Shown: piece by piece, positions 1-64,000 of the stretch | Numbering within the stretch: position 1 is the first letter of the stretch | Layout of the letters: the number at the start of each line of letters is the position of its first letter | Assembly: GCA_963665235.2 (NCBI GenBank) | Contig: CAXXLX010000001.1 | Location: 4,300,705 to 4,364,704, forward strand | DNA: 64,000 nt | Direction of reading: 5' to 3' | From: Candidatus Poribacteria bacterium | GTDB taxonomy: Bacteria > Poribacteria > WGA-4E > WGA-3G | Translations under genes and position numbers: made by a program | Notes under the pieces: generated by a model | Databases searched by the model: none | The model's input: the letters and a program-made list of their open reading frames with translations, nothing else | Told to the model about the DNA's origin: nothing

Positions 1-98
1 TTGTCTCTTTATCGTAGCATAAACTTCCAGTTTGGGTCTTCCGTTCTCCGTTTCATTTCTAACAACCGGTAATGATAGAATAATTAATAAAAATGGTA
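1..98 (+). mobile_element. MITE family A (TIR TACCATTT...AAATGGTA), right part of a copy cut by the window edge
   Basis: Matches the 3' part of copies at 43202-43349, 53427-53797 and 57969-58148; ends AAATGGTA followed by TAA. Confidence 0.8.
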
Positions 99-103
99 TA
101 ACA

Positions 104-560
104 TAACAGAGAACCAAAACATTTTTCGGAGGAACGCGGCACGGTTTGCAACTCACCTGACCAGACATCGATAGCGAAAGTGTCACATTTCTTTTTTTTT
201 GAAAATCGTCCAAGGGGGGTGTAAACGGCGGACAAACATAGATGGGGCGGGCGTTTGGGCACATTCAGCACCGAGAACCATAAGTTACACTTTGTGTCGA
301 AAGTGTAACTTATGCACACAAATAGCACAAAAAAGTAGGGGGCAGAACGATAAGAAAAGTAGGCAGGACAGATACCTGAAATCCGCGCTCGAAATGACAC
401 ATTTTGTTTTTTTTGTGTTGCGAAAAAGATAGGGGTAAACCGCTTACAAACATAGACGTGGCGTGAGTTTGTGCGACTGCAGCACTGAGAAGTAAATGTT
501 ACACTTTGTGTCAAAAGTGTAACATTTCCACCGGTTTTGTACAAAAACTTTACGCACCCT
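104..560. repeat. Dispersed intergenic repeat module, related to 57243-57882
   Basis: Shares taacaga.aacca...gcggcacggtttgcaactcacctgaccagaca, repeated GTTACACTTT..AAAGTGTAAC palindromes and the terminus gtacaaaaactttacgcaccc with 57243-57882. Confidence 0.75.
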
Positions 561-634
561 TTAGTCTTGACATTCAAACCGATAAGTGGTAACATATTAG
601 GTAAAGCTATATCAAAAAAAAATCAAAGGATAAC

Positions 635-2659
635 ATGAGAAAAATAATCACTACCGAACGTTTGTTACAATTTTGTGCACTTACATTAATTTTTTCGCTT
701 TTTCTGCTAAAAGAGGTTTCCGCCGTAGAATTTATCAAATTAGAACGGGAATTTTCAGGTAAAGGCACAACCCAAGGGAGCTTCGGCAAAGATATTCACC
801 TCGCTTTTAAGCAGAATATCTACGTCAGTGACACGGAGAATCGGCTTATCCAGAAGCTGTCACCGGCCGGGGAATTTCTTTTTCAAATTCCGGCGAACCC
901 GGAATCTTCTGATAACATTTTGCGGAAGCCGGGGCATATTGCCGTGGATAACGATGGAAATATCTATGTCGCCGATGCAACCGCGCATCACATCGCTAAA
1001 ACGGTCGAGCCGAAAATCTACATGTTCGCACCATGTGTTCATAAATTTAGTCCAACGGGGGAGTTGCAACATACCTATTTCGTTGACCGGGTGGATGAAC
1101 GTCCGGGTGTAGTTTTACCCGCAAAACTGATTATTGACGAAGAGGGTAAGACCGCCTTCGGCATTCAACCTGCTGGACACGACCGCACGCTTCGCATCGC
1201 TGTCAATGCCCAAAACCAAATCTATATCTTAGACGCGAAACGGGGACGTATCCATAAGTTCGCTGCGGATGGAGAAAAGATGCACACCTTCGGTAGATAC
1301 GGTGGCGGGGCAGGAGAATTTGATAGAGATGCCGCCGATATTGCTCTCGATGCCCGCGGAAATGTTTTCGTGGCAGATACAGGTAATCACCGTATCGTTA
1401 AATTTGATGCTGATGGACAATTTCTACGGAGCTTCGGGAGAAAAGGACGCGGAAACGGCGAATTTGTAAAACCGATGGCACTCGTTACACTGCCTACAGG
1501 TGAGATTTTAGTCAAGGATGAAAGTCGATTCCGTAGAAAAGTCGGCGGGTTGCCTGAGGTTATCGCGCTCTCCCCAACATTGACACAGCTGACAGAGAGC
1601 TCCCCAGGACAGGCGAATCTTGCCAATACAATTACGAATGCAACCCAACCACAATACGGCCCGTTTGCACAAAACCCGATGGAAACCGTTGATACGGCTT
1701 CTCTGAATCGCCGGTTACGCTTGCTTGAAGAGGCGGAATACAGCCGGTATTATGATTATGAAACAGACGATGAAGCAGATGAAGAACTGGCTGAAGAACT
1801 CAAACGGAAAGATATCCGATTGACGTTGTTTCATAATGTCATCTCACGTATCCAAAAGTTTGATAACAGTGGCAACTATGTCGGGCGGATTGTTTATGAA
1901 ACCGATCAGCTCAGTGAGAAAAGGCATGACCTCACGTTCCTCGATTTTGACGGTTCCGGTTATCTCTATTTGCGAGACACGAGTGACTTCACTATCGCGC
2001 AATATTCCGTTACAGGGTTCACTGTGAAACCCTCCCACATGAACGGGTTTTACAGCACCCGTATCGCTAATCTTAGCAACAACTATCTAGAGGATTATGA
2101 AGATATCGATATATCAACCGATGTTCAGGATGAGCTGAACCAGTTAGAACTTAAGAATCTATTCGGATGGACCTATAGTATCTCTGAACGGTGGCATTTA
2201 ACTTTCCTTGACGAGTTGACTTACGCGGAGCAGGACGAGCGGTATGTCACCCCCGCTAAGGTAGAGGATAGCTACGATTTTCAAACCCGGGCGTTGGAGA
2301 ATGCATTCGCTGCTAATCTGAAGTTTATCACAAATCCTAATCCGTATCGGTATAAGGAGTTAAATCTGTCCATCGGCCGTGTTGATGGTACGTCTGATTT
2401 GACACAGGATGCCCTTTTCCCTGAACTGAACAAACAGCATAGAGAAGACACGGGGGATGCTACTTCTACAGTGATAGAGCTGAATTGGGATATTTGGTCA
2501 CGGGCAAATCTGTGGTTCCGCTATGCTGACCTGAATCCTGCCGATACAAGCCGCAATTTTGTGCGCCGATTTTACGATGTTTCTGGTGACCTCTACGAAG
2601 TTTTTGGAAGTCGCAATGAGGCACGTCAATTTCTCGGTGAATTGACGATAAAGTTCTGA
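635..2659 (+). CDS. Secreted NHL-repeat (6-bladed beta-propeller) protein with a possible C-terminal outer-membrane beta-barrel
   Basis: Signal peptide; NHL repeats (IAVDNDGNIYVAD, GNVFVADTGNHRIVKFD, FGRKGRGNGEF); beta-rich C-terminus ending LTIKF. Confidence 0.8.
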   Translation: MRKIITTERLLQFCALTLIFSLFLLKEVSAVEFIKLEREFSGKGTTQGSFGKDIHLAFKQNIYVSDTENRLIQKLSPAGEFLFQIPANPESSDNILRKPGHIAVDNDGNIYVADATAHHIAKTVEPKIYMFAPCVHKFSPTGELQHTYFVDRVDERPGVVLPAKLIIDEEGKTAFGIQPAGHDRTLRIAVNAQNQIYILDAKRGRIHKFAADGEKMHTFGRYGGGAGEFDRDAADIALDARGNVFVADTGNHRIVKFDADGQFLRSFGRKGRGNGEFVKPMALVTLPTGEILVKDESRFRRKVGGLPEVIALSPTLTQLTESSPGQANLANTITNATQPQYGPFAQNPMETVDTASLNRRLRLLEEAEYSRYYDYETDDEADEELAEELKRKDIRLTLFHNVISRIQKFDNSGNYVGRIVYETDQLSEKRHDLTFLDFDGSGYLYLRDTSDFTIAQYSVTGFTVKPSHMNGFYSTRIANLSNNYLEDYEDIDISTDVQDELNQLELKNLFGWTYSISERWHLTFLDELTYAEQDERYVTPAKVEDSYDFQTRALENAFAANLKFITNPNPYRYKELNLSIGRVDGTSDLTQDALFPELNKQHREDTGDATSTVIELNWDIWSRANLWFRYADLNPADTSRNFVRRFYDVSGDLYEVFGSRNEARQFLGELTIKF

Positions 2660-2674
2660 TGGAGCCGTATAGCT

Positions 2675-3652
2675 ATGGAGTTTCGTGCGCTTTATCCTGA
2701 TGAATTTGAGACGTGGTTGGACCATGTTGCACATGTCTTTTCCGCAGGTCGGCAATACTTTTCTAATCATTGGTATAACGACCCGTGGAGAGATGTAGCA
2801 GGTATTCGCGTTGCGGTGGATGATGGCAAAATTGTTAGCACAGTGCGGGTTTTTATACGGAAGATGTTTTTGCACGGTGAACCTATATCTGTCGGAGGTA
2901 TTGGGGAGGTGAGTACTCGTCCTGAATATCGTCGACAAGGTATTGCTACGCAGCTTCTCAAAGATTCTATTGCGTTTATGGAAGACCGCGAAATTGCTAT
3001 CTCTCTGCTGCACGGAAGTCAACGTATCTATTCAGGTGAAGGCTGGCAAAAGGTGCCACGGTATTATGCGAAGATAACTCTGTCTGCCCAAAAACAGACC
3101 CAATGGCGTATCTGTCCTATCAACTTTGAAAATGAAAATGAGGTCGAGCAGCTCGCTGCCCTCTACGACACTTATTCTCGCAAATTTAATGGACCTTTCG
3201 TTAGGGACAATAGGGCATATTGGACCGATTGGGTAAAGACTGAATCTCCAAGCACATGGGGGGTTGAACGTGATGGTGTTATTGAAGGTTATATCGCAAT
3301 TAGAAAACAGAATGGACAGCTGCATGTGAAGGAGTTTGCTGTTTCAGATGCGGTGTTTGAACAAAATAACGCGAAGGTTTTTTTTGAGATGGTGTTATCT
3401 GATATTATAGCACAGCTGGATGCGGAGCGTTTTTTGGTAGAGTATCCCGCGCCGCTCGCTGATGGGTTCAATGCCCCGACGGTTGAGCCGCGTGGGAGTA
3501 CGATGTACCGTGTGATTCTACCCGACGCGTTACCGTCAGCTTTTGCGGAAAAATCGGGCGATGTGTTTCCGAATCTTCTGCATGAGCAGGTGGAATCTCT
3601 GCGGCAACCTATCCGGTCACATCACGTCTTTTGGTCGACGGATGGGTTTTGA
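2675..3652 (+). CDS. GNAT acetyltransferase, Eis-like
   Basis: GGIGEVSTRPEYRRQGIA acetyl-CoA binding motif; 325 aa tandem GNAT length. Confidence 0.85.
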   Translation: MEFRALYPDEFETWLDHVAHVFSAGRQYFSNHWYNDPWRDVAGIRVAVDDGKIVSTVRVFIRKMFLHGEPISVGGIGEVSTRPEYRRQGIATQLLKDSIAFMEDREIAISLLHGSQRIYSGEGWQKVPRYYAKITLSAQKQTQWRICPINFENENEVEQLAALYDTYSRKFNGPFVRDNRAYWTDWVKTESPSTWGVERDGVIEGYIAIRKQNGQLHVKEFAVSDAVFEQNNAKVFFEMVLSDIIAQLDAERFLVEYPAPLADGFNAPTVEPRGSTMYRVILPDALPSAFAEKSGDVFPNLLHEQVESLRQPIRSHHVFWSTDGF

Positions 3653-3653
3653 G

Positions 3654-3890
3654 GGGTGTGTAAAGTTTTTGTCAAAGGGATAGGTGGAAGGCTGGAAGGC
3701 TGGAAGGCTGGAAGAATGGGTTTCGCGTGTGTGTTGTCTGAATCGCGGATTAGCGCGGAGGACGCGGAGAACGCGGAATTAAGAGAGCCTTTGTTACCAA
3801 CACGTCTCTTGCAAAAGGAAAGGGCCGAGACACAAAAGGATTTTCCGCGTCCTCTGTGTTCTCCGCGCCTTCCGTGATTCAGACAAAAAG
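3654..3890. repeat. Composite intergenic repeat (GGGTGTGTAAAGTTTTTG end, GGAAGGCT octamers, TGTCTGAATCGCGGA...ACGCGGA nonamers)
   Basis: Related modules at 16354, 36609-36845, 40870, 42964, 43585-43883, 54380-54720, 55460-55590. Confidence 0.75.
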
Positions 3891-4153
3891 AGAATAGACC
3901 TCACACAAGAGAAACATTAAAGAACGCAAGTTTGAAAAAAGTTTTGACCTAGGGCGTTCTCTGGTAGTTTTAGCAAAAACGGAAGACCCAAACTAGAAAG
4001 TTTGTGCTACAATTACACCGCTTTTTTTCGCAATGGAAAGTGTCTACAGCATACGGACATTTATTATCAAGCTCACGTTATACTACAAACGGAAGAACAG
4101 TGAGGACGACGGGCAATGAATTGCCCCTACTACAAATAGGAGAATAGCGGAGG

Positions 4154-4292
4154 TCGCGTGCGAAGCACACTCCTACATAAGAGAAGGTATCGCGTGCGAA
4201 GCACACTCCTACATAAGAGAAGGTATCGCGTGCGAAGCACACTCCTACATAAGAGAAGGTATCGCGTGCACGGCACGCTCCTACAGAGGAGA
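4154..4292. repeat. Four tandem 36-bp REP-like units (same family as 16526-17362)
   Basis: cgcgtgcgaagcacactcctacataagagaaggtat x3 plus a variant; the minus strand reads GTAG followed by a hairpin. Confidence 0.85.
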
Positions 4293-4301
4293 GGAGGATG
4301 T

Positions 4302-6119
4302 ATGAGCCCTAATCAATTGACGCAGTGGATTGGTAAAAACCGGTTGAGCTCGAACGAAATAGAGAGCAATCGCTTTTTAAAAGCTGCCGGTCTCTTTGCA
4401 GATACGGCTGTTCAATACGGGAGAGATAGATATAGCGGTAAAGATATGCCGCTCTTTGCTGATTGTCTCCATACCGACTATTTAAAGGCACCCAGGTCGA
4501 TGACATCTCACCGCTCTGGCAGCGAGCCGAAGCCTACGGTGTGGTGTTTCTTTCAGAATCAGCAGAATCTGATGCGGTTGCTGGCTTCTTTAAGCCAATT
4601 CACCGGAGATAGCAAATATGTCCAGGCCGCAGGAGAAGCTGCTGAATATATGTTTAACAACTACTGGTATCCAGAAAGTGGGGTTTTGCATTGGGGCGGA
4701 CACGGTTATGTGGATTTGGCAACCGGTAATAGATACGGCATGAAGGGTGTTGTTCACGAAATAGAGGACGTATATCCATATTGGGAATTGCTGAGAGCTG
4801 TGAATCCAGAGCGCGGTGAGATGCTGATGAAGGGTATTTGGGAAGCAAATATTAAAGACTGGGATGCCCTGCATTACAATCGACACGGTGATTTCAAAAA
4901 ACAGGTTGAGCTTGCTAATACCTGGAATAGACCCTGGCATGGATACAAACCCCCCAAAATCAGCGGCGATCTTTCGTTTATCAGTGTAGCTTTGGATATG
5001 GCTTATGCTGCTTATAGCTTGGGCTATCAAAGGCAGGAGACAGCACCACGTATTTGGGCGGAACGTTTGCTAAATCTGATTATAGAACAACGTGACCCAG
5101 AGACCGGTATTTGGCCTAATCTCGTTCATCCGCAAAGTGCTAAACGGGGGATTAATGTGTTCGGTAGAAAATACCCGCAGGCAACGGAACCGAGGGTCTA
5201 TGTAGGCAATCTGCTGAATCACACTATTACCCAGATGATGGGTATGCTTACAATCGTAGAAAATGCCCAAAAGTATGAGCACGTTGACGAAATGGCACAT
5301 ATCAAAGTGGCAGTTGAACAACATATCATCGGTTTCCTAAACGCCTCATACTCTCCGGAAAGCAATACGTTGAGAAGCATTATTATTGATGGTACCGATT
5401 TAACGGATTTTCGGATAAAGGGCCCGTTCAAGACAGAGAAGCTCTACTTTGGCGCGAAGGAAGGCGGTGCGTTTCTGCCGCAAAATATTACGCCGCTTTT
5501 TACGTCCGTTTGTGCCCGTGGATACCGGGTTTCTGGGGGTAAAGGTGCGTTCAGAGATTACCTACGCACTATGTTTAATGCCTTCGGACTCGGAGACATC
5601 GGGGTTGATACAAACTGCAACCCCTCGCTGAATTTTGGGACGACTGCCGTGGAACCTGCTTTTATTTTCGCACTGGTAGATTTGTACCGGGTTGAACCGA
5701 AGCCGGAATTTCTGTCAATGGCGGAGCATATAGGGGATAACCTGCTTCGGGTTAGACAGCATGCCGATAGCGGTCTTTTTACACTGGAAGATGAATTTAT
5801 ACTCCATAACCAAATTATGGATATGCCGACCCTACAGGAGGGGCACGAAGGGAAAAGTGTGAGTGACATCTTGCAGGCGGGCCATAAAACCGCTAATCTA
5901 GATGCAATGGAGCCGTTAGCACTGCTTAGCATCTATGCTGCACAAACGGGACACTATGACATGATGCCAGCTTGGACAGCCGGTGGCCTTTACCTTAAGG
6001 TAAGTAGTGTCGGGCACATTGTGAACAAAGAGATGCAGCTATGGTTTGATAAACCCGCGTTAAAGCAATTTTATCAGGAGCATAATATTAACTGTACCTG
6101 GTCGATTGACGAGGGGTAA
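4302..6119 (+). CDS. Polysaccharide lyase family 2-like (pectate lyase PelW/PelY-type) protein
   Basis: QQNLMRLLASLSQFTGD..Y and LHWGGH motifs typical of PL2; ATG 4302 with GAGGAGG SD; the upstream ORF extension is only repeat translation. Confidence 0.65.
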   Translation: MSPNQLTQWIGKNRLSSNEIESNRFLKAAGLFADTAVQYGRDRYSGKDMPLFADCLHTDYLKAPRSMTSHRSGSEPKPTVWCFFQNQQNLMRLLASLSQFTGDSKYVQAAGEAAEYMFNNYWYPESGVLHWGGHGYVDLATGNRYGMKGVVHEIEDVYPYWELLRAVNPERGEMLMKGIWEANIKDWDALHYNRHGDFKKQVELANTWNRPWHGYKPPKISGDLSFISVALDMAYAAYSLGYQRQETAPRIWAERLLNLIIEQRDPETGIWPNLVHPQSAKRGINVFGRKYPQATEPRVYVGNLLNHTITQMMGMLTIVENAQKYEHVDEMAHIKVAVEQHIIGFLNASYSPESNTLRSIIIDGTDLTDFRIKGPFKTEKLYFGAKEGGAFLPQNITPLFTSVCARGYRVSGGKGAFRDYLRTMFNAFGLGDIGVDTNCNPSLNFGTTAVEPAFIFALVDLYRVEPKPEFLSMAEHIGDNLLRVRQHADSGLFTLEDEFILHNQIMDMPTLQEGHEGKSVSDILQAGHKTANLDAMEPLALLSIYAAQTGHYDMMPAWTAGGLYLKVSSVGHIVNKEMQLWFDKPALKQFYQEHNINCTWSIDEG

Positions 6120-6264
6120 GTGAAAAAGATTGTGATAGTCCGTATATCCGCCCGCGGGAGAGGGGAAAAGAGGGTCGCGTGCACAGCACGCGCCTACATA
6201 AGAGTCTACGGAAATACTGAAGAAACGGGCAATAAATTGCCCTACTACATAAGAGGTAAAGAAA

Positions 6265-7101
6265 TTGAAACTTGGCGTATCTACTTATTCGTATTGGCAT
6301 TTTACACCTGAACGCGTTCCGATTGAAGAGGTAATTGAGGCGGCTGCCCGACTTGAATTGGATGGCGTTGAAATTTTACATCAACAGATGGCTTCGGAGG
6401 CTACCCCGTATCTTCAAAAACTGAAACGGCTCTCCTTTATTCACGGGCTAGATCTGTATGCTCTCTCTATTCACCAAGGTTTTGTTTCGCCGGACTCGCA
6501 GGTGCGGCAAAGAAATATCAATCACACGGTGCATTGCATCCGGCTGGCACATGAACTCGGTATTCCCGCAATCCGCCTTAACTCAGGACGGTGGGGGACT
6601 GTCAAATCTTTTGATGAATTGATGAAGACAGAGGGGCAGGAGCCGACACTCCCTGGGCACACAGTGGATGAGGCGTTTGGATGGGTGATTGACTCTATTG
6701 AAGAATGTCTCCCGGATGCGGAGAAGTACGGTGTTATCCTGGCACTGGAAAATCACTGGGGATTGACCTGTACCCCGGAGGGTGTTAATCGCATTGTGTC
6801 TGCTATCAATTCAGAATGGCTAAAGGTGACGATGGATTGTGGTAATTTTCTGTCGGAGCCGTACCAGAAATTGGAGCAGATTGCACCTGAGACGGTGCTT
6901 GTTCACGCGAAAACGTATTACGGCGGTGGTGAATGGTATACCCTAGACCTTGATTACGCTAGAATTGGTGAGATTCTGCGGGAGGTCGGGTTTCAAGGCT
7001 ACGTCTCGATTGAATTTGAAGGGAAAGCAGACGCGGATGTCGGGGTTCCGAAAAGTGTGACGATGCTGCGTGCGGCTCTTGATAATAAAAGCAATACGTA
7101 A
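6265..7101 (+). CDS. Sugar phosphate isomerase/epimerase (xylose isomerase-like TIM barrel)
   Basis: LALENHWG, DCGNF, HAK and SIEFEG metal-ligand motifs; TTG start. Confidence 0.85.
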   Translation: MKLGVSTYSYWHFTPERVPIEEVIEAAARLELDGVEILHQQMASEATPYLQKLKRLSFIHGLDLYALSIHQGFVSPDSQVRQRNINHTVHCIRLAHELGIPAIRLNSGRWGTVKSFDELMKTEGQEPTLPGHTVDEAFGWVIDSIEECLPDAEKYGVILALENHWGLTCTPEGVNRIVSAINSEWLKVTMDCGNFLSEPYQKLEQIAPETVLVHAKTYYGGGEWYTLDLDYARIGEILREVGFQGYVSIEFEGKADADVGVPKSVTMLRAALDNKSNT

Positions 7102-7184
7102 TTGGGATATGGTGTGGTTGGCGGGCGTTGTGCCCGCCAATGACTCTTTCTCTAAAGCGAGGTTACAAATCCCTCCTCCCCTCG

Positions 7185-8297
7185 CTAGTTCGCTTCCCAT
7201 GGCGGTATGTCCCCAACTGGGGGTGGGGCAGGGAATCGGCTGGAGACATCGACCGGTTTTCGGAGCTCAGACGATTCAATAATCCGTTCGCAAACCTCTA
7301 GGACATGCCGAGCTTGGGCACCGTTGCAACGGGGTGCGCGATTGTTTCTAATTGCGTCTGCGAAATCGGCTACGCCTTTTCCCCAATCAAGTCCCGTATA
7401 TGCCTTCGCTGGAGAGGGTTCGTCTGTCCAGCTGGTTTTTGCTGTGAATTTTTTGATGCCGCGGCCATCATCGTGCGCCTGAATTGAGAATCCACCATGG
7501 GTGCCATGTATCTCATAAGGCGGAATGTGTGAGGTTACGGTGAAGCTGTGATAGATAAATCCATGGGCTGCTTGCGCTTCCGGTTGGTCAAATTCAAGGA
7601 CAGCAAACCCGTGGTCCTTTTCAGTCACCTCAAATTCGGTACCTTGACGCGGGCCTTGGTGTAATGTCCGCTTAGGGACAGCAACTCTGGCAAATCCGTG
7701 AACTGTCTTCACAGGTGCAATCATCGTTGTCATTGCGGTTAAGGGATAAGGGGCAACATCTCGAAATGGACCTGCATGTATCAAAAATGCGTCGGCATTT
7801 GGGTGCCAATATTCTAAGGGGCCCCCGAAGTTGCCAAGTGTTGAAATGACGGTCCCAATTTCGCCATCACGTATCCGTCTCCAGACGTTCTGCTGGACGT
7901 ACCCAAGTATGGCGGAGGGGGCACACGCTAATTTCAATTCCATAGCTTCGGCGGTTTCGACGAGTTCGTTGGCTTCATCGGTGCGGATAGAAATCGGTTT
8001 CTCTGAATAGACATGCTTTCCGGCTTTCAAGGCTGCAAGCGAGATGGGATAATGTGAGATGTGGATGGTCAAATTGACAATTGCTTCTACGTTTGCATCC
8101 TCTAGAACGGCTTCAAAGGATGGATAGACTTTTCCACCGTTTCTCTCAGCGAGTGCTGATGCCCGTGCTTTGTCCTGGTCATAAAAGCCGACCAATTCGA
8201 TATGGTTTGGATATGCTTGGCAGCGGGGCTGATAACCGCCAGCTGCAATCATGCCGCATCCGACAATAACGGTTCGGAGCGGGGTTGTATTAGCCAT
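7185..8297 (-). CDS. Gfo/Idh/MocA family oxidoreductase
   Basis: IVGCGMIA Rossmann motif and GKHVYSEKP. Confidence 0.9.
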   Translation of the reverse strand: MANTTPLRTVIVGCGMIAAGGYQPRCQAYPNHIELVGFYDQDKARASALAERNGGKVYPSFEAVLEDANVEAIVNLTIHISHYPISLAALKAGKHVYSEKPISIRTDEANELVETAEAMELKLACAPSAILGYVQQNVWRRIRDGEIGTVISTLGNFGGPLEYWHPNADAFLIHAGPFRDVAPYPLTAMTTMIAPVKTVHGFARVAVPKRTLHQGPRQGTEFEVTEKDHGFAVLEFDQPEAQAAHGFIYHSFTVTSHIPPYEIHGTHGGFSIQAHDDGRGIKKFTAKTSWTDEPSPAKAYTGLDWGKGVADFADAIRNNRAPRCNGAQARHVLEVCERIIESSELRKPVDVSSRFPAPPPVGDIPPWEAN

Positions 8298-8408
8298 TTT
8301 GCTTCTCCTTTTTTTTAGTCCTATACAGCATACCAGTTTTTCAACTAGAGGTCAAGAAGAAAATTAGCTCACTAGCGATTGGCAAGATGTTGTGATTCTA
8401 ATGAGGAA

Positions 8409-8549
8409 CAAGACTTACGCAGCGCGTTGATAAATCCTTCTGATAGTGGGATTTAGAGGGAGTCCTAGCGGGCGGGGGGACCCCGCCCAGAGGAGCGGGA
8501 AACTGTTTGCCCGAATACTGAGGGGCCTGCTAAATTTGCGTAAGTCCTG
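8409..8549. mobile_element. MITE family B with TIR CA(A/G)GACTTACGCA
   Basis: caagacttacgca at 8409 and tgcgtaagtcctg at 8537-8549; another end, caggacttacgcaaattt, at 53400. Confidence 0.6.
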
Positions 8550-8558
8550 ATTATGTTA

Positions 8559-8738
8559 TACCATTTTTATTAATTATTCTATCATTACCGGTTGTTGGAA
8601 ATGAAACGGAGAACGGAAGACACAAACTGGAAGTTTATGCTACGATAAAGAACACAAACTGGAAGTTTATGCTACGATAAAGAACACAAACTGGAAGTTT
8701 ATGCTACAAGAAAGAGACATTTTCAATTAGAAATGGTA
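8559..8738 (-). mobile_element. MITE family A, inverted, with three internal 32-bp units
   Basis: TACCATTT...AAATGGTA ends flanked by TTA/TAA; reverse complement of the other copies. Confidence 0.85.
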
Positions 8739-8810
8739 TAACTAGTCATAATGGGATGGAGGCTGCCTGAGGAATATCGGCAGCCTCTTCTGATTTGTAA
8801 CCGAACTTAA

Positions 8811-8952
8811 ACTCTGGGTCGAGAGAGTGTGTTATCATAATGATTAGGTCGCAGGTTCGAGCCCTGCCAGCAGTCTGAGCATGTGTCATGTGAAGCCTAC
8901 TGTAGCTCAGTGGAAGAGCAAATCAAAATGCATTCCAATCCTTATCCAGAGT
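8811..8952 (+). ncRNA. YrlA-like Y RNA copy 1 (tRNA mimic)
   Basis: Terminal stem ACTCTGGGTCGAG / CTTATCCAGAGT with Ro-binding GGNCGA motif; T-arm GCAGGTTCGAGCCCTGC, then a closed acceptor-like stem CAGCAG..CTACTG, then D-arm TAGCTCAGTGGAAGAGC (permuted order as in YrlA); upstream of a Ro60 gene. Confidence 0.85.
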
Positions 8953-8961
8953 CGCATTTGT

Positions 8962-9036
8962 GCGGGCCGAAGTATTGTGTTATCCTCCGTTTACTCTCGG
9001 GGCCGGAATCCCGAGCGCAATACACACCTTGTCCGC
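8962..9036 (+). ncRNA. Short Y RNA (YrlB-like) copy 1
   Basis: GCGGGCCGAAG ... CTTGTCCGC Ro-binding stem with bulged C; inner stem GTATTGTG/CGCAATAC. Confidence 0.8.
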
Positions 9037-9058
9037 CATGAAGAAATATTTTTTTAAT

Positions 9059-9088
9059 TTGACAACAGACACCTAAATGTGATATAAT
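9059..9088 (+). promoter_or_regulatory. Sigma70-type promoter upstream of Y RNA pair 2
   Basis: TTGACA-18 nt-TATAAT with an extended -10 TG. Confidence 0.6.
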
Positions 9089-9090
9089 AA

Positions 9091-9240
9091 CCCAAGTTGC
9101 TACTTATAAGTTTTTAGACCTGGAAACACCGTCTTTAATGAAAATATGCTGATAATTAGCTAATATTTGTCCGGTTCACTTCCAATTCGCACACAAATAT
9201 GCACAATCTGGAAGATTATGCTACTATGTGGCAACTTAGG
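9091..9240. mobile_element. MITE family C (150 bp, TIR CCCAAGTTGCTAC / GTGGCAACTTAGG)
   Basis: Near-identical second copy at 36411-36560; lone end at ~16133; AT-rich flanking duplication. Confidence 0.85.
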
Positions 9241-9326
9241 TTATAATATATAATTGCTGTATGAAAATGGATGTGCGCTGCCTAAGAAATATTGGCAGAG
9301 CCTCCTGATTCGAAGCCCAACTTAAA

Positions 9327-9453
9327 CTCTGGGTCGCGAGAGTGTGTTACCCCAGCGCAGGTTCGACTCCTGCCAGTAGACCAAGCTTCATGCGAAGCCT
9401 ACTGTAGCTCAGTGGTAGAGCAAAACTTCAACGCATTCTGTTCTTATCCAGAG
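9327..9453 (+). ncRNA. YrlA-like Y RNA copy 2
   Basis: CTCTGGGTCGCG / CTTATCCAGAG stem; T-arm GCAGGTTCGACTCCTGC; CAGTAG..CTACTG; D-arm TAGCTCAGTGGTAGAGC. Confidence 0.85.
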
Positions 9454-9463
9454 CCATATTTGT

Positions 9464-9521
9464 GCGGGCCGAAGTATTGTGTTATCTTTGAAAGAGCATT
9501 CGCAATACACATCTTGCCCGC
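9464..9521 (+). ncRNA. Short Y RNA (YrlB-like) copy 2
   Basis: GCGGGCCGAAGTATTGTG ... CGCAATACACATCTTGCCCGC. Confidence 0.8.
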
Positions 9522-9569
9522 CACCGATTTATAACTGAAGAATTTAAGGTGAAAATATAGGGAGGAACA

Positions 9570-9947
9570 ATGAAAACGTTTTCGATACAAACACTTATCG
9601 CGCTATTCCTCATCAGCGGCATACATTTTGTTTTCGCAGATTGTCCTGATGAGCAACTAAAGGCTGAAGGTTCGTTTTTCATCAATGAAGCGGATGAGGC
9701 CTATATCTACGGGCAGGCTTCAGTAAGCAATCTCACCTATTGGCCCGCCAAGAACATTGAGCAAGCCCATTGGCCCGCCCTTCTCTTTAAGAGAGCTTAG
9801 ATTAGTAGTGACCACTCCGTCAGTTGCTGGCACTACTATGAAAAAGAAAAAGAGACTTTCACCGTTTATTGGGCATACCGGCTGGTTGTCGATGAGGATG
9901 CACGGTATCAGGCGAATCCGCGATATGGTCCTATGATTCTGCTGTAG
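9570..9947 (+). pseudogene. Secreted hypothetical protein with an in-frame TAG at 9798-9800
   Basis: GGAGG SD and signal peptide; the frame stays open for 48 more codons after the TAG and ends next to the SD of the following gene. Confidence 0.5.
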
Positions 9948-9958
9948 GAGAAAAAACA

Positions 9959-10933
9959 ATGCGCACCCTTTTTATTATCAGCATACTCTTCATCAGTATC
10001 GTGCCCGTTGCCTCCGCAAAAATCGTGTGGATGGCGTTCTGGGAAATCTGTGTCATGGACGATGATGGCAGCAACCGCCAAAGATTGACACATAATGATC
10101 GCTATGACACGAAACCACGCTGGTCACCCAATGGAAAGTGGATCGTTTTTCAGGGCGAACAACCTAAGGAAACCAATGAACAAAATCATGATCTGTTCCT
10201 CATGAATATAGATGGAACACAGATACGGAAACTTACCACCTACACAGGGCTTGATGTAAATCCAGACTGGTCCCCCGATAGTCAACACATAGTCTTTACA
10301 AGTACGCGAGGTGATGTGACGAGTCTTCATATCCTGGATGTTGAGACACAAGATGTCCGCGACCTCACGCGCACCCTAAAGGGGCAGGCCGCGGATAGCG
10401 CGGCTTGGTCTCATGATGGGAAACAGATTGCCTATGTAGGCAAGACTCTAAACCCCTTCACATCCGCCATCTACATCATAGGGGCAGATGGTAAAAACCC
10501 ACGTGCCCTCTTCCGCCCCGTGGTTGCACAGTACCATTCTCCCGACTGGTCGCCGGATGGGAAACATATTCTGTATGGCGAAAAAAAAGCCGTAGGCAAA
10601 ATGCGGATTTCAGATAAAATCGTCATTCGCACCGTTAATGGGAATTTGGTAAAGGAATTAGAAATGCCGGCGCTTGCGAAATGGTCAATACAAGCCGCTT
10701 GTTGGATGGGGACGAAACATGTTCTCATTGATGCCATAGAAGACTTCAAAGCCGCTGATGGGGGGCAGAGTGATATCTATCGGTATACACTATCCACCGA
10801 TGAAATCGTCAATCTCACGAAATCAGATAGAACTAACGACGGTTTTCCGGATTGGATAGATGATGGGGCACTAGCTGTTTCTCCTGTGAGCAAACTCGCC
10901 ATCCGATGGGCACAACTCAAGCAAATCCATTAA
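9959..10933 (+). CDS. Secreted TolB-like (PD40 repeat) beta-propeller protein
   Basis: PRWSPNGK, PDWSPDS and PDWSPDGK repeats; C-terminal AVSPVSKLAIRWAQLK motif. Confidence 0.85.
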   Translation: MRTLFIISILFISIVPVASAKIVWMAFWEICVMDDDGSNRQRLTHNDRYDTKPRWSPNGKWIVFQGEQPKETNEQNHDLFLMNIDGTQIRKLTTYTGLDVNPDWSPDSQHIVFTSTRGDVTSLHILDVETQDVRDLTRTLKGQAADSAAWSHDGKQIAYVGKTLNPFTSAIYIIGADGKNPRALFRPVVAQYHSPDWSPDGKHILYGEKKAVGKMRISDKIVIRTVNGNLVKELEMPALAKWSIQAACWMGTKHVLIDAIEDFKAADGGQSDIYRYTLSTDEIVNLTKSDRTNDGFPDWIDDGALAVSPVSKLAIRWAQLKQIH

Positions 10934-10955
10934 GACAGTATCACAACTAAGAAGG

Positions 10956-11399
10956 TTGATTAACAGTAGCAAAAAATCTGTGTTTTTCAGAACATAAGCT
11001 TATGTTACTAAACCTTTTAGGCAATTAAACGTCTAAATTAATGTTTTACATCTGAATGTTCCGCGTTGTGAGTTGTGTTACTTAAACACCATGTACAGAG
11101 TGCTTAGCGGGCATCCGCCCAATGTTTGCCTGGGTGGGCACAACCTCTGACAACGAAAGTAGCGAAAACCAAGCTTTGATGGAAATAGCAGGCGGAAATT
11201 GTGATAAAAACCTGCTTGGTAGTGTGACTTCGAAGCACGTAAAAAACATCGAACCTTCACAGAAGAAGCAATAAGCGTTCGCTGCCTTGTGTAGCGAACT
11301 TTGGGAGATGACCCCTGGCTGTATTCGTACAGCTTGCAAAACGTGTGTGGAAGTGAAATACATAGTATTCCACGGAAATATACAGTTTAATATCATCGG
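10956..11399 (+). mobile_element. ORF-less ~444-bp structured element, copy 1 (putative non-autonomous IS607-like)
   Basis: Second copy at 11782-12718; both begin (A)TTGATTAACAGTAGC after GG and end ATATCATCGG; covarying hairpins between the copies. Confidence 0.7.
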
Positions 11400-11504
11400 T
11401 AACTGATGCCAACACTCACCCAACTGCGCGATGATGCGTTTTCAGCGTCCCAAGAGGCACATAACCGCATGAAACGGGAGATGGCTATCTACAAAAATGA
11501 ACTT

Positions 11505-11636
11505 AATTCTGGGTCGCGGGGATGTGTTACCGGGTCGCAGGTTCGACTCCTGCCAGTAGACCGAGCGTCATGCGAAGCCTACTGTAGCTCAGTGGTAGAG
11601 CACAATATTCAACGCATTCTGTTCTTATCCAGAATT
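11505..11636 (+). ncRNA. YrlA-like Y RNA copy 3
   Basis: AATTCTGGGTCGCG / CTTATCCAGAATT (compensatory change relative to copies 1-2); same T-arm, acceptor-like stem and D-arm. Confidence 0.85.
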
Positions 11637-11642
11637 TTATTT

Positions 11643-11730
11643 GGCGGGCCGAAGTCCTACGTTAACTGCCCGTATAGTAATACACAAAGTGTATCTATAC
11701 TTAAATATCGTAGTACACACCTTGCCCGCT
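11643..11730 (+). ncRNA. Short Y RNA (YrlB-like) copy 3
   Basis: GGCGGGCCGAAGTCCTACG ... CGTAGTACACACCTTGCCCGCT. Confidence 0.8.
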
Positions 11731-11781
11731 GCCTTAAAAAAACGTTAAAAATATAAACCAAACTTAAACTCTGGGTCGAGG

Positions 11782-12718
11782 ATTGATTAACAGTAGCAAA
11801 AAACCTCTATTTTTCTAGGAACATAAGCTTATGTTCCTAAACCTTTTTGAGAACTTGACATACTCTCCCAGCTAAAGCAAGGGAGATTCTTTTAAAAAGT
11901 TCCGCTACGCGTTAGCTATTGGATTGTGGTTTTCAGACGTGTGAACGTCAACGGAGATGCTTGGGCTGTTCCAAGTCTTACTGCCCCTAACTCAAAGGAA
12001 TGCCCTTCGTGCTTCGCACCTTCTTTATGCGTTGTGAATCAGTGCTTTGGTATCCAATGCAGCATGACCCGTCTTTTGGATACCGAAAGCATTGCACAAA
12101 AATGTGGATATTGACTGGGTATCGCCAGAACATCAGCACACAACCCTACCATAGGTTGAGGTTCGGAACTTCAACATTGGTGGCGTTGAAGGTGGTAATC
12201 CGAACCACTGATGATATATATATTATACCACATTTTAATGCAAAAGTCAAATTAAAATTTTAGCTCATGCGCCGCTACTACATCCCCCAGCTAAAGCACG
12301 GGGGTTTTGTAGCGGAAGACTTGATAAATTTATGTTTTTAATGTTTTACATCTGAATGTTCCGCGTTGTGAGTCGTGTTACTTAAACACCATGTACAGAG
12401 TGCTTAGCGGGCATCCGCTCAATGTTTGCCTGGGTGGGCATGACCTCTGACAACGAAAGTAGCGAAAACCAAGCTTTGATGGAAATGAGAGGGCAAAGAA
12501 AACGTGAAAAAACCTCTCTGGTAGTGTGACTTCGAAGCACAATAAAAACCTCGAATATTCACAGTATAAGCGTTCGTTGCCTTGTGTAGCGAACTTTGGG
12601 AGATGACCCCTGGCTGTATTTATACAGCTTGCAAAACGTGTATGGAAGTGAAATACCTAGTGTTCCACAGGCTTCAGGCTACAAGCCTGCTCTTCAATAT
12701 ACAGTTTAATATCATCGG
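11782..12718 (+). mobile_element. ORF-less structured element, copy 2, inserted in Y RNA 4 and carrying a nested MITE
   Basis: Colinear with 10956-11399 once 11855-12323 is removed. Confidence 0.7.
11855..12323 (-). mobile_element. Non-autonomous IS200/IS605 derivative (no tnpA or tnpB) with promoter and omega-RNA-like 3' end
   Basis: Both ends nearly identical to those of the TnpB element 58362-59770 (TTAT|CAA..AAAA-hairpin left end; GAAT-hairpin..TCAA right end); TTGACT-17-TATAAT at 12250-12222. Confidence 0.85.
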
Positions 12719-12823
12719 CGCACATCATCGGAAGCAAGCAGGTTCGACCCCTGCCGGCGCACTTGTGTTTGACGCGCAAGTTTGCCGAGCAATGTCCGCT
12801 GTTTCTTATCCAGAGACACATTT

Positions 12824-12890
12824 GGCGGGCCGAAGTCCTACGTTAACCTATATTTATCCCATATAACCCGTAGGACACACCTTGCCCGCT
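12824..12890 (+). ncRNA. Short Y RNA (YrlB-like) copy 4, directly upstream of rsr
   Basis: GGCGGGCCGAAGTCCTACG ... CGTAGGACACACCTTGCCCGCT. Confidence 0.8.
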
Positions 12891-12910
12891 ACATTTCAAA
12901 AGGTGACATC

Positions 12911-14557
12911 ATGAGCTATTTAGGGAAATATTCTCCATTGCATCCACATCAGCGGCAGCCGTTGGACGAAAAACAGGTCCAAAATTCTGCCGGCGGATAC
13001 GCCTATCCTGTCTCTATCTGGACAAACTTAGACCGGTTTCTCATTTTAGGGACCGAAGGCGGCTCCTATTACGCCACAGAACAGGATTTGACGAAGGTCA
13101 ATGTCGATGCTGTCAAGCAGTGCATTGCCGAGGATGGGGTTCAAGTTGTTGAGCGGATACGTGAGATTTCTGTCTCCGGGCGCGCCCCGAAAAATGACCC
13201 CGCATTATACGCACTAGCCCTTGCCTTTACCCATGGCGATACGGCAACGAAACGAAAAGTGGAAGAGGTCTTCTGTGATGTCGCACGTATCGGCACACAC
13301 CTATTCAACTTTGTGGTGTTTGTAGACGGTATGCGTGGCTGGGGCAGGTCGCTACGCCGATTAGTCGGCAACTGGTACCGCACGAAGGACGATAACACCT
13401 TGGCGTATCAGGTCCTGAAATATCAATCTCGGAACAGTTGGCGGCATGCGGATGTCCTTGCAAAGTGCCACTACGGTGAAAACCGGGGCATCTACCGTTG
13501 GATAAAAGGGCTTGACACGGATAAGCGTATTGTGCATCGCACCCTACAAAATGAAGAAAAGACAGCTACCGTTTACGAGGCCACCGACGCTTTGCCTGAA
13601 TTGCTCGCCGGATATGAGGACCTGAAACGCACAGAGAAACGCGTGGATGTTATCCAGCTCATTGAGAAACATCAATTCACCCACGAAATGGTGCCGAACG
13701 AGTGGAAAAATGAAACGGAAGTATGGGCGGCGTTGCTACAGAACATGCCCGTTATGGCAACGGTGCGAAACCTCGGTAAGATGACGCAAATCGGGTTGTT
13801 GAAACCTTTTGGAGCAGAGGTTCAAACCGTGCTAGAAAGACTCTCCGCTGAGGCGATTCAACGTTCGCGCATCCATCCTATCCAAATCCTTATGGCGTTG
13901 ATAACATACAAGGCAGGTAAGGGAGTGAGAGGCAGCTTAACCTGGGAGCCCGTGCCGCAGATTGTTGATGGGTTGGACGCTGCGTTTTATATGGCGTTCG
14001 ATAACGTTGAACCGAGCCAAAAGAACACGCTCCTAGCACTTGATGTCTCTGGGTCAATGGCAGGCAGAACTGTGGCAGGATGTGAAGGCTTAACACCGCG
14101 TAATGCGTCCGCTGCCATGGCACTCGTAACCGCACGCACGGAACCGCATTATCATATCTTCGGGTTTTCAGAAGGTTTTGTGACCCTGCCGATTACAGCA
14201 AACGATACGTTGGATAGTGCTATTAAAGCTGTCTCTGGATTGCCCTTTGATGGCACCGATTGCGCTCTCCCCATGCTGTATGCATTGGAACATAAACTAC
14301 AGATAGACACCTTCGTCATCTATACAGATAATGAAACGTGGTATGGCGACATTCATCCGAAAACAGCATTGGACAACTATCGGCAAAAGATGGGGCGACC
14401 CGCAAAGTGTGCTGTTGTCGGGATGGTGGCGAACGACTTCTCTATCGCTGACCCAGAGGATGCGGGCATGCTCGATTTTGTCGGGTTTGATACCGCTACA
14501 CCTGCATTGCTCAGTGATTTCGCTAAAGATGCAGACATCTCCGATGAAACGGCGTAA
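12911..14557 (+). CDS. rsr: Ro60-related TROVE domain RNA-binding protein (Rsr)
   Basis: NSAGGY, LDRFLILGTEGGSYY, RGWGR, KYQSRNSWRHAD TROVE motifs; vWA MIDAS DVSGSM, GTDC, YTDNETW; ATG 12911 with AAAGGTGA SD. Confidence 0.95.
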   Translation: MSYLGKYSPLHPHQRQPLDEKQVQNSAGGYAYPVSIWTNLDRFLILGTEGGSYYATEQDLTKVNVDAVKQCIAEDGVQVVERIREISVSGRAPKNDPALYALALAFTHGDTATKRKVEEVFCDVARIGTHLFNFVVFVDGMRGWGRSLRRLVGNWYRTKDDNTLAYQVLKYQSRNSWRHADVLAKCHYGENRGIYRWIKGLDTDKRIVHRTLQNEEKTATVYEATDALPELLAGYEDLKRTEKRVDVIQLIEKHQFTHEMVPNEWKNETEVWAALLQNMPVMATVRNLGKMTQIGLLKPFGAEVQTVLERLSAEAIQRSRIHPIQILMALITYKAGKGVRGSLTWEPVPQIVDGLDAAFYMAFDNVEPSQKNTLLALDVSGSMAGRTVAGCEGLTPRNASAAMALVTARTEPHYHIFGFSEGFVTLPITANDTLDSAIKAVSGLPFDGTDCALPMLYALEHKLQIDTFVIYTDNETWYGDIHPKTALDNYRQKMGRPAKCAVVGMVANDFSIADPEDAGMLDFVGFDTATPALLSDFAKDADISDETA

Positions 14558-14639
14558 ACCTGTACTGCCATCGGATATTCGGGCCACCCTCTAAACCAAG
14601 ATTGTGATGTAATAACAATCTAAGTGAAAGGAGTATCCA

Positions 14640-14726
14640 ATGGCGAAACGAAAACGAAGAACCTTTGGAATTTCAACGACAACACTTGTCTTAACTTTGC
14701 TAATTTTTGGTCTGAATAACCGTTAG
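14640..14726 (+). CDS. Putative 28-aa basic/hydrophobic peptide MAKRKRRTFGISTTTLVLTLLIFGLNNR
   Basis: AAAGGAG SD 6 nt upstream of ATG; below the ORF-track length cutoff. Confidence 0.4.
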   Translation: MAKRKRRTFGISTTTLVLTLLIFGLNNR

Positions 14727-14790
14727 CAGGACAAATGTCTTTCACACCTTATCCTCCAAACAACCCGTTCCTGATGGGGCCCTCTTTTTA

Positions 14791-15417
14791 TTAATCTGAA
14801 TAGTTGCATGAGACTTCTTTGTTGAAAAAAATCGGGTCATGCCAATAACATCCGACACACGTTCCATTGTATAATCCATTACCACGCACTTGGCTAACTT
14901 GATAACCTAAGCGTTTCGCGTCAAAACGCTGCCCTGTCTCTCGACACTCAACACAATGTTGTCTCTTGGCATAATTAGCAGCCTTCGATAGTGGTTGAAA
15001 ATCATCAAGTGTTACCTGATTTGCGTCACTCAGCCTCGGGTCGTCCAGTCTTCCGTCTTTATGGTCACACTCTGGACCACTTGTTCCCAATACAACACAG
15101 CGTTGTGCCCTCACCTCCTCTCTAATGTTATTGGGTATTGGCTTTTCAGTAACCGGGACTTTTCTAAAGCCTTGCAACTCAACGTGAGTTATTTTACCTC
15201 TGCCTTCAGGGTGGCGGCGAATATTGTAATATCGTGATAAACTACCGTCTTTGCGTATCCAATCACCCCCGTTTCCAAACTGGAGTGATGCATATTTTCC
15301 TACAAATTCTGTAACTGGAACTGGACAGCTGAAACCGAGATCATCTGGTTTAGCAAGCTGAATAAACAGCGCAGGCTTGCTTCCTTTTCTAAACTGAGAG
15401 CCTTGATCGTTACTCAT
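14791..15417 (-). CDS. HNH restriction endonuclease, IceA1/NlaIII family
   Basis: LF..LAKP, FGNGG.W.R, DHKDGR.DD.R, DDFQPL.KA.N..KRQ.C..C, CVGCY..DP motifs recalled from H. pylori IceA1; start overlaps the MTase stop (ATGAGTAA). Confidence 0.8.
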   Translation of the reverse strand: MSNDQGSQFRKGSKPALFIQLAKPDDLGFSCPVPVTEFVGKYASLQFGNGGDWIRKDGSLSRYYNIRRHPEGRGKITHVELQGFRKVPVTEKPIPNNIREEVRAQRCVVLGTSGPECDHKDGRLDDPRLSDANQVTLDDFQPLSKAANYAKRQHCVECRETGQRFDAKRLGYQVSQVRGNGLYNGTCVGCYWHDPIFFNKEVSCNYSD

Positions 15418-16111
15418 TCTCAATCCTCTCTTGTGAAATTTTCGCATAATTGGAATCTATATCACATCCTGCAAACCTTCGGAAATTTCTGACGGCAGCA
15501 ACACCTGTAGTTCCTGCTCCAAGGAATGGGTCCACAACAAGATCGCCCTGGTTACTGTGCTTGCGCACTAAATCCTCAAATAACTCTAAGGGTTTTTGTG
15601 TAGGGTGTTGTCTTTTACCCTTATGTCGAGGGATTGGATATTCATAGATACCAGAGTCATACTGGCTATGGAAAGTAGGTGTACCAACTTTGACCCCTGC
15701 AACAGCCATTTCTCGACTGTTAGAAAGATAAGTAGAGCGCATATTTAACGGGACAGGGTTGGTTTTCTGCCAGATAATCTGGCGAATCATTTTAAATCCT
15801 GCTAACTCCATAGCCTCTTTTACCTTACCTATCTTCCAAAGATCATACCACACGATGGCAGTTCCGCCACGACGCAAGGATTTATAAAACACCCTTGCCA
15901 TCGCTTCGAGATTTATCTCAACGTGATCCCATACACCGAAGTCCATACTAACGGCGAATTTCTTTTCACCGTTCACCACTGCCGAAAATCCTGTTTTTTT
16001 ACTAATGCAATATGGTGGATCTGTTAAGATAAGGTCTACTGATCCAGCCGGTAACGAATCCATAAATTCATGATAATCAGATACTTTGACGCTAAATTCT
16101 GTAAAGGGCAT
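15410..16111 (-). CDS. Site-specific DNA N6-adenine/N4-cytosine methyltransferase, beta class
   Basis: TDPPY precedes HPTQKP and DPFLGAGTT. Confidence 0.9.
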   Translation of the reverse strand: MPFTEFSVKVSDYHEFMDSLPAGSVDLILTDPPYCISKKTGFSAVVNGEKKFAVSMDFGVWDHVEINLEAMARVFYKSLRRGGTAIVWYDLWKIGKVKEAMELAGFKMIRQIIWQKTNPVPLNMRSTYLSNSREMAVAGVKVGTPTFHSQYDSGIYEYPIPRHKGKRQHPTQKPLELFEDLVRKHSNQGDLVVDPFLGAGTTGVAAVRNFRRFAGCDIDSNYAKISQERIENE

Positions 16112-16525
16112 AGTTGTCTTCTCTCTTATTTAACCCAAGTTGCTAGTTAATAGTATGGTTTGGACAGTTTCATCTTTGCCTTTCATTATTTTTCCACTTT
16201 TTTGCTGCTAGCCCACCTACTACGCAGACGGTCTTTACCGTGCAGTACTGGTATCCGTCGCCAGCAGTCCGCGCTTAATCAACGCGTTAATTTGATTTTA
16301 CACTAAGAGTATAACATATATTTTGCTACTTGTCAAGTGAAAATATAAAAAAATGGGTGTGTAAAGTTTTTGTACTATGATAGAGGGAAGAATGAAAGAT
16401 TGGATTTCGCGTGTGTGTTGTCTGAATGCACATCGCATTTGGGCGAGTACACCGCAAATCGCGGATTATCGCGGAGGACACGGAAGACGCGGAGTTTAAG
16501 AGGTGTCCGCCTATCTAAAAAGGTA

Positions 16526-17362
16526 TCGCGTGCACAGCACGCTCCTACAGAGGAAAAGAGGGCGCGTGCACAGCACGCTCCTACAGAGGAGAAGAGGGCG
16601 CGTCACAGCACGCTCCTACAGAGGAAAAGAGGGCGCGTCACAGCACACTCCTACAGAGGAGAAGCGGTCGCGTGCACGCGTACAGAGGAGAAGCGGTCGC
16701 GCACAGCACGCTCCTACAGAGGAGAAGAGGGCGCGTGCACAGCACGCTCCTACAGAGGAAAAGAGGGCGCGTCACAGCACGCTCCTACAGAGGAGAAGAG
16801 GGCGCGTCACAGCACGCTCCTACAGAGGAAAAGAGGGCGCGTCACAGCACACTCCTACAGAGGAGAAGAGGGCGCGTCACAGCACGCTCCTACAGAGGAA
16901 AAGAGGGCGCGTGCACAGCACACTCCTACAGAGGAGAAGAGGGCGCGTGCACAGCACGCTCCTACAGAGGAAAAGAGGGCGCGTGCACAGCACACTCCTA
17001 CAGAGGAGAAGAGGGCGCGTGCACAGCACACTCCTACAGAGGAAAAGAGGGCGCGTGCACAGCACACTCCTACAGAGGAAAAGAGGGCGCGTGCACAGCA
17101 CGCTCCTACAGAGGAAAAGAGGGCGCGTGCACAGCACACTCCTACAGAGGAGAAGAGGGCGCGTGCACAGCACACTCCTACAGAGGAAAAGAGGGCGCGT
17201 GCACAGCACACTCCTACAGAGGAAAAGAGGGCGCGTGCACAGCACGCTCCTACAGAGGAGAAGAGGGCGCGTGCACAGCACGCTCCTACAGAGGAAAAGA
17301 GGGCGCGTCACAGCACGCTCCTACAGAGGAAAAGAGGGCGCGTCACAGCACACTCCTACAGA
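16526..17362. repeat. Tandem array of ~23-24 copies of a 35-36-bp REP-like unit
   Basis: gggcgcgtgcacagcac(g/a)ctcctacagagga(a/g)aaga repeated without spacers; the minus strand is GTAG-GA-GCGTGC-TGT-GCACGC. Confidence 0.95.
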
Positions 17363-17454
17363 AATGACCCTGAAGATGTTTAAATATTAGATTGCACAAT
17401 TAAGGTGAAATGTGGTATGATAACAGCATCAACGTCTAAAGGAGGGATCTAGCA

Positions 17455-18306
17455 ATGAATCAACACAATTTCAACCTTACCGATTCGGAGATTAATTTTT
17501 TCAAGACGTTCGGTTACCTCAGTTTTCCACAACTGATGGCGGACCGAATTCAAGCAATTCAGGATGCATTTGAAACCGTCTGGATGGAACGCGGCGGGGG
17601 CCACAACGGTAAACCTCACGAAGGCAAAGCACGCTCCTGCATTGTGCCCTTCATCGATCAGAGTGAAGAGCTATCATCGCTGTTAGATGACCCGCGAATT
17701 CTAGCGATTGCAAAAACACTGCTCGGCGACGATTTTAACTACATGGGAAGTGATGGCAACTTCTACGTCGGCGATACGGGGTGGCATTCAGATGGTGGGC
17801 ATAAGTTGGAAGACCCGATGCATATCAAAATCGCTTTCTATCTTGATCCGCTCACGCGTGACACCGGAGCACTTCGCGTTATTCCGGGGAGCCATCTCTT
17901 CGGGGATAACTATGCGGATGGACTCAGTCAGCAGATTGGAAGAAGTCAAGAGACGTGGGAGTTGCACGGTAAAGATGTACCAGCAGTTATCTTTGAAACA
18001 ACCCCCGGCGATCTGGTGCTGTTCAACCATAACACGAAACATGCAGCGTTCGGGGGCGGAACACGTAGGCGTATGTTTACGATGAATCTCTGTGAGCGGT
18101 ATCCAGAGCACAAGTTGGATGCCTTGCGCGCCTATATTAGCGGTGCCGCACGTTTCTGGATTGACCGCAAATATGGCGAGAAGATGGTGAACACAGCAAC
18201 ACCAGAAAGACAGATACACCTTGAACAGGGAATGGCGAACGATGGACACCTCGCGGAACTTTCACGGCAAGCCAAGGAACGTATGAGTGAACCGTCACGC
18301 GGATGA
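17455..18306 (+). CDS. Phytanoyl-CoA dioxygenase family (PhyH) Fe/2OG oxygenase
   Basis: WHSD, LRVIPGSH, PGDLVLFNH..KH, RR motifs. Confidence 0.9.
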   Translation: MNQHNFNLTDSEINFFKTFGYLSFPQLMADRIQAIQDAFETVWMERGGGHNGKPHEGKARSCIVPFIDQSEELSSLLDDPRILAIAKTLLGDDFNYMGSDGNFYVGDTGWHSDGGHKLEDPMHIKIAFYLDPLTRDTGALRVIPGSHLFGDNYADGLSQQIGRSQETWELHGKDVPAVIFETTPGDLVLFNHNTKHAAFGGGTRRRMFTMNLCERYPEHKLDALRAYISGAARFWIDRKYGEKMVNTATPERQIHLEQGMANDGHLAELSRQAKERMSEPSRG

Positions 18307-19126
18307 TGCCTGTTGCCACGTCTGCCGGACAAAAGCGGTGGCTTGTTCAAAACCTTCCTGTCCTAAACGACTGGCTTCCTCAATGCTGAGCCATCCATTG
18401 TAACCTGCTTGTCGCATGCGGGAAAAGACTTGCGGAATCGGGGCGGCACCTGTGCCGACACGGACCGGCACGAACGTTCCCGCTGCTTCCATATCGAAAA
18501 CGTGAAGTACGACAACGCGTTCAATGACTTTCTCCAAAAGTCCGAGCACATCTTCATTGAGGACGAGTGGGTTGGCGGTGTCAAAGCAGACACCGAGTGG
18601 CGTGTCAGCGAGGGCATCTAGGATTTCTAAGAAAATCTCTGTCCGTTGTGAGAAATCCCAATAATCCCACGGCGCGCCTTTGGTATGATTCTCATAGGCG
18701 AGGGTAATGCCGTGTCGTTCCGCTTCGTCAAGGGCATATCGGAATCCATCTGTAACCCAGCGCACCCCCGTTGTGTGTTGGGTACCGGGATGGTTTTGTC
18801 CGGCAGTTCACGCGAACAAACTTCGCGCCTAACGCCTTTGCAAGGACAATGTCCGCCTTCAGTTCGGTTAATTCTTGGGCGCGGTGTGTTGCATCAGGGT
18901 GTGTGAAGTCGGAATAGCAGGCGAGCATGCACGGTTCGATGCTATATTTTTCCAGAGCAGCGCGAGTGGTGTTTACTGTTTCAGCGTCGCGCTGTGGGAA
19001 AAATTTGATGCTAAAATCAACGCCATCCAGTCCTAATTTTGCCCCCAATTGAATCCATTCGACAACGGTGCTTTTTCCGCTGAAAATAGCATCGTAAAGA
19101 GAGACAGGGAGACAACTGAGTTTCAT
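18295..19126 (-). CDS. Sugar phosphate isomerase/epimerase (TIM barrel), frameshifted near 18810
   Basis: Two consecutive ORFs join into one protein (VRVTAGQNHPG...LAYENH...DTAN...SIEE) if one base is removed. Confidence 0.75.
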
Positions 19127-19173
19127 GGTCTTGTTATGTGTTGTAGATGGGGTTTGAAACGTCGCTTATACTG

Positions 19174-20166
19174 CTATTCGTCAAGCCAGCTCATCATACT
19201 GCGTAGATTTTTGCCGACCTCTTCAATCTGCAATTCCGCTTCCTGTCTTCGGAGTGCGCGGAGGACAGGTTGATTCGCTTCGTTTTCCAGCACCCATTCT
19301 CGTGCAAAGATGCCACCCTGCACATCCTTCAAGATTTGACGCATCTTTTCTCGGACACTATCGTCAATAAGCTGTGGGCCGCGTGTGAGGTCACCGTATT
19401 CAGCGGTGTTGCTAACATCGTTCCGCATTTTGCTCAACCCACCAGCATAAATGAGGTCCACAATCAGTTTCAACTCATGTAGGCATTCAAAGTAAGCCAT
19501 TTCGGGTTGATATCCCGCCTCAACGAGCGTATCGAAGGCGGCTTTGATAAGTGCAGCAGTTCCGCCACACAGCACGGCTTGTTCCCCGAAGAGGTCGGTC
19601 TCGGTTTCCTCGCGAAATGTGGTCTCAATGACTCCAGCGCGGGTGCCACCGATGCCTCTGGCGTAAGCAAGGGCAATATCTCGAGCTGCGCCTGTCGTGT
19701 CTTGATGGATGGCGATGAGACACGGGACACCCCCCCCGCCTTCAAAAACTTCGCGGACGAGTGAGCCCGGCCCCTTCGGTGCAATCATCGTCACGTCAAT
19801 GTCCGCGGCGGGGATAATCTGGCCGAAGTGGACACTGAACCCATGCGAGACCATGAGCATGTTTCCCTCTTGCATGTTTGGTGCAATCTGGTCCCGGTAA
19901 ACAGCGGAGTGGCGTTCGTCAGGAATGAGAATCTGCACGATGTCTGCCATCGCTGCAGCTTCTTCAACCGTTTTGACGGTTAACCCTTCAGCCTCTGCGC
20001 GGGCTTTTGAGGGGCTGCCTTCGTATAATCCAATAACGACGTTCGCGCCGCTGTCCTTGAGGTTTAGGGCTTGTGCCCTGCCTTGTGCACCATAACCGAT
20101 GATGGCGACGGTACGTTGTTTCAGTAAAGCGAAATTGGCATCGCTATCGTAATAAATTGTTGCCAT
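19174..20166 (-). CDS. ilvC: Ketol-acid reductoisomerase
   Basis: [37 protein letters not shown]. Confidence 0.97.
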
Positions 20167-20247
20167 AAATTCTATACCTCTTTTAATATTTTGAAGGCTC
20201 CCTATAATCCACTAAAGGTGTGTACCGGCTCATGAAATCAGGTGAGA

Positions 20248-20748
20248 CTATTTTGTAGCTCCTCGCGGCATCGCGATTTTGCCGGTACGCGCTAACTCAA
20301 GAATACCGTACGTGTTGAAAATTTCAATTGCGGCTTCCAATTTTCCTTCATCCCCGGTAATTTCAAGCACAAGGGAGGCGGGTTTCGTATCAATAACGCG
20401 GGCGCGGAAGACTTCAGCGACCTGTAAGATTTCAGCGCGTTTCCGAGGCTCATCAGTGCCAATCTTGATTAAGAGGAGTTCCCGTTCAACATGCGTTCCG
20501 GCGGATAGGTTGGTAACCTCTATAACATCTATCAGCCTATTCAGGTGCTGATAGATCTGTTCGATGATTTGCGCGTCCCCGTGTGTCACAAGGGTTATCT
20601 GTGAGATGCTCTCGTCATGCGTTGCAGCGACGTTAAGGCTGTCGATATTAAAACCGCGTCCGCTGAAAAGTCCCGCAACCCGTGCAAGGACACCGAATCG
20701 GTTTTCGACTATGACAGAAAAAATATGTCGTTCTTCTTTATTATCCAT
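20248..20748 (-). CDS. ilvN: Acetolactate synthase small subunit
   Basis: VENRFGVLARVAGLFSGRGFNIDSL ACT domain; ELARTG. Confidence 0.95.
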   Translation of the reverse strand: MDNKEERHIFSVIVENRFGVLARVAGLFSGRGFNIDSLNVAATHDESISQITLVTHGDAQIIEQIYQHLNRLIDVIEVTNLSAGTHVERELLLIKIGTDEPRKRAEILQVAEVFRARVIDTKPASLVLEITGDEGKLEAAIEIFNTYGILELARTGKIAMPRGATK

Positions 20749-20838
20749 AATGTTAAAAACTTTTTATCCCCTAGCATTGATAACGGTTGTTGGTTATTGG
20801 TAGGGTTGGGAGTCTGAGATTAATTGCTAATTGCCAAT

Positions 20839-22521
20839 TTAGGATAATCCGCGGATAACATCTCCGAGGCCTTCGCCTGCTGGCACCATCGGGAACACGT
20901 TTTCCTCTTCATCAACGATAAAGTCAATGACGACGGGGCCATCATTAATCCCTTTTGCCTTCAGCAACGCAGGTCTTACATCTTCGGGGTGTTCAACGCG
21001 TAGCCCGGTTGCACCGAATGCTTGCGCGAGCAAGGCAAAATCGGGATTGTCGTGATAATCCACAGCGGAATAACGTTTGCCGTGGAAAAGTTCCTGCCAC
21101 TGCCGCACCATCCCGAGATACATGTTGTTGATGATGAATATCTTAAGCGGTAGTTTCAACGTAATTGCAGGGACGAGCTCCTGAATGGTCATGATGTAAG
21201 AGCCATCGCCGTTAATATTGACAACCGTTTCGTCTGGGCATCCGAGCTGTGCACCGATTGCTGCGGGAAGACTGAAACCCATCGTGCCGAGCCCCCCGGA
21301 GTTAAGCCATTGCCGAGGCTCCGTGAATTTGAAGTACTGCGCTGCCCACATCTGATGTTGCCCGACATCCGCTACAACAATAGCGTCGCTGTAATGTTCA
21401 TAAATCTGTTCAATGACATATTGCGGCATCACACGAGTGCCTTTCTGCTCGTATTCAAACGGATATTTCTGTTTCCACTCCTGAATCTGTGCGCGCCACG
21501 GGTCAATGTCTGCCATGCCGACCTGTTTATTCAGTTCCCTGAGAACGTTCTTTGCATCCCCAACGATGGGTACATCAATAGGCACATTTTTACCGATACA
21601 GGATGCGTCGATATCGATATGAATTTTCTTTGCGTTCGGTGCGAACTTTTTCAGGTCGCCTGTAACGCGGTCATCGAATCTGGCACCGATAGCAATGACA
21701 AGGTCCGCATCGGTGAAAGCGTAGTTTGCACAACAGGAGCCGTGCATGCCTGGCATCTCCATCGCCAGCGGGTGGGTTTCGGGGAACGCGCCGAGGCCCA
21801 TTAACGTGACGGTAATCGGGATGCCGGTTTTGAGGGTCAGCTCTCGAAGTTCTTCACTTGCATTTGCTAGAACAACGCCGCCGCCTGCATAAAGAATCGG
21901 TTGTTTCGCCGTTTTAATCAGGTCAGCTGCTTTTGCAATTTGTGCAGGGTCACCCTCTACCTGCGGTTTGTAGCTGCGAATGTCAACGTTCTCTGGATAC
22001 TGGAAAAATGTCTCGTTTTTCTGTGCATCTTTTGCGATGTCAATGATTACAGGACCGGGCTTCCCTGTCTGGGCGATATGGAACGCTTCGGCGACAACAT
22101 CCGCCACCTCGTCGCAACTTTTGACGAGATAACTGTGCTTACAAATCGGGCGGGTGACACCGATGACATCACATTCTTGAAAGGCATCACTGCCAATAAA
22201 ATGTGTAAACACCTGTCCGGTAATCGCTATCATCGGAATTGAGTCCATATAGGCCGTTGCGATTCCGGTGACAAGATTCGTTGCGCCGGGGCCGGAGGTT
22301 GCAAGGGCAACGCCGACTTTACCTGTGGCGCGTGCGTATCCATCAGCAGCGTGAGAGGCGCCTTGCTCGTGCCGCATCGGAATTAATTTGAGGTCTGTCT
22401 CACTGTAAAGGGCATCGAAAATCGGCATAGCAGCGCCACCGTTTACACCGAAAATATATTCTGCCCCTTCGCGCTTGAGACTTTCAACCAGGATTTGGGC
22501 TCCTGACAATTCCATCGCCAT
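20839..22521 (-). CDS. ilvB: Acetolactate synthase large subunit
   Basis: RHEQGASHAADGYAR, TSGPGATN, GQHQMWAAQ, GDGS...NN..LGMVRQWQ. Confidence 0.97.
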   Translation of the reverse strand: MAMELSGAQILVESLKREGAEYIFGVNGGAAMPIFDALYSETDLKLIPMRHEQGASHAADGYARATGKVGVALATSGPGATNLVTGIATAYMDSIPMIAITGQVFTHFIGSDAFQECDVIGVTRPICKHSYLVKSCDEVADVVAEAFHIAQTGKPGPVIIDIAKDAQKNETFFQYPENVDIRSYKPQVEGDPAQIAKAADLIKTAKQPILYAGGGVVLANASEELRELTLKTGIPITVTLMGLGAFPETHPLAMEMPGMHGSCCANYAFTDADLVIAIGARFDDRVTGDLKKFAPNAKKIHIDIDASCIGKNVPIDVPIVGDAKNVLRELNKQVGMADIDPWRAQIQEWKQKYPFEYEQKGTRVMPQYVIEQIYEHYSDAIVVADVGQHQMWAAQYFKFTEPRQWLNSGGLGTMGFSLPAAIGAQLGCPDETVVNINGDGSYIMTIQELVPAITLKLPLKIFIINNMYLGMVRQWQELFHGKRYSAVDYHDNPDFALLAQAFGATGLRVEHPEDVRPALLKAKGINDGPVVIDFIVDEEENVFPMVPAGEGLGDVIRGLS

Positions 22522-22540
22522 CCTCCTTATAAAATGACAT

Positions 22541-22818
22541 GAAAAAACCCTCCCGTTCCAAAACTGGAGACGAGAAGGCTCTATAAGATTACCTTACCGT
22601 GGTACCACTCCAATTCCCGTTCTCATTTTTTCACTGAGAAAGGGCACTCTTGGGGATGCGATAACGGGCATCACACCGGCTAACCCTACACAACAACCCA
22701 TGCCTTCGGATTAGCAGCTCCAGGGCGACCTTCAGTCGGTAGCACTTGAGGAAACCTCTCAGCCTACGAATTTCCTTCTCTGACAAGCCGAGCCGACTTA
22801 CTCCTCCCCTTCAACGCT
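22541..22818 (-). promoter_or_regulatory. T-box riboswitch leader of ilvBNC (probable GUC Val specifier) with intrinsic terminator
   Basis: Minus strand: AGTA, AGAGA and GCTGAGA stem I motifs, GAAG-GTC-G specifier loop, CCGTTATC, T-box AATTGGAGTGGTACCACG, terminator CCTTCTCGT...ACGGGAGGGTTTTTT. Confidence 0.9.
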
Positions 22819-22872
22819 TTTTTTGTAAATTTAATTCAACGTGTTACTAAAAATTGTGTTTCCTTTTTTTAA

Positions 22873-22901
22873 AGTATAACACATTTAAAGCGAGATGTCA
22901 A
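22873..22901 (-). promoter_or_regulatory. Sigma70 promoter for the T-box-ilv operon
   Basis: TTGACA-17 nt-TATACT on the minus strand. Confidence 0.7.
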
Positions 22902-22998
22902 GAAAAAATGTGAATCTTTTCGGGAACATCCGGTTTACCGAGGGCCGATAGGTGCAATTTCCTAACTTGCACCTACTACACTGTCCAAATAATGGTGT

Positions 22999-23811
22999 CT
23001 ATCGCAGAGATTTTAGTCGTCCCCACACAGTGCTGACTTTATCGGCAGGGTTGACTGGTCTTGCGTCAGCAAACCGGTTTGAAATCAGTTCGGCATATTC
23101 CGTTGCGACCTGCTCGTTCCCTGGTATTGACGTGCCGCAGCAGGAGGTATGAAAATTGATGAACCACCCCTTCATATCTTCTGTTCGGTAAGCAATCGGA
23201 TCAGCGTCTGAGCCATTGTCTGCATAGCTTTCAAACTCAAAATTGTTTTGCTCTAATGCTCCTATACCTACAGGACGATTTGATGTCCAATTCTTAAGCG
23301 AAGGGATGTACTGCTTGCCGAGATCGGTGGGTTTAACAGCTGCGGTGTTTGCATTGGTAACGGTAGCACCAAACACAGTTTGCTGGCCTGCCCCTGTTAT
23401 GGGAACTCGGTTATTCGCTCCAAAATCCCAATAGTAGTAGAAAGGGTAATCCCCTATGAAACCGCCGATACCGCCTTCTCTCAACCATGAATGAACCAGA
23501 TCGGCTTTTCCTTTGTTCTGAAATATCGTTTCAGGGGTGTTCCCTTGTGTGAGCACATAGATACCTTGTGGGTTTGCATCCATATAATCTACTAACTGGT
23601 CAGCGTCGACGATTTCTGCCTCCAGTTTTTTATCCTGAAGTTTTTCTACAATGAGGTCAGCTAACCCTTTCGCTCCCGCTGCCCCACCTGCAATACCTAA
23701 GCCCTCGCCATTTTCCATTCTAGCATCGTAAACGACAGCGACATCTTGCGCGAAGGCGTAACCGGATAAAGTTATAGCGATAATCGATACCAAACAAAAT
23801 AATCTTTTCAT
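22999..23811 (-). CDS. Secreted hypothetical protein with C-terminal V.P..K.STVWGRLK motif
   Basis: Signal peptide ending AFA; GGAGG SD. Confidence 0.75.
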   Translation of the reverse strand: MKRLFCLVSIIAITLSGYAFAQDVAVVYDARMENGEGLGIAGGAAGAKGLADLIVEKLQDKKLEAEIVDADQLVDYMDANPQGIYVLTQGNTPETIFQNKGKADLVHSWLREGGIGGFIGDYPFYYYWDFGANNRVPITGAGQQTVFGATVTNANTAAVKPTDLGKQYIPSLKNWTSNRPVGIGALEQNNFEFESYADNGSDADPIAYRTEDMKGWFINFHTSCCGTSIPGNEQVATEYAELISNRFADARPVNPADKVSTVWGRLKSLR

Positions 23812-23926
23812 TTCAATTCCTCCAAATTGTTTATAAGCATGGGGAAAACCGAATGGTGTGTAGGCGAAACGTTAGGTAGGTAGGGACAGATTAAAGGCTG
23901 TCCCTACAAACACGTCCAATCGGTTT

Positions 23927-24532
23927 TTAGGCATGTGCCGCATAGATTTCGTTGACTTTGGTCCAGTTAATAACATTCGTCCATGCTTCAACGTAATCTG
24001 CTCGCCGGTTCTGATAGTGCAAGTAGTACGCGTGTTCCCAGACATCAATACCGAGTATTGGGATATGCCCCTGCATGATAGGACTGTCCTGATTTGCCGT
24101 GGAATAGATTTCTAATCCATCGTCGCCAATGACGAGCCATGCCCAGCCGGAGCCGAAACGTGTCGCAGCGGCTTTTCCAAATTCTTCTCTAGCACCTTCA
24201 GCGGAGCCGAACGCAGCGGTTATCGCTTTAACCAAGTCTTCACTCGGTTCGCCGCCATTGGGGCTCATAATTGACCAGAAGAGCGAATGATTCGCATGCC
24301 CGCCACCGTTGTTAATAACAGCCTGACGTTTGTCTTCCGGCACCTGGTCGAGGTTGCCAAGCAGTTCGTGAACATCCATATCCGCGAGGTCCCCGAGGCC
24401 TTCTAAGGCAGCGTTCAGGTTGTTGACGTAGCCTTGATGGTGTTTGCCGTGATGGATTTCCATCGTTTTCGTGTCAATGTAAGGTTCCAAAGCATCGTGT
24501 GCATAAGACAGTTCTGGTAATGTGTGTGCCAT
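23927..24532 (-). CDS. sodA: Superoxide dismutase (Mn/Fe family, Mn-type signature)
   Basis: [30 protein letters not shown]; start MAHTL with AGGAGG SD. Confidence 0.93.
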
Positions 24533-24632
24533 TTTAAAAATAGCCTCCTGAAAAATATATGATAATAAACATAGTATAACAGATTTATGGAAAATGTGCA
24601 AGTTTTTTCCGCGAGAGGCATCGAACAGTCAT

Positions 24633-27587
24633 CTATTCCTCAAATTGGAACTTCTCGGAAAATGCGCCGACACGGCAGACGCGCTTATAGCTACAGTAAT
24701 TACAAGGGGTTGTCCTATCGCGAGGCGTGAGAGGTGCATCCCCCTCGTCTTCCGAATCCACATAAGTGTCAACCCGCGTGATAAGCTGAAATTTACCGCT
24801 AGAGATACTATCAACGTACTGCTGAACATAGCCGCTAACACGGTTAAGTATTGCGTCAAAACGTTCATCCTCTAACAATTGCCCACTTTTTGACATTTTT
24901 GTCCAAGCTGCACCGTTGTAACGTTTGAAAGCCTCCCCATTTAGAGCTTCGTTGCCCAAACCGAGTTCAACATCGCACTGGTCCAGCCTGATTTTGTGAT
25001 AGAGCCCTGCTGCTGGCTCTAAGCCTGTCATGCCATTTTCATCTAACAATTTTTTTGCGATTTGTAGATAAATTGGGAGTTGGAGACTGTGTCCCTCAAG
25101 CACGCTCGGGATTTTAGGCGTGGTGCTGCCGGTCTTATAGTCAATTACATTAAAGACACCGTCACCAATATCAATACGGTCGATTTTGCCTGTGATAGGC
25201 ACGTCGCCAATAGGAATCGGTTCAGAGCAACTGAGTTCAGTGTCCCTGATGTTATCTGTTTTGCCAATGCCGACTTCGAAGTAGCTCGGTTCAATAGGTA
25301 AATCATAAGCGCGTTCCGCTTCAAGCCATTTGTGTAGTGAAACGTTTAGTTTGTCGATATCTATTTTCCAAAAGAGATTGTGTTCATTAATATCGGAACG
25401 TCGGGTCCGTTTTTCTTCAGATTTGTCCCGTATTATTTCATCTAATTGCCGTTTTGCTTCCTCAAATAGCACGTCGCTACAGTTCGCGATAGGTGGCATT
25501 TGTCGGTCATGGCGGTTGGTGTAGAATGTGTGAACAACTTCATGCACCAACGTGCCTCTTTCAAGACTAGATAACTCATCCTCCGTTTCGTCGTCTCCAG
25601 TCTTGAGGTTCAAGACGTTGCCAACGAAGTACTGAAACGGACACCTGGCGTAAGTTTCCAATTCGGTGACAGAATACGTTTTATCTTTTCTCTCTTCCAA
25701 TGCTGCCCGGCTTTCGTCAGAAAGGGCCTCAATTGTCAACAGCCCCTCGTAAGCTAATGCCTCGTGTGTTTTTTCGCGGCTCTTTTCAACCTGAACGACG
25801 TGTTCTATCTGATAACGTCTGTCTGCCAGGGCACTCGGGAATTCCGTGTCATCAGGGGTGTCCGTTGACCATACATGATTACCGTAAGTGCTGAGAAAAC
25901 CTGATGCCGTGATTTGTGTGGGGTTCTCAATTTTAAGCCTTTCAATATTGATTATCTTCTCTAAGTCCGCTATAAATGGCGAGGCAATAAGTGTGGATTC
26001 ACCCTCATGCTGCGGGACCGTTAGATAGAGCAACTTCCGAAAAGATTTGAGGACCCTATAGAACAGGAATCGATTGTCATAACGTTGTGCTTCCTCAGTG
26101 CGATAAGGGGCTGTGGGCAGAAGCGGGTCGGGTCGATAATTCACAGGGAATCTGCCTTCCACAAAATCGCCTAAAAAAACAGTATCAAACTCAAGGTTTC
26201 TCAGTTCAGCTAGCTGCAAAATTTTGATAGTCTCTCCCACCGCTACTGCCTTAGTTTGATACTTTGTATGCCTTGCTATGAAGCGAAGTTCTTCAACGTA
26301 ATCGTTTAAGGGCTGAGCCTCATTTCCCTCCGCTTCTAAAACCTCACAAAGCTCTGTAACGAGCTTATTGAATTGGTGATACGCGTTCACTTCCCCTTCA
26401 ACGATATGGCGGTTTGTTTGCAGCATCGGGTTCAGAATTTGCGAAATAACCTCGCTTTTTTTGAGGACATCGGTGACATATCCCAGAAATTCCTTAGGGA
26501 GGAGTGGACGTTTGGAGGATGAAAACCCCTCAAAAATTGTTTTGACAACCTTTGATTTGGTGAGCGGTACGCCTTCTGTAAACGAATGGGGGATTCCGTA
26601 AGCGGGAAAAACTTCCGCGATACGTTGTTGATATTGCATAGGATTGTAAAAGGTAACACAGATGTCGCTGAGTTTGCAGTCACCTTTTGAAACGTGTTGT
26701 TGAATTTGATACGCTATCTGTTCCACCTCTTCGCCTCGGTTGGCAGGTTCCAAAAGTCTAATCTGATGCGTTGTGTCAGCGATACGGGTAGGGTTCGGAC
26801 AAAATAGGTTTTCTGCGAAATGTTGGTGTTCCTCGAGGTCGCGTTCATAGGTGGTATCAATATGGATGTCTTTAAATTCCGAGATGAGGGGAACAATATT
26901 TCCGTAGAGGTTTTCATTTTCCTCAAGGTAATCCGTGCGAAACCACATCTCTACTGTAGGTATCCGGGCAGTCCGTTTCAGAATTTTGATGTCGGTTTCC
27001 GAAAGGACAGAGAATCCTTCAACAACAACAAGGTTCGTTTGGCGAAAAGCATTCGCCATAAACTGTGCCTCAAAATTGTCGGCAAGATAAGCGTGTTTCC
27101 CCTGTTCATCTATCCACTGGTCTTTGAGTTTTTTCTGATAATCGGCGTAAATGTCGGTCAGGTCAGCAAGGAGCGGATTGTTTTCACCTAAGTCCTGGGG
27201 TGAAGTGCTACGCTCCTTAAGCCGATTAATCGTTTCTACAATCAGGGAGAGCGTACTATCAGGTGTTCCGATATTTTCCATCGGCCGAAGTGCTTGATAT
27301 CGGTAGGTGTCGGCGTTAGCAGCTTTAAAATCGGTAATTTGGTGCAGCCAACGGGTTTGTAGTCCCGATGAGATGCTGCGTTTCTCCGGGGTTACCTGTT
27401 TATAGAGCATACTCACAAAACGTTCAATCGCGTACACTTGCAAATTGGCAATTGCCCTATTTGGGTGGTACGCGATTAATTCACGCTCCCGTTTCAAGCG
27501 GGCGGCATCGTTCGGAACAATGACGATAAAGGTGTGTGCCTCATCGTTCTGAATGCGGGTTTTAAGAATGTCCTCTATGTTCTGCAT
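24633..27587 (-). CDS. AddB/RexB-like ATP-dependent nuclease subunit B (PD-(D/E)XK, Fe-S cluster)
   Basis: SVTELETYARCPFQYF, ERGTLVH, GKIDRID, IDYKTG, QLPIY, CNYCSYKRVC. Confidence 0.85.
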   Translation of the reverse strand: MQNIEDILKTRIQNDEAHTFIVIVPNDAARLKRERELIAYHPNRAIANLQVYAIERFVSMLYKQVTPEKRSISSGLQTRWLHQITDFKAANADTYRYQALRPMENIGTPDSTLSLIVETINRLKERSTSPQDLGENNPLLADLTDIYADYQKKLKDQWIDEQGKHAYLADNFEAQFMANAFRQTNLVVVEGFSVLSETDIKILKRTARIPTVEMWFRTDYLEENENLYGNIVPLISEFKDIHIDTTYERDLEEHQHFAENLFCPNPTRIADTTHQIRLLEPANRGEEVEQIAYQIQQHVSKGDCKLSDICVTFYNPMQYQQRIAEVFPAYGIPHSFTEGVPLTKSKVVKTIFEGFSSSKRPLLPKEFLGYVTDVLKKSEVISQILNPMLQTNRHIVEGEVNAYHQFNKLVTELCEVLEAEGNEAQPLNDYVEELRFIARHTKYQTKAVAVGETIKILQLAELRNLEFDTVFLGDFVEGRFPVNYRPDPLLPTAPYRTEEAQRYDNRFLFYRVLKSFRKLLYLTVPQHEGESTLIASPFIADLEKIINIERLKIENPTQITASGFLSTYGNHVWSTDTPDDTEFPSALADRRYQIEHVVQVEKSREKTHEALAYEGLLTIEALSDESRAALEERKDKTYSVTELETYARCPFQYFVGNVLNLKTGDDETEDELSSLERGTLVHEVVHTFYTNRHDRQMPPIANCSDVLFEEAKRQLDEIIRDKSEEKRTRRSDINEHNLFWKIDIDKLNVSLHKWLEAERAYDLPIEPSYFEVGIGKTDNIRDTELSCSEPIPIGDVPITGKIDRIDIGDGVFNVIDYKTGSTTPKIPSVLEGHSLQLPIYLQIAKKLLDENGMTGLEPAAGLYHKIRLDQCDVELGLGNEALNGEAFKRYNGAAWTKMSKSGQLLEDERFDAILNRVSGYVQQYVDSISSGKFQLITRVDTYVDSEDEGDAPLTPRDRTTPCNYCSYKRVCRVGAFSEKFQFEE

Positions 27588-27591
27588 CCGT

Positions 27592-29475
27592 TTATTTTAC
27601 CTCCGTGCCCGACGGAACCTCCGCTTCAGGGGTTGCTAGTACAATAGATTCACCGCTTGCGGCAAGAATCATGCCGTGCGATTCTACGTTGCGAATAGTG
27701 GCGGGCTCCAAGTTTGCCACAATTATTACCTGTTTCCCGACCAATGCGTCTGGGGTATAGTGTTCAGCAATGCCAGCAACCACTTGCCGCTGTTCAGTAC
27801 CGAGGTCCACCTGTAATTTCAGGAGACGGTCAGCCCCTTCAATCGGTTCAGCCGTGAGGATAGATGCGACCCGCAGGTCCAGTTTCTGGAAATCAGCATA
27901 AGAAACGAGAGGGCTCGTTTTAGCTTCCTTCTTTTGCTTCGGCTGTTTTTGCTGCGGCACTTTGACATCAACCCGTGGAAAAATAGGGTCGCCTCTTTTG
28001 ACTTTCAACCCTGTGGGCAAATTTCCCCATGCTGTGACACTATCAAATTCTGTCAACCCAATCTGTTTCTGAATCTTCTCAGCAGTTTCCGGAATAAAAG
28101 GCGAAATCAGCACAGAGATAACACGCAACGCCTCCAGACTATTGTAAAGGATAGTGCCCATTCTCGGTTTCGTTTCTGACTTTGCAAGTGTCCAAACCTG
28201 TGTCTCTTGTACATAACGGTTGATACGGCGCACAAATTCCCAGATAGTCTCCAAAGCAGCGTCAAACGCGAACGCCTTTATGTGTTCGTCTAATTTACCT
28301 ACCGTCTCCTGTGCCATTTCAGCGATTTCGTCATCAATTTCCTCCGGCGTTTTCGGTTCAGGAATTGCCTCGAAGTTTTTGTTGACCAACCCGAGAACAC
28401 GATTGAGTAAATTACCGAGGTCGTTCGCCAGATCGGCGTTATAACGTTCGTGCAAGCGGGTGGGTCTATAATCCCCATCGTTACCGAAACTAAATTCACG
28501 GAGCAGGTAGTAGCGAAATGCATCTAACCCATAATCTGTGATGGCTCCATCCATATCAATAGAGATGTTTCGCGTCTTGCTCAACTGCTCCCCATCCTTT
28601 GTTAACCAACCGTGTGCAACGATTTGCTTCGGAAGGGGTAAATCAAGGGCCATAAGCATCGCAGGCCACAGCAGTCCATGAAAGCGGGTGATATCCTTTG
28701 CCATCATGTGCACATTTGCAGGCCAAAACGTCTGATATCTTTCAGCATCGGTATCATAACCGAGCCCGGTTATATAGTTCGACAGTGCTTCTATCCAGAC
28801 ATAGCAGATCTGCTCCGGATCGAAAGGTAACGGGATGCCCCAGGAGACAGAGGCACGGGATATACTCTGATCTTCCAATCCAGATTCCAACACCTTGAGT
28901 AGCTCGTTGCGTCTGCTTTCCGGGTAGATAAAATCCGGGTACTTCTGAAAATGTTCAAGGAGCTTGTCCTGGTATTTGCTGAATCTAAAGAAATAGTTTT
29001 CTTCCTCCAACCATTCCAGAGGTAATTTATGAATCGGACAGATTTTTTCAGGTGTTAATTCTTTCTCCGGAAAAAAACGTTCACACGGACGACAGTAATG
29101 TCCCTCGTAAGTGCCCTTGTAAATATCCCCAGTTTCATAGAGTGCTGTAAGAAATTTCGCCACGCCGCGTTTGTGCATACTGCTTGTGGTACGCAGAAAA
29201 ATATGTTCCGAGATGTTTAAACGTTTCCACAGATCAATAAATATAGGTGCCATCTTATCGCAGTATTCTTGTGGGGCGAGATTTTCGTTTTCGGCTGCTT
29301 TATGTACGTTCGCACCGTGCTCATCAACCCCCGTCAGGAAAAGAACGGCATCCCCTTTGAGGCGGTGGCGGTGATACCGTGCCAAAACATCGGCAGCGAT
29401 AGTGGTGTAAGCATGACCCGCATGCGGCTCACCGTTCACGTAATAGATAGGCGTAGTGACGTAAAATGTACTCAT
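27592..29475 (-). CDS. metG: Methionine--tRNA ligase with C-terminal tRNA-binding domain
   Basis: TTPIYYVNGEPHAGHAY, GVDEHG, KDITRFH, LANDLGNL; Trbp111-like tail. Confidence 0.96.
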   Translation of the reverse strand: MSTFYVTTPIYYVNGEPHAGHAYTTIAADVLARYHRHRLKGDAVLFLTGVDEHGANVHKAAENENLAPQEYCDKMAPIFIDLWKRLNISEHIFLRTTSSMHKRGVAKFLTALYETGDIYKGTYEGHYCRPCERFFPEKELTPEKICPIHKLPLEWLEEENYFFRFSKYQDKLLEHFQKYPDFIYPESRRNELLKVLESGLEDQSISRASVSWGIPLPFDPEQICYVWIEALSNYITGLGYDTDAERYQTFWPANVHMMAKDITRFHGLLWPAMLMALDLPLPKQIVAHGWLTKDGEQLSKTRNISIDMDGAITDYGLDAFRYYLLREFSFGNDGDYRPTRLHERYNADLANDLGNLLNRVLGLVNKNFEAIPEPKTPEEIDDEIAEMAQETVGKLDEHIKAFAFDAALETIWEFVRRINRYVQETQVWTLAKSETKPRMGTILYNSLEALRVISVLISPFIPETAEKIQKQIGLTEFDSVTAWGNLPTGLKVKRGDPIFPRVDVKVPQQKQPKQKKEAKTSPLVSYADFQKLDLRVASILTAEPIEGADRLLKLQVDLGTEQRQVVAGIAEHYTPDALVGKQVIIVANLEPATIRNVESHGMILAASGESIVLATPEAEVPSGTEVK

Positions 29476-29607
29476 CGGATTTCCTTTTATCTGGCTAATT
29501 GCTCATGACTAATGACTTGCAGTCAAGAGGGCTCTGACCCTTTTTCCTATCTGCTGACTGCTAATTAGATTTTACCATGAACGTTTCTGTTTGTCAATAA
29601 CGCAAAT

Positions 29608-29745
29608 ACTATAAACATATCGCCCCGCTGGGGCTAGTTTGCGGGGACATTGTGTTGTCTATAAACATACCGCCCATACTGGGCTAAGAGAAGGGCAGAA
29701 ACCGCTGCGCCTATAAACATATCGTCCATACTGGACTAAGAGGAG
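29608..29745. repeat. Three copies of the CTATAAACAT..CGCCCCGCTGGGGCTA REP-like hairpin
   Basis: Same family at 43400-43480, 54000-54300 and 54756-55411. Confidence 0.7.
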
Positions 29746-29762
29746 AGACAGAAACCGAGGCA

Positions 29763-30872
29763 CTATTGTGTTAGAGAACGTTGTGCAATTGTGCGTCCCT
29801 CTTCCGTTAAGGTTAGCTGCATCTCTTCCCTATAAACATATTGATTGTTCAGGGCATGTTTAACAACCTGTAATGCAAAGTCCGGGGGCCAACGGAGGTG
29901 CTCGTGGAGGTGTGCTATTTCTGATTCTACCGCTGCTTCGGGGAGCCCCTCGTGATTCAGAAGATGGATAACCAACATCTGTTGTGCAAATTCCCATTTT
30001 TGTTGAACACGCCTACGCGCAATAGCGATAAGCCCACGGTTCGGTACGACCAGAAAAATTAATCCAAATACGAGAAGCGTCACCGTTGCAATTGCCCCGG
30101 CAATAGAGACTTCGAAGAGAACAGCGAGCCAATAACCGCTAACGGCATTCACACTGCCAATAATCGCGCTGAGGATGAGCATTCGCGTCAGACTATCTGT
30201 CATGAGATACGCAGTAGCTGGCGGCCCGGCGATCAGGGCGACGACTAAAATTGAACCGACCGCGTCAAACGCGCCGACTGTTGTCATGGAGACTAACATC
30301 ATCAAACCGTAGTGGATGAGGGTAGGGGCAAATCCAAGTGTGGCGGCGAGACTTGCATCAAAAGTGGCTAACTTCAATTCTTTATAGAACAGAAAAATAA
30401 AGAGCACATTCAGGGAAAGAATGCTCCCCATCACATATAGTGAAATAGGTCCTAAATCGTAACCGAAAGCCTCAAAACGGTGAAACGGTGCAAGCGCGAG
30501 CTCCCCAAGCAGGACAGCATCCATATCTAGATGCACATTGTTGGCAAATCGGGCAATTAGGATTACGCCTATGCTAAAAAGGGCGGGGAATACCAATCCG
30601 ATTGCAGCATCCTCTTTTAGTAGCTTCGTCCGTTGTAGCAATTCAACGAAAAGGACAGTGAGCATGCCGGTGCCAGCCGCAGCAAGAATGAGGAGCGGCG
30701 AGGAGAGACTCTCTGTAAGAAAGAAGGCAAGCACAATGCCGGGGAGAATCGCGTGACTAATCGCGTCGCTCATCAAGGTCATCCTGCGTAGCACAAGGAA
30801 TACCCCCGGTAAGGCACATGCTACTGCGACGACAATTGCAATGAGTTGGATTTCAATTTGTTGTATTTGCAT
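29763..30872 (-). CDS. Mn/Zn/Fe ABC transporter permease (TroD/MntD-like)
   Basis: GVFLVLRRMTLMSDAISHAILPG ABC-3 motif; DtxR-like C-terminal extension. Confidence 0.9.
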   Translation of the reverse strand: MQIQQIEIQLIAIVVAVACALPGVFLVLRRMTLMSDAISHAILPGIVLAFFLTESLSSPLLILAAAGTGMLTVLFVELLQRTKLLKEDAAIGLVFPALFSIGVILIARFANNVHLDMDAVLLGELALAPFHRFEAFGYDLGPISLYVMGSILSLNVLFIFLFYKELKLATFDASLAATLGFAPTLIHYGLMMLVSMTTVGAFDAVGSILVVALIAGPPATAYLMTDSLTRMLILSAIIGSVNAVSGYWLAVLFEVSIAGAIATVTLLVFGLIFLVVPNRGLIAIARRRVQQKWEFAQQMLVIHLLNHEGLPEAAVESEIAHLHEHLRWPPDFALQVVKHALNNQYVYREEMQLTLTEEGRTIAQRSLTQ

Positions 30873-30913
30873 AATGTAGCATTTGGTGCCTACAAACGGT
30901 GGGGGGCTGCCCC

Positions 30914-32614
30914 CTATTTTTCCGTAGTCGTTATCATCAGCTGCACTTCACTCTGCTGAAAGCGGGGTTTTTCATCGCTTAGCGGCGGCTCAATCGGTTT
31001 CGGTTCCTCGGTTTTTTCTATCGGCTTTAACCCTCGAAAAAGTTCAGCAGCCTTCTCTATATCCTGATTGATAAGGAGGTGATATCCATCCTCTTCCCGA
31101 GTTTCAATAGGTGGAAATTTGTCGGTGCGTGCTGCGACGTTCAGAAATTCTATGCCGAAAGGCGGGGTACACACAAACTCACCCATTTCTGCAGCACCGT
31201 TTACCGCCTCTGGACCGATATAGTGGTTGTCCTTAAGGAGTATACGTCTCCCATCGGCAAGGGTGTAAAGGAGCCGGATATACGCGGATTGATTTACGCG
31301 AACGTAGATTTTTAACCTATCGTCTTTTGTGTAATGCAGGGGACCGTGCCCTTCGCTTGTCCACACTTCGACCTTTAAACCATCAATCGGAGCAAATTGA
31401 TGTTCGCTGATTGTTTCGGCATCGCCCCGGCTATGTTCACTTCGATAATAACGTGGTTCGAAAGCCTTTTTCTGCTCTTTTGCTTTCTCATAGCCGCGCG
31501 GTTTATAGATAAACTTATCACCATCGCGCAGTTTAGAATGCAAAAACCGGACGACAGCAGTTGCGATAAATTTGCCAGTCTCTATATCGCGCAGTGTGGC
31601 TCGGAGCGTAATTTCATCGCCGTTTTCCCAGAAGGAGGGGTTGAGTCGCCACGGGTAGCGAACTCGGTTAATTTTGTTTGTGTCAATAGCGGTCTGATTA
31701 AACTCACGGACAGGCTCAACAACTATCCAGCGAAACTTTTTCTGTAGTATATTGTTGAACGTTGAGGCGAGGGGACTAATCATTTCGGAATCTTCATAAA
31801 CCAAAGGATGGACGGGGACGCTGTGCGGTTCATTGGTCTGCTGCAAAAGTTGAGAGATGAGACTCAAGCAAACGTCGTTAAAGTTGACAATGGTCTCTTC
31901 AGCAAGTTCTTCTACCCGCTTAATCACGTTCCGATGCGGTAATATCTCGCCATCTATTTGCGTTGCTGCGGTTGCCAATTGCTTGAACGTCTCACGAAAA
32001 TTAGGAGTGTATTGCGCGCCAATCTGAATAATTTCTGCCTCTTTGAGTGCTTCATAAAGCGGATAGGTTCGCAGATAAGTTCTTATCACCCCTTCTCTGT
32101 TCAACATCTCTTCTTGGCGCTTAGCAATTGCAAGCTCCATTTGAATTTGTAAGCGTAGCATCGAAGCGCGAGCAGCGTAAAGTTCCTTAAGTTCGGCGCG
32201 CTTAATATAGACGAGGGAATATGTTTCCTTGTCGTCTTGGCGTGCCATATCAACGGTAAGGTTCCGAACTTTAAGACTTTCTAATTTGAGAGCGGGGACG
32301 ACTTGCCGCCATGAACAGTAATCTTCCAGGACTGCACTATAGTGTTCCCGAACCATATCGTACTCCAGTTCATCCTGGTTGGAACGAATGATATGGGATA
32401 CCTTTCTGAGAATCTTCGCGGCGACTTTTCTATGGGCTTCAGCGGTAGCGTTTTTAAAGGCTTCCTCCCCGGAGGCCGTACCGATATCACGGAGGTATGT
32501 GTCAGCTGGATACTTCTTGAGTTCAGGTAAAATCCACCCTGGCAGTGCCCAGGTCACGGATGATGTGAAAAAGGTTATAGATATAAATATAAAAATAAAA
32601 AGCAGTTTTCGCAT
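30914..32614 (-). CDS. Secreted protein, LPP20-like N-terminus and DUF4384-like C-terminal domain
   Basis: Signal peptide; LPGWI; Y..DDRLKIYVRVNQSAYIRL...CTPPFGIE pattern. Confidence 0.6.
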   Translation of the reverse strand: MRKLLFIFIFISITFFTSSVTWALPGWILPELKKYPADTYLRDIGTASGEEAFKNATAEAHRKVAAKILRKVSHIIRSNQDELEYDMVREHYSAVLEDYCSWRQVVPALKLESLKVRNLTVDMARQDDKETYSLVYIKRAELKELYAARASMLRLQIQMELAIAKRQEEMLNREGVIRTYLRTYPLYEALKEAEIIQIGAQYTPNFRETFKQLATAATQIDGEILPHRNVIKRVEELAEETIVNFNDVCLSLISQLLQQTNEPHSVPVHPLVYEDSEMISPLASTFNNILQKKFRWIVVEPVREFNQTAIDTNKINRVRYPWRLNPSFWENGDEITLRATLRDIETGKFIATAVVRFLHSKLRDGDKFIYKPRGYEKAKEQKKAFEPRYYRSEHSRGDAETISEHQFAPIDGLKVEVWTSEGHGPLHYTKDDRLKIYVRVNQSAYIRLLYTLADGRRILLKDNHYIGPEAVNGAAEMGEFVCTPPFGIEFLNVAARTDKFPPIETREEDGYHLLINQDIEKAAELFRGLKPIEKTEEPKPIEPPLSDEKPRFQQSEVQLMITTTEK

Positions 32615-32656
32615 AGGTTGAGTTCTCCTTAATTTAAGAAATTGCAAATTGAGTGC

Positions 32657-35272
32657 TTAGTCTATGGCAAAAAACAGGAAATTGCTTCCTGGTTCATCGA
32701 TTCCGAAGCTGTCTGAGCGCGGTTTAGGATTAACGCCCTCCATTTCACTCACAATTTCAGCAATCGTTAGGATATTGTCGCCCCCCCCTTTACTTCGTAA
32801 TGCCTTAAGGAGGGCTCTAACAAACGCGGATTCATCAGGCACCTGCTCCTTACCGCCGGATGTCAAGTACCGCCGGGTAGTGTATTTAAAGTTCCGTATG
32901 ATATCGCGTTCTGTGAGAGATTCAGGGCTGCCGCGCATAGCAATTTCCCGATCGAATGTCCCGCTGTAGCAGGTATCCAGGACCAAAAAGATATGTTTAC
33001 AATTCATCCTATTCACAATATCGTGAATTTCTGAGTGCGACACGTAGCTTATAATTGCATCTTTATCTGATGGCAATTTTGTATCGCGTGCGACAAGGTA
33101 GCCGCCTTTGAATGCCTCATCAAAGTGTCCGTGTCCGGCGAAGAAGATGAACAGTTGCGCATCCTCCGGGTAGTCTTTCTTTGCGTATTCACGGAACGCT
33201 TCAAATATATCTGCCTTCGTTGGGTTTTTGATTAACCGTGTTTGAAAGCCGTATAGGTCCTCTAAATCTCGTTGGACAGCTTCCGCGTCAGAAACCGGTT
33301 TACGAAGTTTGGGCCAATTGTCATAGTCTTCGACGGCAAACAACAAGGCGTAGTCCTTTCCTTCCCTGATGTTTCGTGGCCGGTGGATGACAATTTCCTT
33401 ATAGGATTGGTTTCCCAGCATATCTGTGGCGACAACATGCACAGAATTTTCCCCATAAATTAGTGAAACCGAAGTGGAGAATTCCTTTCCTCTCAACTGG
33501 ACGTTTATATTGCCTATCCTGATTTCGGATACGCCATCGTCATCCTCAACTTCACCGGCGACAGTCGTGGTGGCATCGTATATGGTGATTATAGGTTTGA
33601 TACCCCGTTTAGCACTTGCCTCCGGTGGTTGGAGTATGCGAATCACAGGTCCCGGATTCGGAAAGCGCCTCGGAAAGGCTCGAGAGATAGTGAAGCGGTT
33701 TGTATCCATGTTGCCGTGTCTGTCTGTAGCAGCGATACGAATCTCGTTTTCACCGTAAGAGAGTGGTACTGTTGCCGTAAATACCCCATCCTCAGAAAGA
33801 TAGACCTCCTTGTTATTGACCTTTACTGTGCTAACGTTGTTATCGTCGGTAACACTGCCTCGGAAACTGAAGTACTCATGTTCAGCAGTGACCTGATTCT
33901 GTCTCTGTAAATCGAGAGAGATAGTCGGTGGATTCGGGTCTAATGGAACGGGCCGGAGGACAATAAGTCGGTTTGTATCCATGTTTCCGTGTGTGTCTAT
34001 CGCTGTGATACGGATTTCGTTTTTACCGCCACCCAATTCGACAGACGTACTAAATCTACCTTCTGCCAAGACCTCCACCTCTAATCCATTGACTTTGACT
34101 TCGGCAATACCGTTGTTGTCTGTAACTTGTCCACGAATAGTAAGGTATTCCGTAGTATAGGGTACAATACGCCCGGTAGGCGAGATGATTTCAATATTAG
34201 GGGCGGTTGTATCTGCTAAAATGGCGGTAGGTTTAGGCAAAACGTTAATTTCAGGCGGAACGACATTGAAATGCGAAAGATCCCAGAGCAGTACAGTCCG
34301 ATCGCGACTGCCACTTGCGAGTGTTCTTCCATCCAGTGAAAACGCGACAGAGGTTACCTTGCCAGTATGCCCACTAAGCGTTTTAAACATCTGCCGATCA
34401 ACAACATCCCAAAGTTTTACAGTGTCGTCACCACAGCCTGCGGCGAGATACTTTCCATCCGGTGAAAACGCCAATGCTGTGGCGTAAACCTGGTGGGTAC
34501 TATTAACCCTATTAACAGTAAAGCTTACGAAGGCTTCGCCAGAAGATATTCGCCAGAGCTTGATAGTTTTATCACGGCTGGCGGTTGCAAGCATGTCTCC
34601 ATTCGGTGAAAACGTCACGGCGTACACAACCCCTTTGTGTTTCATAGAAGGTTTCCGTATCTGTTGACCCGTAACATCCCACAATTTAACAGTCCCATCA
34701 CGATCGGTTGATGCAAGCAGGTTTCCATCGGGCGAAAACGCGATGGATTCGACGATATCGCTATGTCCGGCACTCGGGGCGATGCGACTATTTCGCGAAA
34801 TATCGCGAAACATAACAGTACCCTTCTGATCGCCACCCCCGCTGGCAAGTACCTCTCCATCCGGTGAAAATACAACTGACTTCACATCGCCGTCGTGTTT
34901 ATGTTGAAAGGCTCTGAGTCTATTTTCGGAAATAACGTCCCATACCCTAACAAAACCATCAAGACTTGCTGATGCAAGCAGTTGTCCATCGGGTGAAAAC
35001 GCCACCGACATAACCGATTTACTGTGTCCTCCGAAAACTCTACTTTTATCTCTATTCTCAACATCCCACAAGACAACGGTGCTGTTATCACCACCGATTG
35101 CAAGAAGCTGCCCATCCGGTGAAAACGCAACAGCGTACACATCCGCTCTATAGTTAAATTGTGCTATCGCTCCGGCAGGAAGTTCAGCATGGCCTCGCTG
35201 CCCCTCCGAGGCAGCGAGGCTCAGTAGACATATTAGAGCAATGGTATAAGCGAGAAAAATTTTGCGTTTCAT
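32657..35272 (-). CDS. Secreted WD40-repeat + Ig-like repeats + caspase-like (peptidase C14) protein
   Basis: Seven VAFSPDG..LAS...D.TV.LWD repeats; three G.VTD.NG...V.VNG Ig-like units; catalytic FFAGHG and LDTCYSG. Confidence 0.88.
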   Translation of the reverse strand: MKRKIFLAYTIALICLLSLAASEGQRGHAELPAGAIAQFNYRADVYAVAFSPDGQLLAIGGDNSTVVLWDVENRDKSRVFGGHSKSVMSVAFSPDGQLLASASLDGFVRVWDVISENRLRAFQHKHDGDVKSVVFSPDGEVLASGGGDQKGTVMFRDISRNSRIAPSAGHSDIVESIAFSPDGNLLASTDRDGTVKLWDVTGQQIRKPSMKHKGVVYAVTFSPNGDMLATASRDKTIKLWRISSGEAFVSFTVNRVNSTHQVYATALAFSPDGKYLAAGCGDDTVKLWDVVDRQMFKTLSGHTGKVTSVAFSLDGRTLASGSRDRTVLLWDLSHFNVVPPEINVLPKPTAILADTTAPNIEIISPTGRIVPYTTEYLTIRGQVTDNNGIAEVKVNGLEVEVLAEGRFSTSVELGGGKNEIRITAIDTHGNMDTNRLIVLRPVPLDPNPPTISLDLQRQNQVTAEHEYFSFRGSVTDDNNVSTVKVNNKEVYLSEDGVFTATVPLSYGENEIRIAATDRHGNMDTNRFTISRAFPRRFPNPGPVIRILQPPEASAKRGIKPIITIYDATTTVAGEVEDDDGVSEIRIGNINVQLRGKEFSTSVSLIYGENSVHVVATDMLGNQSYKEIVIHRPRNIREGKDYALLFAVEDYDNWPKLRKPVSDAEAVQRDLEDLYGFQTRLIKNPTKADIFEAFREYAKKDYPEDAQLFIFFAGHGHFDEAFKGGYLVARDTKLPSDKDAIISYVSHSEIHDIVNRMNCKHIFLVLDTCYSGTFDREIAMRGSPESLTERDIIRNFKYTTRRYLTSGGKEQVPDESAFVRALLKALRSKGGGDNILTIAEIVSEMEGVNPKPRSDSFGIDEPGSNFLFFAID

Positions 35273-35308
35273 TCACTTTCTCCTAAAACGTGTTTTGTTA
35301 GCAAAGGT

Positions 35309-36364
35309 TCACTCTGTAATTTCCAGTTTTTTCTCAATATCGGGATGAATAACACCGCTAGATGTCTCAAAACGGAGGGTGACCGACACCGTTTTTTGTT
35401 GTCCATCCGCATTTATCATGCAACGCAATGCTTTAGTTTCTGATTCGCCGTGCGCGATGTTCCCAAACTTTAGCTCCCAATCATTGAAATCCGGATTGCC
35501 ACTGATGGTTTTTACGGTTAACCCGGTAAGTACAGCACTGCTGGTATTTCTCACACGGACTGTTAATGTCGTTTTTTCCCCGGCGCGTAAACGGGCTTTG
35601 CTCCAGTTTGCATCTACTTGAACCTGGTGGGCAGAACGGATAGGGGGTTCTAAATCAAACTGTGTGATGGGTTCTGAAGGCACAGAGAGCCCTGAAACAG
35701 TGTAATCTTTTTTGTACCGCTTTCCGCCAACCTCTGTAGACACTCGAAACTTAAGCGATTCAATGTTTCGGAGGTATGGTGGATTGCCGAGATCTGCTAG
35801 AAAATCTCTGAACTCAATCCGTTCGGTCCCAGTTATTGTGGTGTAATTTGTGCTAAGTCCTGCCTGGTCGGGAAGTTCAATGCGGTAGGGATGTCCTGTC
35901 AGCGGTTGTTTTGGCTGTTTTATGTTATGCCGATCGAACGTATAGGCGAAACCCCAGTAAAGTAGAATGTCTATCGGCACGCCTATCAGGACCGCCTTTT
36001 CCCACAGTTCCGAATCTTCCCAGTCGAAAGTATCATCTGAAAAGTCAAACGTATTATCGTGGTCCCAATTGTCGTAGAAAACTTTTCCTAAAAGTCCGAG
36101 AGCAGCAAGTCCTATTCCCAGGTCGTTAAGTGTTATCCGGGGTTTATAGATATTATAGGGTTGACGTTCTAGCTTTACAGTGAGACTGTTGTCTATTGCA
36201 TCAAAACCGACTTGGAAGTCCAGTGCCATGTTGATTTTATTGGCGTTTTTGACACCGTATCCCATCCGAGTTTCAGCGAATCGTGCTACCGAGCAACCTG
36301 TTATATTTAATATTAATATCAAAAAACTGAGTGTCAATAGGAGTGAGCTTTGTTTCATAAACAC
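35309..36364 (-). CDS. Hypothetical lipoprotein with C-terminal Ig-like domain
   Basis: Lipobox ITGC; LRAGEKTTLTVRVRNTS CARDB-like segment. Confidence 0.65.
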   Translation of the reverse strand: MFMKQSSLLLTLSFLILILNITGCSVARFAETRMGYGVKNANKINMALDFQVGFDAIDNSLTVKLERQPYNIYKPRITLNDLGIGLAALGLLGKVFYDNWDHDNTFDFSDDTFDWEDSELWEKAVLIGVPIDILLYWGFAYTFDRHNIKQPKQPLTGHPYRIELPDQAGLSTNYTTITGTERIEFRDFLADLGNPPYLRNIESLKFRVSTEVGGKRYKKDYTVSGLSVPSEPITQFDLEPPIRSAHQVQVDANWSKARLRAGEKTTLTVRVRNTSSAVLTGLTVKTISGNPDFNDWELKFGNIAHGESETKALRCMINADGQQKTVSVTLRFETSSGVIHPDIEKKLEITE

Positions 36365-36410
36365 CTACTATTTTAATTTTGGGACGAATGCTGATTTTTG
36401 TATAAGTATA

Positions 36411-36560
36411 CCCAAGTTGCTACTTATAAGTTTTTAGACTTGGAAACACCGTCTTTAATGGAAACATGCTGATAATGAGCTAATATTTGTAGCGTCCACT
36501 TTTAGTTTGCACACAAATATGCACAATCTGGAAGATTATGCTACTATGTGGCAACTTAGG
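36411..36560. mobile_element. MITE family C copy 2
   Basis: Same TIRs as 9091-9240; flanked by a direct duplication TATAAGTATA. Confidence 0.85.
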
Positions 36561-36850
36561 TATAAGTATACAAAATTTGCATAAAAATTTCAAGAGGATA
36601 ATAAATTTGAGTGTGTAAATATTTCGTACTTATGTGTCAATAATGCGGAAAACACGCTAAACCTCCAATCACAAAACTTCGATTGTTACGCAGGTTAAAA
36701 TCCGCGTAATCCGATAAATCCGCGATAATCTGCGATTTGCGGCGTACTCGCCCAAATGCGCCGGGCATTCAGACAACACACACGCTAAATCCCTTCTTCC
36801 ATTCTTCCTCTCTTCCACCCTTCCAATTTTCCAATCTTCGCGAACCGGCA

Positions 36851-37798
36851 TTAGAGCGAATCACCCTCTTGACGGGGTTGCTCTAATAACCGGCTTGCTG
36901 CCATTTTTAGACTTTGTTCGTTGCGTCGCTGTCGCACCCGGTGCCAGACAAGCCCACGGTTCGGTGCAAAGGCAATTGAGAATCCCACGACGGCTGTTGC
37001 ACAGAGGACAATCGTTGGACCGGTGGGGATACGGGCAGCACTGCTGCTGATAAGGGTTCCGCTTACACCTGCAAGCGCGCCGAAGCACGCAGCGAGAAAC
37101 ACCATCAACCCGAGCCGGTCCGTCCACTGCCGCGCAGCAACGGCTGGCGCGACCAACATTGCACTCATTAACACCGCACCGACCGCTTGCAAACCGAGGA
37201 CGATTGCGATTACGAGAAGACTTGTTAAAAGAACGTCAAGTGCGCGGATAGGGAAACCGAGCGAAGCAGCGAAACCCTCATCGAAAACCAACAGTTTCAA
37301 CTCTTTCCAAAAAACGAGCATAACGATAATGGCGATACCGCCGAGGATGCCTATTGTTAAAACATCCCGTTTCAGAATTGTGGCGGCTTGTCCGAAGAGA
37401 AACGTATCCAACCCCGCTTGATTCGCATTGCCGGTGCGCTGAATAAGTGTATGGAGTACGAGACCGAATCCGAAGAAGGTCGAAAGCACGATGGCGAGCG
37501 CGCTATCGTCCTTAATCCGTGTGAGCCGCACAATACTCATAATGAGCAACGTGCCTAACCAGCCTGCTATTGCCGCACCGAGAACGAGAATCAGCGGCGT
37601 TTTGCTGCCTGTGAGGAGAAAGGCAATTGCAATGCCGGGCAGGGCAGCATGTGAGATGGCATCCCCAAGCAAGCTCTGCCGACGCAAAACGGCGTAGGTA
37701 CCGAGTGAGCCGCTGACTGTTCCAAGCAGTGCTGTCCCTGCAGTGACAACCATCAGTGTATAATCAAAAAGAATAGGTATTTGTAAAAAATTGCGCAT
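36851..37798 (-). CDS. Mn/Zn/Fe ABC transporter permease (TroC/MntC-like)
   Basis: GTYAVLRRQSLLGDAISHAALPG; start taken at MRNFL. Confidence 0.9.
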   Translation of the reverse strand: MRNFLQIPILFDYTLMVVTAGTALLGTVSGSLGTYAVLRRQSLLGDAISHAALPGIAIAFLLTGSKTPLILVLGAAIAGWLGTLLIMSIVRLTRIKDDSALAIVLSTFFGFGLVLHTLIQRTGNANQAGLDTFLFGQAATILKRDVLTIGILGGIAIIVMLVFWKELKLLVFDEGFAASLGFPIRALDVLLTSLLVIAIVLGLQAVGAVLMSAMLVAPAVAARQWTDRLGLMVFLAACFGALAGVSGTLISSSAARIPTGPTIVLCATAVVGFSIAFAPNRGLVWHRVRQRRNEQSLKMAASRLLEQPRQEGDSL

Positions 37799-37811
37799 GA
37801 TTTGGGTGCTA

Positions 37812-38555
37812 TCACCTGTTTTTGATGAAGGCAACACGGCCGCCATAAGTCTCCCGTAAATTTTCGGAAGTGAACGTTTCCTCAACGGGGCCACTGGCGA
37901 TGCGCCGCACGTTCAATAGCGTCACCCAATCGAAGTAGTCGGTGACGGTTTGGAGGTCATGGTGTACCACAACGACAGTTTTGCCATTTTCACGGAGTTC
38001 TTGCAATAAAGCGATGATAGCGCGTTCGGTGGTAGCATCTACCCCCTGGAAGGGTTCATCCATCAGATAGATTGTAGCATCTTGGACGAGTGCGCGTGCA
38101 AGAAAAACGCGTTGCTGTTGTCCACCGGAGAGTTGGCTTATTTGTCGGGAGGTATACGTCTCCATTCCGACCTTCTCCAACGCCTGCATTGCGAGTTCGC
38201 GTTCCCGTTTTCCCGGACGCCGTATCCATCCCAATGTGCCGTATCGACCCATCATGACGACATCTAATACGTTCGTTGGAAAATCCCAGTCAACACTGCC
38301 ACGTTGTGGTACATAACCGACAATGCGGCGTTGTGCTTCATAAGGTTTATTGTAAATTAGGACGCGTCCTGCAGCGGGACGTACCAACCCTAAAATGGCC
38401 TTAATTAGCGTGGTTTTACCAGCACCGTTGGGGCCGACAATTGCCAGAAGTACGCCTGGGGGCACATTTAGGTCAACATCCCACAAAACAGGTGTCTCCT
38501 GATAGGCAACTGTCAAGTCAGTTACCTCAATAGCTTTGGCATCAAGTTCGCGCAC
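37812..38555 (-). CDS. Metal ABC transporter ATP-binding protein (TroB/MntB-like)
   Basis: [28 protein letters not shown]. Confidence 0.93.
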
Positions 38556-38556
38556 T

Positions 38557-39534
38557 TTACTTCTCCGTTATAGACACGGTCGGTTCATCAGGTGTGGCTG
38601 TCAAGGCTTTTACAATCAGATCAATGTTGTACCGCATCATGCCGATATAGGTGCCTTCAGGTGTGCCAGCGTCTCCCATAGCGTCAGAGAAAAGTTCGCC
38701 GCCGATTTGCACGTCAAACCCTCTTGCCTTGACCGCAGCTTTGACAGCTTCAAGGTTGCGTGAAGAGACCGATGTTTCCACAAAAATTGCGGGAATACGC
38801 CGGTCTGCAATAAATGTAGCCAATTCCTGCACGTCAGCGATGCCCGCTTCTGTTGTGGTGCTAATTCCCTGTAGCCCGCGGACCTCAAATCCGTAGGCTC
38901 TGCCGAAATAGCTAAAAGCATCGTGTGCCGTCACGACTACGCGTTGTTCAGGGGACACTAAGGCCGCCTGGGTCTTTACGTATTGGTGCAGCTCTGCAAG
39001 TTCAGCGAGGTAACGCTTGGCGTTGTCCTGATATATAGATGCGCCCTCGGTATCGTTCTCGCTGAGCACATCTCGTACCTTTTCTACAGCCTTCATCCAG
39101 AGCGTCACGTCGAACCAGAGGTGCGGGTCGTATAGCCCTTGGCAACATCCAAATTCCGGAGGTGTTAAGAGTAGCGATTCGTCAACACCCGCTGTGACTG
39201 CGAAGGTTTTTGTGTTTCCTGTCATCTTGGCAAGGACATCCCCCATCTTTGCCTCAAGGTGGTGCCCGTTATAGAAGATGAATTGCGCAGCACTCAGTCG
39301 CTGTTGGTCATTTGGGGTCAGTTTATAGAGATGCGGGTCAACCCCTGGTCCCATAAGTCCTATCACCTCGAGGCGTTCGCCGCCGACGTTTTTGACAATA
39401 TCGGTAATCATACCGATTGTTGTGACAACCCGGATTTTTCCATCTTCTGTGGTACCGTTATCCTGTTTTTTGGTATCACATCCGGTATAGACAAGTATAG
39501 CTATTGTGCATAACAGAATGTAGAATTTTTTCAT
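38557..39534 (-). CDS. Metal ABC transporter substrate-binding lipoprotein (TroA/MntA-like)
   Basis: Lipobox YTGC; DPHLY, DPHLW, HDAF, FSDAM metal ligands. Confidence 0.93.
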
Positions 39535-39538
39535 GTTT

Positions 39539-40675
39539 TTAGTTTCCTATCCAGAAGTATTCTAAGATTACGCCGACGATGGAGCCAATTCCTGCAACTC
39601 CGAGGCCGACAACAAACATATCAATGCCGCTCCGAATTAATCCGCGTCCGGTGAAAAGACTACGCGCGGCTCCGACGATGAAATGGGACAGCATAGCGAG
39701 GCTGAAAGCAATCCATATCGCGGTTGCCCCCGTGGTAAAGAGAAAAGGTGCAACCGGAATAAACGCACCGAGGGCTGTTGCAATCCCGGTAATCCATCCC
39801 TCTTTGAGGGGGGTTGCATGGGTCTTACCAATTTTAAGTTCCGCTTGGATTTTTTCCTCAAGGGCACGTTCCGGGTCGCTCATTAACTCCTCGGCGAGCA
39901 GACGCGCCTGTTCCTTAGGTACGCCGCGTGCCGCGTAAATAAGGACAAGTTCTTCCTCCTCAAGGTCAGGCATGAGTCGAATTTCCTCTCTCTCTACCTC
40001 TATTTCGTGTTCATAAACCTCCTGTTCACTCTTCGCGGCAAGATAGCCCGACGCGCCCATAGAGAGTGCATCGACCACAGTGCCGACGATGCCTGTCAAC
40101 AGAAGCGTTCTTGGGTCTTGTGTGGCGACAATAACGCCCGCGACTAAACCGAAGTTTGCCGTTAAGCCATCATTAAACCCGTAAACGATAGTGCCGACCA
40201 TTCCGCCGGATTCAGTTTTGTGCCACGGTTCATCACTGGAGCCGGTGAGTTGCTGTAAGTTCTCAGTATGCATAGCGGATTCTCTAGCTAAAATAAGTGC
40301 AGTCTCTTTTGCGTCGGGCAACGTGCTGCTCTTATGAAGTGCTAGATAATCTTTAACCTCCCCCGCTTCCTCGTTCAGCATCCGGGCAAGTGGAAATGCA
40401 CTGCCAAATTTTCGGGCGTACCACGCCATGAGTCTTGCTTTTAAAGTCGGTTTCGGTGTTTTAATTTGGACGTTGTATGAAGTCAGTATCTCTTCCCAAC
40501 GTTCTACGTGTCGGCTTTCCACATCAGCAAGTTCGAGTAAGATTTCTTTCCGCTCAGCAGCCTCTTCAAGCTCAGCGAAGACACTGTAGAGGTAGCTGGC
40601 ATCGACTTCATCTTGTAGATGGTGTTTCCAGATTTTAATAGTTTTTTTATCTGGGTGTCCCTGTTTTTGTTCCAT
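39539..40675 (-). CDS. Rubrerythrin/ferritin-like + VIT1/CCC1 metal transporter fusion
   Basis: E..H motifs (ESRH, ESAMH) in the N-terminus; VYGFNDGL, ALSMGASGYLA VIT1 motifs. Confidence 0.85.
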   Translation of the reverse strand: MEQKQGHPDKKTIKIWKHHLQDEVDASYLYSVFAELEEAAERKEILLELADVESRHVERWEEILTSYNVQIKTPKPTLKARLMAWYARKFGSAFPLARMLNEEAGEVKDYLALHKSSTLPDAKETALILARESAMHTENLQQLTGSSDEPWHKTESGGMVGTIVYGFNDGLTANFGLVAGVIVATQDPRTLLLTGIVGTVVDALSMGASGYLAAKSEQEVYEHEIEVEREEIRLMPDLEEEELVLIYAARGVPKEQARLLAEELMSDPERALEEKIQAELKIGKTHATPLKEGWITGIATALGAFIPVAPFLFTTGATAIWIAFSLAMLSHFIVGAARSLFTGRGLIRSGIDMFVVGLGVAGIGSIVGVILEYFWIGN

Positions 40676-41016
40676 TTTTTAAGATTTCCTTGCGGTTCGT
40701 TAAGGATATAAGTAAGAAATACGTGTTCTTCCGTATATCCAGCACGGCGCGTTGCTTGTGCTTACATTTTTTGACTTTTGACTTGACTATAGTGACATTT
40801 AGAATTAAAGGGACATGTTGTAGAGCAACTTTATGAAGATTAATTTTTTCGGTAATCCTGCTCTCTTTTCTGTCTGAATCGCGGATTAGCGCAGAGGACG
40901 CGGAAACGCGGAATTAAGAGAGCCTTTAGTTACCGACCCATCTCTTGCGAAAGGAAATGTCCGAGACACAAAACCATTTTCCGCGTCCTCTGTTTTCTCC
41001 TAATATGTAAGCGCGT

Positions 41017-41694
41017 CTACGTATCGTCTATATCTGGCCCTTGCACCTTATCGACGAAAATATGTTTTGCGACCTCCCGTCCGATGACCGCCTGCTGTCC
41101 CGCAATGTCAATAGTGAAGGGGCCCTCAAAAGGGGCAACCTCAATAACACGGAATGCTGTACCGGGGTAAAGGTTAAAACCGCCAAGATGTCGGAGCAGT
41201 GCAGAGTCGTCATCGTTCACTTCAGCGACAACACAAGATTGGCCGGTCCGTAGGTCCGTCATTGGGACAGATGGCGTTTTTGTCACGACCCCGTTTTTAT
41301 CCGGTATGGGTGCACCGTGTGGGTCCGTGGTCGGATATCCGAGAATCTCATCCATCCGTGCCTCTACATCTTCAGAGATGACGTGTTCCAATTTTTCGGC
41401 TTCTTCGTGGACACCATCCCACGGTACGCCGAGTGCTTTGAATAGGTAAAGCTCCAATAAACGGTGATGGCGAATGATTTCAAGCGCGATGGCTCTGCCC
41501 GCCTCTGTCAGCGTCACCTCCTGATACCGTTCGTGGTTGACTAGCTTCATCGCCTTCAACTTTTTAATCATCCCCGTCGCCGATGCGGGTTTAACGTTGA
41601 GGTATTCTGCCAAAAGTCCAGTCGAAACTTTACCGCCCTTTTCCTGTAGCTTGTAAATTGATTTTAGGTAATCCTCAGCTGCATGTGTAAGCAT
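41017..41694 (-). CDS. mntR: DtxR/MntR family metal-dependent repressor with FeoA domain
   Basis: EDYLKSIY, RHHRLLE, EAEKLEH, DPHGAPIP. Confidence 0.9.
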   Translation of the reverse strand: MLTHAAEDYLKSIYKLQEKGGKVSTGLLAEYLNVKPASATGMIKKLKAMKLVNHERYQEVTLTEAGRAIALEIIRHHRLLELYLFKALGVPWDGVHEEAEKLEHVISEDVEARMDEILGYPTTDPHGAPIPDKNGVVTKTPSVPMTDLRTGQSCVVAEVNDDDSALLRHLGGFNLYPGTAFRVIEVAPFEGPFTIDIAGQQAVIGREVAKHIFVDKVQGPDIDDT

Positions 41695-41750
41695 TCGATT
41701 TTTCCAATTTAGACACTCGGTGCTAAAATTATTAGACGTGTCTATAAATT

Positions 41751-41797
41751 AATTTAGGTATAACTAAATTATATCTTAATGTCCATAAAATTGTCAA
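41751..41797 (-). promoter_or_regulatory. DtxR/MntR-type operator (41751-41770) overlapping the -10/TSS of the mntR promoter
   Basis: Imperfect palindrome AATTTAGGTATAACTAAATT resembling the DtxR box TTAGGTTAGCCTAA; TTGACA-18-TATAAT on the minus strand. Confidence 0.7.
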
Positions 41798-41827
41798 GCA
41801 ATTTTTTCATAAATTCTGAAATTGGAG

Positions 41828-42880
41828 TTAAAATTCGTTGTAAACCTTGACAGGTTGACCCGTTTCAATGGATTTCCATGCAGCAACGCCGACAGCAATA
41901 GACTTCGCGCCATCAATCACATTCGGGGAGGGTTCCGTATTGTGTTTTAGGCAGTGTTGAAAATGCCGCATGTACCGGATAACGGTTTGTCCGTGTCCGT
42001 AAACGCTTGTGTCAACTTCGGCGGGGACCGTCATTTCAAAAGGCACTCTTGCGGTTGCCTTATCAAGCATGAGTTTAACCGTGCCTTCCGTGTTATCGGT
42101 GAATTCCCCAATCATTGTGGCTTTAGTGCCGTAAAGGGACACCTGCATCATCGGCATCGGTGGGTGGACGACATCGTAAAGCCCCATCGCCCTTGCAATC
42201 TGGCCGCTCTTAAACTTCAGGTTGAGAAAAAAGTTGTTCATGATAGGGTATTCGGGCGTGAGCGTGCCTTTCGCGCCGTAAGCGTGTACCTCTTCAACAT
42301 CACCGAGGAAACTTCGTAGAATGTCAACGGGGTGCACAACACCGCCGAACATTAGGTCTTGTGGGGTGTGCAGTCGCCACGGCGTGAAGTCGTAAACATC
42401 CCGCAGGTCGTGTACATAATATGCGTCTGCCACCATGAGGTCGCCTAGGTCGCCATCGTCAAAGAGTCGTTTCATCGTCAAAAACTGTAGGTCAAACCGC
42501 ATTGTCTGCCCAACAAGGAATTTGACATCGTGTTGGCGAACTAGGGCTACCAACCGTTGTGCATCTGCTAAGGTTGTCACCATTGGTTTTGTGCAGACGA
42601 CGTGTTTGCCAGCTTCAATAGCGGCGATGCAATGTTCCGCGTGCAGATGGTCCGGCGAATAAACAGCGATGACAGAAATATCATCGCGCTGAACCAATTC
42701 ACGATAATCTGTCGTCCAGAACGCCACACCGAGCTGTTTGGCATAGTTTTCCAGAACATCCGGCCGCTTTGCACAAATACCGCGGAGTTCGTAATTTAGG
42801 TCTGGTACATCTTTCAAAAGTGCCGTGGTTGACCCCATATTGGTAGGATTCATCCCAATAACGCCTAATCCGATTGCCAT
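41828..42880 (-). CDS. Gfo/Idh/MocA family oxidoreductase
   Basis: GKHVVCTKPM, VGQTMRF, HPVD. Confidence 0.88.
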   Translation of the reverse strand: MAIGLGVIGMNPTNMGSTTALLKDVPDLNYELRGICAKRPDVLENYAKQLGVAFWTTDYRELVQRDDISVIAVYSPDHLHAEHCIAAIEAGKHVVCTKPMVTTLADAQRLVALVRQHDVKFLVGQTMRFDLQFLTMKRLFDDGDLGDLMVADAYYVHDLRDVYDFTPWRLHTPQDLMFGGVVHPVDILRSFLGDVEEVHAYGAKGTLTPEYPIMNNFFLNLKFKSGQIARAMGLYDVVHPPMPMMQVSLYGTKATMIGEFTDNTEGTVKLMLDKATARVPFEMTVPAEVDTSVYGHGQTVIRYMRHFQHCLKHNTEPSPNVIDGAKSIAVGVAAWKSIETGQPVKVYNEF

Positions 42881-43201
42881 TTTGTGTCTCCTCACTTGAA
42901 GTTGTTGATTTTTGGAACATTCTATCACGATTACTTTTTTTGGTCAAGAAATTTATGAACTAAGAGTGTGTGAAATTTTTGTAAATATGATAGAGGGAAG
43001 GGTGGAAGGGTGGAAGAGGGGACGGATGGAAGGATGGAAGAGGGGACGGATGGAAGAGGGGATTTCGCGTCTGTCCTGTCTGAATCGCGGAAGGCACAGA
43101 GGACACAGAGGACGCGGAAAAAGAGGGTTGTTGCTAACATCTACGGATTTTTTGTCTGAACCGGGGATTATCGCGCATTACACGGATTGCGTGGATTGTA
43201 A

Positions 43202-43349
43202 TACCATTTCTAATTGAAAATGTCTCTTTCTTGTAGCATAAACTTCCAGTTTGTGTGCTTTATTGTAGCATAAACTTCCAGTTTGTGTCTTCCGTTCTCC
43301 GTTTCATTTCTAACAACCGGTAATGATAGAATAATTAATAAAAATGGTA
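43202..43349 (+). mobile_element. MITE family A with two internal units, TAA duplication
   Basis: TAA-TACCATTT...AAATGGTA-TAA. Confidence 0.85.
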
Positions 43350-43584
43350 TAAGATGCGTAACACGCCAAGTTTTGTGATTATAGGTTAGGGTGTTGTTGC
43401 TTCTATAAACATTCCGCCCCGCTGGGGCTAGTTTGTGGTGTGGTTGCGTTTGCTATAAACATTCCGCCCCGCTGGGGCTGCGTTTTCGCACATCCTATCC
43501 TATTTTTCTCTTATTTGTCCTTGTGTGAGAAACTTTGAGAAAAATAGACACCGCTAGTCACAAAACTTTGATTGTTCCGCCTCT

Positions 43585-43883
43585 TTTTTCCGCGTCCTCC
43601 GCGTTCTCCGCGCCTTCCGCGATTCAGACAAGCAAGCACACAACCCCCCCCTCTTAGCCCCATCCGGGCGAAATGTTTCATGGGCGAGAACCTCTTCTTT
43701 CCGCGTTCTCCGCGTCCTCCGCGCCTTCCGCGATTCAGACAGCACCCGCGAAATCCCCTCTTCCATCCTTCCCCTCTTCCACCCTTCCCCTCTTCCATCC
43801 TTCCCCTCTTCCACCCTTCCACCCTTCCATCCTTCCCCTCTTCCACCCTTCCCGCTATCATAATTACAAAAACTGGACACACC
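43585..43883. repeat. Composite intergenic repeat, inverted relative to 42964-43200
   Basis: CCGCGT nonamers, CTTCCACC/CTTCCCCT octamers, ACAAAAACT..ACACACCC end. Confidence 0.7.
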
Positions 43884-43972
43884 CATTATTGATTATTAAT
43901 TTTTTTGCTGGACAAAATTATGAGAAACGTGTATGATGGTTAAAGTGAATAATTTTAAAGGCAGATATATCT

Positions 43973-45487
43973 ATGACTTCCACAAAAAAACCTATCCGCT
44001 GGTGGCCGATTTTTAGCATCGCTGGTCTCGCTCTCCTGGGCATCGGACTGATCTGGTTTATGGATGCTGACCATCGTCAAGACGAAATTATCAAGACAAT
44101 CATGGTGCTGCTCCTTACGGTGATTCTTGCAGTGTTGTGGCTGCTATGCTTCTCTCGGCTCGCCTGGCGGGTTAAACTCGTTGCTGCTGCTGTGCTCATC
44201 TTAGGGGGTGTAGCGTGCGGTAGTCTTTTCCAATTTGACGGTTTTAGCGGCGACCTTGTTCCTAAATTTAAGCTGCGATGGGACAAGAAAACCGCGGAGC
44301 CCACTGTTTCGAACCCATCCGAACGCGTTCCTGAAAGTTATCAGATGGATTATCCACAGTTCCTCGGCCCGAACCGGAATGCAGTAATAACCAATGTCAA
44401 ATTGAAACGGAATTGGGAGGAACACCCACCCACTTTAGTGTGGCGGAAACCGGTCGGTGCTGGCTGGTCAGGTTTTGCTGTGGCTGGCAATTTCGCAATC
44501 ACACAGGAACAGGAGGGCGACTGGGAAAAAGTTGTCTGTTACGACTTGCACACCGGGGATATCAAGTGGAGCCATCGCGACCGGGCGAGATACGACACCG
44601 CCCTTGCAGGGCTCGGCCCCCGAGCCACCCCAACGATTGATAAATCAAAGGTTTACACGCTCGGCTCAACCGGTATTCTGAACTGTTTAGAGCTCAATAC
44701 TGGGCAACCCCTCTGGTCAAAGAATGTCTTTGAGGCACACGGTGCGGGAACACCGCCCTGGGGCGTGAGCAGTTCACCGCTTGTGCTTAACGACATCGTC
44801 GTCGTCAGTGCTGGGGGAGCAGTAGCATATCACACGGAAACGGGGGAGGTTGCATGGATAGGACACAGAACCCGCACCGGTTACAGCTCACCGTTCGTCA
44901 CAACCTTAGCAGGCACCGAGCAAATTATCCTCTTTAACCAGGGGCTTGTCACCGCGCATGAGCCCGCAACTGGAGAGCTCTTATGGAAGCAACCGTGGCC
45001 AAGGGCGGAATGTGTGGCACAACCAATGCCGCTGTCCGGGGACCAACTGCTCGTCTCAACCGGGTATGGTGTCGGTGCGAAGCTGTTTCAGGTTACACGT
45101 AACCCGACAGCAGACTTTAACGTTTCTCTTATATGGGAAACCATCTATCTCAAAGCAAAATTCACTACTATTATCTATCACGCGGGCTACCTATATGGTC
45201 TTGACGATGGTATTTTCGCTTGCGTGAAGCTAGCCGATGGGACACGCCAATGGAAACGCGGCAGGTATGGACATGGACAGACACTTCTGGTCTCGGATGT
45301 CCTGCTGGTCCTTACGGAATCTGGAGAGGTTGTCCTACTAGAACCGACACCGGAATCGCATAGAGAACTCGCGCGGTTCAGAGCGTTGACCGGGCACACG
45401 ACCTGGAACACACCGGCACTTGCTGGCAGCTATCTGCTTGTCCGAAACAACCGAGAAGCCGCCTGTTATCAGCTACCGACAGAATAG
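43973..45487 (+). CDS. Membrane-anchored PQQ-like (BamB-like) beta-propeller protein
   Basis: N-terminal TM helices; YPQFLGPNRN, GPRATP, GYSSP, TWNTPALAG..LLVRN. Confidence 0.85.
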   Translation: MTSTKKPIRWWPIFSIAGLALLGIGLIWFMDADHRQDEIIKTIMVLLLTVILAVLWLLCFSRLAWRVKLVAAAVLILGGVACGSLFQFDGFSGDLVPKFKLRWDKKTAEPTVSNPSERVPESYQMDYPQFLGPNRNAVITNVKLKRNWEEHPPTLVWRKPVGAGWSGFAVAGNFAITQEQEGDWEKVVCYDLHTGDIKWSHRDRARYDTALAGLGPRATPTIDKSKVYTLGSTGILNCLELNTGQPLWSKNVFEAHGAGTPPWGVSSSPLVLNDIVVVSAGGAVAYHTETGEVAWIGHRTRTGYSSPFVTTLAGTEQIILFNQGLVTAHEPATGELLWKQPWPRAECVAQPMPLSGDQLLVSTGYGVGAKLFQVTRNPTADFNVSLIWETIYLKAKFTTIIYHAGYLYGLDDGIFACVKLADGTRQWKRGRYGHGQTLLVSDVLLVLTESGEVVLLEPTPESHRELARFRALTGHTTWNTPALAGSYLLVRNNREAACYQLPTE

Positions 45488-45584
45488 CGTGCTATCCAGA
45501 AAATGGCAGCATTACAAAAAATGCAAAAGCAATCATACTCCCTACTCATCGGGGATAACCTACAGAAAGGAAGACAAAATACTG

Positions 45585-46496
45585 ATGAAAAGATGTGCTA
45601 TCTATATCCTTAGCTTATTCGTTTGTTGTGGGGTCGGCCTCCTATTTTCCGGAACCACGACATTCGCGACGAAGTATGACCCAACGATAGATTCCTATCT
45701 AGAAAGAATTTTTGAAAACTATATTAAGAACCAGCGGAGGCGCGGCCAGCTGGCATCAACGGAACAAACCAGTTTCGTTGTTTATGATATCTCCAACGAG
45801 AAAAAATTGGTATCTATCAACGAGGAACGTCGAATGATGGCTGCATCGCTGGCGAAAAACTTCATTATGCTTGCATATTTTCACGAAGTCAAGTATCGCC
45901 GTTTAAGCCATACCCAAACAAATCGCTACCATCTGCGGGAAATGATTCAGAAGAGCTCAAATACTTCTACCAATCATTTTATCAGACTCATCGGTGGCCC
46001 CTATAGAGTCAATAAGATTTTAAAAGCGAATTACCCCTATTTCGAGCAGACCGAGATTGTGGAATACATTCCTGCAAGCGGGAGAACTTACAGAAATTTG
46101 ACCTCAGCGCGAGATTTGAATAAGTTTTACGTCCAGCTATGGCGCAACAACCTGCCGCACTCCGACAAAATGCGGTATTACTTCGAGCTGCCGAACGGCG
46201 ATTACATCTACAAAAAAACTTACATTCCGCGAACAACGAAGGTGTATAACAAAACGGGCACTGTCTATGGATTGATAGGAGATAGCGGTATTTTAGTGAT
46301 TCGCGATTCGCACGGACGGGCGCGCCCCTATGTTTTTACAGGGTTAATTCAGGATAAAACCAAAACCCGCACCCGAAACCGGTCGCTTCCGTTTGGCACT
46401 TGGGTCAGCCGGCGCGCGAATATTCTACGGCGGGTATCGGAAAGGGCGTACACTTATGTTAAAAACTACCATGACAGCCGGTATTCTATGCGCTAA
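45585..46496 (+). CDS. Serine hydrolase, class A beta-lactamase-like
   Basis: SxxK (ASLAK), SSN, KTG; signal peptide from MKRCA. Confidence 0.8.
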   Translation: MKRCAIYILSLFVCCGVGLLFSGTTTFATKYDPTIDSYLERIFENYIKNQRRRGQLASTEQTSFVVYDISNEKKLVSINEERRMMAASLAKNFIMLAYFHEVKYRRLSHTQTNRYHLREMIQKSSNTSTNHFIRLIGGPYRVNKILKANYPYFEQTEIVEYIPASGRTYRNLTSARDLNKFYVQLWRNNLPHSDKMRYYFELPNGDYIYKKTYIPRTTKVYNKTGTVYGLIGDSGILVIRDSHGRARPYVFTGLIQDKTKTRTRNRSLPFGTWVSRRANILRRVSERAYTYVKNYHDSRYSMR

Positions 46497-46528
46497 ACGC
46501 TCTGTCCAACGTAAAGCAAGGCAATTTT

Positions 46529-47167
46529 ATGGCATCTATCGTTAATATCGGCAGACGCATTGAACTTGTGCCGATTGACCCCCATTTCCATGACATCACT
46601 ATCGCGCTCTACCGCCAGCAACACGATGCACGTACTGTCTTCCGCGTGCATACCTATAGCAGTGTAACAGATGCGGATACCCGAATTCAAGGGGTGCGCC
46701 AAGCGATGCAAACCTTAGGCGGCATGTTAGAAACGCCGGAGGGGCTGCTCTATTTTCCTTGTGGCGATGGGCATGAAGCGGCGTGTCGGCGCGTCTTTTT
46801 GGAGGCGTGCAAACTTGAACCGAACGCGCCTATAGAAGTTCGTCCCTTGAACACGGTCGATAAAAAATCTAAGCTAAACATCACGGTGGATTCTGTAGGG
46901 GATGGCATCTATCGGGTGACGGCTGATGGTGAAGGCAGAAGTGCTGAGCGGCGGGTCTCTGCCATTGCTGGAGGTCTGATAAAATTAGGCGAAATGGAAG
47001 CCGTTGAAGAGAACGGCACTGACACCGTTGCCTTTTCATGTAATAGCTCCCACGATGCCCTGGTCGGGCTGCTGTTAGTTCGTGCACCGAACGTCCGCGT
47101 CGTCCTGCGAGAGGCAGAGATGGAGGCTTCTCGCGGAGTCCTCTCCGCACCCAGCCAGCAGACATAA
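46529..47167 (+). CDS. Hypothetical protein
   Basis: 212-aa ORF, co-directional with neighbours; internally repeated C...H.A motif. Confidence 0.7.
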   Translation: MASIVNIGRRIELVPIDPHFHDITIALYRQQHDARTVFRVHTYSSVTDADTRIQGVRQAMQTLGGMLETPEGLLYFPCGDGHEAACRRVFLEACKLEPNAPIEVRPLNTVDKKSKLNITVDSVGDGIYRVTADGEGRSAERRVSAIAGGLIKLGEMEAVEENGTDTVAFSCNSSHDALVGLLLVRAPNVRVVLREAEMEASRGVLSAPSQQT

Positions 47168-47223
47168 GCATACCAACCCTTCCTCCTCACAAACGTTTCC
47201 ACGCCCAATTTGCGGAAGTCCTG

Positions 47224-48717
47224 ATGCTTACAACACTTATTCGCAGGGAACTGCTCAACAATCTAATGACCTTCCGTTTCGCAGCGGTATTGCTTATCAC
47301 ACTACTACTCGTTGTTGCGAATACCGCCGTGCTTATCCAAGATTACGAACAACGTCTGGAGAGTTATAATGATGCGGTCAAAATGCATCAGCAGGATTTA
47401 CGCAATTCCAAAACCTACTCTACTTCGTATCTGTTCATTGACCGGGCACCGAATCCGTTGAGCATCTTCAATGTCGGGTTAGATAAACGTTTGGGCAACC
47501 TCGTCGGTATTTATCACGGATTTATGCCGACACTATGGGATGCCCAAATGCACGGGACTGACAATCCATTTATCGCCTTCTTTTCTTCAATTGATATTGT
47601 CTTCGTCTTTGAAGTCATCCTCAGCCTGATGGGGTTGATATTCGCTTACGATGCGATTGCGGGGGAACGTGAGCACGGCACGTTACGTCTTGTTCTCACA
47701 CAACCTATCGGACGCGGACAGATTTTACTTGCAAAATATATCAGTGCCATGACGTGTCTGTTGCTTCCCCTGATATCGAGTCTGCTCTTTTCCCTACTGT
47801 TGCTAACGCGTTCGATTCCGCTGTCAGCTGCGGATTTTCTCCGTATCGGTGGTATTGTTCTTACCTCATTCGCGTATCTATCGCTATTCTACCTCATTGG
47901 ATTGCTGCTTTCCGTAGCGACGCGTAGAACCGGCACGGCGTTAATGCTGGCGATGTTTGTATGGGGGTTTCTGATACTCGTGTATCCGAACTTGATTCGG
48001 GCAACGGTTAACCCAGGAGGCAACATTCAGGCGCGTGTGAAGACTACCCATAACCAGATTCAACAAATTTTAGATGAATATGAAAGAGAACGTCAAAAGT
48101 TTCTTGAAAACGAGGGTATCGCTGGAGAAATATCGGAATTCAGCAAGGCGTTAGGGTTCTATCACCAAGCGGATGTAGACCCTGCAACCCTGACATCTTA
48201 TATTGAGAATATGAGTGTTATTTCAGAAATCCAGCCGAACTTTGAGAAGTACGTCCCCGTCGCTAAGCGGTATTACAATTTCGTTGAACCGTTGGTCACC
48301 CAAACAGTGGAAAAGGCTTGGCGTATCCGCAAGCAGGCACTTGATGAAATTTACGTTCAACAAGCCACAACTGATAGGATGTTGTTGAAATTCTCACCTG
48401 TAGGCATCTATGACGCTGCGACACAAGCGTGGGCAGGAACAGATTTCTCGGGACTCAGAGATTTTTTCGATGCAGCACGACGTTACCGAAGAGTCAAAAT
48501 TGACTATCTCTATGCAAAAGACGCATTTGCATCACGGGAGTGGTTTGTTGCTGATAAAGGCGCAGTCGATTGGAGCACGCTCCCAACCTTTTCTTTTCAG
48601 AGAAGTGATGTCCGAACCAATGCAAAGCGGGCTTTACCAGACCTGTTTCTACTACTGATATGGAACCTCGTTTTGTTCATGGGGACCGTTCTTATTTTCA
48701 TCAAAAGCGAAGTGTAG
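47224..48717 (+). CDS. ABC-2 type transporter permease
   Basis: YDAIAGEREHGTLRLVL..PI.R..ILLAK. Confidence 0.85.
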   Translation: MLTTLIRRELLNNLMTFRFAAVLLITLLLVVANTAVLIQDYEQRLESYNDAVKMHQQDLRNSKTYSTSYLFIDRAPNPLSIFNVGLDKRLGNLVGIYHGFMPTLWDAQMHGTDNPFIAFFSSIDIVFVFEVILSLMGLIFAYDAIAGEREHGTLRLVLTQPIGRGQILLAKYISAMTCLLLPLISSLLFSLLLLTRSIPLSAADFLRIGGIVLTSFAYLSLFYLIGLLLSVATRRTGTALMLAMFVWGFLILVYPNLIRATVNPGGNIQARVKTTHNQIQQILDEYERERQKFLENEGIAGEISEFSKALGFYHQADVDPATLTSYIENMSVISEIQPNFEKYVPVAKRYYNFVEPLVTQTVEKAWRIRKQALDEIYVQQATTDRMLLKFSPVGIYDAATQAWAGTDFSGLRDFFDAARRYRRVKIDYLYAKDAFASREWFVADKGAVDWSTLPTFSFQRSDVRTNAKRALPDLFLLLIWNLVLFMGTVLIFIKSEV

Positions 48718-48718
48718 G

Positions 48719-50128
48719 ATGGGTATGATTTGGCATATTGCAAAACGTGAACTCTACGACAATCTGAATAGCCTCCGTTTCGCACTGGCAACAGTGCTGT
48801 TGTTGGCATTGATGCTGACCAACGCGCTCCTGTATCTGCGCGAACACCCGCCGCGGACACAAGCATATCATAACGCCGCTGCCGGTGCCATAAAGAGCTT
48901 AGAAGCACGTAGCACCAACTTATATCGCCTTGCAACTGAAGGCCCCGGGGACCTCCACAAGGCACCCTCACCTCTCCGTTTCTGTGCGGAAGGCGATGAG
49001 GCGTTCCTACCGACGCACGCCAGCGGAGCAAACTTTGCACGCACAATCGCCAACATGACACCTATCTGGCGGATGGGGTACCCACAAGAGACACCAAATC
49101 TCCGTAATATCCGTCCTGATTTCGCCACATTGGATTGGGCGTTCATTGTCGGTTATGTGCTGAGTTTCGTGGCAATTCTCTTTACCTTCGATTCGGTCTC
49201 TGGCGAACTACAACGCGGTACATTGCGCTTAACACTAGCAAATCCTATTCCACGGCACACAGTACTAATTGGAAAGTTCTTCGGCGCGTTCATTAGCATT
49301 AACATTCCGTTTGCCATTGCGATATTGATGAACCTACTCCTGATTGCCATTTCAGATGCGGTGCAGCTCAACGCTGAGTCTTGGGGACGTTTAGGCATCC
49401 TATATGTTGTCGCTATTCTCTATATGTGCATCTTTATGGCGTTAGGACTTCTCATTTCCGCTGTAGTACGAGAGAGCGGGGTGAGTCTCGTTGTGCTACT
49501 GTTAATCTGGGTCAGTTTTGTGGTGTTTATGCCGAATACGTTGGCATCTATCGGCAGTCGAACGTCAGTCCCGATAGCTTACGAGAAGTTTTGGACCCAG
49601 CGCATTCGGATTGCAGACGAGGCGCGCGAGGCATACCAAGATAAATATGGCGACTCACAGGTTACGCCATCAGTGCATGTCCTCGGGGAGTATGTCGCCT
49701 CAGAGGCAGAAGAATATGAACGTTTCAACGAGGCATATTTGAAGCAGCAGCTTGCACAAGGGAAACGGGCGCGTGCGATAACGCGAATCTCACCAGCAGC
49801 CATTCTCCAACACCTCTTTGAATCTTTCGCTGGAACAGGCTTTGAACGGCATCTGCAATTTATTGAGAACGCGCAGCGTTACGCCCGGGAATACCGCGAA
49901 TTCGTCGTTGATACCGATAGAGCCGATGCAGAGAGTCTTCATATTATTGGGATTCCTGAAGGGATGTCCCAGAAACCGGTCAGTCCAGAAGCAATTCCTA
50001 AATTTAAGGATACGCTCAGTCTCACCCGTGATTTCAACGCCGCGGCGTTAGATTTTCTGCTGTTGACACTGTTTCTGGTCGTGCTGTTTTCAGGAGCATA
50101 TCTCGTCTTTGTCCGCCTTGAGGTTTGA
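48719..50128 (+). CDS. ABC-2 type transporter permease (paralogue)
   Basis: FDSVSGELQRGTLRLTLANPIPR..VLIGK. Confidence 0.85.
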   Translation: MGMIWHIAKRELYDNLNSLRFALATVLLLALMLTNALLYLREHPPRTQAYHNAAAGAIKSLEARSTNLYRLATEGPGDLHKAPSPLRFCAEGDEAFLPTHASGANFARTIANMTPIWRMGYPQETPNLRNIRPDFATLDWAFIVGYVLSFVAILFTFDSVSGELQRGTLRLTLANPIPRHTVLIGKFFGAFISINIPFAIAILMNLLLIAISDAVQLNAESWGRLGILYVVAILYMCIFMALGLLISAVVRESGVSLVVLLLIWVSFVVFMPNTLASIGSRTSVPIAYEKFWTQRIRIADEAREAYQDKYGDSQVTPSVHVLGEYVASEAEEYERFNEAYLKQQLAQGKRARAITRISPAAILQHLFESFAGTGFERHLQFIENAQRYAREYREFVVDTDRADAESLHIIGIPEGMSQKPVSPEAIPKFKDTLSLTRDFNAAALDFLLLTLFLVVLFSGAYLVFVRLEV

Positions 50129-50206
50129 TGGAACATTAAATCATTGACACCCTTTTTCACCTATGCTATGTTTTAAAGCAGACTACGAACGTTCTCGGAG
50201 GCTATT

Positions 50207-51238
50207 ATGAAAGCGGCACAGTTTTACGGTGGAAAAGACATTAGAGTTGAAACAGTACCAGATCCAACCCCTGAAGCAGGACAGGTCCTCGTAGAAGTGG
50301 AAGCGGCTGGCATCTGCGGAAGCGACCTGCACGGGTATCACCATCAGCCGGCCCAACCTTTGTCCCCTCGGATTGGCGGGCACGAATTGGCAGGCAAAAT
50401 TATTGATATAGGTAAAGACGTTGCAGGCTATCAAACAGGAGCCCGCGTGGCAATCGAACCGATTAGTCCATGCAACAACTGTCCGGAATGCTACAACGGC
50501 TACTATAATATCTGCGCGAATTTACGGCACGGCGGTGGCGGATTCGCAGAATTTATGGCAGCTCGCACATCAAACGTCTATGCATTACCCGATAGCGTCA
50601 CCGTTGAGGGAGGTGCACTGGCGGAGGTCTACGCCGTAGCGGTTCACGCTGTCAACAGAGCCATGGTATCCCCCGGAGACCGTGTCGCTATCATCGGCAG
50701 CGGGCCTGTCGGTTTAACAATTGCACAGGTGGCAGATATTGCCGGGGCCACATCTATTGCCATGTTAGGAAAACCGGATGCACCGCTACACATCGCCCAG
50801 GAAGCGGTCGGTGCCGTACCTATTCATGTGGATAAGACAGATGGGACAGCGGCAGTCATGGAATGGAGTGCCGGACGCGGCGCGGATGTCGTCTTTGAAG
50901 CGGTCGGTGGTACAGCAAATACATTGGAGCAAGCGACCGCCATAGCCGCAAAACGGGGACGCGTCTGTATGGTAGGCGGGCACCGCACACCGCTCACCTT
51001 TTCCGAAAGGTACGCCCGAAGCCGAGAACTTACCATCATCTGGTCGTTCTGTTACGGACGACGCGGCGGAAAAACGGAATTCCAAATCGCCATTGACCTG
51101 CTCGCCGCCGGTAAACTTAATCCGAACCCACTGGTTACGCACCGGTTCAATTTAAACGACATTACACAAGCATTCGCCGTCGCTGCAGGCCGCGACGAAC
51201 ACGGCTCTGTCAAAGTGCTTGTAATGCCCAACAGCTAA
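50207..51238 (+). CDS. Zinc-dependent medium-chain alcohol dehydrogenase
   Basis: GICGSDLH, GHE, CNNCPECYNGYYNIC, GSGPVG. Confidence 0.92.
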   Translation: MKAAQFYGGKDIRVETVPDPTPEAGQVLVEVEAAGICGSDLHGYHHQPAQPLSPRIGGHELAGKIIDIGKDVAGYQTGARVAIEPISPCNNCPECYNGYYNICANLRHGGGGFAEFMAARTSNVYALPDSVTVEGGALAEVYAVAVHAVNRAMVSPGDRVAIIGSGPVGLTIAQVADIAGATSIAMLGKPDAPLHIAQEAVGAVPIHVDKTDGTAAVMEWSAGRGADVVFEAVGGTANTLEQATAIAAKRGRVCMVGGHRTPLTFSERYARSRELTIIWSFCYGRRGGKTEFQIAIDLLAAGKLNPNPLVTHRFNLNDITQAFAVAAGRDEHGSVKVLVMPNS

Positions 51239-51249
51239 CGGAGAAAAAA

Positions 51250-51886
51250 ATGGACGCACTTCAATTACTTATATTTGTCGGAACGGAAGGAATTTATCAC
51301 GACCACGTCGGAAACGGACAATTTCTGACAACCATGCTCAACGATACCGATGGTATTAACGCTACTTTTTCGCAGGACTACGGTGTACTTGCCGATGGAC
51401 TCGATGGGTATGACACCGTCCTCTTTTACACCGATGTCGGGGAACTCACAACTGCACAAGAGACCGGTTTGCTCAACTATATCCGAACCGGCGGCGGATT
51501 TTTCGGACTGCACACCGCAGCCGCCTCCTTTCGGGAATCTGAGGGGTACCACGGCATGCTCAACGGATTTTTCAACGGACATAGTCCGTATATGGACTTC
51601 ACCGTGACCGTGGGGCGACAACGAACACCCAATTACCGAAGGCTTAACCGATTTTGAGGTAACAGATGAACTTTACTATCTAAAACATGACCCCGCCGCA
51701 TCGCACCCGCTGATGCACGCCTATGATGAAACGAAAGAGGAGACGCATGTCATGGCGTTTCACCATATATATGGCGAGGGCAGGGTGTTCTACTTCGCCC
51801 TAGGCCACGACATGGCAGTGCTTGAGAACCCGAGTTTTCAAACGGTTATCCATCGGGGCACGTTATGGACGGGGAATCGGCTTTAG
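51250..51886 (+). CDS. ThuA domain protein, frameshifted near 51611
   Basis: GGGFFGLHTA; removing one G gives HPITEGLTDFEVTDELY...GEGRVFYFALGHD to TAG 51886. Confidence 0.8.
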
Positions 51887-51902
51887 ATAAGCCGCAAGAC
51901 GT

Positions 51903-53258
51903 TTACCAGATTTCATCGCGTTCGGGCACCTCTTCAGCGGGGTACAGTATATCTACTGCTGGACTACGCGGGTCGTTCGGTGACACACACCACGGTGAAT
52001 TCAGGACTGCCCCTTCCGGCGGTTGCATAAACGCCGGATCATTGGTTTCAGCGCGCCACTGTTCCAGTCGGTCACGCATCTCGCCTAAAACCCGTTCGTA
52101 CTTAGGATTCCTCGCGATGTTATGCGCTTCGGAGGCATCGAACACCAAATCGTATAACCGCTCCGATTGAACAGGATGGCTTCTCCAGTCGTGTTCCATC
52201 ATAAAGGTTTTGCTGATGCTATCGTCACAGTTCGCGAGAGCCCAATGTTTTGCAGTGTCGTACCGTTTGATATATTTCCACCGCTTGGTTCGGATAGCGC
52301 GCTGCGGTTCATAACAGCAGTGATAATTGACTTCGGCGAAGATGGCATCGCGAATATCGTCTGCGTCGCCACGGACAAGCGGAAGCACAGAGGTCCCTTG
52401 AAGCCACGCCGGAGGTTCAATCTCTGCCAATTCGCAGATAGTCGGAAATAGGTCAATCTGACTGACGAGTCCATCGACCACTTTTCCGCTGTCAAACCCG
52501 CCTGGGCCGCGGAGTATCAGCATCACGCCGATACCGTGGTCCGTGAGGTGACATTTCATTCGCGGAAAAGCGAGGCCGTGGTCAGTTGTGCATATCACGA
52601 GTGTGTTATCGGCGAGACCATTTTCCGCCAATGCGTCGAACACCACCCCCATTTTCTTATCAAGTGTGCGTGCTGAGTCTATGTATTCCGCCATATCCTG
52701 TCGGGTTACAGGTGTATCGGGGAACGGTTCAGGTGGTTTCACATAGCGCGGATCGGTTTTCGGTTCGCCATCTGGTGGGGGAGCGAAGCCTTTTCCCCTG
52801 CGATGCGTTTCCCCGAACGCGATATCTATGAAAAAGGGGGCATCATGTTTTTCGGCAATAAATGCCTGTGCGCGTTCTTCTGCACCAGCGTTCCGCTGCT
52901 CTTGAGATAAAATCCGCTGGTAGCCTGTCTCCTTAACATCTTGGACGACATGCTGAAATCCCGCCAAGGCGGTGACATACCCGGCACGATTCAGCGTATG
53001 TGGAATGAGATGCTCCGGCACGGGGAGGCTCCATCCACGGTTTGCTAAACCGCCCATACCGCAGCTGTGTGCCCACTGCCCAGTCAGCAGTGCTGCCCGC
53101 GAGGGAGAACAGGTCGGATTTGCACAAAAGGCGTTCCGGAACAGAACCCCCTCCTCCGCAAGTTTTTGGATGTTCGGAGTCGGAATCGCATGTCCGTAAG
53201 GTTGCACATACCGCCCCGTATCGTGTGAATGAATATAGACTATATTTGGTTTTCTCAT
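51903..53258 (-). CDS. Sulfatase (Cys-type, formylglycine-dependent)
   Basis: KPNIVYIHSHD, CSPSRAALLTG, TTDHG. Confidence 0.93.
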   Translation of the reverse strand: MRKPNIVYIHSHDTGRYVQPYGHAIPTPNIQKLAEEGVLFRNAFCANPTCSPSRAALLTGQWAHSCGMGGLANRGWSLPVPEHLIPHTLNRAGYVTALAGFQHVVQDVKETGYQRILSQEQRNAGAEERAQAFIAEKHDAPFFIDIAFGETHRRGKGFAPPPDGEPKTDPRYVKPPEPFPDTPVTRQDMAEYIDSARTLDKKMGVVFDALAENGLADNTLVICTTDHGLAFPRMKCHLTDHGIGVMLILRGPGGFDSGKVVDGLVSQIDLFPTICELAEIEPPAWLQGTSVLPLVRGDADDIRDAIFAEVNYHCCYEPQRAIRTKRWKYIKRYDTAKHWALANCDDSISKTFMMEHDWRSHPVQSERLYDLVFDASEAHNIARNPKYERVLGEMRDRLEQWRAETNDPAFMQPPEGAVLNSPWCVSPNDPRSPAVDILYPAEEVPERDEIW

Positions 53259-53426
53259 ATTTATCCTATGCTTGTGTTTAGGGATTGGTTATTGAGAATG
53301 GATGACGCTGCCTTATCTAATTGGCAACTTCAGTATATCACAAACGGTTAAGTACTGTCAAGGATTGCTGTAGAGGGGGGGTGCGTAAAGTTTTTGTACC
53401 AGGACTTACGCAAATTTGGCACATAA

Positions 53427-53797
53427 TACCATTTCTAATTGAAAATGTCTCTTTCTTGTAGCATAAACTTCAGTTTGTGCACTTTATTGTAGCATAAACT
53501 TCCAGTTTGTGCACTTTATTGTAGCATAAACTTCCAGTTTGTGCACTTTATTGTAGCATAAACTTCCAGTTTGTGCACTTTATTGTAGCATAAACTTCCA
53601 GTTTGTGCACTTTATTGTAGCATAAACTTCCAGTTTGTGCACTTTATTGTAGCATAAACTTCCAGTTTGTGCACTTTATTGTAGCATAAACTTCCAGTTT
53701 GTGCACTTTATTGTAGCATAAACTTTTAGTTTGGGTCTTCCGTTCTCCGTTTCATTTCTAACAACCGGTAATGATAGAATAATTAATAAAAATGGTA
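53427..53797 (+). mobile_element. MITE family A with nine tandem 32-bp units, TAA duplication
   Basis: gtagcataaacttccagtttgtgcactttatt x9 between the TIRs. Confidence 0.9.
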
Positions 53798-54875
53798 TAA
53801 CGTCGTAGGGGCTGGGTCCCCCAGCCCGTGCCTTTCCCGCCGCGTGTGAAAATAATTACAGGTTCTACTATAACGTACTATAGTTTGGACAATTTCTGTG
53901 AGCCTGATGCCCGATTTTCAAAGCATTTCTGATTTTTCTCTAAGTTCCTCACACAAATACAAACAGTAGAAAATAGACTCCGATGCGCCAAAGCGCGGTT
54001 TCCCCAGCGGGGCGGTATATTTATAGAAAACGCAACCACACCACAAAGTAGCCCCAGCGGGGCGGTATGTTTATAGAACGTGAGCTTGATAATAAACGTC
54101 CGTTTTCCCGAACCTCTATAAAGATATCGTCCTTAAAGAGCGGGCTGCTTGCCCGAATACTGGGACTAAGAGTTTTAGCGTTAAGGCTGCTTCTATAAAG
54201 ATATCGTCCTTAAAGAGCGGGCTGCTTGCCCGAATACTGGGACTAAGAGTTTTAGCCGTTGTATTCTATAAACATACCGCCCATACTGGGCTAAGAGGTC
54301 AAAACTTTTTTCAAACTCACGTTTTATAGAAAGAACAACACCCGAACCTACAATCACAAAACTTTGATTGTTACGCACCTTAAAAATCCGCGAAATCCGT
54401 GTCCTCCGCGCTAATCCGCGATTTGCGGCGTACTCGCCCAAATGCGACGTGCATTCTGACAAAAAAACGCACAGATGTTAACAAAAAACCTCTTCTTTCC
54501 GCGTTCTCCGCGTCCTCCGCGCCTTCCGCGATTTGCGGCGTATTCGCCCAAATGCGACGTGCATTCTGACAACACACGCGCGAAATCCATCCTTCCCCCC
54601 TTCCAATCTTCCCCCCTTCCAATCTTCCATCCTTCCAATCTTCCATCCTTCCCTCTATCATAATACAAAAACTTTACACACCCACTTTACACGGGTGTGT
54701 AAAATTTTTGTACTTAAACGTGAGTTTGAAAATAAATGTCCGTTTTCACTAATCTCTATAAATATATCGTCCCTACGGGACTAGCGGTTGTCGAAAAATC
54801 TGCTTCTATAAATATATCGTCCCTACGGGACTAGGCGGTATCGGGGCGACATGTTTAATGTGAACGCCAGACAAG

Positions 54876-55411
54876 CTAGCCCCAGCGGGGCGGTATCTTT
54901 ATAGAAAACACAACAACACAACACAAGCTAGCCCCAGCGGGGCGGTATCTTTATAGAAGCGCGAGTGCCAGACAAGCTAGCCCCAGCGGGGCGGTATCTT
55001 TATAGAAAACACAACAACACAACACAAGCTAGCCCCAGCGGGGCGGTATCTTTATAGAAGCGCGAGTGCCAGACAAGCTAGCCCCAGCGGGGCGGTATCT
55101 TTATAGAAAACACAACAACACAACACAAGCTAGCCCCAGCGGGGCGGTATCTTTATAGAAGCGCGAGTGCCAAACAAGCTAGTCCCAGCGGGGCGGTATC
55201 TTTATAGAAAACACAACAACACAACACAAGCTAGCCCCAGCGGGGCGGTATCTTTATAGAAGCGCGAGTGCCAGACAAGCTAGCCCCAGCGGGGCGGTAT
55301 CTTTATAGAAAACACAACAACACAACACAAGCTAGCCCCAGCGGGGCGGTATCTTTATAGAAGCGCGAGTGCCAAACAAGCTAGTCCCAGCGGGGCGGTA
55401 TCTTTATAGAA
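54876..55411. repeat. Eleven copies of CTAGCCCCAGCGGGGCGGTATCTTTATAGAA with two alternating linkers (101-bp higher-order repeat)
   Basis: Starts at 54876, 54928, 54977, 55029 ... 55381 (52/49-bp alternation). Confidence 0.9.
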
Positions 55412-55645
55412 AACACAACACCCTAGCTCATAATCACAAACCTTCTATTGCTACGCATCTTAAAATCCGATAAATCCGATAAATCCGCGATTCAGACAAC
55501 ACACCCGAAATTCACGCTTCCACCCTTCCCTCTATCATGGTACAAAAACTTTACATACCCAATAGGAGTGTGTAAAGTTTCTGTACAAGTTACTAAACTT
55601 TAGACAATTTTAGGGGTGCGTCCCGTCAAAGGGAAGGGTGAAAGA

Positions 55646-57239
55646 TTAGAAGGAAGGAAGCTGCACACTGACCGAAAACCGTTTGCGCCGGAGCGTGGGA
55701 TTTTGCGTCGGTTTACCAACTTGGTTAGGTATGGTTTGTCCCTGTTTCTTTAGTTCGGATCTAACCCATCTTTCCGCAAGCGCATAAACGACTAGTGAAA
55801 GGCACATCACCATCAGCAATGCCATGATGCGTTGCGGTTTTTCTAAATATAAACTATCCGCAAAAAATAAGGGGTCTTTCAAGAACCGGAAACCGCGTTC
55901 TACAGAGACGTTCTGTGCTTTATAGGCTTCAAGAAGCGTGGTATCGGAGAGGCACGTTGTGTCTAACTCATTGGTCGCTAAAACAAATCTGCCTTTGCTG
56001 CGTTTGAGTTGGTCAATCGTTTCTAAGTTCGCAACGACTTTCCCCTCAATACGATACCGAAAGTGGGTGGGTTTATCCGTTTTTTTCGGTCTTCCAGATG
56101 TTGTGTAGTGTGGCACGGAAATAATAGAGACCTTCGGCTGATGATATTTCCACGACTGCGATATTTCTGACACAGCCGTTTCAGCAGCGGAATAAGTGTC
56201 AAATGCTTTATTTCGCAAACGCTTGAAGGCTGCTTTGGCAGTTGTCTCTGCTTTGGCAATCTTCTTTTCTAAAGTCGCCACTTCACGATGATAAGCCGCC
56301 TCGGAATAAACAACTAACCATCTTTGCGGCACATCGCCATAGGTGCTATCCACTGAAAGATAACGATACCCCGATAGAGAGGCGGGCTGCATATCTTCAG
56401 TAGAGATAGTTTGATAGAGGGCTTTGACTGCTTTGAGGGTTTCAGGAACACGCGTGATAAAACGGATATCACGGAGCCTCTCAATATTTTGGGCAGAATA
56501 TAGGGCACTATCTGCTATAAAATAGGGCGGTTCACTGCCACATAACTGAGACAGGTATTCACAGATAGTGTCTGGGAAAGTCGTTTTATCAGACTGATTC
56601 CCAGATAGTGCCTTGAACCATATAGGGAATTGAGAACGATAAGAACATAGAAGATGGACAACCACTTGTTTGAGATCCGGACGCTTATCCCGACTATACC
56701 CGTGTGTAATCTGAACAGGGTGTTCCGCATTCGCTCCGTTTTCGTAGTTTCCATGAAAACTAAAAGTGGTGCTATCCAAATGAACAAAACGATGGCTTAT
56801 GTCAAATGTTGATAACGCTTTAGACGCAACTGTCGCAAATAACTCCGTTATTCCTTTCTCATAAACTGTGTCTAAAGCACGCCCCATACTATCGTCGGTG
56901 AAATCAGATGGACAGAGGTCAGAGCCGATTAAAAGATCCACAGGTTTGTTTGAAAAAAACTCAGGGGTTAAGTAAAGAGGACGGGAAACGAACCCTAAAG
57001 CATTCAAGACCATTGCTTTCACAGCTTCGCCTACTGAAACTTTTCGCTTCGTTGAACCAATAAACGCATCAATCGTGTCAACTAAACCGATACGATCACA
57101 CATACCCGCAACAATGCCTATGTGATCTAAACGTTGGGTTGAAAAAATCTGTTGAGCCATGATAACATCTCCTATTATTATGATGTTCACATTATATCAT
57201 AAATACTTAAAATCTGATTCAACAACTGCGGAATGTAGG
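55646..57239 (-). mobile_element. IS1634-family element; transposase 57160-55646, C-terminally truncated, right end missing
   Basis: DHIGIVAG, HLDSTT, GYSRDKRPDLKQ, IADSALYS, GRFVLATN, VERGFRFLK; left end CCTACATTCCGCAG at 57239; ORF runs into unrelated sequence after PTLR. Confidence 0.85.
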
Positions 57240-57242
57240 ATA

Positions 57243-57882
57243 TAACAGAAAACCAAGACATTTTTCGGAGGAAAGCGGCACGGTTTGCAACTCACCTGAC
57301 CAGACACCGATAGCGTTTGTGTCAAAAAGTGTAACATTTTCACCGGAACCGCATCAAAAGTAGGAGGCAGAACGCTAAAAAAGTCCGCAGAACTGATACC
57401 CGAAATCGGCAGTTGAAATGACACACTTCGTTTTTTATGTGTTGCGAGAAATATATGTCGAAACCGCTTTCAAAGCTATGCGTGGCATGCGTTTGTGCGA
57501 CTGCAACACCGAAAACCGAAAGTCACACTTTGTGTCAAAAAGTGTAACATTTTCACCGGCCCCGCCTCAAGAAGTAGGAGGCAGAACGGTAAGAAAAGTA
57601 GTCAGGACAGATACGTGAAATCGGCAGTTGAAATGACACACTTCGTTTTTTATGTGTTTTGAAAAAGAGAGGGCAAAACCGCTTGAAAACATAGACGTTG
57701 AGTGCGTTCAGAGGAGTTCAGGACTGAAAATCGGATGTCACACTTTGTGTCGAAAAGTGTAACATTTACCCCCGGATGGCACCAAAAAGCAGACATGTTA
57801 TCAAAAAACCGCTTTTTCCGTGTTCTCTGCGTTCTCTGTGACCTCCGCGATTCTGACAGTTGTACAAAAACTTTACGCACCC
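57243..57882. repeat. Repeat module with an internal ~210-bp tandem duplication, related to 104-560
   Basis: aagtaggaggcagaacg...gaaatgacacacttcgtttttt...cacactttgtgtc.aaaagtgtaacattt occurs twice. Confidence 0.75.
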
Positions 57883-57968
57883 GACTGTCAGAAATTGAGG
57901 ACAGTAAATAAAATTGCAGGACGAGTAGCTATTGGAAACCAATGACTACGTAAGCGGTTTGCAACTAA

Positions 57969-58148
57969 TACCATTTCTAATTGAAAATGTCTCTTTCTTG
58001 TAGCATAAACTTCCAGTTTGTGCGTTTTATCGTAGCATAAACTTCCAGTTTGTGCGTTTTATCGTAGCATAAACTTCCAGTTTGTGTCTTCCGTTCTCCG
58101 TTTCATTTCTAACAACCGGTAATGATAGAATAATTAATAAAAATGGTA
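57969..58148 (+). mobile_element. MITE family A with three units, TAA duplication
   Basis: Inserted into a ~52-bp repeat whose empty sister copy (gcaacTAAtatgataaaatcgg) lies at ~58196. Confidence 0.9.
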
Positions 58149-58361
58149 TAATATGATAAAATCGGAACTTTTTTCGAAGAAAAACCGGGCAATTTGCAAC
58201 TAATATGATAAAATCGGAACTTTTTTCGAAGAAAAACGAGGTGGTTCGCAACTAACATGGTAAAACCAGCTTCTATATCACAATTGAGGAGGATTGGGTA
58301 TTCACCGAGATATTATTGACAGCAAAAATTCCTTGCATCCGAGCGGTTTTTGTGATATTAT

Positions 58362-59770
58362 CAAATCTTCCGCTACAAAACCCCCATGCTTTAGCTGGGG
58401 GATGTAGTAGCGGCGCATGAGTTGAAATTTTAATTTGACTTTTCCTGAAAAATGGGTTATACTCTATTTAATGCCTTAGCGGAGAATCTATAGACTTCTC
58501 CGCCCCTTTTTAGAGGCAGGTAGCAACTTTTCAAGGCAGGATACCCTTAGATGTATACCACAAAATACAAACTTTTTCGTGCCCCGCGTAATCGTAATCT
58601 CAAGCGTTTAACGTGGGTGGCCCATGATGTTTGGAACTATTTTTTAGGTTGGCAGCGGACGCGCTATTCTCTTGGTCTTGCGTATATGTCGCTTCCTGAG
58701 ATGTCGCGTGCCTTTACCGTCCTTAGGAACTCACATCCTGAAGTGTTTTCGCACTGGCGTGAGTTAGACTCTTGGGCGGCGCGTGATATACTGCGGCGTT
58801 TAGACACCGGGTATCAGCGTTTTTTTAAGTGTATTGCGAAGCGTCCGCCTAAGTTTCGTTCATGGCGCAAACCGTATTCATTCACAATGTCCCCCTCTGG
58901 CTATAGTTTCTATGGTGATAGGGTCCGTATAATGGAAAAACAATATCGGTTTAATCTAAGCCGCGAGATAGTAGGTAATATTAAGACAGTCACTATCAAA
59001 GCAGATAGCGTTGGTGACTTCTATATGTGTGTTGTAACAGATGACACCGTATCTGAAATCCTACCTAAGACGGGTAGTGCTGCAGGGTATGATTTCGGTA
59101 TCAAAACGATGTTCACCTGTTCCGATGGCACAGCCTATGCGTCTCCTGAGTTCTATAAAACCTCTATGGCGGATTTGTCTGTGGCACAACGTGCCCATGC
59201 TAAGAAAGTAAAGGGTAGCAACAACTGTGAGCGTTCCCGCTTAAATGTGGCGCGCAAACACCGTAAAATCAAGAGACAACGTGAAGACCACCATTGGAAA
59301 CTCGCGAAGCGTTTTGTGCATGAACAAGATCACCTCTGTTTTGAGACGTTGACTTTTGAGGGAATGAAACGGTTGTGGGGGTGTCAAGTTTCTGATATTG
59401 CGCCCTACTCGTTTCATCAAAAGTTGCAACATCAAGCGGTCAAACACGGTAAAGAGGTTCACTATATTGACCGTTTTGAACCGACTTCTAAGACTTGTAG
59501 CCACTGTGGACAGCGAAAACAGCAGCTGGACTTGTCTGTTCGTCAATGGTGTTGTTCTACTTGCCATCAGAAACATCATCGGGACGTTAACGCTGCCATA
59601 AATATTTTAAAGGTTGGGGCGTCAACCTTTGGATTAGAGGATGTCAGTCTTGCTATTGCGAGCAGCCCTCGCAGACTTCACCCGAAGTCTATACCCCACA
59701 ATCCGCACCAGAGAGCATGGGATTCACTTTCAAAAGAATCCCCCTTGCTTTAGCTGGGGGAGTATGTCAA
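58362..59770 (+). mobile_element. IS200/IS605 family (IS1341-type, tnpB only) element, target motif TTAT
   Basis: TTAT|CAAATC, AAAA guide + CCCCC..GCTTTAGC..GGGGG hairpin at left; GAAT + same hairpin + TCAA at right. Confidence 0.9.
58551..59753 (+). CDS. tnpB: RNA-guided endonuclease TnpB
   Basis: RuvC D (GYDFGI), E (CFETL), D (RDVNAAINI); zinc finger CSHC...CSTC; PPKFR. Confidence 0.92.
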   Translation: MYTTKYKLFRAPRNRNLKRLTWVAHDVWNYFLGWQRTRYSLGLAYMSLPEMSRAFTVLRNSHPEVFSHWRELDSWAARDILRRLDTGYQRFFKCIAKRPPKFRSWRKPYSFTMSPSGYSFYGDRVRIMEKQYRFNLSREIVGNIKTVTIKADSVGDFYMCVVTDDTVSEILPKTGSAAGYDFGIKTMFTCSDGTAYASPEFYKTSMADLSVAQRAHAKKVKGSNNCERSRLNVARKHRKIKRQREDHHWKLAKRFVHEQDHLCFETLTFEGMKRLWGCQVSDIAPYSFHQKLQHQAVKHGKEVHYIDRFEPTSKTCSHCGQRKQQLDLSVRQWCCSTCHQKHHRDVNAAINILKVGASTFGLEDVSLAIASSPRRLHPKSIPHNPHQRAWDSLSKESPLL

Positions 59771-59849
59771 TAAATGCGTATGTCAACGTTTGAAGGCTGG
59801 CGAACGTTAAATGTTGCAAATTTGATCATGGTAAAGGAAGAATTAGGAA

Positions 59850-60665
59850 ATGCTTTCAAAAATTAATGCCTGCTTGGTGAAATTTCTGTGTGTTATCGGA
59901 GTCGTAATGCTAACGAGTTGTTATGTTGATAACACTGGGGCCCCCAGCGGTGCTGACGATATTGAACCGCCTGCTGTGCCACGTGGGCTTACAACTATCA
60001 CAGGAGATGAGAACGTTCGGATTGAATGGTACCCAAACAGTGAGTACGACTTATCTGGGTACTCGGTGTGGCGTAGTGAAGATGCCAGAAATTTTGAACT
60101 TTTAGCAGAACTATCGGCAGGAGCCACACACTATATAGATGAAGATGTACGGAATGGCGAAACTTATTACTATGCTATTTCTGCTTACGATTTCGATGGT
60201 AATCAGAGCAGCCTCAGCCCTGAAAATGTATGGGATACGCCACGACCGGAAGGGCAAAACGTTAGATTAGAGGCATACGACCTCTACCCAGGCCGAAGCG
60301 GATTTGACTTCTCACATCCCTATAAAGGGGCTATCCCTTGGGACAGTGTTGCCACTGATGTTTACTTCGGTATTGGCACTGTGAATGATGACATCACCGT
60401 TTTTTATCTCTATTCTGATAACGAAACCTTTATGCAAGATATGGGATACCACGAAACATTCACCGCGGTCGATTTGGCACCGGAAGATGGATATATAGAT
60501 GGATTTATTGAGCTTATTCGGGGCCATATCTACGTTATCAACACGCCTGATGACAACTTCGCTAAGATTCATGTGCATGAGGTTTCTGACGATGCTGTCA
60601 TTTTTGATTGGGCATACCAGACCGAATCGGAGAATGTACAATTGGCACCAGCCCTGCCCCGTTGA
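59850..60665 (+). CDS. Lipoprotein with fibronectin type III-like domain
   Basis: Lipobox LTSC; PPAVPRGL, YYYAISAYD.DGNQS. Confidence 0.75.
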   Translation: MLSKINACLVKFLCVIGVVMLTSCYVDNTGAPSGADDIEPPAVPRGLTTITGDENVRIEWYPNSEYDLSGYSVWRSEDARNFELLAELSAGATHYIDEDVRNGETYYYAISAYDFDGNQSSLSPENVWDTPRPEGQNVRLEAYDLYPGRSGFDFSHPYKGAIPWDSVATDVYFGIGTVNDDITVFYLYSDNETFMQDMGYHETFTAVDLAPEDGYIDGFIELIRGHIYVINTPDDNFAKIHVHEVSDDAVIFDWAYQTESENVQLAPALPR

Positions 60666-60750
60666 AAAAACAGAGGCCCGTTATCTGTCAAATAACCTTG
60701 TAAATTCAAGTGAGCGGTGCCCTAAAAATGTGCAACTCAAAAGAGAGCTT

Positions 60751-61353
60751 ATGAAAAATTACCGCATGCTTTTCTTAATTGTCCTACTGACCGTAGTTTA
60801 CACACCAACCGTGGTATTCTCGCTTGAGGAGCCATCGCCGCAGGGGCAGAAACCGGTGTCGCGTCAGGAGATGTCCCGCGCCGCGCCAGAAACAACGGTG
60901 TATCCACTTTTTCGGGCACACGCAGCCCGATATTATCCGGAACGGAGTCCCCGAAAAGCGGCACTTTTATCCGCAGCTATGCCCGGTTTAGGGCAAGCTT
61001 ATGCGGACAATTACACGAAAGCCACGCTTTTTCTCACAGCTGAATTGGGTGTTTTTGCACTGGCGGGATACAACATCGCACGTGCATTACACTACAGAAA
61101 CCACGACGCTTTTCAAACAGGCTTCTATGATGAACGGACAGACAGCTTCTTAGACAGTAATCAGGTTCAAGCGAGAATGAGGGATCGTAGTCTCCGGGGC
61201 GCGCTTTTTCTAATCACGGGCATTGGACTGCATGTCTGGAATATTCTGGATGCCTCACATACGGTTAAAGCCTATAACCATCGAAGAATTTCTGTCCAGA
61301 TGCAACAAACTCTGAACGGAACACATGCACTGATGTTTACACACCGGTTTTAA
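60751..61353 (+). CDS. DUF5683-like membrane protein
   Basis: SPRKAALLSAAMPGLGQAY; WNILDA. Confidence 0.7.
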   Translation: MKNYRMLFLIVLLTVVYTPTVVFSLEEPSPQGQKPVSRQEMSRAAPETTVYPLFRAHAARYYPERSPRKAALLSAAMPGLGQAYADNYTKATLFLTAELGVFALAGYNIARALHYRNHDAFQTGFYDERTDSFLDSNQVQARMRDRSLRGALFLITGIGLHVWNILDASHTVKAYNHRRISVQMQQTLNGTHALMFTHRF

Positions 61354-61397
61354 AATCGAATCAGAAACCTGAAATTAGTGAGTAATCTTCTGGAGGG

Positions 61398-62246
61398 ATG
61401 AATGTGAAATATCCCAAGTACTTAACGCTGATTCTGTTAATAGGGATGAGTCTGTTAATTTCCGAAGTTATCCGGGCAGACCTAGCCGCTAAAAACGGAT
61501 TATCCAGCAATCAGCAAGGGGAAGCGATTTCACTTGTTAATGTTGAAAACGTTGCCGAACAGCCCCTCCGAGTGGGTGAGAAGTTGACTTACAATGTCAA
61601 GGTCAGACGGATTTCAGCCGGCAAACGGGTGGACTATATCCGGAAAACGATGTTGTGGAATGGGCAGCGAGTTTACCACATCAGTTCTGATGCAAAAACC
61701 GGAGCGTGGGCGAGATGGTATCATTTTCGAAGTCATCAGTCTACCTTTCTCAACGTTGTAGGATTCCATCCACTCCGTTTTAGAAATCAGGTGCAAGATA
61801 AAAAGTATAGAGCTTTCGTTGAAATTAATTTTCGGGAAGGGCTGGCGGAATATGAGAAACGGTCGCAGAACAATCCAAAATCGCCAGAAAAACGTGATAA
61901 AAAAGACATAGAGATTCCAATTGGCACGCAAGACGAACTATCTATGGTATACTTCTTGCGCACTAAGCAGATAGCCCCCGGGAATACCTACCTCTTTCCG
62001 CTAATTATAAAAGGTGAATTGCGCAAGATGGAACTCACGGTTGAACGAGGAGAGATGTTAGAAACTAAAGCCTTAGGTAAAAACAAAATGAGAGTCAAAA
62101 CACTCTTGGTCCGAACCTCAGATGGGGGTAAGCTCTGGTTAACCGATGACGCGCGTCATCTCCCTATCAAAATTGAGGCGGAAACCAAAATTGGAAAAAC
62201 GACAGCAACGTTAGAAAAAATTGAAATCGTAAATAGCAAGGAATAA
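61398..62246 (+). CDS. DUF3108-like secreted protein
   Basis: GEKLTYNV, QDELSMVYFLR, LWLTDDARHLPIKI. Confidence 0.75.
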   Translation: MNVKYPKYLTLILLIGMSLLISEVIRADLAAKNGLSSNQQGEAISLVNVENVAEQPLRVGEKLTYNVKVRRISAGKRVDYIRKTMLWNGQRVYHISSDAKTGAWARWYHFRSHQSTFLNVVGFHPLRFRNQVQDKKYRAFVEINFREGLAEYEKRSQNNPKSPEKRDKKDIEIPIGTQDELSMVYFLRTKQIAPGNTYLFPLIIKGELRKMELTVERGEMLETKALGKNKMRVKTLLVRTSDGGKLWLTDDARHLPIKIEAETKIGKTTATLEKIEIVNSKE

Positions 62247-62249
62247 TTC

Positions 62250-64000
62250 GTGTTAGAGATTTTACGAAAACAGAAAATTATCAAAAAGTCCTCAAATGCC
62301 TTGAGAATTCAGAGAACCCGCCGTGGCTTAGAGGGTTACCTGGTGCCTCAACAAATTATTTTTTGGCAACGCTGCTATCTGATTTTCCGGATAAATCTTT
62401 TCTCATTGTGTACCCTTCACTACGTGAAGCCGAACAGGCGTTGGATGAGGTCCATGCATTCTGTGACAATTCCTCCCTAACCCTCTCGCAGGCAGGGGGA
62501 GAGAGGGCTGAACCGGACAATAACAAACCGGGGGACTTGCTGCCCGAACTGCAGCTGTTCCCAGCATGGCAAGACACCCTTTTCGATGGCATCTCGCCAG
62601 CGAAAAACACGACTGTTGCACGCCTGTGTTGCCTCCATAGTCTGCTTACCTTGAAAAATCAAGAGAAGGCAGGGACCGCTTCACCGCCTAATCAGCAGCA
62701 GATTGTGTTTACCACAGTTCGGGCCTTATACTACAAACTGCCGCTACGCGTGACCTTAACGAAAATGTGTCGAACCCTTCGCATCGGCGATGAGATTGAA
62801 CTTGATGAACTCACAGCCTTTCTCATCCGTGGTGGATACCGACAGGTTGAATTAGTTGAAGTGAAGGGAGAATTCGCCTTACGAGGCGATATCCTAGATG
62901 TCTACCCGCTCACCTCTGATATGCCTGTCCGGCTTGACTTTTTTGGCGATGAGCTTGACGACATTCCGACTCTTCGAACCGACATCGCAACGTTCTGTGG
63001 AACACGATACATCGGTCGTGCTCACGCCAATGTCCGAGGTGTGTCTTGCAGAAGCTTCGCTCACGCATTGGCAATCACAAACTAAGCGATTGATGCATGG
63101 GTCCGAAAACACGCCTGAACTCATAAATGCTGTCCGCGATATGACACAATCCTTGGAAAATTGGTTAGTGAAGGCAACGGCCGAAGCTGAGGAACATCCC
63201 ACGGAAATTGATGGCATTGAAGCCTTCCTACCGCTCCTGTTCCCAGAGACAGAGACGCTCATGGATTATCTCCCTGATGACACAATTCTGGTTCTCGTAG
63301 AACCCCGATGGCAGGCAAGGGAGGCTGAACAGATGCACGAACAGCTGCAGACAATATACTCACGGAGACTGACCGAAGGTAAATTGATGCCCGCACCTGA
63401 AACATTATTAGTCCCCGCAAACACACTGCAGACCGAATTAGGGAGGTATCCGAATGTCCGCATCTCCTTGGTTTCCGATGTAAATAATGAGCCGGTACCT
63501 GATAACCAGCAGCCGTCATCTGTTTCAGAACTCTACTTTGGCATGAAACCGCTCGGGCTCGGTCGTGGCAATTACCAAATGGTGATTGACCATATTAAAA
63601 CGTGGACAACCGAGGCGTATCTCATCAAAGTTTACTGTGAAACCCCACAACAGGCAAAGCGCGTGTTGGAGATGTTAATGGGAGCGGGACCTTTCCCCGG
63701 AAAGTGTTTCAGTTAGCGTCGGGCTTATCTCTGAAGGATTTCTCAATGAATCACTACGATTTGCTGTTATTTCAGAAAACGAGCTCTTCGGAAGCCAGCA
63801 ACGCAGGGGAAGACCGAAAAGACGTTATAACAACGGGGCACCGATTCTCAGCCTGATAGACCTGAAGGTTGGGGACTATGTTGTGCACGTTTCCAACGGT
63901 ATAGCACTATATGAAGGCATCCGTCGAATGGATATTGATGGACAGGCGCAGGACTTTCTTGTCCTCAAATATAGAGACGATGACCGGCTCTATGTGCCAA
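62250..64000 (+). CDS. mfd: Transcription-repair coupling factor, 5' part, with about three single-base frameshifts; runs off the window
   Basis: GY.QVELVEVKGEFALRGDILDVYP, RLDFFGDE, QRS, TLMDYLP, and at the end DLKVGDYVVH...GIA.YEGI...L.Y...DRLYVP (RID domain). Confidence 0.88.

Follow-up and report, generated by a model that had tools for sequence, protein, structure and literature searches.

The Y RNA genes upstream of rsr

We analyzed a 64,000-nt window, meaning the whole stretch of DNA at positions 4,300,705-4,364,704 of contig CAXXLX010000001.1 from a Candidatus Poribacteria bacterium (GCA_963665235.2). Upstream of a single rsr gene lie three intact YrlA-type RNAs, four hairpin Y RNAs and a split long RNA 4 (Table 1). 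A preliminary description of this DNA had counted eight Y-RNA-like genes in four long/short units. Seven are intact, whereas the halves of long RNA 4 are non-contiguous, held 937 nt apart by a derivative of the IS607 family. The proposed layout otherwise holds: there are four AACTTAA leaders, the long-to-short linkers measure 9-10 nt, and long RNAs 1-3 each contain a T arm, a closed acceptor-like stem and a D arm. The relationships described among the copies are also seen. Long RNAs 2 and 3 are 89% identical, and long RNA 1 is 73-74% identical to these two; the short RNAs group as 1-2 and 3-4, with exact 5' ends in common within each pair and an overall identity of 55-65%.

Table 1. Features of the rsr locus, in window coordinates
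Feature	Positions	Strand	Remarks
Small mobile element, 32-bp tandem repeats and inverted ends	8560..8737		Unit 1 promoter region
Unit 1 leader hairpin and AACTTAA	8754..8811	+	81% similar to unit 2 leader
Long RNA 1, YrlA-type, extra variable arm	8812..8951	+	YrlA 27.5 bits; acceptor-stem pairs 5/7
Short hairpin Y RNA 1	8962..9036	+	Best Rfam match RF01656 (nematode sbRNA), 17.6 bits
Unit 2 sigma-70-type promoter candidate	9059..9088	+	Consensus match alone, 12/12
Long RNA 2, YrlA-type	9327..9453	+	YrlA 31 bits; acceptor-stem pairs 6/7
Short hairpin Y RNA 2	9464..9521	+	Structure, covariation
1962-nt insert between units 2 and 3	9536..11497		4-nt repeat bounds; absent in another strain
Non-autonomous IS607-family derivative, copy A	10956..11399	+	GG at both junctions, no ORFs
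Long RNA 3, YrlA-type	11507..11634	+	YrlA 36.4 bits, genome's best YrlA match
Short hairpin Y RNA 3	11644..11729	+	Structure, covariation
Long RNA 4, 5' end (terminal helix 5' strand)	11769..11781	+	13 nt
Non-autonomous IS607-family derivative, copy B	11782..12718	+	937 nt, at GG inside long RNA 4
IS200/IS605-type non-autonomous derivative nested in copy B	11855..12323	-	469 nt; TTTAT precedes left end
Long RNA 4, 3' part: T arm, closed acceptor-like stem, terminal helix 3' strand, without D arm	12719..12815	+	
Short hairpin Y RNA 4	12825..12889	+	Ends 21 nt ahead of rsr start
rsr (Ro60 orthologue), 548 aa, single copy	12911..14557	+	TROVE and vWA_Ro60

The Rsr protein matches PF05731 (124 bits) and PF25045 (207 bits), and its full-length likeness to 2nvo, 9nen and 1yvp scores 426, 426 and 412 bits (426 bits with both D. 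radiodurans Rsr and human RO60). The only relatives returned by a protein search were Poribacteria-like, at 70-99%, with a tail of matches at 50-56%. As first described, rtcB does not adjoin rsr; the genome carries rtcB some 970 kb away, and we found neither rtcA nor rtcR in this assembly, which is 92.6% complete. In the DNA examined, such loci usually lack a neighboring rtcB: it adjoins rsr in 0 of 17 Poribacteria-like loci and 2 of 37 others.

Structure, conservation and likeness to known bacterial Y RNAs

Covariation across the copies and homologous loci supports both RNA structures. In the long RNA alignment 98.7% of cells are paired and double changes occur at 14 of 32 pairs; the corresponding values for the short RNAs are 99.3% and 6 of 13. 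On four of five measures none of 500 shuffles reaches the observed signal, which also exceeds that of slid controls. A compensatory change in the terminal stems, noted earlier, is visible as C-G to U-A at the terminal pair. In the window, long RNAs 1-3 keep 31, 32 and 32 of the 32 pairs and short RNAs 1-4 keep 13, 13, 12 and 13 of 13. Acceptor-stem pairing in long RNAs 1-4 extends to 5, 6, 6 and 6 of 7 positions, compared with 7/7 in 20 of the 27 relatives' RNAs.

The long RNAs resemble YrlA of Salmonella Typhimurium and Mycobacterium smegmatis (RF02553; PMC4201824; bioRxiv 10.1101/312249) in lying less than 4 kb from rsr on the same strand and in having a T arm, a closed acceptor-like stem and a D arm in permuted order. 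The Levitt pair G15:C48 is present in 29 of 30 long RNAs, including all three intact window copies. As in M. smegmatis, the YrlA-type RNA precedes rsr and is followed by its hairpin partner. The YrlA model does match long RNAs 1-3, with long RNA 3 the top match in the genome (E 5.2e-6), but their scores of 27.5-36.4 bits fall short of the gathering threshold, 69; we therefore call these RNAs YrlA-type and not formal members of RF02553. The three matches sit 1.3-4.0 kb upstream of rsr on its strand. It counts against them that other sites in the same genomes reach scores of up to 31 bits. Further differences from YrlA are the conservation of both terminal-helix strands, the split long RNA 4 that lacks a D arm, and a locus without rtcB, rtcA or rtcR alongside. 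The published 5' Ro motif, GNCGAAN0-1G, occurs in 2 of 30 long RNAs and in none of the three in the window; it is reduced to a GUCG core in 29 of 30. With our own long-RNA model, long RNA 1, from which the model was built, scores 105.8 bits, and long RNA 4, which was outside the training set, scores 26.9 bits (E 1.2e-5).

The short RNAs resemble the hairpin Y RNAs YrlB of Salmonella and M. smegmatis and Yrn2 of D. radiodurans (Chen et al., 2014): a long hairpin closes the 5' and 3' ends, the gene lies beside one for a tRNA-like RNA, and GNCGAAG is present in 27 of 31 (4 of 4 in the window). CUUG(C/U)CC occurs in 29 of 31. Their terminal helix has a bulged C, and loops and upper stems differ among the window copies. 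Unlike YrlB and Yrn2, they number four at one locus; both helix strands are kept, as in Deinococcus and animals. RNAs of this kind have no T arm and no Rfam model, and at gathering level the only Rfam match in the whole window is a T-box.

In a survey of 61 genomes the short-RNA model matched G000 and exactly the 14 family members that bear rsr, and none of the 22 family members lacking it. Strong long-RNA matches are likewise confined to rsr-bearing genomes and nearly always adjoin rsr; four weak ones (35-37 bits) fall in genomes without it. We conclude that these are real bacterial Y RNA genes, probably serving the one adjacent Rsr. Both YrlA-type and hairpin Y RNAs were known before, and published loci already include clusters of them.

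Each unit encodes a pair. Its YrlA-type member joins a putative Ro-binding terminal stem to a tRNA-like domain in circular permutation, and its hairpin member consists of a putative Ro-binding stem, an upper stem and a variable loop. By analogy with Deinococcus, Salmonella and Mycobacterium, the pairs may be transcribed as long-short precursors, possibly continuing through further pairs into rsr, and cut in the A/U-rich leaders and linkers. Each RNA could then bind the outer surface of Rsr, where it might gate the RNA cavity or tether Rsr to an exonuclease such as PNPase, whose gene is present in the genome. Contigs of run X7, which may include DNA and are silent on transcripts, ends and levels, cover long RNA 2, short RNA 2, part of long RNA 3 and neighboring genes too. 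Promoter and terminator scans performed at chance (12 sites against 10.1 expected, and 7 against 6.4), so the presence of a hairpin at 11816-11839 does not point to a terminator.

Copy number, turnover and insertions

The window genome has more of these RNAs than its relatives. Among the 30 relatives with a match, 13 have one short RNA and 17 have two; the window genome has five, one of them remote and truncated. Its locus holds seven intact RNAs, compared with at most four in the 30 relatives and at most five motif matches at 37 other loci. The repertoire had been called amplified, and it is: all 30 relatives have one or two pairs, and this locus has two to four times as many. The surprise implied in that description is not supported: in Table S1 of Chen et al. 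(2014; PMC4201824), many loci have three YrlA, and those of Neisseria elongata, Hahella chejuensis and Chondromyces apiculatus have four, with hairpin partners uncounted. Published lists thus already include several YrlA copies per locus, and the window extends the known range of counts without defining a new class.

Duplication and recombination of units, suggested in the preliminary description, are apparent in the differing long/short combinations across loci. In G007 a long RNA is displaced from its partner, and at L017 a long RNA stands without a short RNA. A fifth unit, a 99% identical copy of unit 1 with a truncated short RNA, lies about 78 kb away and has a plain TTGACA/TACAAT promoter in place of the mobile element found at unit 1. 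Region 8590-8803, which overlaps that element, yields 1163 BLAST pieces across the genome. Units 2 and 3 are separated by the 1962-nt insert, in which IS607 derivative A lies downstream of a 76-aa ORF (9570-9800) and a gene for a PD40 beta-propeller protein (9959-10933). Runs X6 and X7 contain another strain in which unit 2 is joined straight to unit 3 (9535 to 11498), and we attribute the 4-kb spread of the locus to later insertions on this ground. The match of contig 26, from an RNA run, ends at 10955, beyond which the contig diverges from the window.

We favor birth-and-death duplication and shuffling of a long-plus-short pair under structural selection as the likely history. A compact run of pairs ahead of rsr would have grown by duplication and by swapping of long and short partners; the promoter-leader-pair cassette of unit 1 would have been copied again to the remote site, and mobile elements would afterwards have separated the units and interrupted long RNA 4. 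In this view the copies are probably largely redundant. Since 13 genomes have a single short RNA, one pair is enough in many. Redundancy is weakened, in turn, by the retention of two distinct pair types across 17 relatives and by the age of the copies, which are 55-89% identical.

A functionally diversified repertoire, the reading of the preliminary description, is possible, and specialization of several vertebrate Y RNAs has been proposed. We nevertheless doubt, without dismissing it, that the copies here are kept because each one endows the single Rsr with its own partner or affinity. The differences that such specialization would exploit are real: long RNA 1 has a variable arm, acceptor pairing varies as given above, long RNA 4 lacks both the D arm and GUUAYC, the short RNAs differ in loops and upper stems, two pair types persist in relatives, and unit 2 carries its own promoter candidate. 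However, 13 of 30 relatives manage on one short RNA, long RNA 4 is split and the remote short RNA truncated, long and short RNAs swap partners freely between loci, and mobile elements able to generate duplications abound in the genome. The locus offers a natural allelic series, in which one Rsr is accompanied by RNAs varying in Ro motif, variable arm, length of the acceptor stem, D arm and upper stem; the roles of the tRNA-like domain and of the hairpin RNAs thereby become testable in vitro.

Without its insert, long RNA 4 pairs at 8/8 terminal, 8/9 upper-stem and 6/7 acceptor positions. Because it folds this well while being only 54-57% identical to the other long RNAs, its structure must predate the insertion. 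The ends of the inserted derivative match autonomous elements with a serine recombinase and TnpB in the same genome, one copy of which has Resolvase, MerR, OrfB_IS605 and TNB domains. GG junctions, and ends in common with autonomous MerR-HTH/resolvase and TnpB elements, ally it with the IS607 family and group B IStrons (PMC4227781), from which it differs in having neither ORFs nor signs of a group I intron. Its interior of about 270 nt has no known relative: none was found in 60 related genomes, in metagenome contigs searched with two exact patterns, or in plasmids, and a translated self-search gave just copies A and B among the 20 matches listed. The element nested in copy B has about ten near-full copies in the genome. 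Longer relatives of it carry a 400-aa ORF that, judged by eye, is TnpB-like. Long RNA 4 would be inactive unless the IS607 derivative were excised from the DNA; against this history, no empty site for long RNA 4 is present among the 15 joints listed of 38.

It is highly improbable that the derivative is instead an IStron, a group I intron with IS607 ends that splices from long RNA 4 and allows all eight RNAs to be made. According to Tourasse et al. (2014; PMC4227781), group B IStrons have the ends of IS607 elements, target GG and can dispense with ORFs; in addition, copies A and B differ in one hairpin by paired changes, and the host RNA folds well once the insert is removed. Yet the element matches no Rfam family at E up to 10, shuffled sequences fold as well as its interior (z 0.52), the first base of copy B after GG is A rather than U, and copy B is itself interrupted by the 469-nt element. 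No spliced joint is present among the joints listed. Identity as a group B IStron was rejected for want of an intron fold and an Rfam match, and for the first base A.

We give very little credence to the idea that the long RNAs have nothing to do with Rsr and are decoys of tRNAs or remnants of decayed ones. As many as 32 of 38 positions in their T and D arms agree with tRNAs of the same genome, and the Ro motif is reduced; but the T arm precedes the D arm, ARAGORN finds no tRNA, strong matches keep to rsr-bearing genomes, and the terminal and upper stems covary. Least credible is an assembly artefact, for which one could cite the genome's 5.65% contamination, a list of contig pieces in which none spans the junction of units 1 and 2, and the finding of only remote-copy letters at 8776 and 8800 in the runs compared, since copies 55-89% identical are no plain duplicates, contigs of run X3 bridge four junctions without differences (9393-9881, 11296-11597, 11573-11882 and 12672-13541), and 80-84% of words recur in three samples of one study, one of which may be the source sample.

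A 5' module in bacterial and nematode RNAs

Formal membership of the short RNAs in the sbRNA or Y_RNA families was rejected: one of 20 matches nematode sbRNA RF01656, at 17.6 bits against a gathering score of 38, and none matches vertebrate RF00019. Short RNA 2 scanned alone gave no related match, and whole-genome searches (five per model, with 150 candidates scored in most genomes) did not recover these RNAs. Compared with animal Y RNAs (Kowalski et al., 2015, PMC4450293; Kowalski and Krude, 2015, PMC4726728), the window RNAs are bacterial and have no poly(U) tail. A 5' module, comprising the bulged-C motif, 9-11 nt and GUUAYC, is nonetheless common to bacterial phyla and the nematode sbRNA model, with weak model scores. 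An element of animal Y RNAs and sbRNAs is present in 21 of 31 short and 27 of 30 long RNAs; short RNAs 3 and 4 carry UUAAC. The central UG-CA of the upper stem is found in 18 of 31 short RNAs, among them window copies 1 and 2 and not 3 and 4. In animals, UG-CA and UUAUC are required for Y-RNA-dependent DNA replication.

These likenesses allow a tentative proposal that we think more likely wrong than right. A 5' module larger than the Ro-binding helix, running from the bulged-C motif through an upper stem of 9-11 nt to GUUA(U/C)C, would be ancestral to the Y RNAs of bacteria and animals, with the Poribacterial hairpins as close counterparts of sbRNAs and vertebrate Y RNAs; UG-CA and UUAUC would predate animals and mark a second conserved protein contact; and the locus would supply seven or eight specialized adaptors for one Ro60, with long RNA 4 switched off by an excisable IS607 element. 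If the module were homologous to the animal UUAUC element, the published view that the Y RNAs of bacteria and vertebrates lack homology would need revising. Used as a search pattern, the 5' module is found at 34 of 37 rsr loci, with 65 matches on the rsr strand and 0 on the opposite one, and it finds bacterial Y RNAs missed by Rfam.

The Y RNA genes and their structure

The cluster of YrlA-type and hairpin Y RNAs at this locus is genuine, expanded and in part broken. The preliminary description had proposed eight Y RNA genes; the four short RNAs and three of the long ones, intact, do stand where it placed them, but long RNA 4 is split by a 937-nt element. The intact long RNAs are predicted to measure about 140, 127 and 128 nt, and the short ones about 75, 58, 86 and 65 nt. 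Read without this insert, long RNA 4 is 110 nt and forms 8 of 8 pairs in the terminal stem, 8 of 9 in the upper stem and 6 of 7 in the acceptor-like stem. It has a T arm and no D arm, and shares 54-57% identity with the other long RNAs. The Rfam covariance model does recognize long RNAs 1, 2 and 3 as YrlA (27.5, 31 and 36.4 bits), long RNA 3 being the top YrlA match genome-wide, yet all lie under the gathering score of 69. Long RNAs of the window thus depart from the formal definition of YrlA in two respects, gathering score and motif: the published GNCGAAN0-1G occurs in 2 of 30 aligned long RNAs and in 27 of 31 short ones.

The alignments used sequences of the window and of 21 related loci with rsr (the 17 closest and 4 further). 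Of 32 long and 33 short matches, 30 and 31 remained as distinct sequences once duplicates were removed; long RNA 4 was excluded. RNAalifold folds the long RNAs into a terminal stem, upper stem, T arm, acceptor-like stem and D arm, and the short RNAs into two stems; paired cells make up 98.7% and 99.3% of the respective alignments. Double changes, of the kind described earlier for the terminal stems, occur in 14 of 32 long and 6 of 13 short pairs. None of 500 shuffles attained the observed pairing and double-change values, and slid structures paired at no more than 50% (long) or 54% (short), controls that overstate the case, since the structure comes from these same, related sequences. In 29 of 30 long RNAs a Levitt pair, G15:C48, can form. 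The acceptor-like stem has all seven pairs in 20 of 27 long RNAs of relatives and 5, 6 and 6 pairs in the intact long RNAs of the window. Since RNase P cleavage has been tied to a 7-bp acceptor-like stem (Chen et al., 2014; PMC4201824), the window's intact long RNAs are predicted to be poorer RNase P substrates than their seven-pair relatives. Only long RNA 2 carries ACCA after its 6-bp acceptor-like strand.

Among 4227 Rfam families, short RNA 1 best matches nematode sbRNA (RF01656), with 17.6 bits over the full length. According to Kowalski et al. (2015; PMC4450293) and Kowalski and Krude (2015; PMC4726728), sbRNAs and vertebrate Y RNAs share a lower stem with a bulged C, an upper stem containing UG-CA, and UUA(U/C)C at the loop's 5' end, and bacterial Y RNAs are called not homologous to the vertebrate ones. 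UUA(U/C)C occurs in 27 of 30 long and 21 of 31 short RNAs, and UG-CA in 18 of 31 short RNAs; a conserved YUAY in YrlA was noted by Chen et al. (2014; PMC4201824). A pattern that links the bulged-C motif with GUUAYC was scanned in 37 rsr loci of other phyla. It gave 3, 37 and 22 matches at spacers of 9, 10 and 11 nt, none at 5-8 or 12-14 nt, and 13 at 4 nt. Slightly loosened, it gave 65 matches on the rsr strand and 0 on the other, with 34 of 37 loci positive (0-5 per locus). These counts are lower bounds, as many loci stop at contig ends, many come from related actinobacteria and the pattern skips some known copies. The window has seven matches of the looser pattern; long RNA 4 lacks it. RF01656 matches 1 of 20 short RNAs (E 2), and the short RNAs were not recovered when whole genomes were searched with RF01656 and RF00019, which argues against a formal link with the animal families.

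Copy number and likely function

The amplification first proposed is supported by comparison with relatives. Among the 151 phylum genomes, matches occur in 30 relatives: 13 have one short RNA and 17 have two, versus five in this genome. The relatives' one or two pairs lie directly before rsr, behind a TTGACA-type promoter. Combinations of long and short types vary among loci, which supports the proposal that the mosaic units arose by duplication with recombination. A long RNA lacks a short partner at loci L076 (G007:C57) and L017, and in genome G007 it is not on the rsr contig. Upstream of rsr at L018, L019 and L020, tRNA-like genes and Y-RNA-like units with the motif appear to be intermixed.

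The cluster is at the top of the known copy-number range. Chen et al. (2014; PMC4201824) describe 355 putative YrlA RNAs in 254 bacteria and 22 phages. Their Table S1, which counts YrlA and not hairpin partners, gives several genera three per locus; Neisseria elongata, Hahella chejuensis and Chondromyces apiculatus have four, so that four tRNA-like RNAs at one locus equal, but do not exceed, the published maximum. In Deinococcus radiodurans, two Y RNAs and another three RNAs associated with Rsr lie upstream of rsr (PMC4201824). A search of five of the six files of Chen et al. gave no mention of Poribacteria. A locus of seven or eight RNAs, hairpins counted, was not found among the papers that the literature searches returned.

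Structure, conservation, linkage to rsr, copy excess and insertions are what is observed for the cluster, and it appears to work like known rsr-Y RNA loci. On the basis of Chen et al. (2014; PMC4201824) and Wang et al. (2018; 10.1101/312249), the units would be transcribed polycistronically and then processed, Rsr would bind the terminal helix, and the tRNA-like domain may gate Rsr or tether it to PNPase, a gene for which is present in the genome. We consider it probable that the mechanism is of this known type and the copies largely redundant. Specialization of the copies, which is compatible with this reading, is a possibility we hold only tentatively.

Mobile elements and the rsr neighborhood

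The element in long RNA 4 belongs to the IS607 family, given GG at both junctions and ends that match autonomous elements elsewhere in the genome encoding a MerR-HTH/resolvase and TnpB. That it acts as an IStron is improbable. Should RNA of the IS607 element extend beyond its end, Y RNA sequence would serve as the TnpB guide. The nested element has end hairpins and a TTTAT flank, which we take to be typical of the IS200/IS605 family; its label also rests on a translation read by eye. No relative of the IS607-derivative interior turned up in 60 related genomes, in pattern scans of metagenomes or among plasmids. Both genomic copies sit within the Y RNA cluster, and one hairpin differs between them by paired changes.

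Features of the cluster and its surroundings (window positions, or positions on contig C1 of this genome, G000)
Feature	Position	Strand	Detail
rsr	12911-14557	+	TROVE and vWA_Ro60 domains
Remote fifth copy of unit 1	G000:C1:4231447-4231760	-	99% identical, ~78 kb away, inverted
IS607-family derivative, copy B	11782-12718		937 nt; parts first 13 nt of long RNA 4 from the rest
IS607 derivative, copy A	10956-11399
IS607-derivative interior	10990-11290, 12338-12590
IS200/IS605-type derivative			469 nt, nested in copy B
Further copy of nested element	G000:C1:3342010-3342515		directly upstream of rtcB
IS607 right end	12709-12733		last 8 nt repeated 5 nt into flanking Y RNA sequence
ACCA in long RNA 2	9387-9396
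Small mobile element, 32-bp tandem repeats, inverted ends	8560-8737		in a -10 promoter box
Same element	~43200-43320, 53430-53700, 57970-58120
Same element	G000:C1:74100-74270		in -10 promoter box of an IS607 copy
IceA-like nuclease and N6/N4 DNA methylase genes	14791-16111	-	nuclease behind methylase; pair converges on rsr
33-bp tandem repeats	16503-17390		long array; all three + strand frames open
T-box leader	22563-22823	-	110 bits; upstream of genes reading as ilvB-ilvN-ilvC

The 32-bp-repeat element is very abundant in the genome (1163 BLAST pieces). Genes adjoining the cluster encode an oxidoreductase, a PD40 propeller, an IceA-like protein and a DNA methylase, the last two probably a restriction-modification pair.

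Rsr is a Ro60 orthologue that scores 426 bits against both D. radiodurans Rsr and human RO60, and its gene is single-copy (one tblastn match in the genome). The closest 17 Rsr loci, at 73-84% identity, comprise 15 titled Candidatus Poribacteria and 2 titled uncultured bacterium. In a search of 61 genomes, the short-RNA model matched this genome and 14 family members, exactly those 14 that have rsr; the 22 family members lacking rsr gave no match. Both models built here missed a more distant rsr-bearing genome, G044, of the Poribacteria order; upstream of its rsr (L078), several divergent hairpins resemble Y RNAs and contain the GUUAUC module. That the long RNAs are decoys independent of Rsr is very unlikely.

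No rtcB or rtcR adjoins rsr, as first described: rtcB lies ~970 kb away, and rtcA and rtcR were not found in the genome (5.3 Mb, 4 contigs, 92.6% complete; the window is at the end of contig C1). This is no peculiarity of the window, since RtcB-like genes occur in the flanking DNA examined at 0 of 17 close and 2 of 37 distant rsr loci.

Layout in sequencing runs

Part of the stretch was found in ten runs from four studies, and four runs were compared in detail. Contigs of X3, a run whose study may include the source sample, span four junctions with zero differences, and we give almost no credence to the layout being an artefact. In another study, one DNA run and one RNA run connect 9535 with 11498, so that unit 2 immediately precedes unit 3. 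The 1962 nt skipped are flanked by a 4-nt repeat, and the leader formed at the joint resembles the other leaders; for both reasons, the compact arrangement is probably ancestral. The left junction of IS607 copy A, 10955, is where one contig of X7, an RNA run, ends. No joint across an empty long RNA 4 site was among the 15 of 38 listed, and the unit 1/unit 2 junction was absent among the contig pieces listed. RNA-run contigs span long RNA 2, short RNA 2 and part of long RNA 3, which as contigs are no proof of transcription.

The remote copy of unit 1 has its own promoter, leader and long RNA 1, and its short RNA 1 ends before the 3' strand. It converges on a 412-aa ORF and is present in run X5 too.

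Follow-up and report, generated by a model that had tools for sequence, protein, structure and literature searches.

The window, the 64,000-nt (64-kb) stretch of Poribacteria DNA analyzed here, encodes a single Ro60 orthologue, rsr. Its 548-aa product combines TROVE and Ro60 vWA domains (Pfam matches PF05731, 1.2e-35, and PF25045, 2.1e-61), and a tblastn search of the window with this protein returned the self match only. Upstream of rsr lies an array of seven or eight RNAs, arranged in strict long-short pairs and stretched over 4 kb by insertions. Each of the short RNAs, s1 to s4, begins 9 to 10 nt past the 3' end of a YrlA-like tRNA-mimic RNA. The features of the array are as follows.

8812..8951, + strand: long Y RNA 1, YrlA-like tRNA mimic of the "B-like" type with an extra AUCAUAAUGAU hairpin
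8962..9037, + strand: short Y RNA s1, hairpin-bearing (CM R1, 77.4 bits); folds
9059..9088, + strand: sigma-70-type promoter-like site (TTGACA, 18 nt, TATAAT, with TG) between unit 1 and unit 2
9327..9453, + strand: long Y RNA 2, YrlA-like, "A" type
9464..9522, + strand: short Y RNA s2, open-loop, P class (CM R1, 73.9 bits)
10951..11400, no strand assigned: copy A of a noncoding repeat of ~450 nt, inside the array and separate from the Y RNAs
11507..11634, + strand: long Y RNA 3, YrlA-like, "A" type, with terminal stem UUCUGG/CCAGAA
11644..11730, + strand: short Y RNA s3, hairpin-bearing (CM R1, 72.1 bits)
11769..11780, + strand: 5' fragment of long Y RNA 4, CUCUGGGUCGAG, severed from the remainder by an insertion
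11781..12718, no strand assigned: composite insertion of ~940 nt (copy B of the 450-nt repeat plus a nested mini-element)
12719..12815, + strand: 3' remainder of long Y RNA 4, with the T-arm retained, ending in CUUAUCCAGAG
12825..12890, + strand: short Y RNA s4, open-loop (CM R1, 84.6 bits)
12911..14557, + strand: rsr

The four short RNAs reported in the preliminary description are thus present on the + strand, and the middle segments that it quoted were recovered verbatim at positions 8983-9015, 9485-9500, 11665-11708, and 12846-12868. All four RNAs are located 5' of rsr, at distances from 20 nt to 3.9 kb: s1 to s3 are 1.2 to 3.9 kb away from the gene, and the 3' end of s4 is found 20 nt ahead of its ATG, with an AAGGUGA ribosome-binding site in between.

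Long RNAs and insertions

The ends of long Y RNA 1, CUCUGGGU-C-GA and UU-AUCCAGAG, pair in the predicted fold as a Ro-type bulged stem. This RNA has T-arm and D-arm motifs and matches the Rfam YrlA family at positions 8843-8925 with 27.5 bits, below the gathering score of 69. Sub-threshold YrlA matches are also seen in long Y RNA 2 (9356-9421, 31 bits) and, over the full length, in long Y RNA 3 (11507-11637, 36.4 bits, E 2.9e-05). The latter two RNAs are 89% identical over 101 nt, and the terminal stem of long Y RNA 3 represents a compensatory change relative to CUCUGG/CCAGAG. As for the fourth long RNA, the segment 11756-11780 matches the start of unit 1 at 96%, and the 3' remainder, which shows no D-arm motif and no Rfam YrlA match, is probably defective. 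Among the 28 short RNAs from Poribacteria (24 from relatives plus s1 to s4), 27 begin 8 to 10 nt after the 3' end of a long RNA.

Copy A of the repeat is 89% identical to positions 12338-12668; the repeat has no Rfam match at E<=10 and is absent from the 54 fetched loci. The mini-element nested in the composite insertion (~470 nt, 11855-12327) has ends matching those of a TnpB (IS605 OrfB) element at 58358-59770, whose ORF (58551-59753) contains the PF01385 and PF07282 domains. Since long Y RNA 4 is disrupted and the stem of s3 carries a mismatch, decay may have set in for some of the array. A scan of the array region found a strong consensus promoter at unit 2 only: the 9059..9088 site, identified by consensus match alone, agrees at 12 of 12 positions and is the single perfect one among 9 promoter-like sites, against 8.6 expected from shuffled sequences.

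Ro60-type scaffold of the short RNAs

All four short RNAs have the same framework, GCGGGC-C-GA-A-[8-bp stem]-UUA ... [stem]-ACAC(C/U)-UU-G(C/U)CCGC. For the inner stem, s1 and s2 have GTATTGTG/CGCAATAC and s4 has GTCCTACG/CGTAGGAC; that of s3 contains one C.U mismatch. In the MFE folds, the 5' and 3' ends of each RNA pair into a long stem, and the fold stability exceeds that of the RNA's own shuffles (z -2.2 to -4.7). The heptamer GCCGAAG occupies positions 5 to 11 in s1 to s4, and 24 of the 28 short RNAs from Poribacteria contain GGGCCGAAG; the bulged base varies in 3. These sequences fit the Ro60 binding motifs GNCGAAN0-1G and GGUCCGA as defined in passages of PMC4201824.

Similar short RNAs, on the rsr strand and upstream of rsr, were found in 16 of 17 Poribacteria rsr loci, which have one or two each and 24 in total; locus L017 lacks any short RNA with this scaffold. 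In an alignment that had been fitted to the model, 13 of 16 scaffold pairs were altered on both sides and 98.2% of cells were paired, with none of 500 shuffles scoring as high. The constant Ro60-type scaffold of the preliminary description is thereby upheld. Searches against Rfam assigned neither Y_RNA nor YrlA to the short RNAs, even when the 76 nt were searched alone. Specifically, neither 8000-15000 nor 9455-9530, the latter searched alone, matched metazoan Y_RNA (RF00019) at E<=10, and no YrlA (RF02553) match at E<=10 overlapped any short RNA, the YrlA matches being located on the upstream long RNAs. Judging from their position, end-pairing stem, and motif, s1 to s4 appear to be bacterial Y RNAs, with predicted binding to Rsr.

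In other phyla, the same scaffold holds tRNA-like inserts (e.g., L024 9437-9560, L040, and L036) as well as short ones and is therefore a general Y RNA scaffold. YrlA RNAs of these phyla display it as G(C/U)GGGCCG(A/G)AG ... GGUUAYC ... CUUG(C/U)CC. The modular plan of YrlA, in which a stem that binds Ro60 is combined with an effector module (bioRxiv 10.1101/312249), likewise applies to the short RNAs, which, unlike YrlA, have no T-arm or D-arm. The long RNAs of Poribacteria differ slightly from YrlA in the terminal stem (CUCUGGGUCGA...) and score 27.5 to 36.4 bits against the Rfam threshold of 69. Metazoan Y RNAs (Y1, Y3, Y4, and Y5), like s1 to s4, are paralogues with a common Ro60-binding bulged helix and differing loops. 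A further likeness may lie in the letters past the upper stem. The metazoan RNAs come from separate Pol III genes and those in the window from a bacterial operon-like array. Where the metazoan helix reads GGUCCGA (PMC4201824), the window RNAs have GGGCCGA, the opposite strand having changed to compensate, and the metazoan loops bind different proteins (10.1101/312249).

The closest counterparts are YrlB of Mycobacterium smegmatis and Salmonella Typhimurium and Yrn2 of Deinococcus radiodurans, described by Chen et al. (2014; PMC4201824) as second, non-tRNA-like Y RNAs. In that description, a short Rsr-associated RNA adjoins a tRNA-like Y RNA, just as s1 to s4 adjoin YrlA-like RNAs; YrlB of M. 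smegmatis lies between YrlA and rsr in one precursor, the same order as in the window; and GNCGAAN0-1G near the 5' end is common to YrlB, Yrn2, and s1 to s4. In contrast to these RNAs, the window has four copies instead of one, and s1 and s3 contain an extra internal hairpin. The 8- to 10-nt coupling to a long RNA and the 1- to 4-fold repetition of the unit are seen in Poribacteria and do not appear in the passages of PMC4201824 used here. The same passages state that YrlB is not findable by homology outside Salmonella, and a probe for M. smegmatis YrlB (PMC4201824) had no match within 5 substitutions in 54 loci, that species excluded. Like the window, D. radiodurans, with its several small RNAs (a to e; PMC4201824), and the Fimbriimonadales loci L033 and L024, with arrays of 3 or 4, have Y-type RNAs in a row 5' of one rsr, tRNA-like and short forms mixed. 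The window differs from them in its seven or eight RNAs, the strict pairing of long and short, and the spread over 4 kb.

Two architectures of the middles

The preliminary description had stated that the middles differ completely. In sequence they do, the pairwise likeness among the four being no better than in shuffles (z -1.3 to +1.3). However, they share two architectures: the middles of s2 and s4 are open, unstructured, A/U-rich loops, whereas those of s1 and s3 consist of a single strand followed by a hairpin, i.e., a branched middle rather than a small loop closing a long hairpin. The loop-only MFE is 0.0 to -0.2 kcal/mol in all 18 open-loop RNAs versus -6.1 to -9.8 kcal/mol in the 5 hairpin RNAs folded in this way, just 2 of them from the seven-member D class. 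In s1, a 16-nt single strand with CCGUU precedes a 7-bp hairpin with the 6-nt loop CCGGAA. This hairpin had been described as degenerate and T-arm-like, a reading supported neither by its structure nor by any Rfam YrlA or tRNA-like match there. The s1 middle has no clear relative; it comes closest to the D class, which it resembles weakly (z 2.55, 5/500 shuffles). The s2 loop is a 19-nt unstructured UUAUCUUUGAAAGAGCAUU (loop-only MFE 0.0), akin to the P-class loops of relatives (z 3.56, 0/500 shuffles versus L016). The s3 middle comprises a 12-bp hairpin and a 10-nt 3' tail. The s4 loop (26 nt, loop-only MFE 0.0) resembles the rsr-proximal RNA of L003 (7647-7713; z 2.87, 6/500 shuffles). Pyrimidines account for 7 of the first 8 loop nucleotides in s2 and 5 of 8 in s4, in keeping with the small pyrimidine-rich loop that closes the long hairpin of YrlB/Yrn2-type RNAs; the branched middles of s1 and s3 depart from that form.

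The rates of change in relatives separate the two kinds of middle; in both classes, the pairwise rates are phylogenetically nonindependent. In the open-loop class of s2 (120 pairs of 16 RNAs, from 16 genomes), the middle changes at 0.471, fourfold sites at 0.526, and the scaffold at 0.096, so that these middles drift at about the synonymous rate; their size (16 to 21 nt in 16 RNAs) and absence of structure are retained. In the D class (21 pairs of 7 RNAs), the respective values are 0.139, 0.456, and 0.074, i.e., the middle is ~3 times more constrained than fourfold sites. The hairpin kind of middle is under purifying selection in relatives. Because the D-class hairpin is invariant in its seven sequences, these seven provide no covariation. 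In a sequence-only alignment, all 8 D-hairpin pairs persist in s3, with double (compensatory) changes at 3, and s3 sits, like D, at the distal place of the rsr-proximal pair. With the D-class covariance model, s3 is the lowest of 14 matches (41.5 bits), and in plain sequence its middle comes no closer to those of the D class than shuffles do (z <= 1.54); the link between s3 and the D class therefore stands on that one alignment and on position. We conclude that s3 is probably a divergent D-class member. The expectation that the middles would prove conserved as classes is accordingly borne out for the D hairpin and fails for the open-loop sequences, and neutral drift, named beforehand as the refuting outcome, is found in the latter and not in the former.

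Scaffold likeness follows adjacency (s1 = s2, s3 = s4), whereas hairpin and open middles take turns along the array, from a hairpin in s1 to an open loop in s4. This pattern sustains that part of the earlier view which saw a modular Y RNA with an exchangeable middle. For the more specific model proposed there, in which each middle is a distinct adaptor or guide, giving one Ro60 four RNPs with four partners or RNA targets, three points can be cited: scaffolds homogenized in pairs have middles different in kind, the middles are unrelated in sequence, and one middle class is conserved in relatives. Complementarity of the middles within the 64-kb window, 9 to 12 nt at the longest, is not above chance (157, 186, 30, and 18 of 200 shuffles equal or beat the four middles), so the guide role is unsupported. 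Nor do the middles covary with the cognate, neighboring long RNA (-13.1 against -12.6 kcal/mol), and phage records match just the tRNA-like part of the queried unit.

Roles of the short RNAs

According to the published Y RNA model, effectors are tethered by a second module of the RNA, and additional Y RNAs diversify the RNPs that Ro60 forms (PMC4201824; bioRxiv 10.1101/312249). The modular reading is therefore already part of this model, of which s1 to s4 are new members in an expanded array. We consider it probable that they are YrlB-type short Y RNAs, in which a Ro60-binding scaffold presents either an open-loop or a hairpin middle. Binding of Rsr would involve the terminal stem with its bulged nucleotide, the GA/UU step, and GCCGAAG, followed by the second 8-bp stem. 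Each short RNA would be cotranscribed with the YrlA-like RNA 8 to 10 nt upstream, s4 in the rsr leader, and then excised, as in Mycobacterium smegmatis. The array, whose history is shown in part, would have grown from the one or two units present in relatives and later been split by insertions. The open-loop middles drift freely in sequence and retain size and single-strandedness; they may act without sequence specificity, offering a landing site to domains that bind single-stranded RNA, such as S1/KH of PNPase, or may simply form a gate on Ro60. The hairpin middle, in turn, could be a specific protein-binding module.

An alternative that we regard as unlikely is that the copies are redundant: a duplicated cluster would raise the dose of a Ro60-binding "gate" RNA, with the middles as nonspecific spacers subject to neutral divergence and indel turnover. 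The nearly neutral drift of open-loop middles would fit this scheme, as would the relatives that get by on one or two units (L017 on none), the absence of the D hairpin from L003, the sister of L002 on the rsr tree, and the many insertions in the array, with long Y RNA 4 broken. It is at odds, however, with the constraint on the D-class middle, the compensatory changes that maintain the s3 hairpin, and the conserved length and openness of the open loops, as well as with the four scaffolds remaining intact where the flanks have diverged (81% identity upstream versus 93% across the junction).

It is quite unlikely, although compatible with the YrlB-type reading, that s4 is mainly a cis-acting leader, where Ro60 would bind within the rsr 5' UTR and exert feedback on rsr translation. 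The spacing of s4 and the ribosome-binding site relative to the ATG argues for such a role, as does the gap of 14 to 25 nt between the rsr-proximal short RNA and the start codon, which the window shares with 12 of 16 relatives. However, this gap is 61 to 123 nt in the other 4, the distant s1 to s3 are left unexplained, and in M. smegmatis the RNA at the corresponding place undergoes processing and is bound in free form (PMC4201824). The model of four unrelated adaptors with one partner each, although the literature permits extra Y RNAs that broaden the Ro60 RNPs (PMC4201824), is very unlikely, given that the architectures number two rather than four, that s2 belongs to a class whose middles change nearly as fast as synonymous sites (0.47 versus 0.53), and that the tests of complementarity within the window, of covariation with the long RNA, and of matches in phage records lent it no support.

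The YrlB-type reading could be extended further. We tentatively suggest, as a possibility short of an even chance, that the middle is a swappable cassette on a homogenized scaffold and that the hairpin cassette (the D class, s3, and perhaps s1) is a second, non-tRNA-like effector-binding module with a protein partner of its own, which would yield at least three functionally different RNPs from one Ro60. If so, the three or four tRNA-like, two hairpin, and two open-loop RNAs of this array would constitute a Y RNA repertoire larger than any other in the 55 loci compared.

Array of long-short RNA units upstream of rsr

The rsr gene, which encodes the Ro60 orthologue (Rsr), is the only Ro60 gene in the 64-kb window. 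It is preceded, on its own strand, by four units, each consisting of a long YrlA-like RNA, a tRNA mimic, followed by a short Y RNA (s1 to s4). The coordinates and sequences of the four short RNAs in the preliminary description proved exact on re-check.

Y RNA units and rsr (positions in the window)
8812-8951, +, long RNA 1: T-arm, D-arm, Ro-type terminal stem; sub-threshold Rfam YrlA match
8962-9037, +, short RNA s1
9327-9453, +, long RNA 2: T-arm, D-arm, Ro-type terminal stem; sub-threshold Rfam YrlA match
9464-9522, +, short RNA s2
11507-11634, +, long RNA 3: T-arm, D-arm, Ro-type terminal stem; sub-threshold Rfam YrlA match
11644-11730, +, short RNA s3
11769-11780 (first 12 nt) and 12719-12815 (remainder, without the D-arm), +, long RNA 4, split by ~940 inserted nt
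12825-12890, +, short RNA s4
12911-14557, +, rsr, Ro60 orthologue: TROVE domain (1.2e-35), Ro60 vWA domain (2.1e-61)

Long RNAs 1 to 3 score 27.5 to 36.4 bits with the Rfam YrlA model (gathering score, 69). The only above-threshold Rfam match in the window is a T-box leader on the - strand (22563-22823; 110.1 bits versus a gathering score of 93), and ARAGORN detects neither tRNA nor tmRNA in it. Long RNA 4 is probably defective; s4, the short RNA of the same unit, is intact. Short RNAs are tightly coupled to the YrlA-like RNAs: in the window and its relatives, the 5' end of the short RNA lies 8 to 10 nt past the 3' end of the long RNA in 27 of 28 cases, the sole exception being the distal RNA of locus L003. 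Between the rsr-proximal short RNA and the start codon lie 14 to 25 nt, both in the window and among its relatives (12 of 16). The long-short-rsr order is the one reported for M. smegmatis, where both RNAs are cut from one precursor (PMC4201824).

The array has been invaded by two open reading frames (9570-9800 and a PD40 beta-propeller gene at 9959-10933), a ~450-nt noncoding repeat, and a mini-element apparently derived from a TnpB insertion sequence. The two copies of the repeat (10951-11400 and 11778-11850 plus 12338-12718), both inside the Y RNA array, are 89% identical; the repeat matches no Rfam family at E ≤ 10, contains no conserved open reading frame, and was not found in any of the 54 fetched rsr loci. 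The mini-element (~470 nt, 11855-12327), nested within the insertion that splits long RNA 4, has a CCCAGCUAAAGCA(A/C)GGG hairpin at both ends. In inverted orientation, its two ends match those of an element at 58358-59770 with a gene for a TnpB of 400 aa (PF01385 OrfB_IS605, PF07282); the mini-element appears to derive from an IS200/IS605-type element and lacks TnpB.

Two other repeats accompany the first two units. A 32-nt unit (ACACAAACTGGAAGTTTATGCTACGATAAAGA) is present at 8620-8715 and 9201-9232 as three perfect or near-perfect tandem copies and a diverged fourth, each located ~100 to 200 nt 5' of the first two long RNAs; the unit is able to fold into a short hairpin and may serve as an operator or as an RNA element. 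An 81-nt repeat (8754-8834 and 9269-9349, 81% identity) extends into long RNAs 1 and 2 and includes a hairpin rich in G+C (GAGGCUGCC...GGCAGCCUC) and, after this, a U-rich stretch immediately before the RNA start. Directly 3' of rsr, on the - strand (14791-16111), a gene of the IceA family (PF05315) overlaps one for an N6/N4 DNA methylase (PF01555); the two probably constitute a restriction-modification pair.

Scaffold of the short RNAs and its distribution

All four short RNAs take the predicted fold, which beats those of shuffled sequences (z, -2.2 to -4.7). On the 5' side, the scaffold starts with a terminal stem of 6 bp, followed by a single bulged C, a GA/UU step, an inner stem of 8 bp, and UUA; the 3' side consists of the inner stem, ACAC(C/U), UU, and the terminal strand. 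Positions 5 to 11 of s1 to s4 read GCCGAAG, consistent with a motif, GNCGAAN0-1G, which Chen et al. 2014 related to the GGUCCGA contacted by Xenopus Ro60 (PMC4201824).

The closest relatives of the window Ro60 (73 to 99% identity) come, wherever named, from Candidatus Poribacteria; the protein collection holds proteins 93 to 99% identical to it (P0001 to P0003), and the nearest relative compared at the DNA level has 84% Ro60 identity. A single scan of genome contigs with the Ro60 protein yielded 54 loci, 17 in the Poribacteria group (73 to 84% identity) and 37 in other phyla. The first-round covariance model, built from the four window copies, recovers 24 more such RNAs. They all lie immediately 5' of rsr, on the same strand as that gene, and are spread over 16 of the 17 Poribacteria loci. 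Eight loci have one short RNA and eight have two; the window, with four, has the highest count in the group, and in L017 the long RNA is present but a short RNA was not found. Among 36 matches, 13 of the 16 scaffold pairs are changed on both sides and 98.2% of cells are paired, a level reached in 0 of 500 shuffles, in an alignment fitted to the model and hence biased in favor of covariation.

Outside the Poribacteria group, the second-round model gives 22 matches, distributed over 15 of the 37 loci; some are weak, with E values as high as 0.16. In these RNAs, the same scaffold has GGUUAYC after the inner stem, and what it carries is a short middle in some cases and a complete tRNA-like domain in others; it is therefore the general bacterial Y RNA scaffold. 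In two loci from Fimbriimonadales (Armatimonadota), consecutive Y RNAs lie 5' of rsr, four in L024 (8864-9560) and three in L033 (9461-9933), with tRNA-like and short middles intermixed on a single scaffold; the 2014 supplement (PMC4201824) gives only one YrlA for Fimbriimonas ginsengisoli.

Upstream of rsr in the Poribacteria loci (L001 to L017), the long YrlA-like RNAs are of two types, A and B, the latter with an extra AUCGUAAUGAU hairpin. Depending on the genome, either type pairs with either kind of short RNA, open-loop (P) or hairpin-bearing (D): six loci have A+D and then B+P, L002 has B+D and then A+P, and L009 has B+P alone. The rsr tree groups the one-unit loci in a clade of their own and six two-unit loci in another; L002 and L003 are paired, and the window falls near the two-unit groups, with no firm branch.

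Two architectures of the variable middle

As the preliminary description held, the middles of s1 to s4 are mutually unlike, being no more similar than shuffled sequences (z, -1.3 to +1.3). Their architectures are of two kinds. The open-loop kind includes 16 P-class RNAs, s2 among them (loops of 16 to 21 nt), as well as s4 and the proximal RNA of L003 (26 to 27 nt); these loops have a loop-only minimum free energy (MFE) of 0.0 to -0.2 kcal/mol, an A/U content of 59 to 88%, and pyrimidines at 5 to 7 of the first 8 nt. In the hairpin kind, a single strand of 10 to 16 nt precedes a hairpin; the five RNAs folded gave loop-only MFE values between -6.1 and -9.8. To this kind belong s1 and s3 of the window, the L003 distal RNA, and the D class, present in seven loci (L001, L002, and L012 to L016).

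Rates of change by class, pooled over all pairs, which are phylogenetically non-independent
P class (open loop): middle, 0.471; scaffold, 0.096; rsr fourfold sites, 0.526 (120 pairs of 16 RNAs)
D class (hairpin): middle, 0.139; scaffold, 0.074; rsr fourfold sites, 0.456 (21 pairs of 7 RNAs)

The suggestion that the middles are conserved as classes thus holds for the D hairpin, which is constrained (0.139 versus 0.456), but not for the P loop (0.471 versus 0.526), whose sequence drifts at about the neutral rate while its length and unstructured state are kept. Mean identities of the classes agree with this comparison. The hairpin is invariant across the seven D RNAs, so these provide no covariation. 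In a plain MAFFT alignment of s3 with the D RNAs, 8 of 8 hairpin pairs are kept and the flanking letters are shared, with three pairs changed on both sides relative to D (G-C to A-U, C-G to U-A, and G-C to A-U); s3 also occupies the D position, being the distal one of the two short RNAs in the rsr-proximal pair. It is these aligned pairs and this position that suggest a link between s3 and the D class. On sequence alone, similarity between the s3 middle and those of the 3 D RNAs used does not reach significance (z ≤ 1.54). The D-class covariance model R3 was discarded as proof of the assignment, s3 being the lowest of its 14 matches, with the middle deleted in the alignments shown. In the same shuffle test, whose targets were 11 of the relatives' 24 RNAs, the s2 loop resembles P loops (z, 3.56; 0 of 500 shuffles, versus L016), the s4 loop resembles the L003 proximal RNA (z, 2.87; 6 of 500), and the s1 middle is weakly similar to D (z, 2.55; 5 of 500).

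One inner stem is common to s1 and s2 and a different one, found in none of the relatives' 24 RNAs, to s3 and s4, whereas the middles run hairpin, open, hairpin, open. Since scaffold likeness tracks adjacency while the middles alternate, the scaffolds have been homogenized or duplicated locally with both kinds of middle kept, which is the best evidence in this analysis that the difference in kind matters.

Possible roles of the middles and relation to known Y RNAs

Two earlier readings of the middles fared poorly: the s1 hairpin is not a T-arm, as judged by the Rfam search and the folds, and a guide-like role finds no support, the longest complements elsewhere in the window being 9 to 12 nt and equalled or exceeded by 18 to 186 of 200 shuffles. 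In phage records, unit 3 was matched weakly, in two records and only in its tRNA-like part, with nothing matching the short RNA. Pairing of the short loop with its own long RNA was likewise rejected (cognate, -13.08 kcal/mol; non-cognate, -12.62 kcal/mol; standard deviation, 6.76). Separately, 11- to 12-nt complements of the s3 hairpin tip occur at 286-297, 500-511, 57525-57535, and 57740-57750, in two pairs 214 to 215 nt apart; each single match is at chance level, and together they suggest another repeated element.

By type, the short RNAs belong with the short Y RNAs YrlB and Yrn2 and not with YrlA, and they have no match to the Rfam Y_RNA family; Rfam searches gave no gathering-threshold match to them in the whole window and none at E ≤ 10 in 8000-15000 or with copy 2 alone, and an M. 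smegmatis YrlB probe matched none of the loci. Second, non-tRNA-like bacterial Y RNAs have been reported to escape homology searches (PMC4201824); here, a simple scaffold model detects such RNAs in 16 of 17 Poribacteria loci and also, at lower scores, in 15 of the 37 from other phyla.

By analogy with the published model (PMC4201824; 10.1101/312249), the scaffold would bind Rsr and the middle would serve as an effector module. The hairpin kind may bind a specific protein. The open loop, free in sequence, could be a single-stranded landing site for domains that bind RNA non-specifically, for example the S1/KH domains of PNPase, which in Deinococcus contact the corresponding part of Yrn1 (10.1101/312249), or might merely gate Ro60. 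In addition, s4 may act in cis as part of the rsr leader.

The literature search returned no paper tying Poribacteria to Y RNAs or Ro60, only one incidental co-occurrence and several "treasure trove" matches, and the word Poribacteria is absent from the searchable five of the six supplementary files of PMC4201824. The modular reading of Y RNAs and the widening of the Ro60 RNP range by extra Y RNAs are already in the literature (PMC4201824; 10.1101/312249), and the picture of what Y RNAs are is unchanged by our finding. New are the short Y RNA family itself in Poribacteria, its strict organization in long-short units, of which there are one to four, and the division between a constrained hairpin module and a drifting loop. 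The hairpin and open-loop RNAs provide a concrete pair with which to ask whether different Y RNAs give Ro60 different partners.

Follow-up and report, generated by a model that had tools for sequence, protein, structure and literature searches.

Two ORF-less elements, probably derived from IS607, with a guide-RNA scaffold and an additional structured domain, one splitting a Y RNA gene beside the Ro60 gene of a Poribacteria sponge symbiont

What is the structured, ORF-less sequence that occurs twice in an array of Y RNA modules beside the Ro60 gene (rsr) of a Poribacteria sponge symbiont, and how did it come to occupy these two sites? The features that bear on this question are collected in Table 1; the window is the whole stretch of 64,000 nucleotides that was analyzed.

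Table 1. Coordinates of the two elements, their parts and their neighbors in the window.
Feature	Position	Strand	Remarks
Copy 1, ORF-less IS607-type element	10956..11399	+	444 bp; left flank ends AAGG, element ends ATCGG
Left end common to full-length IS607	10956..10988	+	33 nt; presumed recognition site of TnpA(S), from sequence likeness
Palindrome AACATAAGCTTATGTT, then T-run	10991..11006	+	specific to copies 1 and 2
D1, 5' structured RNA domain of copy 1	11044..11175	+	~110-130 nt; covarying helices 1-4
OmegaRNA scaffold core of copy 1	11176..11399	+	~224 nt; aligned to tnpB 3' end and right end
Copy-1 3' flank	11400..11420	+	would-be guide of a copy-1 omegaRNA, by analogy with the known TnpB/omegaRNA layout
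5' stem strand TCTGGGTCGAGG of rsr-proximal YrlA-like Y RNA	11770..11781	+	severed from body by copy 2
Copy 2, same element with nested insertion	11783..12718	+	936 nt; core base at 11782
Nested non-autonomous IS200/IS605-type element	11855..12327	-	473 nt; boundaries from 9 copies
D1 and omegaRNA scaffold of copy 2	12344..12718	+	including 21-nt hairpin 12670-12690
Rest of split Y RNA module	12719..12900	+	T-arm-like GCAGGTTCGACCCCTGC, 3' stem ATCCAGAG, hairpin GGCGGGCCGAAG...CACCTTGCCCGC
rsr (Ro60 orthologue), downstream neighbor	12911..14557	+	Pfam TROVE 1.2e-35, Ro60 vWA 2.1e-61

Both copies lie where the initial annotation had placed them and have the properties that it ascribed to their ends: they begin with TTGATTAACAGTAGC directly after gg and finish with TAATATCATCGG, neither terminal inverted repeats (TIR) nor a target-site duplication (TSD) are present at the junctions examined in either copy, and the left-end palindrome recurs in copy 2 (11822-11837), where it scores as terminator-like on the + strand. 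Between the copies, identity reaches 97% over 149 nt (11038-11186 versus 12338-12486), 94% over a further 103 nt and 83% over 64 nt, with 87% in the first 38 nt and 100% in the last 23 nt. GG stands at both junctions of copy 1, and copy 2 has GA at its left junction (11781-11782) and GG at its right, a single substitution relative to the empty allele; the A at 11782 is most plausibly a replacement of the second G in the left GG core. The empty allele, TCGAGGGCGCAC, skips 936 nt rather than the 937 nt that the initial annotation gave this copy. The extra hairpin noted in copy 2 is also real and recurs in 5/7 full-length IS607 loci of the same genome, but the copy owes its length to a separate 473-nt repeat nested in it at about 11855-12327. 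This repeat has subterminal hairpins (TCTCCCAGCTAAAGCAAGGGAGA and TCCCCCAGCTAAAGCACGGGGG) and a strong minus-strand promoter-like site (12250-12222); at least nine other full copies and many common ends occur genome-wide, and its relatives of ~1.4 kb have a single protein product, a TnpB of 400 aa read from the opposite strand.

The ends of the two copies point to a parent. Seven full-length IS607 loci of 1.8 kb, each with tnpA(S) and tnpB ORFs, are present in the same genome, and the copies share both ends with them: the left end is 94-97% identical over 33 nt (matches of copy 1 include C1:873918-873950 and C1:1061746-1061778), and the right end is 78-92% identical over 74-128 nt. TnpA of one of these loci, copy A, matches the NCBIfam IS607 transposase model NF033518 (174.7 bits, cut-off 110) and Pfam Resolvase (4e-18) and has a MerR-type HTH; its TnpB matches NCBIfam NF040570, guided_TnpB (117.6 bits, cut-off 100), TnpB carries the Pfam domains OrfB_IS605, Cas12f1-like TNB and HTH_OrfB, and the nearest PDB structure to the full-length TnpB is TnpB-like protein L79 (9b0l, E 4.6e-23). 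Of the left flanks in this genome, 7/7 read RAGG, and right ends read ATCGG. With a partner encoding a serine recombinase with a MerR-type HTH, both ends in common and no TIR or TSD, the proposal of a non-autonomous IS607-like element is supported, and the longer, tnpA(S)/tnpB-bearing versions are present in the genome. The alternative offered alongside it, TTGAT as an ISDra2-type target motif, is rejected because TTGAT lies within the conserved left end and the left flanks are RAGG in all seven cases. The copies carry no relic of TnpA or TnpB detectable by tblastn (best match E 0.09, over 18 aa at the extreme end of tnpB). Further copies exist as well: five other Poribacteria genomes (G033, G027, G013, G119 and G121) contain relatives that lack ORFs, measure 275-461 nt, are flanked by RRGG and end in ATCGG. 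Among these, a sister family in G119 and G121 comprises eight near-identical copies at different sites, from which it follows that elements of such design have been mobile recently.

How much of the element is RNA, and of what kind? The initial annotation described it as consisting almost entirely of one structured RNA without a named family. Structure does extend through nearly the whole element, but the omegaRNA (guide-RNA) scaffold makes up only the 3' half, and the 5' part, D1, is separate. In copy 1, the final ~212 nt (positions 233-444) can be aligned, in the same orientation and with compensatory hairpins, with the terminal ~240 nt of copy A, a region that consists of the tnpB 3' end and the right end. 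A closing helix joins TTGATG (11176-11181) to the terminal CATCGG (11394-11399) around hairpins S1-S6, with S1 formed by AGCAGG (11187-11192) and CCTGCT (11211-11216). Judged by its placement on the tnpB strand, its end at the right boundary, its homology to the tnpB 3' end and its covariation, the 3' ~212-224 nt of the copies is an omegaRNA scaffold held in common with tnpB. The second part of the description holds: neither the scaffold nor the element has a match in Rfam, RAGATH-18 and the group I intron included, whether at the gathering score or at a threshold of E<=10, which was applied to 3 kb and to the isolated 465-nt element; in the latter, cmscan gave two noise matches, both on the other strand. 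For RAGATH-18, this negative result takes the presence of the family in the Rfam 15 library from its description.

The fold itself is supported by covariation. RNAalifold on eight elements gives 54 pairs, 32 with compensatory change, and 92.5% of cells are paired, compared with 76.8 +/- 1.2 in shuffles (0/500 reach the observed value) and 33-46% when the 3' partners are slid, a contrast that is inflated since the tested structure derives from the same eight sequences and three of the rows are near-identical. The hairpins named at the outset covary across relatives, namely AGCAGG/CCTGCT versus GAGAGG/CCTCTC, GTTCGCTGC/GTAGCGAAC, GGCTGTA/TACAGCT and AAAC(G)TGT../..ACAGTTT, and the right-end helix has A-U in five rows and C-G in three. 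Between copies 1 and 2, 12 substitutions fall in eight pairs, all of which remain paired, four by double changes; several changed pairs pass via G-U and therefore fit an RNA of the + strand only.

D1 begins with the conserved TTTTACATCTG and includes a long-range helix (11073-11079 with 11137-11143) and a hairpin, CGGGCA (11108-11113)/TGCCTG (11127-11132), that closes the conserved loop TCCGCCCAATGTT. The stem of this hairpin occurs in three fully compensated versions, CGGGCA/TGCCTG, TCGGTG/CACCGA and CCAGCG/CGCTGG, around the one conserved loop TCCGYYCAATGTT, and on such comparative grounds D1 is under selection for its fold. In a degenerate pattern search, the D1 signature was found only in ORF-less elements, in 4/176 Poribacteria genomes, and the reverse-pattern control gave no match in the 176; a second D1 type, which MAFFT mis-registers against the first, (G033a/G027a) was found among 112 family genomes in its five known copies only. 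No counterpart of D1 could be aligned in full-length IS607. Smith-Waterman comparison of copy-1 positions 34-232 with three full-length elements was not significant against shuffles (in the best case 2/300 shuffles scored as high, and the matched place was non-collinear), and for this reason a likeness between the D1 loop and a stretch of tnpB codons was dropped. When positions 34-295 were compared by BLAST with 173 genomes from the class, the matches were all at chance level and 25-34 nt long, an exact 22-mer of D1 is absent from the genome-contig and metagenome-contig collections, and the degenerate signature found nothing in metagenome contigs. Our best guess is that D1 assists the guide RNA as an accessory 5' module, serving its stability, its processing or the loading of TnpB, and replaces the portion that autonomous copies have within the tnpB reading frame. 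It is improbable, in our estimate, that D1 is instead a new functional RNA module exclusive to gene-less IS607 derivatives, either a ribozyme-like domain that processes or removes itself or a means of capturing TnpB made by other copies.

Copy 1 sits 107 nt upstream of a Y RNA module and copy 2 lies inside one: it has split the Y RNA gene that adjoins the Ro60 gene of this Poribacteria sponge symbiont. The Y RNA module at the rsr locus is uninterrupted in 12/12 relatives examined, two of which read CTCTGGGTCGAGGGAATG..., and in two runs of one study, RNA contigs from a related strain pass directly from 11780 to 12717, so that an empty site has been found for copy 2. All 12 relatives also have the TAGCTCAG..GGTAGAGC box, which is missing from what is left of the split Y RNA module. 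Compared with the window, the joined RNA contig differs by 23 letters and three gaps over 386 nt (~6% divergence) and hence comes from another strain, which may lack the copy-2 insertion. At copy 1, homology to the related-strain contigs stops exactly at 10955 and no joined form was seen; in run X5, 11022-11317 is without a contig and a 96-nt contig ends at 10988. The RNA-library contigs that cover 11124-11185 and the depth over 11096-11185 derive from diverged copies; this depth is not rankable and is not evidence that copy 1 or copy 2 is expressed. Excision at GG had been predicted to restore sensible flanks for both copies. For the 5' stem of the Y RNA this agrees with the intact relatives, but for the SD-ATG of ORF 11406 it is doubtful, as this ORF (11406-11756) has no Pfam match and overlaps a YrlA-like RNA match (11507-11637), although the RAGG target is SD-like at many insertion sites of the IS607 family studied.

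We consider it highly probable that both copies are non-autonomous, MITE-like derivatives of IS607 that have kept the ends and the ~224-nt omegaRNA scaffold, have lost tnpA and tnpB and have D1 in addition, and we propose that they move in the following manner. The recombination ends retained (left, 33 nt; right, about 25-100 nt) would be acted upon in trans by TnpA(S) of the resident 1.8-kb IS607 copies, as the common ends and a published mini-IS assay suggest. The element would be excised as a circle and re-inserted at RAGG by a crossover in the GG core without creating a TSD or requiring a TIR, a reaction to which the anatomy of the junctions points. Transcription of the + strand of the element would yield an RNA composed of D1, the scaffold and the 3' flank as guide, which TnpB supplied in trans would load; after excision, TnpB would cut the rejoined donor site (RAGG plus flank), and recombinational repair would restore the element. 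Copy 2 inserted into the GAGGG found in the 5' stem of the Y RNA proximal to rsr, thereby splitting this RNA, and acquired the nested IS200/IS605-type element later. Because the GA of its left core no longer matches the GG of its right core, copy 2 is probably frozen in place.

MITE-like here means small and non-autonomous only. Strict MITEs have terminal inverted repeats and a target-site duplication made by a DDE transposase, and this class is ruled out for the copies, which have neither. Palindrome-associated transposable elements (PATEs), non-autonomous derivatives of IS200/IS605 that an HUH TnpA moves via single-stranded hairpin ends beside AT-rich motifs, are closer. They, too, are gene-less, and of the TnpB-bearing IS they retain both ends together with the right part that encodes the RNA; the element studied here differs by its IS607 serine-recombinase ends and GG core. 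The nested element of copy 2 is of the PATE-like kind.

Support for mobilization in trans comes from the IStron of Clostridium botulinum, for which the accessible text of a preprint describes a gene-less mini-IS607 that is excised in trans and requires GG cores, mismatched cores abolishing excision (bioRxiv 10.1101/2023.11.20.567912). The mini-IS/IS607 system and our copies share the GG core after a G-rich motif, the lack of TIR and TSD, the CGG right end and a guide-RNA scaffold that abuts the right boundary. Since the published mini-IS has ends only and is movable in trans, the copies may by analogy be mobilized likewise. Unlike the assay construct, they are natural ORF-less elements of a Poribacteria sponge-symbiont host, with an extra D1 that is missing from the autonomous partners and with no intron detected. 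Their target resembles the published IS607 TAMs AGGAG and GAGGG (PMC13565253, as far as its accessible text goes). The nearest described guide RNA is the RAGATH-18-derived, 187-nt reRNA of the IS607 TnpB of ISFba1 (Ren et al. 2024, PMC11061315). To judge from the accessible part of that paper, it and the ~224-nt scaffold studied here are alike in being long with several stem-loops, in the pairing of their 5' part with the guide-proximal region and in a G-rich TAM. In contrast to the ISFba1 reRNA, the scaffold has no Rfam RAGATH-18 match, and in the full-length elements here it overlaps the end of tnpB, while the reRNA of ISFba1 is described as separate from the coding sequence (PMC11061315). 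In the open-access literature, as far as its text was accessible, we found no description of ORF-less IS607 elements that bear an omegaRNA and an added domain.

A different reading is that the copies are ORF-less IStron-like elements whose RNA removes itself from host transcripts, as a group I intron or through D1 as a new ribozyme, which would render insertions in a Y RNA or in the gap between SD and start codon harmless. The junctions do look like those of group B IStrons, which, in the accessible text of Tourasse et al. 2014 (PMC4227781), follow GAGG, AGGG or TGGG, have U as first and CGG as last nucleotides and include the ORF-less BcISt1; both groups have an IS607-type IS component and ORF-less versions of a few hundred nucleotides. 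In the same accessible text, IStrons come only from Firmicutes and Fusobacteria. Self-removal would also fit the enrichment of insertions just upstream of start codons (14/36 sites compared with 9.7% of random RAGG sites), the exact joining of the copy-2 flanks in RNA-library contigs and a D1 that is conserved and structured without an assigned role. However, a group I intron core is not detectable in the copies, unlike in group B IStrons: RF00028 searched alone against the whole genome at E<=10 gave four weak matches (11-20 bits), none in the window, and cmscan of the element yielded nothing but the other-strand noise. D1 is too short for the usual P3-P9 core, and no P3/P7-type pseudoknot occurs among its covarying helices. 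In the full-length copies tnpA is preceded by only ~50 nt, so that they hold no intron. The strain behind the joined contig may simply lack the insertion, and the conserved box is gone from the split Y RNA, as expected of a dead gene. We therefore regard self-removal as very unlikely.

Could the copies instead be inert relics with a functionless RNA, in which D1 and whatever else precedes the scaffold merely survive, as neutral sequence, from a parent element now extinct? The genome of the window has only two copies, ~10% diverged and at a single 1.8-kb locus, and they are therefore possibly old and inactive in this genome; copy 2 has a mismatched core and a nested insertion, a promoter scan found no sigma-70-like + strand promoter inside copy 1, and elements of the D1 type are rare, as noted above. 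Set against this are the eight of eight changed pairs that have stayed paired, the compensated versions of the D1 stem around a single loop and the recent mobility of the sister family, and we give the idea of functionless relics little credence. Finally, a local tandem duplication of a unit of repeat plus Y RNA, suggested by the presence of both copies in one array whose module pieces recur at similar spacing, is refuted by the unrelated flanks of the copies on both sides and the empty copy-2 site, and is further contradicted by their different positions relative to the Y RNA modules and by the same ends bounding 1.8-kb IS607 copies elsewhere in the genome, leaving it scarcely any probability.

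TnpB and its guide RNA gave rise to Cas12 and serve as compact genome editors. In the preferred reading as non-autonomous IS607 derivatives, gene-less elements that have retained the full scaffold suggest that a selfish unit can endure as RNA alone, with TnpA and TnpB presumably supplied from elsewhere. The elements also provide a ready set of scaffold variants, with four versions of D1 and many compensated stems, with which the RNA needs of TnpB can be probed, and if the less likely reading of D1 as an exclusive functional module were true, they would be a distinct, RNA-centered IS607 parasite rather than mere deletion derivatives. Copy 2, for its part, illustrates cleanly how in nature a mobile element can inactivate a single member of an array of Y RNAs beside Ro60.

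Our results make it highly probable that the two ORF-less elements in the window are trans-mobilised, gene-less derivatives of IS607 whose RNA combines the guide scaffold of TnpB with an added 5' domain, D1. This reading draws on the anatomy, homology and covariation observed in the copies and on the empty site observed for copy 2. Both copies described by the initial annotation are present; the repeat finder matched them in blocks of 149 nt (97% identity), 103 nt (94%) and 64 nt (83%), while the first 38 nt agree at 87% and the last 23 nt at 100%. In a global alignment, the length of copy 2 is accounted for by a block of ~473 nt that separates the left end from the conserved interior, and a second extra, a hairpin near the right end, recurs in the full-length elements A, B, C, F and G described below and is absent from D, E and copy 1. 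An ORF that starts 6 nt past copy 1 has no Pfam match and runs through the YrlA-like RNA, and is therefore probably not a gene.

Coordinates in the window of the two elements and of neighbouring features
Feature	Position	Size or strand	Basis
Y-RNA-like module	9501-9533
Copy 1	10956-11399		sequence reading (10500-13300), repeat finder
Core of copy 1	11176-11399	~224 nt
ORF, probably not a gene	11406-11756	116 aa
Y-RNA-like module	11507-11741
Best YrlA-like match	11507-11637
Copy 2	11782-12718	937 nt	sequence reading (10500-13300), repeat finder
Nested IS200/IS605-type block	~11855-12327	473 nt	alignment, genome copies
Extra hairpin of copy 2	12670-12690	21 nt	global alignment
Y-RNA-like module	12719-12901
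rsr (Ro60) start	12911
T-box leader	22563-22823	(-)	cmscan

A BLAST search of the whole assembly matched the first 33 nt and the last ~100 nt of copy 1 to sequences lying ~1.8 kb apart, and such elements occupy seven loci in the source genome, A-G. All seven contain a TnpB-length ORF, listed at 412-549 aa with starts that extend upstream into tnpA. An upstream ORF of 195-201 aa is present in A, B and G, is shortened to 102-113 aa in C/F and E, and is apparently fused to the long ORF in D. In copy A, the upstream ORF is an IS607-family serine transposase (NCBIfam NF033518, 174.7 bits, cut-off 110) with Pfam Resolvase and MerR-type HTH domains, and the long ORF is a TnpB (NF040570, 117.6 bits, cut-off 100) with OrfB_IS605, Cas12f1-like TNB and HTH_OrfB domains; among solved structures, the TnpB-like protein L79 (9b0l, E 4.6e-23) is closest to it in sequence. 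Long and short elements have common termini, gg|TTGATTAACAGTAGCAAAAAA ... AGGTTAATATCATCGG|, and the left flank is RAGG in all seven cases recovered in the source genome. Because these ends are common to both, copies 1 and 2 are gene-less derivatives of IS607-type elements, which bears out the earlier proposal of a non-autonomous IS607-like element. TTGAT, put forward as an alternative, ISDra2-type target motif, belongs to the element's left end and was rejected as a target. Locus F lies on contig C3 with a flank identical to that of C; the surrounding region (C3:1-5037 and C1:1027959-1033085) is repeated with genes and flank alike, and this repeat is either genuine or a product of the assembly. 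Solitary, diverged right-end fragments also occur at C1:458742-458839, with hairpins kept by compensation and an IS200/IS605-type repeat fragment beside it, and at C1:2331780-2331802; neither has an ORF or a left end close by.

In copy 1, positions 233-444 align with the 3'-terminal ~240 nt of copy A, namely the end of tnpB and 74 nt past its stop, with compensated hairpins (for example GTTCGCTGC/GTAGCGAAC vs GCACGC/GCGTGC); published descriptions place the guide-RNA scaffold of TnpB elements at the tnpB end and right end. No protein relic was found in copy 1 or copy 2. Positions 34-232 matched neither the full-length elements nor, by BLAST, 173 genomes of the class. A D1 signature drawn from this unexplained interior, TTAG-N6-TCCGNNCAATGTT-N6-GGTRGG, matched copies 1 and 2 and sites in three other Poribacteria genomes (one in G033, five in G119, three in G121), with a further, probably chance, match at two mismatches in G054; the reversed pattern, as a control, gave none in 176 genomes. 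In degenerate form (TTWG…) it recovered only the same Poribacteria records among 185,579 species, one genome each, and nothing in a metagenome collection. D1 comprises helices 1-4, upstream of the ~224-nt core, and its stems CGGGCA/TGCCTG, TCGGTG/CACCGA and CCAGCG/CGCTGG enclose one conserved loop; D1 may have a role of its own.

RNAalifold predicted 54 pairs in an alignment of eight elements that starts at the conserved TTTTCTATCTG word and extends to the right end, 32 of them changed on both sides in at least one sequence with pairing kept. In this structure 92.5% of cells are paired, against 76.8 +/- 1.2 in shuffles (0/500 reach it) and 33-46% when 3' partners are slid by 1-3 columns; these controls favour a structure built on the rows being tested, and three of the rows are near-identical. 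A closing helix of UUGAUR with the last six bases, YAUCGG, encloses the core. The helix AAAC../..GUUU round the last hairpin switches from A-U in five rows to C-G in three, a switch that also distinguishes AGTTTAA from AGGTTAA right ends among the listed sequences. Copies 1 and 2 differ by 12 substitutions at paired positions in eight pairs, all still paired: four carry changes in both bases and four went to or from G-U, the latter compatible with plus-strand RNA only.

Right-end matches were found in 4 of 60 related genomes, at 18 loci, nine with tnpA and tnpB upstream, one with a tnpB fragment and eight with neither. The ORF-less relatives form families of ~275, 392, 442 and 461 nt, each with an RRGG flank and the end ATCGG. 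Those of G119 and G121, ~447 nt long and near-identical, lie at eight different sites, so the design of copies 1 and 2 has been mobile recently. We suggest that TnpA and TnpB act in trans on the gene-less copies, which would be transcribed. A derivative of 275-277 nt in G013 (L014, L030) has like ends, keeps the 3'-most ~130 nt of the scaffold and lacks D1; the minimal natural form is thus shorter than that in the window.

The block within copy 2 belongs to an abundant family, noted also at C1:63021-65434 (L036), with at least nine other full copies of 473-510 nt, all ORF-less, and dozens of shared end fragments in the genome. The ends TTGACATAC... and ...GACTTGATAA are common to nine copies; elements of ~1.4 kb with these ends code for a 400-aa TnpB alone, in the opposite orientation, and have no TnpA near them. 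Subterminal hairpins are present in the block, as is a strong promoter-like site on the minus strand. The block is a non-autonomous IS200/IS605-type element inserted in an AT-rich linker of copy 2.

In the rsr-proximal YrlA-like module, copy 2 splits TCTGGGTCGAGG off from the remainder. Of 111 family genomes, 34 gave a match to the rsr locus, all from one genus, and the module is uninterrupted in 12/12 inspected relatives, two of which read CTCTGGGTCGAGGGAATG... In one RNA sequencing run, X7, a 386-nt contig joins 11780 to 12717, skipping 936 nt, with 180 nt on the shorter side; a contig from X8, a run of the same study, has the same joint with 21 nt on the shorter side and was flagged as unreliable. 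Differences of 23 letters and 3 gaps from the window show that the X7 contig comes from a related strain; the contig is most simply read as an allele without the insertion, and may instead reflect removal of the element at the RNA level. The empty form reads GGG, so the left junction of copy 2 should be GAG-GG-TTGATT; it is GAG-GA-TTGATT, and the left core is thus mutated. As mismatched cores abolish excision according to one report (bioRxiv 10.1101/2023.11.20.567912), copy 2 is probably fixed in place. The split Y RNA body lacks the TAGCTCAG..GGTAGAGC box kept in 12/12 relatives, which fits death of this gene after the insertion. The tandem Y-RNA-like modules upstream of rsr, one to several in relatives, each consist of a YrlA-like tRNA-like part and a separate hairpin, GGCGGGCCGAAG...CACCTTGCCCGC, resembling a Ro-binding stem; the best YrlA-like match scores 36.4 bits, under the Rfam cut-off of 69.

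Could the copies instead be IStron-like? Their junctions agree with those given for group B IStrons (PMC4227781), and insertions often separate an SD-like RAGG from a start codon (7/10 sites in the source genome, 5/18 and 2/8 in relatives, vs 9.7% of 8000 random RAGG). However, no intron core could be detected and the full-length copies leave no space for an intron, making this reading unlikely. Cmscan of the window at gathering score placed no family at the element, its sole listing being the T-box leader (110.1 bits, gathering score 93); at E<=10 it gave only YrlA-like and chance snoRNA matches over 3 kb, and two noise matches on the other strand for the 465-nt element alone. The group I intron model, run alone on the whole genome at E<=10, yielded four matches, all weak and none in the window. 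The element is therefore neither a detectable group I intron nor a detectable member of RAGATH-18, in which it differs from the IS607 reRNA described under that name (PMC11061315). Start-codon insertions total 14 of 36 IS607-type sites, lying 5-16 nt upstream of start codons whose ORFs span 100 aa or more (copies A, B, D and E; L017, L019, L027, L029, L031, L072 and L076 among them); they split RAGG from ATG, with element and gene in the same direction. Such sites fit the IS607 TAMs AGGAG/GAGGG reported in PMC13565253. That the copies are pure relics fits the data poorly and is slightly less likely still. Local duplication is very improbable and also a poor fit, tandem duplication being ruled out by flanks that are unrelated on either side.

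Already known are IS607 with its GG targeting and guide RNA, the gene-less mini-elements made in the laboratory, ORF-less IStrons and IS200/IS605 derivatives. Searches of open-access full text gave no description of a natural ORF-less IS607 family that has kept the whole scaffold and added a conserved structured domain.

What the first reader, a model, noticed from the sequence alone, without database searches (positions are those of the whole stretch)
11855..12323. TnpB-less IS200/IS605 mini-element that appears to be a stand-alone omega-RNA transcription unit
Seen (minus strand): TTAT target motif; left end matching 58362-58460; near-consensus promoter TTGACT-17-TATAAT; a structured 5' region (CATCAG/CTGATG enclosing GGTTCGGA/TCCGAACC and CTTCAAC/GTTGAAG; GGTATCCAA/TTGGATACC). 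Next comes a segment resembling the 3' omega-RNA region of the tnpB element (GGGCATTCCTTTGAGTTAGGGGCAGTAAGACTTG...CCACAATCC vs GGGGCGTCAACCTTTGGATTAGAGGATGTCAGTCTTG...CCACAATCC), then the GAAT-hairpin-TCAA right end. The predicted guide is the flank GTTCTCAAAAAGGTTTAGGA. Inference: it could load a TnpB in trans, such as the catalytically intact one at 58551, and target its own empty site, i.e. uninterrupted copies of the host element. That would be a transposon-versus-transposon conflict.
Basis: partly seen in the sequence, partly recalled or inferred. Interest (0 to 1): 0.72.

Follow-up and report, generated by a model that had tools for sequence, protein, structure and literature searches.

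The report
Gene-less transposon carrying guide RNA
This is one of nine copies of a protein-less miniature IS200/IS605 transposon that keeps its ends, a strong promoter and a TnpB-type guide-RNA scaffold, a kind of element already described, but it also carries a previously uncatalogued, strongly conserved folded RNA module at the start of its transcript.

Summary
Window 11855-12323 (minus strand) is a 469-nt, ORF-less IS200/IS605 derivative. It has a TTAT target, a left-end hairpin, a TTGACT-17-TATAAT promoter, structured RNA, a 3' region homologous to the omega-RNA end of the genome's tnpB elements, and a right-end hairpin.

It is one of 9 copies at 8 sites, all 9 preceded by TTAT. Y1 TnpA genes and 9 intact copies of the 58551-type tnpB are present.

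Elements of this kind (PATEs, or standalone omega-RNAs used in trans) are already in print. This scan has also recorded them before, once in another Poribacteria genome.

- The flank is a repeated Y-RNA-like unit next to a Ro60 gene.
- Its one paralog lacks TTAT and has 5 of 20 guide mismatches.
- No TTAT-adjacent target with 3 or fewer mismatches exists for any of the 9 guides.
- The scaffold core is only 56% identical to that of the 58551 element, so trans-loading is unproven.
- No RNA data exist.

New here: the 5' structure is an ~84-nt three-way junction locked by a 7-bp pseudoknot. 29 of 34 pairs covary. It always sits at a promoter, is shared by PATE families with different scaffolds, occurs in 74 of 99 genomes of the family, and is absent from Rfam. 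Its function is unknown.

The parts
12324..12327 (-). TTAT target site / predicted TAM abutting the left end
   Evidence: All 9 of 9 mini copies and 10 of 10 full tnpB copies are preceded by TTAT.
12251..12323 (-). Left end with the subterminal hairpin CCCCC-GTGCTTTAGCT-GGGGG (12304-12284)
   Evidence: 88% identical over 109 nt to the tnpB element's left end and 90% over 114 nt to the left end of a tnpA+tnpB element at C1:3153026.
12222..12250 (-). Sigma-70-type promoter: TTGACT, 17 nt, TATAAT with TG extended -10
   Evidence: 11 of 12 positions. The -35 is kept in 9 of 9 copies and the -10 is perfect in 8 of 9.
12131..12213 (-). 5' domain: a three-way junction (P1 CATCAG/CTGATG; P2 GGTTCGGA/TCCGAACC; P3 CTTCAAC/GTTGAAG; P4 CAACC/GGTTG) with a pseudoknot between the internal loop UUACCA and the P4 loop UGGUAG
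   Evidence: A covariance model built without any copy of this family scores it 37.1 bits, E 2.6e-9 (hit = window 12130-12217). Covariation is shown.
12115..12128 (-). P5 hairpin CUGG-CGAUAC-CCAG directly after the 5' domain
   Evidence: An equivalent hairpin follows the domain in other families and in relatives, for example GUG-CGAAAU-CAC and GGUG-UCAAUAC-CACC. This was read by eye, not counted.
12042..12097 (-). Middle hairpin (GUGC...GGUAUCCAA / UUGGAUACC...GCAC)
   Evidence: It is nearly invariant among the 9 copies, so no covariation test was possible.
11887..12012 (-). Omega-RNA-like scaffold (S1 hairpin, UUGAGUUAGGGGCAGUAAGACUUGG block, S2, S3 and S4 hairpins, CCACAAUCC at 11929-11921)
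   Evidence: nhmmer hits to the 3' ends of 10 tnpB elements at E about 1e-12. Hairpins sit at equivalent places with different sequences. S1 has 3 pairs changed on both sides. In the window copy S1 is shortened by a deletion.
11855..11886 (-). Right-end hairpin UCUCCC-UUGCUUUAGC-UGGGAGA plus the terminus GUAUGUCAA
   Evidence: The terminus is identical in 9 of 9 mini copies and 10 of 10 tnpB copies.
11835..11854 (-). Predicted guide (flank GTTCTCAAAAAGGTTTAGGA)
   Evidence: Inferred from its position relative to the right end. Each of the 8 insertion sites has a different flank. No second genomic target was found.
58362..59770 (+). Full-length tnpB element of the nearest family; tnpB ORF at 58551-59753 (400 aa)
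10951..11373 (.).
   Evidence: At the equivalent site it lacks TTAT and differs from the guide at 5 of 20 positions.

Best explanation
The stretch is a non-autonomous IS200/IS605 element, a PATE (palindrome-associated transposable element). It has lost tnpB but keeps the two end hairpins, the left-end promoter and the guide-RNA (omega-RNA) scaffold.

Shown:
- Its anatomy.
- Its copy number and TTAT site preference.
- Homology of its 3' 158 nt to the omega-RNA ends of tnpB elements.
- Y1 TnpA genes in the genome whose elements carry near-identical left ends.

Inferred:
- TnpA supplied in trans excises and re-inserts it 3' of TTAT.
- The promoter makes a ~370-nt RNA that starts at the 5' domain and reads out past the right end, so its last ~16-20 nt are the flank.
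- A TnpB made elsewhere binds the scaffold and re-cuts the empty TTAT+flank donor site after excision. Recombination with the sister copy then restores the element. [quoted passage not shown]

The transcript's first ~84 nt are a pseudoknot-locked three-way junction. PATE families built on different omega-RNA scaffolds share it. It most likely serves the transcript itself rather than one TnpB. For an RNA that has lost the translated tnpB ORF, that could mean 5'-end protection or escape from premature termination. This last point is inference only.
For: Mobile-element status:
- 9 copies at 89-100% identity, 8 distinct flanks, 9 of 9 after TTAT, and identical termini.
- No ORF above 87 aa, no Pfam match for the three mechanical ORFs, and no tblastn TnpB hit inside the element.

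Transposase in trans:
- PF01797 gives 13 matches, 12 over the cut-off.
- The tnpA+tnpB element at C1:3153026 has TTAT plus a left end 90% identical over 114 nt.

Guide-RNA scaffold:
- A profile of the 9 copies hits the last ~158 nt of 10 tnpB elements at E 3.6e-12 to 2.3e-11, and more weakly four other tnpB families.
- The S1, S2, S3 and S4 hairpins recur at the same places with different sequences. Conserved blocks such as CCACAAUCC are shared.

Nuclease available:
- 9 of 10 copies of the 58551 family have a 400-401 aa ORF, and 10 of 10 follow TTAT.

Promoter: 11 of 12 consensus positions with TG.

5' domain:
- On 29 sequences, 96.8% of cells are paired and 29 of 34 pairs change on both sides.
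- The pseudoknot, which was not in the model, has 5 of 7 pairs changed on both sides and is 97% paired. 0 of 500 shuffles reach the observed values.
- There are 57 G-U cells against 11 A-C cells, so the fold belongs to the promoter's strand.
- 28 of 29 sequences have a -10-like hexamer 1-10 nt upstream.

The concept is in print. PATEs 'often encode omega-RNAs' to be used in trans (PMC10055086, passages read). [quoted passage not shown]
Against: - No transcript evidence. No RNA run holds the stretch, and the contig data cannot show RNA.
- The scaffold core is only 56% identical to the 58551 family's, 54% to another mini family's, and 50-51% to the tnpA+tnpB elements'. No closer tnpB-linked scaffold was found in 40 relatives. 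The cognate nuclease may therefore be missing and the RNA orphaned.
- The window copy has a deletion that shortens hairpin S1. Its 150-nt scaffold folds no better than shuffles (z -0.49, against -1.75 for copy m2 and -2.55 for the tnpB element).
- The omega-RNA pseudoknot known from ISDra2 could not be identified here.
- No true empty allele of this site was seen. The one 'joint' in the read data is the paralog.
Confidence: 0.6

Rival explanations
1. The RNA, or at least its 5' pseudoknotted domain, has a job that does not involve TnpB. It could be, for example, a structured non-coding RNA cargo or a protein-binding RNA. In that reading the omega-like 3' part is only the price of keeping a functional right end.
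For: The 5' domain is conserved with heavy covariation across genera and recurs with at least three unrelated omega scaffolds and end types in this genome. Some relatives carry promoter plus domain without recognisable IS ends, directly upstream of genes (L055 and L056). The scaffold has no close tnpB partner.
Against: 14 of the 19 relatives' loci read end in an IS200/IS605-type right-end hairpin. In this genome all 21 model hits lie in gene-less elements. Junction nucleotides are poorly conserved, unlike ligand-binding RNAs. The scaffold hairpins keep pairing through compensatory changes, which argues that the 3' part is also under RNA-level selection.
Confidence: 0.15
2. It is an inert deletion derivative: a MITE that TnpA still moves, whose promoter and RNA-like folds are leftovers with no present function.
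For: The window copy carries a deletion in S1 and a 1-nt insertion relative to the other 8 copies. Degenerate copies exist at C1:1843775, C1:1298508 and C2:317210. The single-sequence fold of the window copy's scaffold is not better than shuffles.
Against: TnpA needs only the ends, yet the interior is the best conserved part among copies. Differences between copies fall mainly in hairpin loops. Copy m8's A-to-G change in the P4 loop adds a seventh pseudoknot pair. The promoter-plus-domain cassette is kept in 74 of 99 genomes of the family.
Confidence: 0.15
3. The element's main effect is as a mobile outward-facing promoter that drives or interferes with neighbouring genes.
For: The promoter is strong and transcription must leave the right end. 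In copy m5 and in one A-type element the right end abuts the ribosome-binding site and ATG of a gene. Here the read-out runs into the terminator-like palindrome of the convergent ORF.
Against: The 8 sites have no common neighbouring gene or orientation. This effect would not explain conservation of 350 nt of structured RNA between the promoter and the end.
Confidence: 0.07
4. One reading: the guide directs TnpB against uninterrupted copies of a host transposon, a conflict between two transposons.
For: The flanks are repeated once nearby (89.6% over 222 nt).
Against: The repeat belongs to a cluster of Y-RNA-like units beside a Ro60 gene, not a transposon. The paralog has TTTA instead of TTAT and 5 of 20 guide mismatches, four of them in the first seven positions. 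Genome-wide, no TTAT+guide site with 3 or fewer mismatches exists for any of the 9 guides.
Confidence: 0.03

Closest known systems
PATE-like minimal IS200/IS605 elements of Geobacillus stearothermophilus that encode omega-RNAs (Meers et al. 2023; preprint PMC10055086, passages read)
   Same: They are protein-less and keep left and right ends like those of co-resident tnpB/tnpA elements. They carry an omega-RNA that must use a TnpB encoded elsewhere, and TnpA mobilises them in trans.
   Different: The element here has a ~190-nt extra interior, including a covarying pseudoknotted 5' domain that begins about 4-8 nt after the -10 hexamer, where transcription should start. I saw no such module described in the passages read. 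The figures and supplements of that paper were not seen.
Standalone omega-RNAs of OMEGA systems (Altae-Tran et al. 2021, as summarised in PMC10691335; passages read; the original paper was not read)
   Same: They are mobilised guide-RNA loci without an effector or transposase, in genomes that hold effector-containing loci. They are reported there to work in trans.
   Different: Trans activity is untested here, and the nearest tnpB-linked scaffold is only 56% identical.
IStrons and their ORF-less PATE derivatives (Zedaveinyte et al., bioRxiv 10.1101/2023.11.20.567912; passages read)
   Same: The architecture is a structured RNA module at the 5' side with an omega-RNA scaffold at the 3' end, inside IS200/IS605-type ends. 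Gene-less versions exist.
   Different: The 5' module here is not a group I intron. Rfam reports no group I intron match even at E up to 10. The element has its own promoter, so the module is the start of the transcript rather than a spliced insert in a host mRNA.
ISDra2 TnpB with its omega-RNA (PDB 8bf8, 8exa, 8h1j)
   Same: The 58551 protein matches it at E 1.2e-34 over residues 16-365. The guide lies 3' of the scaffold, outside the right end.
   Different: The omega-RNA sequences are not alignable by eye. The triplex and pseudoknot of the solved RNA could not be mapped onto this scaffold.

Membership tests
Non-autonomous IS200/IS605 element (PATE) | Subterminal imperfect-palindrome hairpins at both ends, like those of a co-resident autonomous element | tested here: met
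   The left-end hairpin at 12304-12284 and the right-end hairpin at 11886-11864 share the core GCTTTAGCTGGG with the tnpA+tnpB elements. The left end is 90% identical over 114 nt.
Non-autonomous IS200/IS605 element (PATE) | No protein-coding gene | tested here: met
   The largest mechanical ORF is 87 aa. There are no Pfam matches and no TnpB tblastn hit inside the element.
Non-autonomous IS200/IS605 element (PATE) | Insertion 3' of a fixed tetranucleotide without target duplication, at several loci | tested here: met
   9 of 9 copies follow TTAT. There are 8 distinct flank pairs and no flanking direct repeat.
Non-autonomous IS200/IS605 element (PATE) | A Y1 (HUH) TnpA in the same genome able to act in trans | tested here: inconclusive
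   The genes are present (13 PF01797 matches) and sit in elements with matching left ends. However, those elements end in TCTATCAC rather than GTATGTCAA, and activity was not testable.
Non-autonomous IS200/IS605 element (PATE) | Demonstrated mobility (filled versus empty site) | tested here: inconclusive
   No empty allele of this site was seen. The only joint in the read data is the paralog. The 40 relatives searched lack both the element and this flank, except for the Y-RNA-like part.
TnpB omega-RNA (guide RNA) | A scaffold at the 3' end overlapping the right end, on the tnpB sense strand, homologous to that of tnpB-bearing elements | tested here: met
   nhmmer gives E about 1e-12 to 10 tnpB elements. 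The hairpins are colinear and S1 has compensatory changes.
TnpB omega-RNA (guide RNA) | The same TAM / target motif as the nuclease's own element | tested here: met
   TTAT is found in 9 of 9 mini copies and 10 of 10 copies of the 58551 family.
TnpB omega-RNA (guide RNA) | Transcribed, with a 3' guide taken from the flank | not testable with these tools
   Only a promoter prediction exists. No RNA run is listed.
TnpB omega-RNA (guide RNA) | Bound by a TnpB and directs TAM-dependent cleavage | not testable with these tools
   The scaffold core is only 50-56% identical to any tnpB-linked scaffold in the genome.
Any Rfam 15 family (for the 5' domain or the whole RNA) | A score at or above the family's gathering threshold | tested here: not met
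   The window scan found only a T-box elsewhere. At E up to 10 over 11700-12500 there were only HgcC (16.3 bits against a threshold of 50) and sRNA41 (18.4 against 45). Seven sister elements gave only spurious hits.

The most novel reading that the evidence does not exclude
The promoter plus the pseudoknot-locked three-way junction could be a dedicated, exchangeable 'guide-RNA launch module'. It would have evolved in gene-less IS200/IS605 elements of this phylum (probably Poribacteria) to replace what the translated tnpB ORF used to provide.

It would make an untranslated ~370-nt transcript survive, through 5'-end or exonuclease protection or resistance to premature (Rho-type) termination, long enough to deliver a guide to a TnpB made elsewhere.

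That would be a new class of cis-acting RNA element attached to transposon guide RNAs. It would also explain why the same module sits in front of at least three unrelated omega-RNA scaffolds.
Probability: 0.3. Interest if true: 0.6.

Novelty: new variant of a known kind. Interest (0 to 1): 0.4.

Why it matters
The element itself adds one more example to a known class. Gene-less IS200/IS605 offshoots that keep a guide RNA show how transposon guide RNAs and nucleases can be uncoupled.

The part worth a specialist's attention is the 5' domain.
- It is a compact RNA fold with unusually clean covariation.
- It sits at the predicted start of the transcript.
- It is found in most genomes of one bacterial family, with 30 or more scored hits in some.
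- It is combined with several different guide scaffolds.

If it stabilises or protects untranslated guide transcripts, it would show how orphan guide RNAs are kept alive in cells. It could also be a portable natural part for expressing TnpB guides. If it does something else, it is an unassigned RNA family that deserves a name.

Tried and rejected
- **RNA evidence.** The look-up of sequencing runs listed no RNA holder. Read laying on X1, X2, X3 and X5 gave contigs only. Interior depth was about 200 against about 22 for the flanks in X1-X3, which fits about 9 copies. X5 (organism B) holds the element but not these flanks. The joint 11847>12338 with 19 letters between is the paralog, not an empty site.
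- **Rfam.** Nothing at gathering score. The weak HgcC and sRNA41 hits were rejected as below threshold.
- **tRNA-like reading of the 5' domain.** ARAGORN found nothing in 8000-14000.
- **Self-cleaving ribozyme or riboswitch readings.** No Rfam match, and junction nucleotides are not conserved. Rejected as unsupported, not disproved.
- **Parent tnpB element with this scaffold.** None was found in the genome or in 40 relatives. An exact 23-nt degenerate pattern found nothing in JGI metagenome contigs. The fragment at C2:317210 is a broken mini copy, not a parent.
- **RNAalifold on the scaffold alignment.** It recovered only S1, S2 and the right-end hairpin, because MAFFT put S3 and S4 out of register between families. 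I did not quantify S3 and S4 covariation.
- **Omega-RNA pseudoknot.** I tried to pair the UUGRRUUAG block with CCACAAUCC by eye. The pairing is not consistent across families, so I dropped it.
- **MAFFT alignments A2-A4 of the 5' domain.** They misregistered P1 and P3 for the window's family. I replaced them with a model-based alignment (then 39 and 61).
- **Paper searches.** Searches for TnpB with PATE, orphan, standalone or Poribacteria returned no paper on such a 5' module (listings and abstracts only, beyond the three papers whose passages were read). bioRxiv supplements are closed and PMC supplements were not opened, so a description there could have been missed.
Full report
**What is there**

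On the minus strand, window 12327-11835 reads in this order:
- TTAT.
- A left end with the hairpin CCCCC-GTGCTTTAGCT-GGGGG.
- A promoter: TTGACT, 17 nt, TATAAT, with a TG extended -10 (11 of 12 consensus positions).
- About 350 nt of hairpin-rich sequence.
- A right-end hairpin, UCUCCC-UUGCUUUAGC-UGGGAGA.
- The terminus GTATGTCAA, ending at 11855.
- The flank GTTCTCAAAAAGGTTTAGGA.

The largest ORF inside is 87 aa. None of the three mechanical ORFs has a Pfam match. A tblastn search with the window's TnpB finds nothing inside the element.

**It is a family, not a single oddity**

The genome is 5.3 Mb in 4 contigs and holds 9 full-length copies at 89-100% identity.
- All 9 follow TTAT and all end in GTATGTCAA.
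- They occupy 8 different flank pairs. Two copies share flanks because contig C3 is a ~99% variant of part of C1.
- Degenerate copies lie at C1:1843775, C1:1298508 and C2:317210.
- Read depth in three runs of the same organism fits about nine copies. A second organism's run holds the element but not these flanks (contigs only).
- The full-length element was not found in 40 relatives.

**Relation to the tnpB element at 58362-59770**
- That element has 10 full-length copies plus two partial or diverged ones.
- 10 of 10 follow TTAT, and 9 of 10 keep a 400-401 aa ORF.
- The protein has OrfB_IS605 and Cas12f1-like TNB domains. It matches ISDra2 TnpB at E 1.2e-34. In the printed alignment (to an AI-designed nuclease related to it, the top hit), the acidic residues of the three RuvC motifs (recalled from ISDra2 TnpB) align.
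- The mini-element shares its left end (88% over 109 nt) and its last 43 nt (93%) with this element.
- A nhmmer profile of the 9 mini copies matches the last ~158 nt of the 10 tnpB copies at E 3.6e-12 to 2.3e-11. It matches the ends of four other tnpB families more weakly.
- The aligned scaffolds show hairpins at the same places with different sequences. Examples are S1 AGGGCA/UGUCCU against AGGUUG/CAACCU, and S3 GACGU/ACGUC against AGACUUC/GAAGUCU. They also share blocks such as CCACAAUCC. S1 has three pairs changed on both sides.

The 3' part is therefore an omega-RNA-type scaffold by descent.

**Limits of that conclusion**
- Outside the right-end hairpin, the scaffold core is only 56% identical to the 58551 family's. 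It is 54% identical to another mini family's and 50-51% to that of the tnpA+tnpB elements. No tnpB in the genome, or in the 40 relatives searched, is linked to a close match.
- The window copy has a deletion that shortens S1. Its 150-nt scaffold folds no better than shuffles (z -0.49, against -1.75 for copy m2 and -2.55 for the tnpB element). The whole predicted RNA gives z -2.61.
- I could not place the pseudoknot known from the solved ISDra2 RNA.
- No RNA data exist.

**Transposase**

Y1 TnpA (PF01797) gives 13 matches, 12 of them over the cut-off. Three tnpA+tnpB elements have TTAT plus left ends of the same type, up to 90% identical over 114 nt. Their right ends share the hairpin core but finish in TCTATCAC. 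Mobilisation in trans is likely but not shown.

The flanks of this copy are repeated once, about 0.8-1.3 kb away (89.6% over 222 nt). The neighbourhood is not a transposon.
- It holds three sub-threshold Y-RNA-like (YrlA) matches, the best at 36.4 bits and E 1.9e-5 against a gathering score of 69.
- It lies directly upstream of a Ro60/Rsr gene with TROVE and vWA_Ro60 domains.
- The Y-like part is conserved at 74-79% in 9 of 9 genomes of one related genus.

At the equivalent site the paralog reads TTTA|ATTGCCTAAAAGGTTTAGTA. It has no TTAT and differs from the guide at 5 of 20 positions (1, 4, 5, 7 and 19). Across the genome, none of the 9 guides has a TTAT-adjacent 16-nt match with 3 or fewer mismatches. 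The only plausible target is the element's own empty donor site, which is the published homing role.

**Already known**
- Altae-Tran et al. [quoted passage not shown]
- Earlier notes of this scan describe the same kind of element in another Poribacteria genome and in several archaea and a phage.

**What is new: the 5' domain**

- P1 closes a three-way junction.
- A long arm (P2-P3) carries a 7-nt internal loop.
- A short arm (P4) has a loop that pairs with that internal loop.

The same architecture, with different sequence, follows the same promoter in other gene-less families of this genome. Those families have different ends and different omega scaffolds. Each scaffold type matches a different tnpB lineage in the genome.

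Covariation on 8 sequences from those other families:
- 97.4% of cells pair.
- 14 of 34 pairs change on both sides.
- 5 of 7 pseudoknot pairs change on both sides.
- 0 of 500 shuffles reach the observed values.

A covariance model built from those 8 sequences, with no pseudoknot in it, was then searched with filters off. It scores the window's copy at 37.1 bits, E 2.6e-9.

Covariation on a model-based alignment of 29 sequences (10 from this genome, 19 from relatives):
- 96.8% of cells pair.
- 29 of 34 pairs change on both sides.
- The pseudoknot keeps 97% pairing, with 5 of 7 pairs changed on both sides.
- Slid controls fall to 34-49% pairing.
- The nested helices lean towards the model by construction. 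The pseudoknot does not.

Further properties:
- G-U cells outnumber A-C cells 57 to 11, so the fold belongs to the transcribed strand.
- 28 of 29 sequences have a -10-like hexamer ending 1-10 nt upstream, most often 4 nt. 22 of 29 have a -35, and 18 of 29 have TG. The fold therefore starts at the predicted 5' end of the RNA.
- Junction nucleotides are poorly conserved.

**Distribution of the domain**
- This genome has 21 hits, all in gene-less elements.
- The second model, built on 29 sequences, found it in 74 of 99 genomes of the family, 1 of 10 and 5 of 26 in two other families, and 0 of 15 in six more.
- A strict promoter-plus-domain pattern hit 2 records among 185,579 species' genomes. Both are titled Candidatus Poribacteria.
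- Rfam 15 has no matching family.
- Of the 19 relatives' loci read, 14 end in an IS200/IS605-type right-end hairpin. 5 do not, and of those L047, L055 and L056 have a gene after the domain (read by eye).

**How it most likely works**

TnpA in trans moves the element to TTAT sites. The promoter fires and the RNA begins with the locked three-way junction. It continues through the middle hairpins and the omega scaffold, and ends in the flank. A TnpB made elsewhere would use it to re-cut the vacated site.

Because one 5' module serves several scaffolds, it probably acts on the transcript rather than on a particular nuclease. A gene-less element has lost the translated ORF that normally precedes the scaffold. 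Protection of the 5' end, or escape from termination of an untranslated RNA, is therefore a reasonable role. This is inference, and no tool here could test it.

**Verdict**

The element belongs to a known kind. The conflict hypothesis is rejected. Trans-loading by the 58551 TnpB remains open. The conserved 5' module is a new and well-supported RNA motif of unknown function.

Noticed in passing
window 8843-8925, 9356-9421, 11507-11637 (+); ORF 12782-14557 (+): A cluster of repeated units gives sub-threshold Rfam YrlA (Y RNA-like) matches. The best is 36.4 bits against a gathering score of 69, E 1.9e-5. Each unit has a T-arm-like segment followed by a D-arm-like segment. The cluster lies directly upstream of a Ro60/Rsr gene (TROVE + vWA_Ro60). 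It is probably a multi-copy Y-RNA locus, and the mini-element sits inside it.
   Followed up: partly
window 11816-11839; also inside the left ends of mini copies at C1:1018746, 1772468, 3109150, 3342445, C3:14458, and the degenerate copy C1:1843776: The 24-nt perfect palindrome TAGGAACATAAGCTTATGTTCCTA lies just outside this copy's right end and scores as terminator-like on the plus strand. It shares 20 nt with a variant left end carried by five other copies and one degenerate copy. The 16-nt core occurs only 8 times in the genome. How flank sequence and a left-end variant came to match is unexplained.
   Followed up: partly
window 22563-22823 (-): A T-box leader at 110.1 bits (gathering score 93).
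   Followed up: no
G000 C1:490757-491347 and C1:1891807-1892350: A further gene-less family (~590 nt) has the same TTAT, left-end and right-end type and promoter. Its 5' three-way-junction-like domain and middle region are different.
   Followed up: no
G000 C1:3108740 (copy m5) and C1:185197 (A-type element): The right end abuts a ribosome-binding site and ATG, so the element's outward transcription could drive the neighbouring gene.
   Followed up: no
L045 and L048 (relatives; domain at ~1501-1578): These loci have the promoter, the 5' domain and an omega-like RNA, but no right-end hairpin. They end just before a gene start. They may be immobilised, possibly recruited, copies.
   Followed up: no
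G000 C1:892400-893400, C1:470000-470412, C2:317354-317560; window 8620-8715: Tandem arrays of a ~23-32-nt unit interrupt or follow several of these mini-elements. Examples are GATGTCCTCGGTGGGACC repeats inside an A-type element and a 32-nt ACACAAACTGGAAGTTTATGCTACGATAAAGA array.
   Followed up: no
G000 contig C3 against C1:999349-1032654: C3 is a ~99% variant of a C1 region. The mini copy at the shared site differs mainly by two indels in scaffold hairpin loops, while 1,200 nt of flank differ at 5 positions. This suggests fast loop turnover or conversion between copies.
   Followed up: partly
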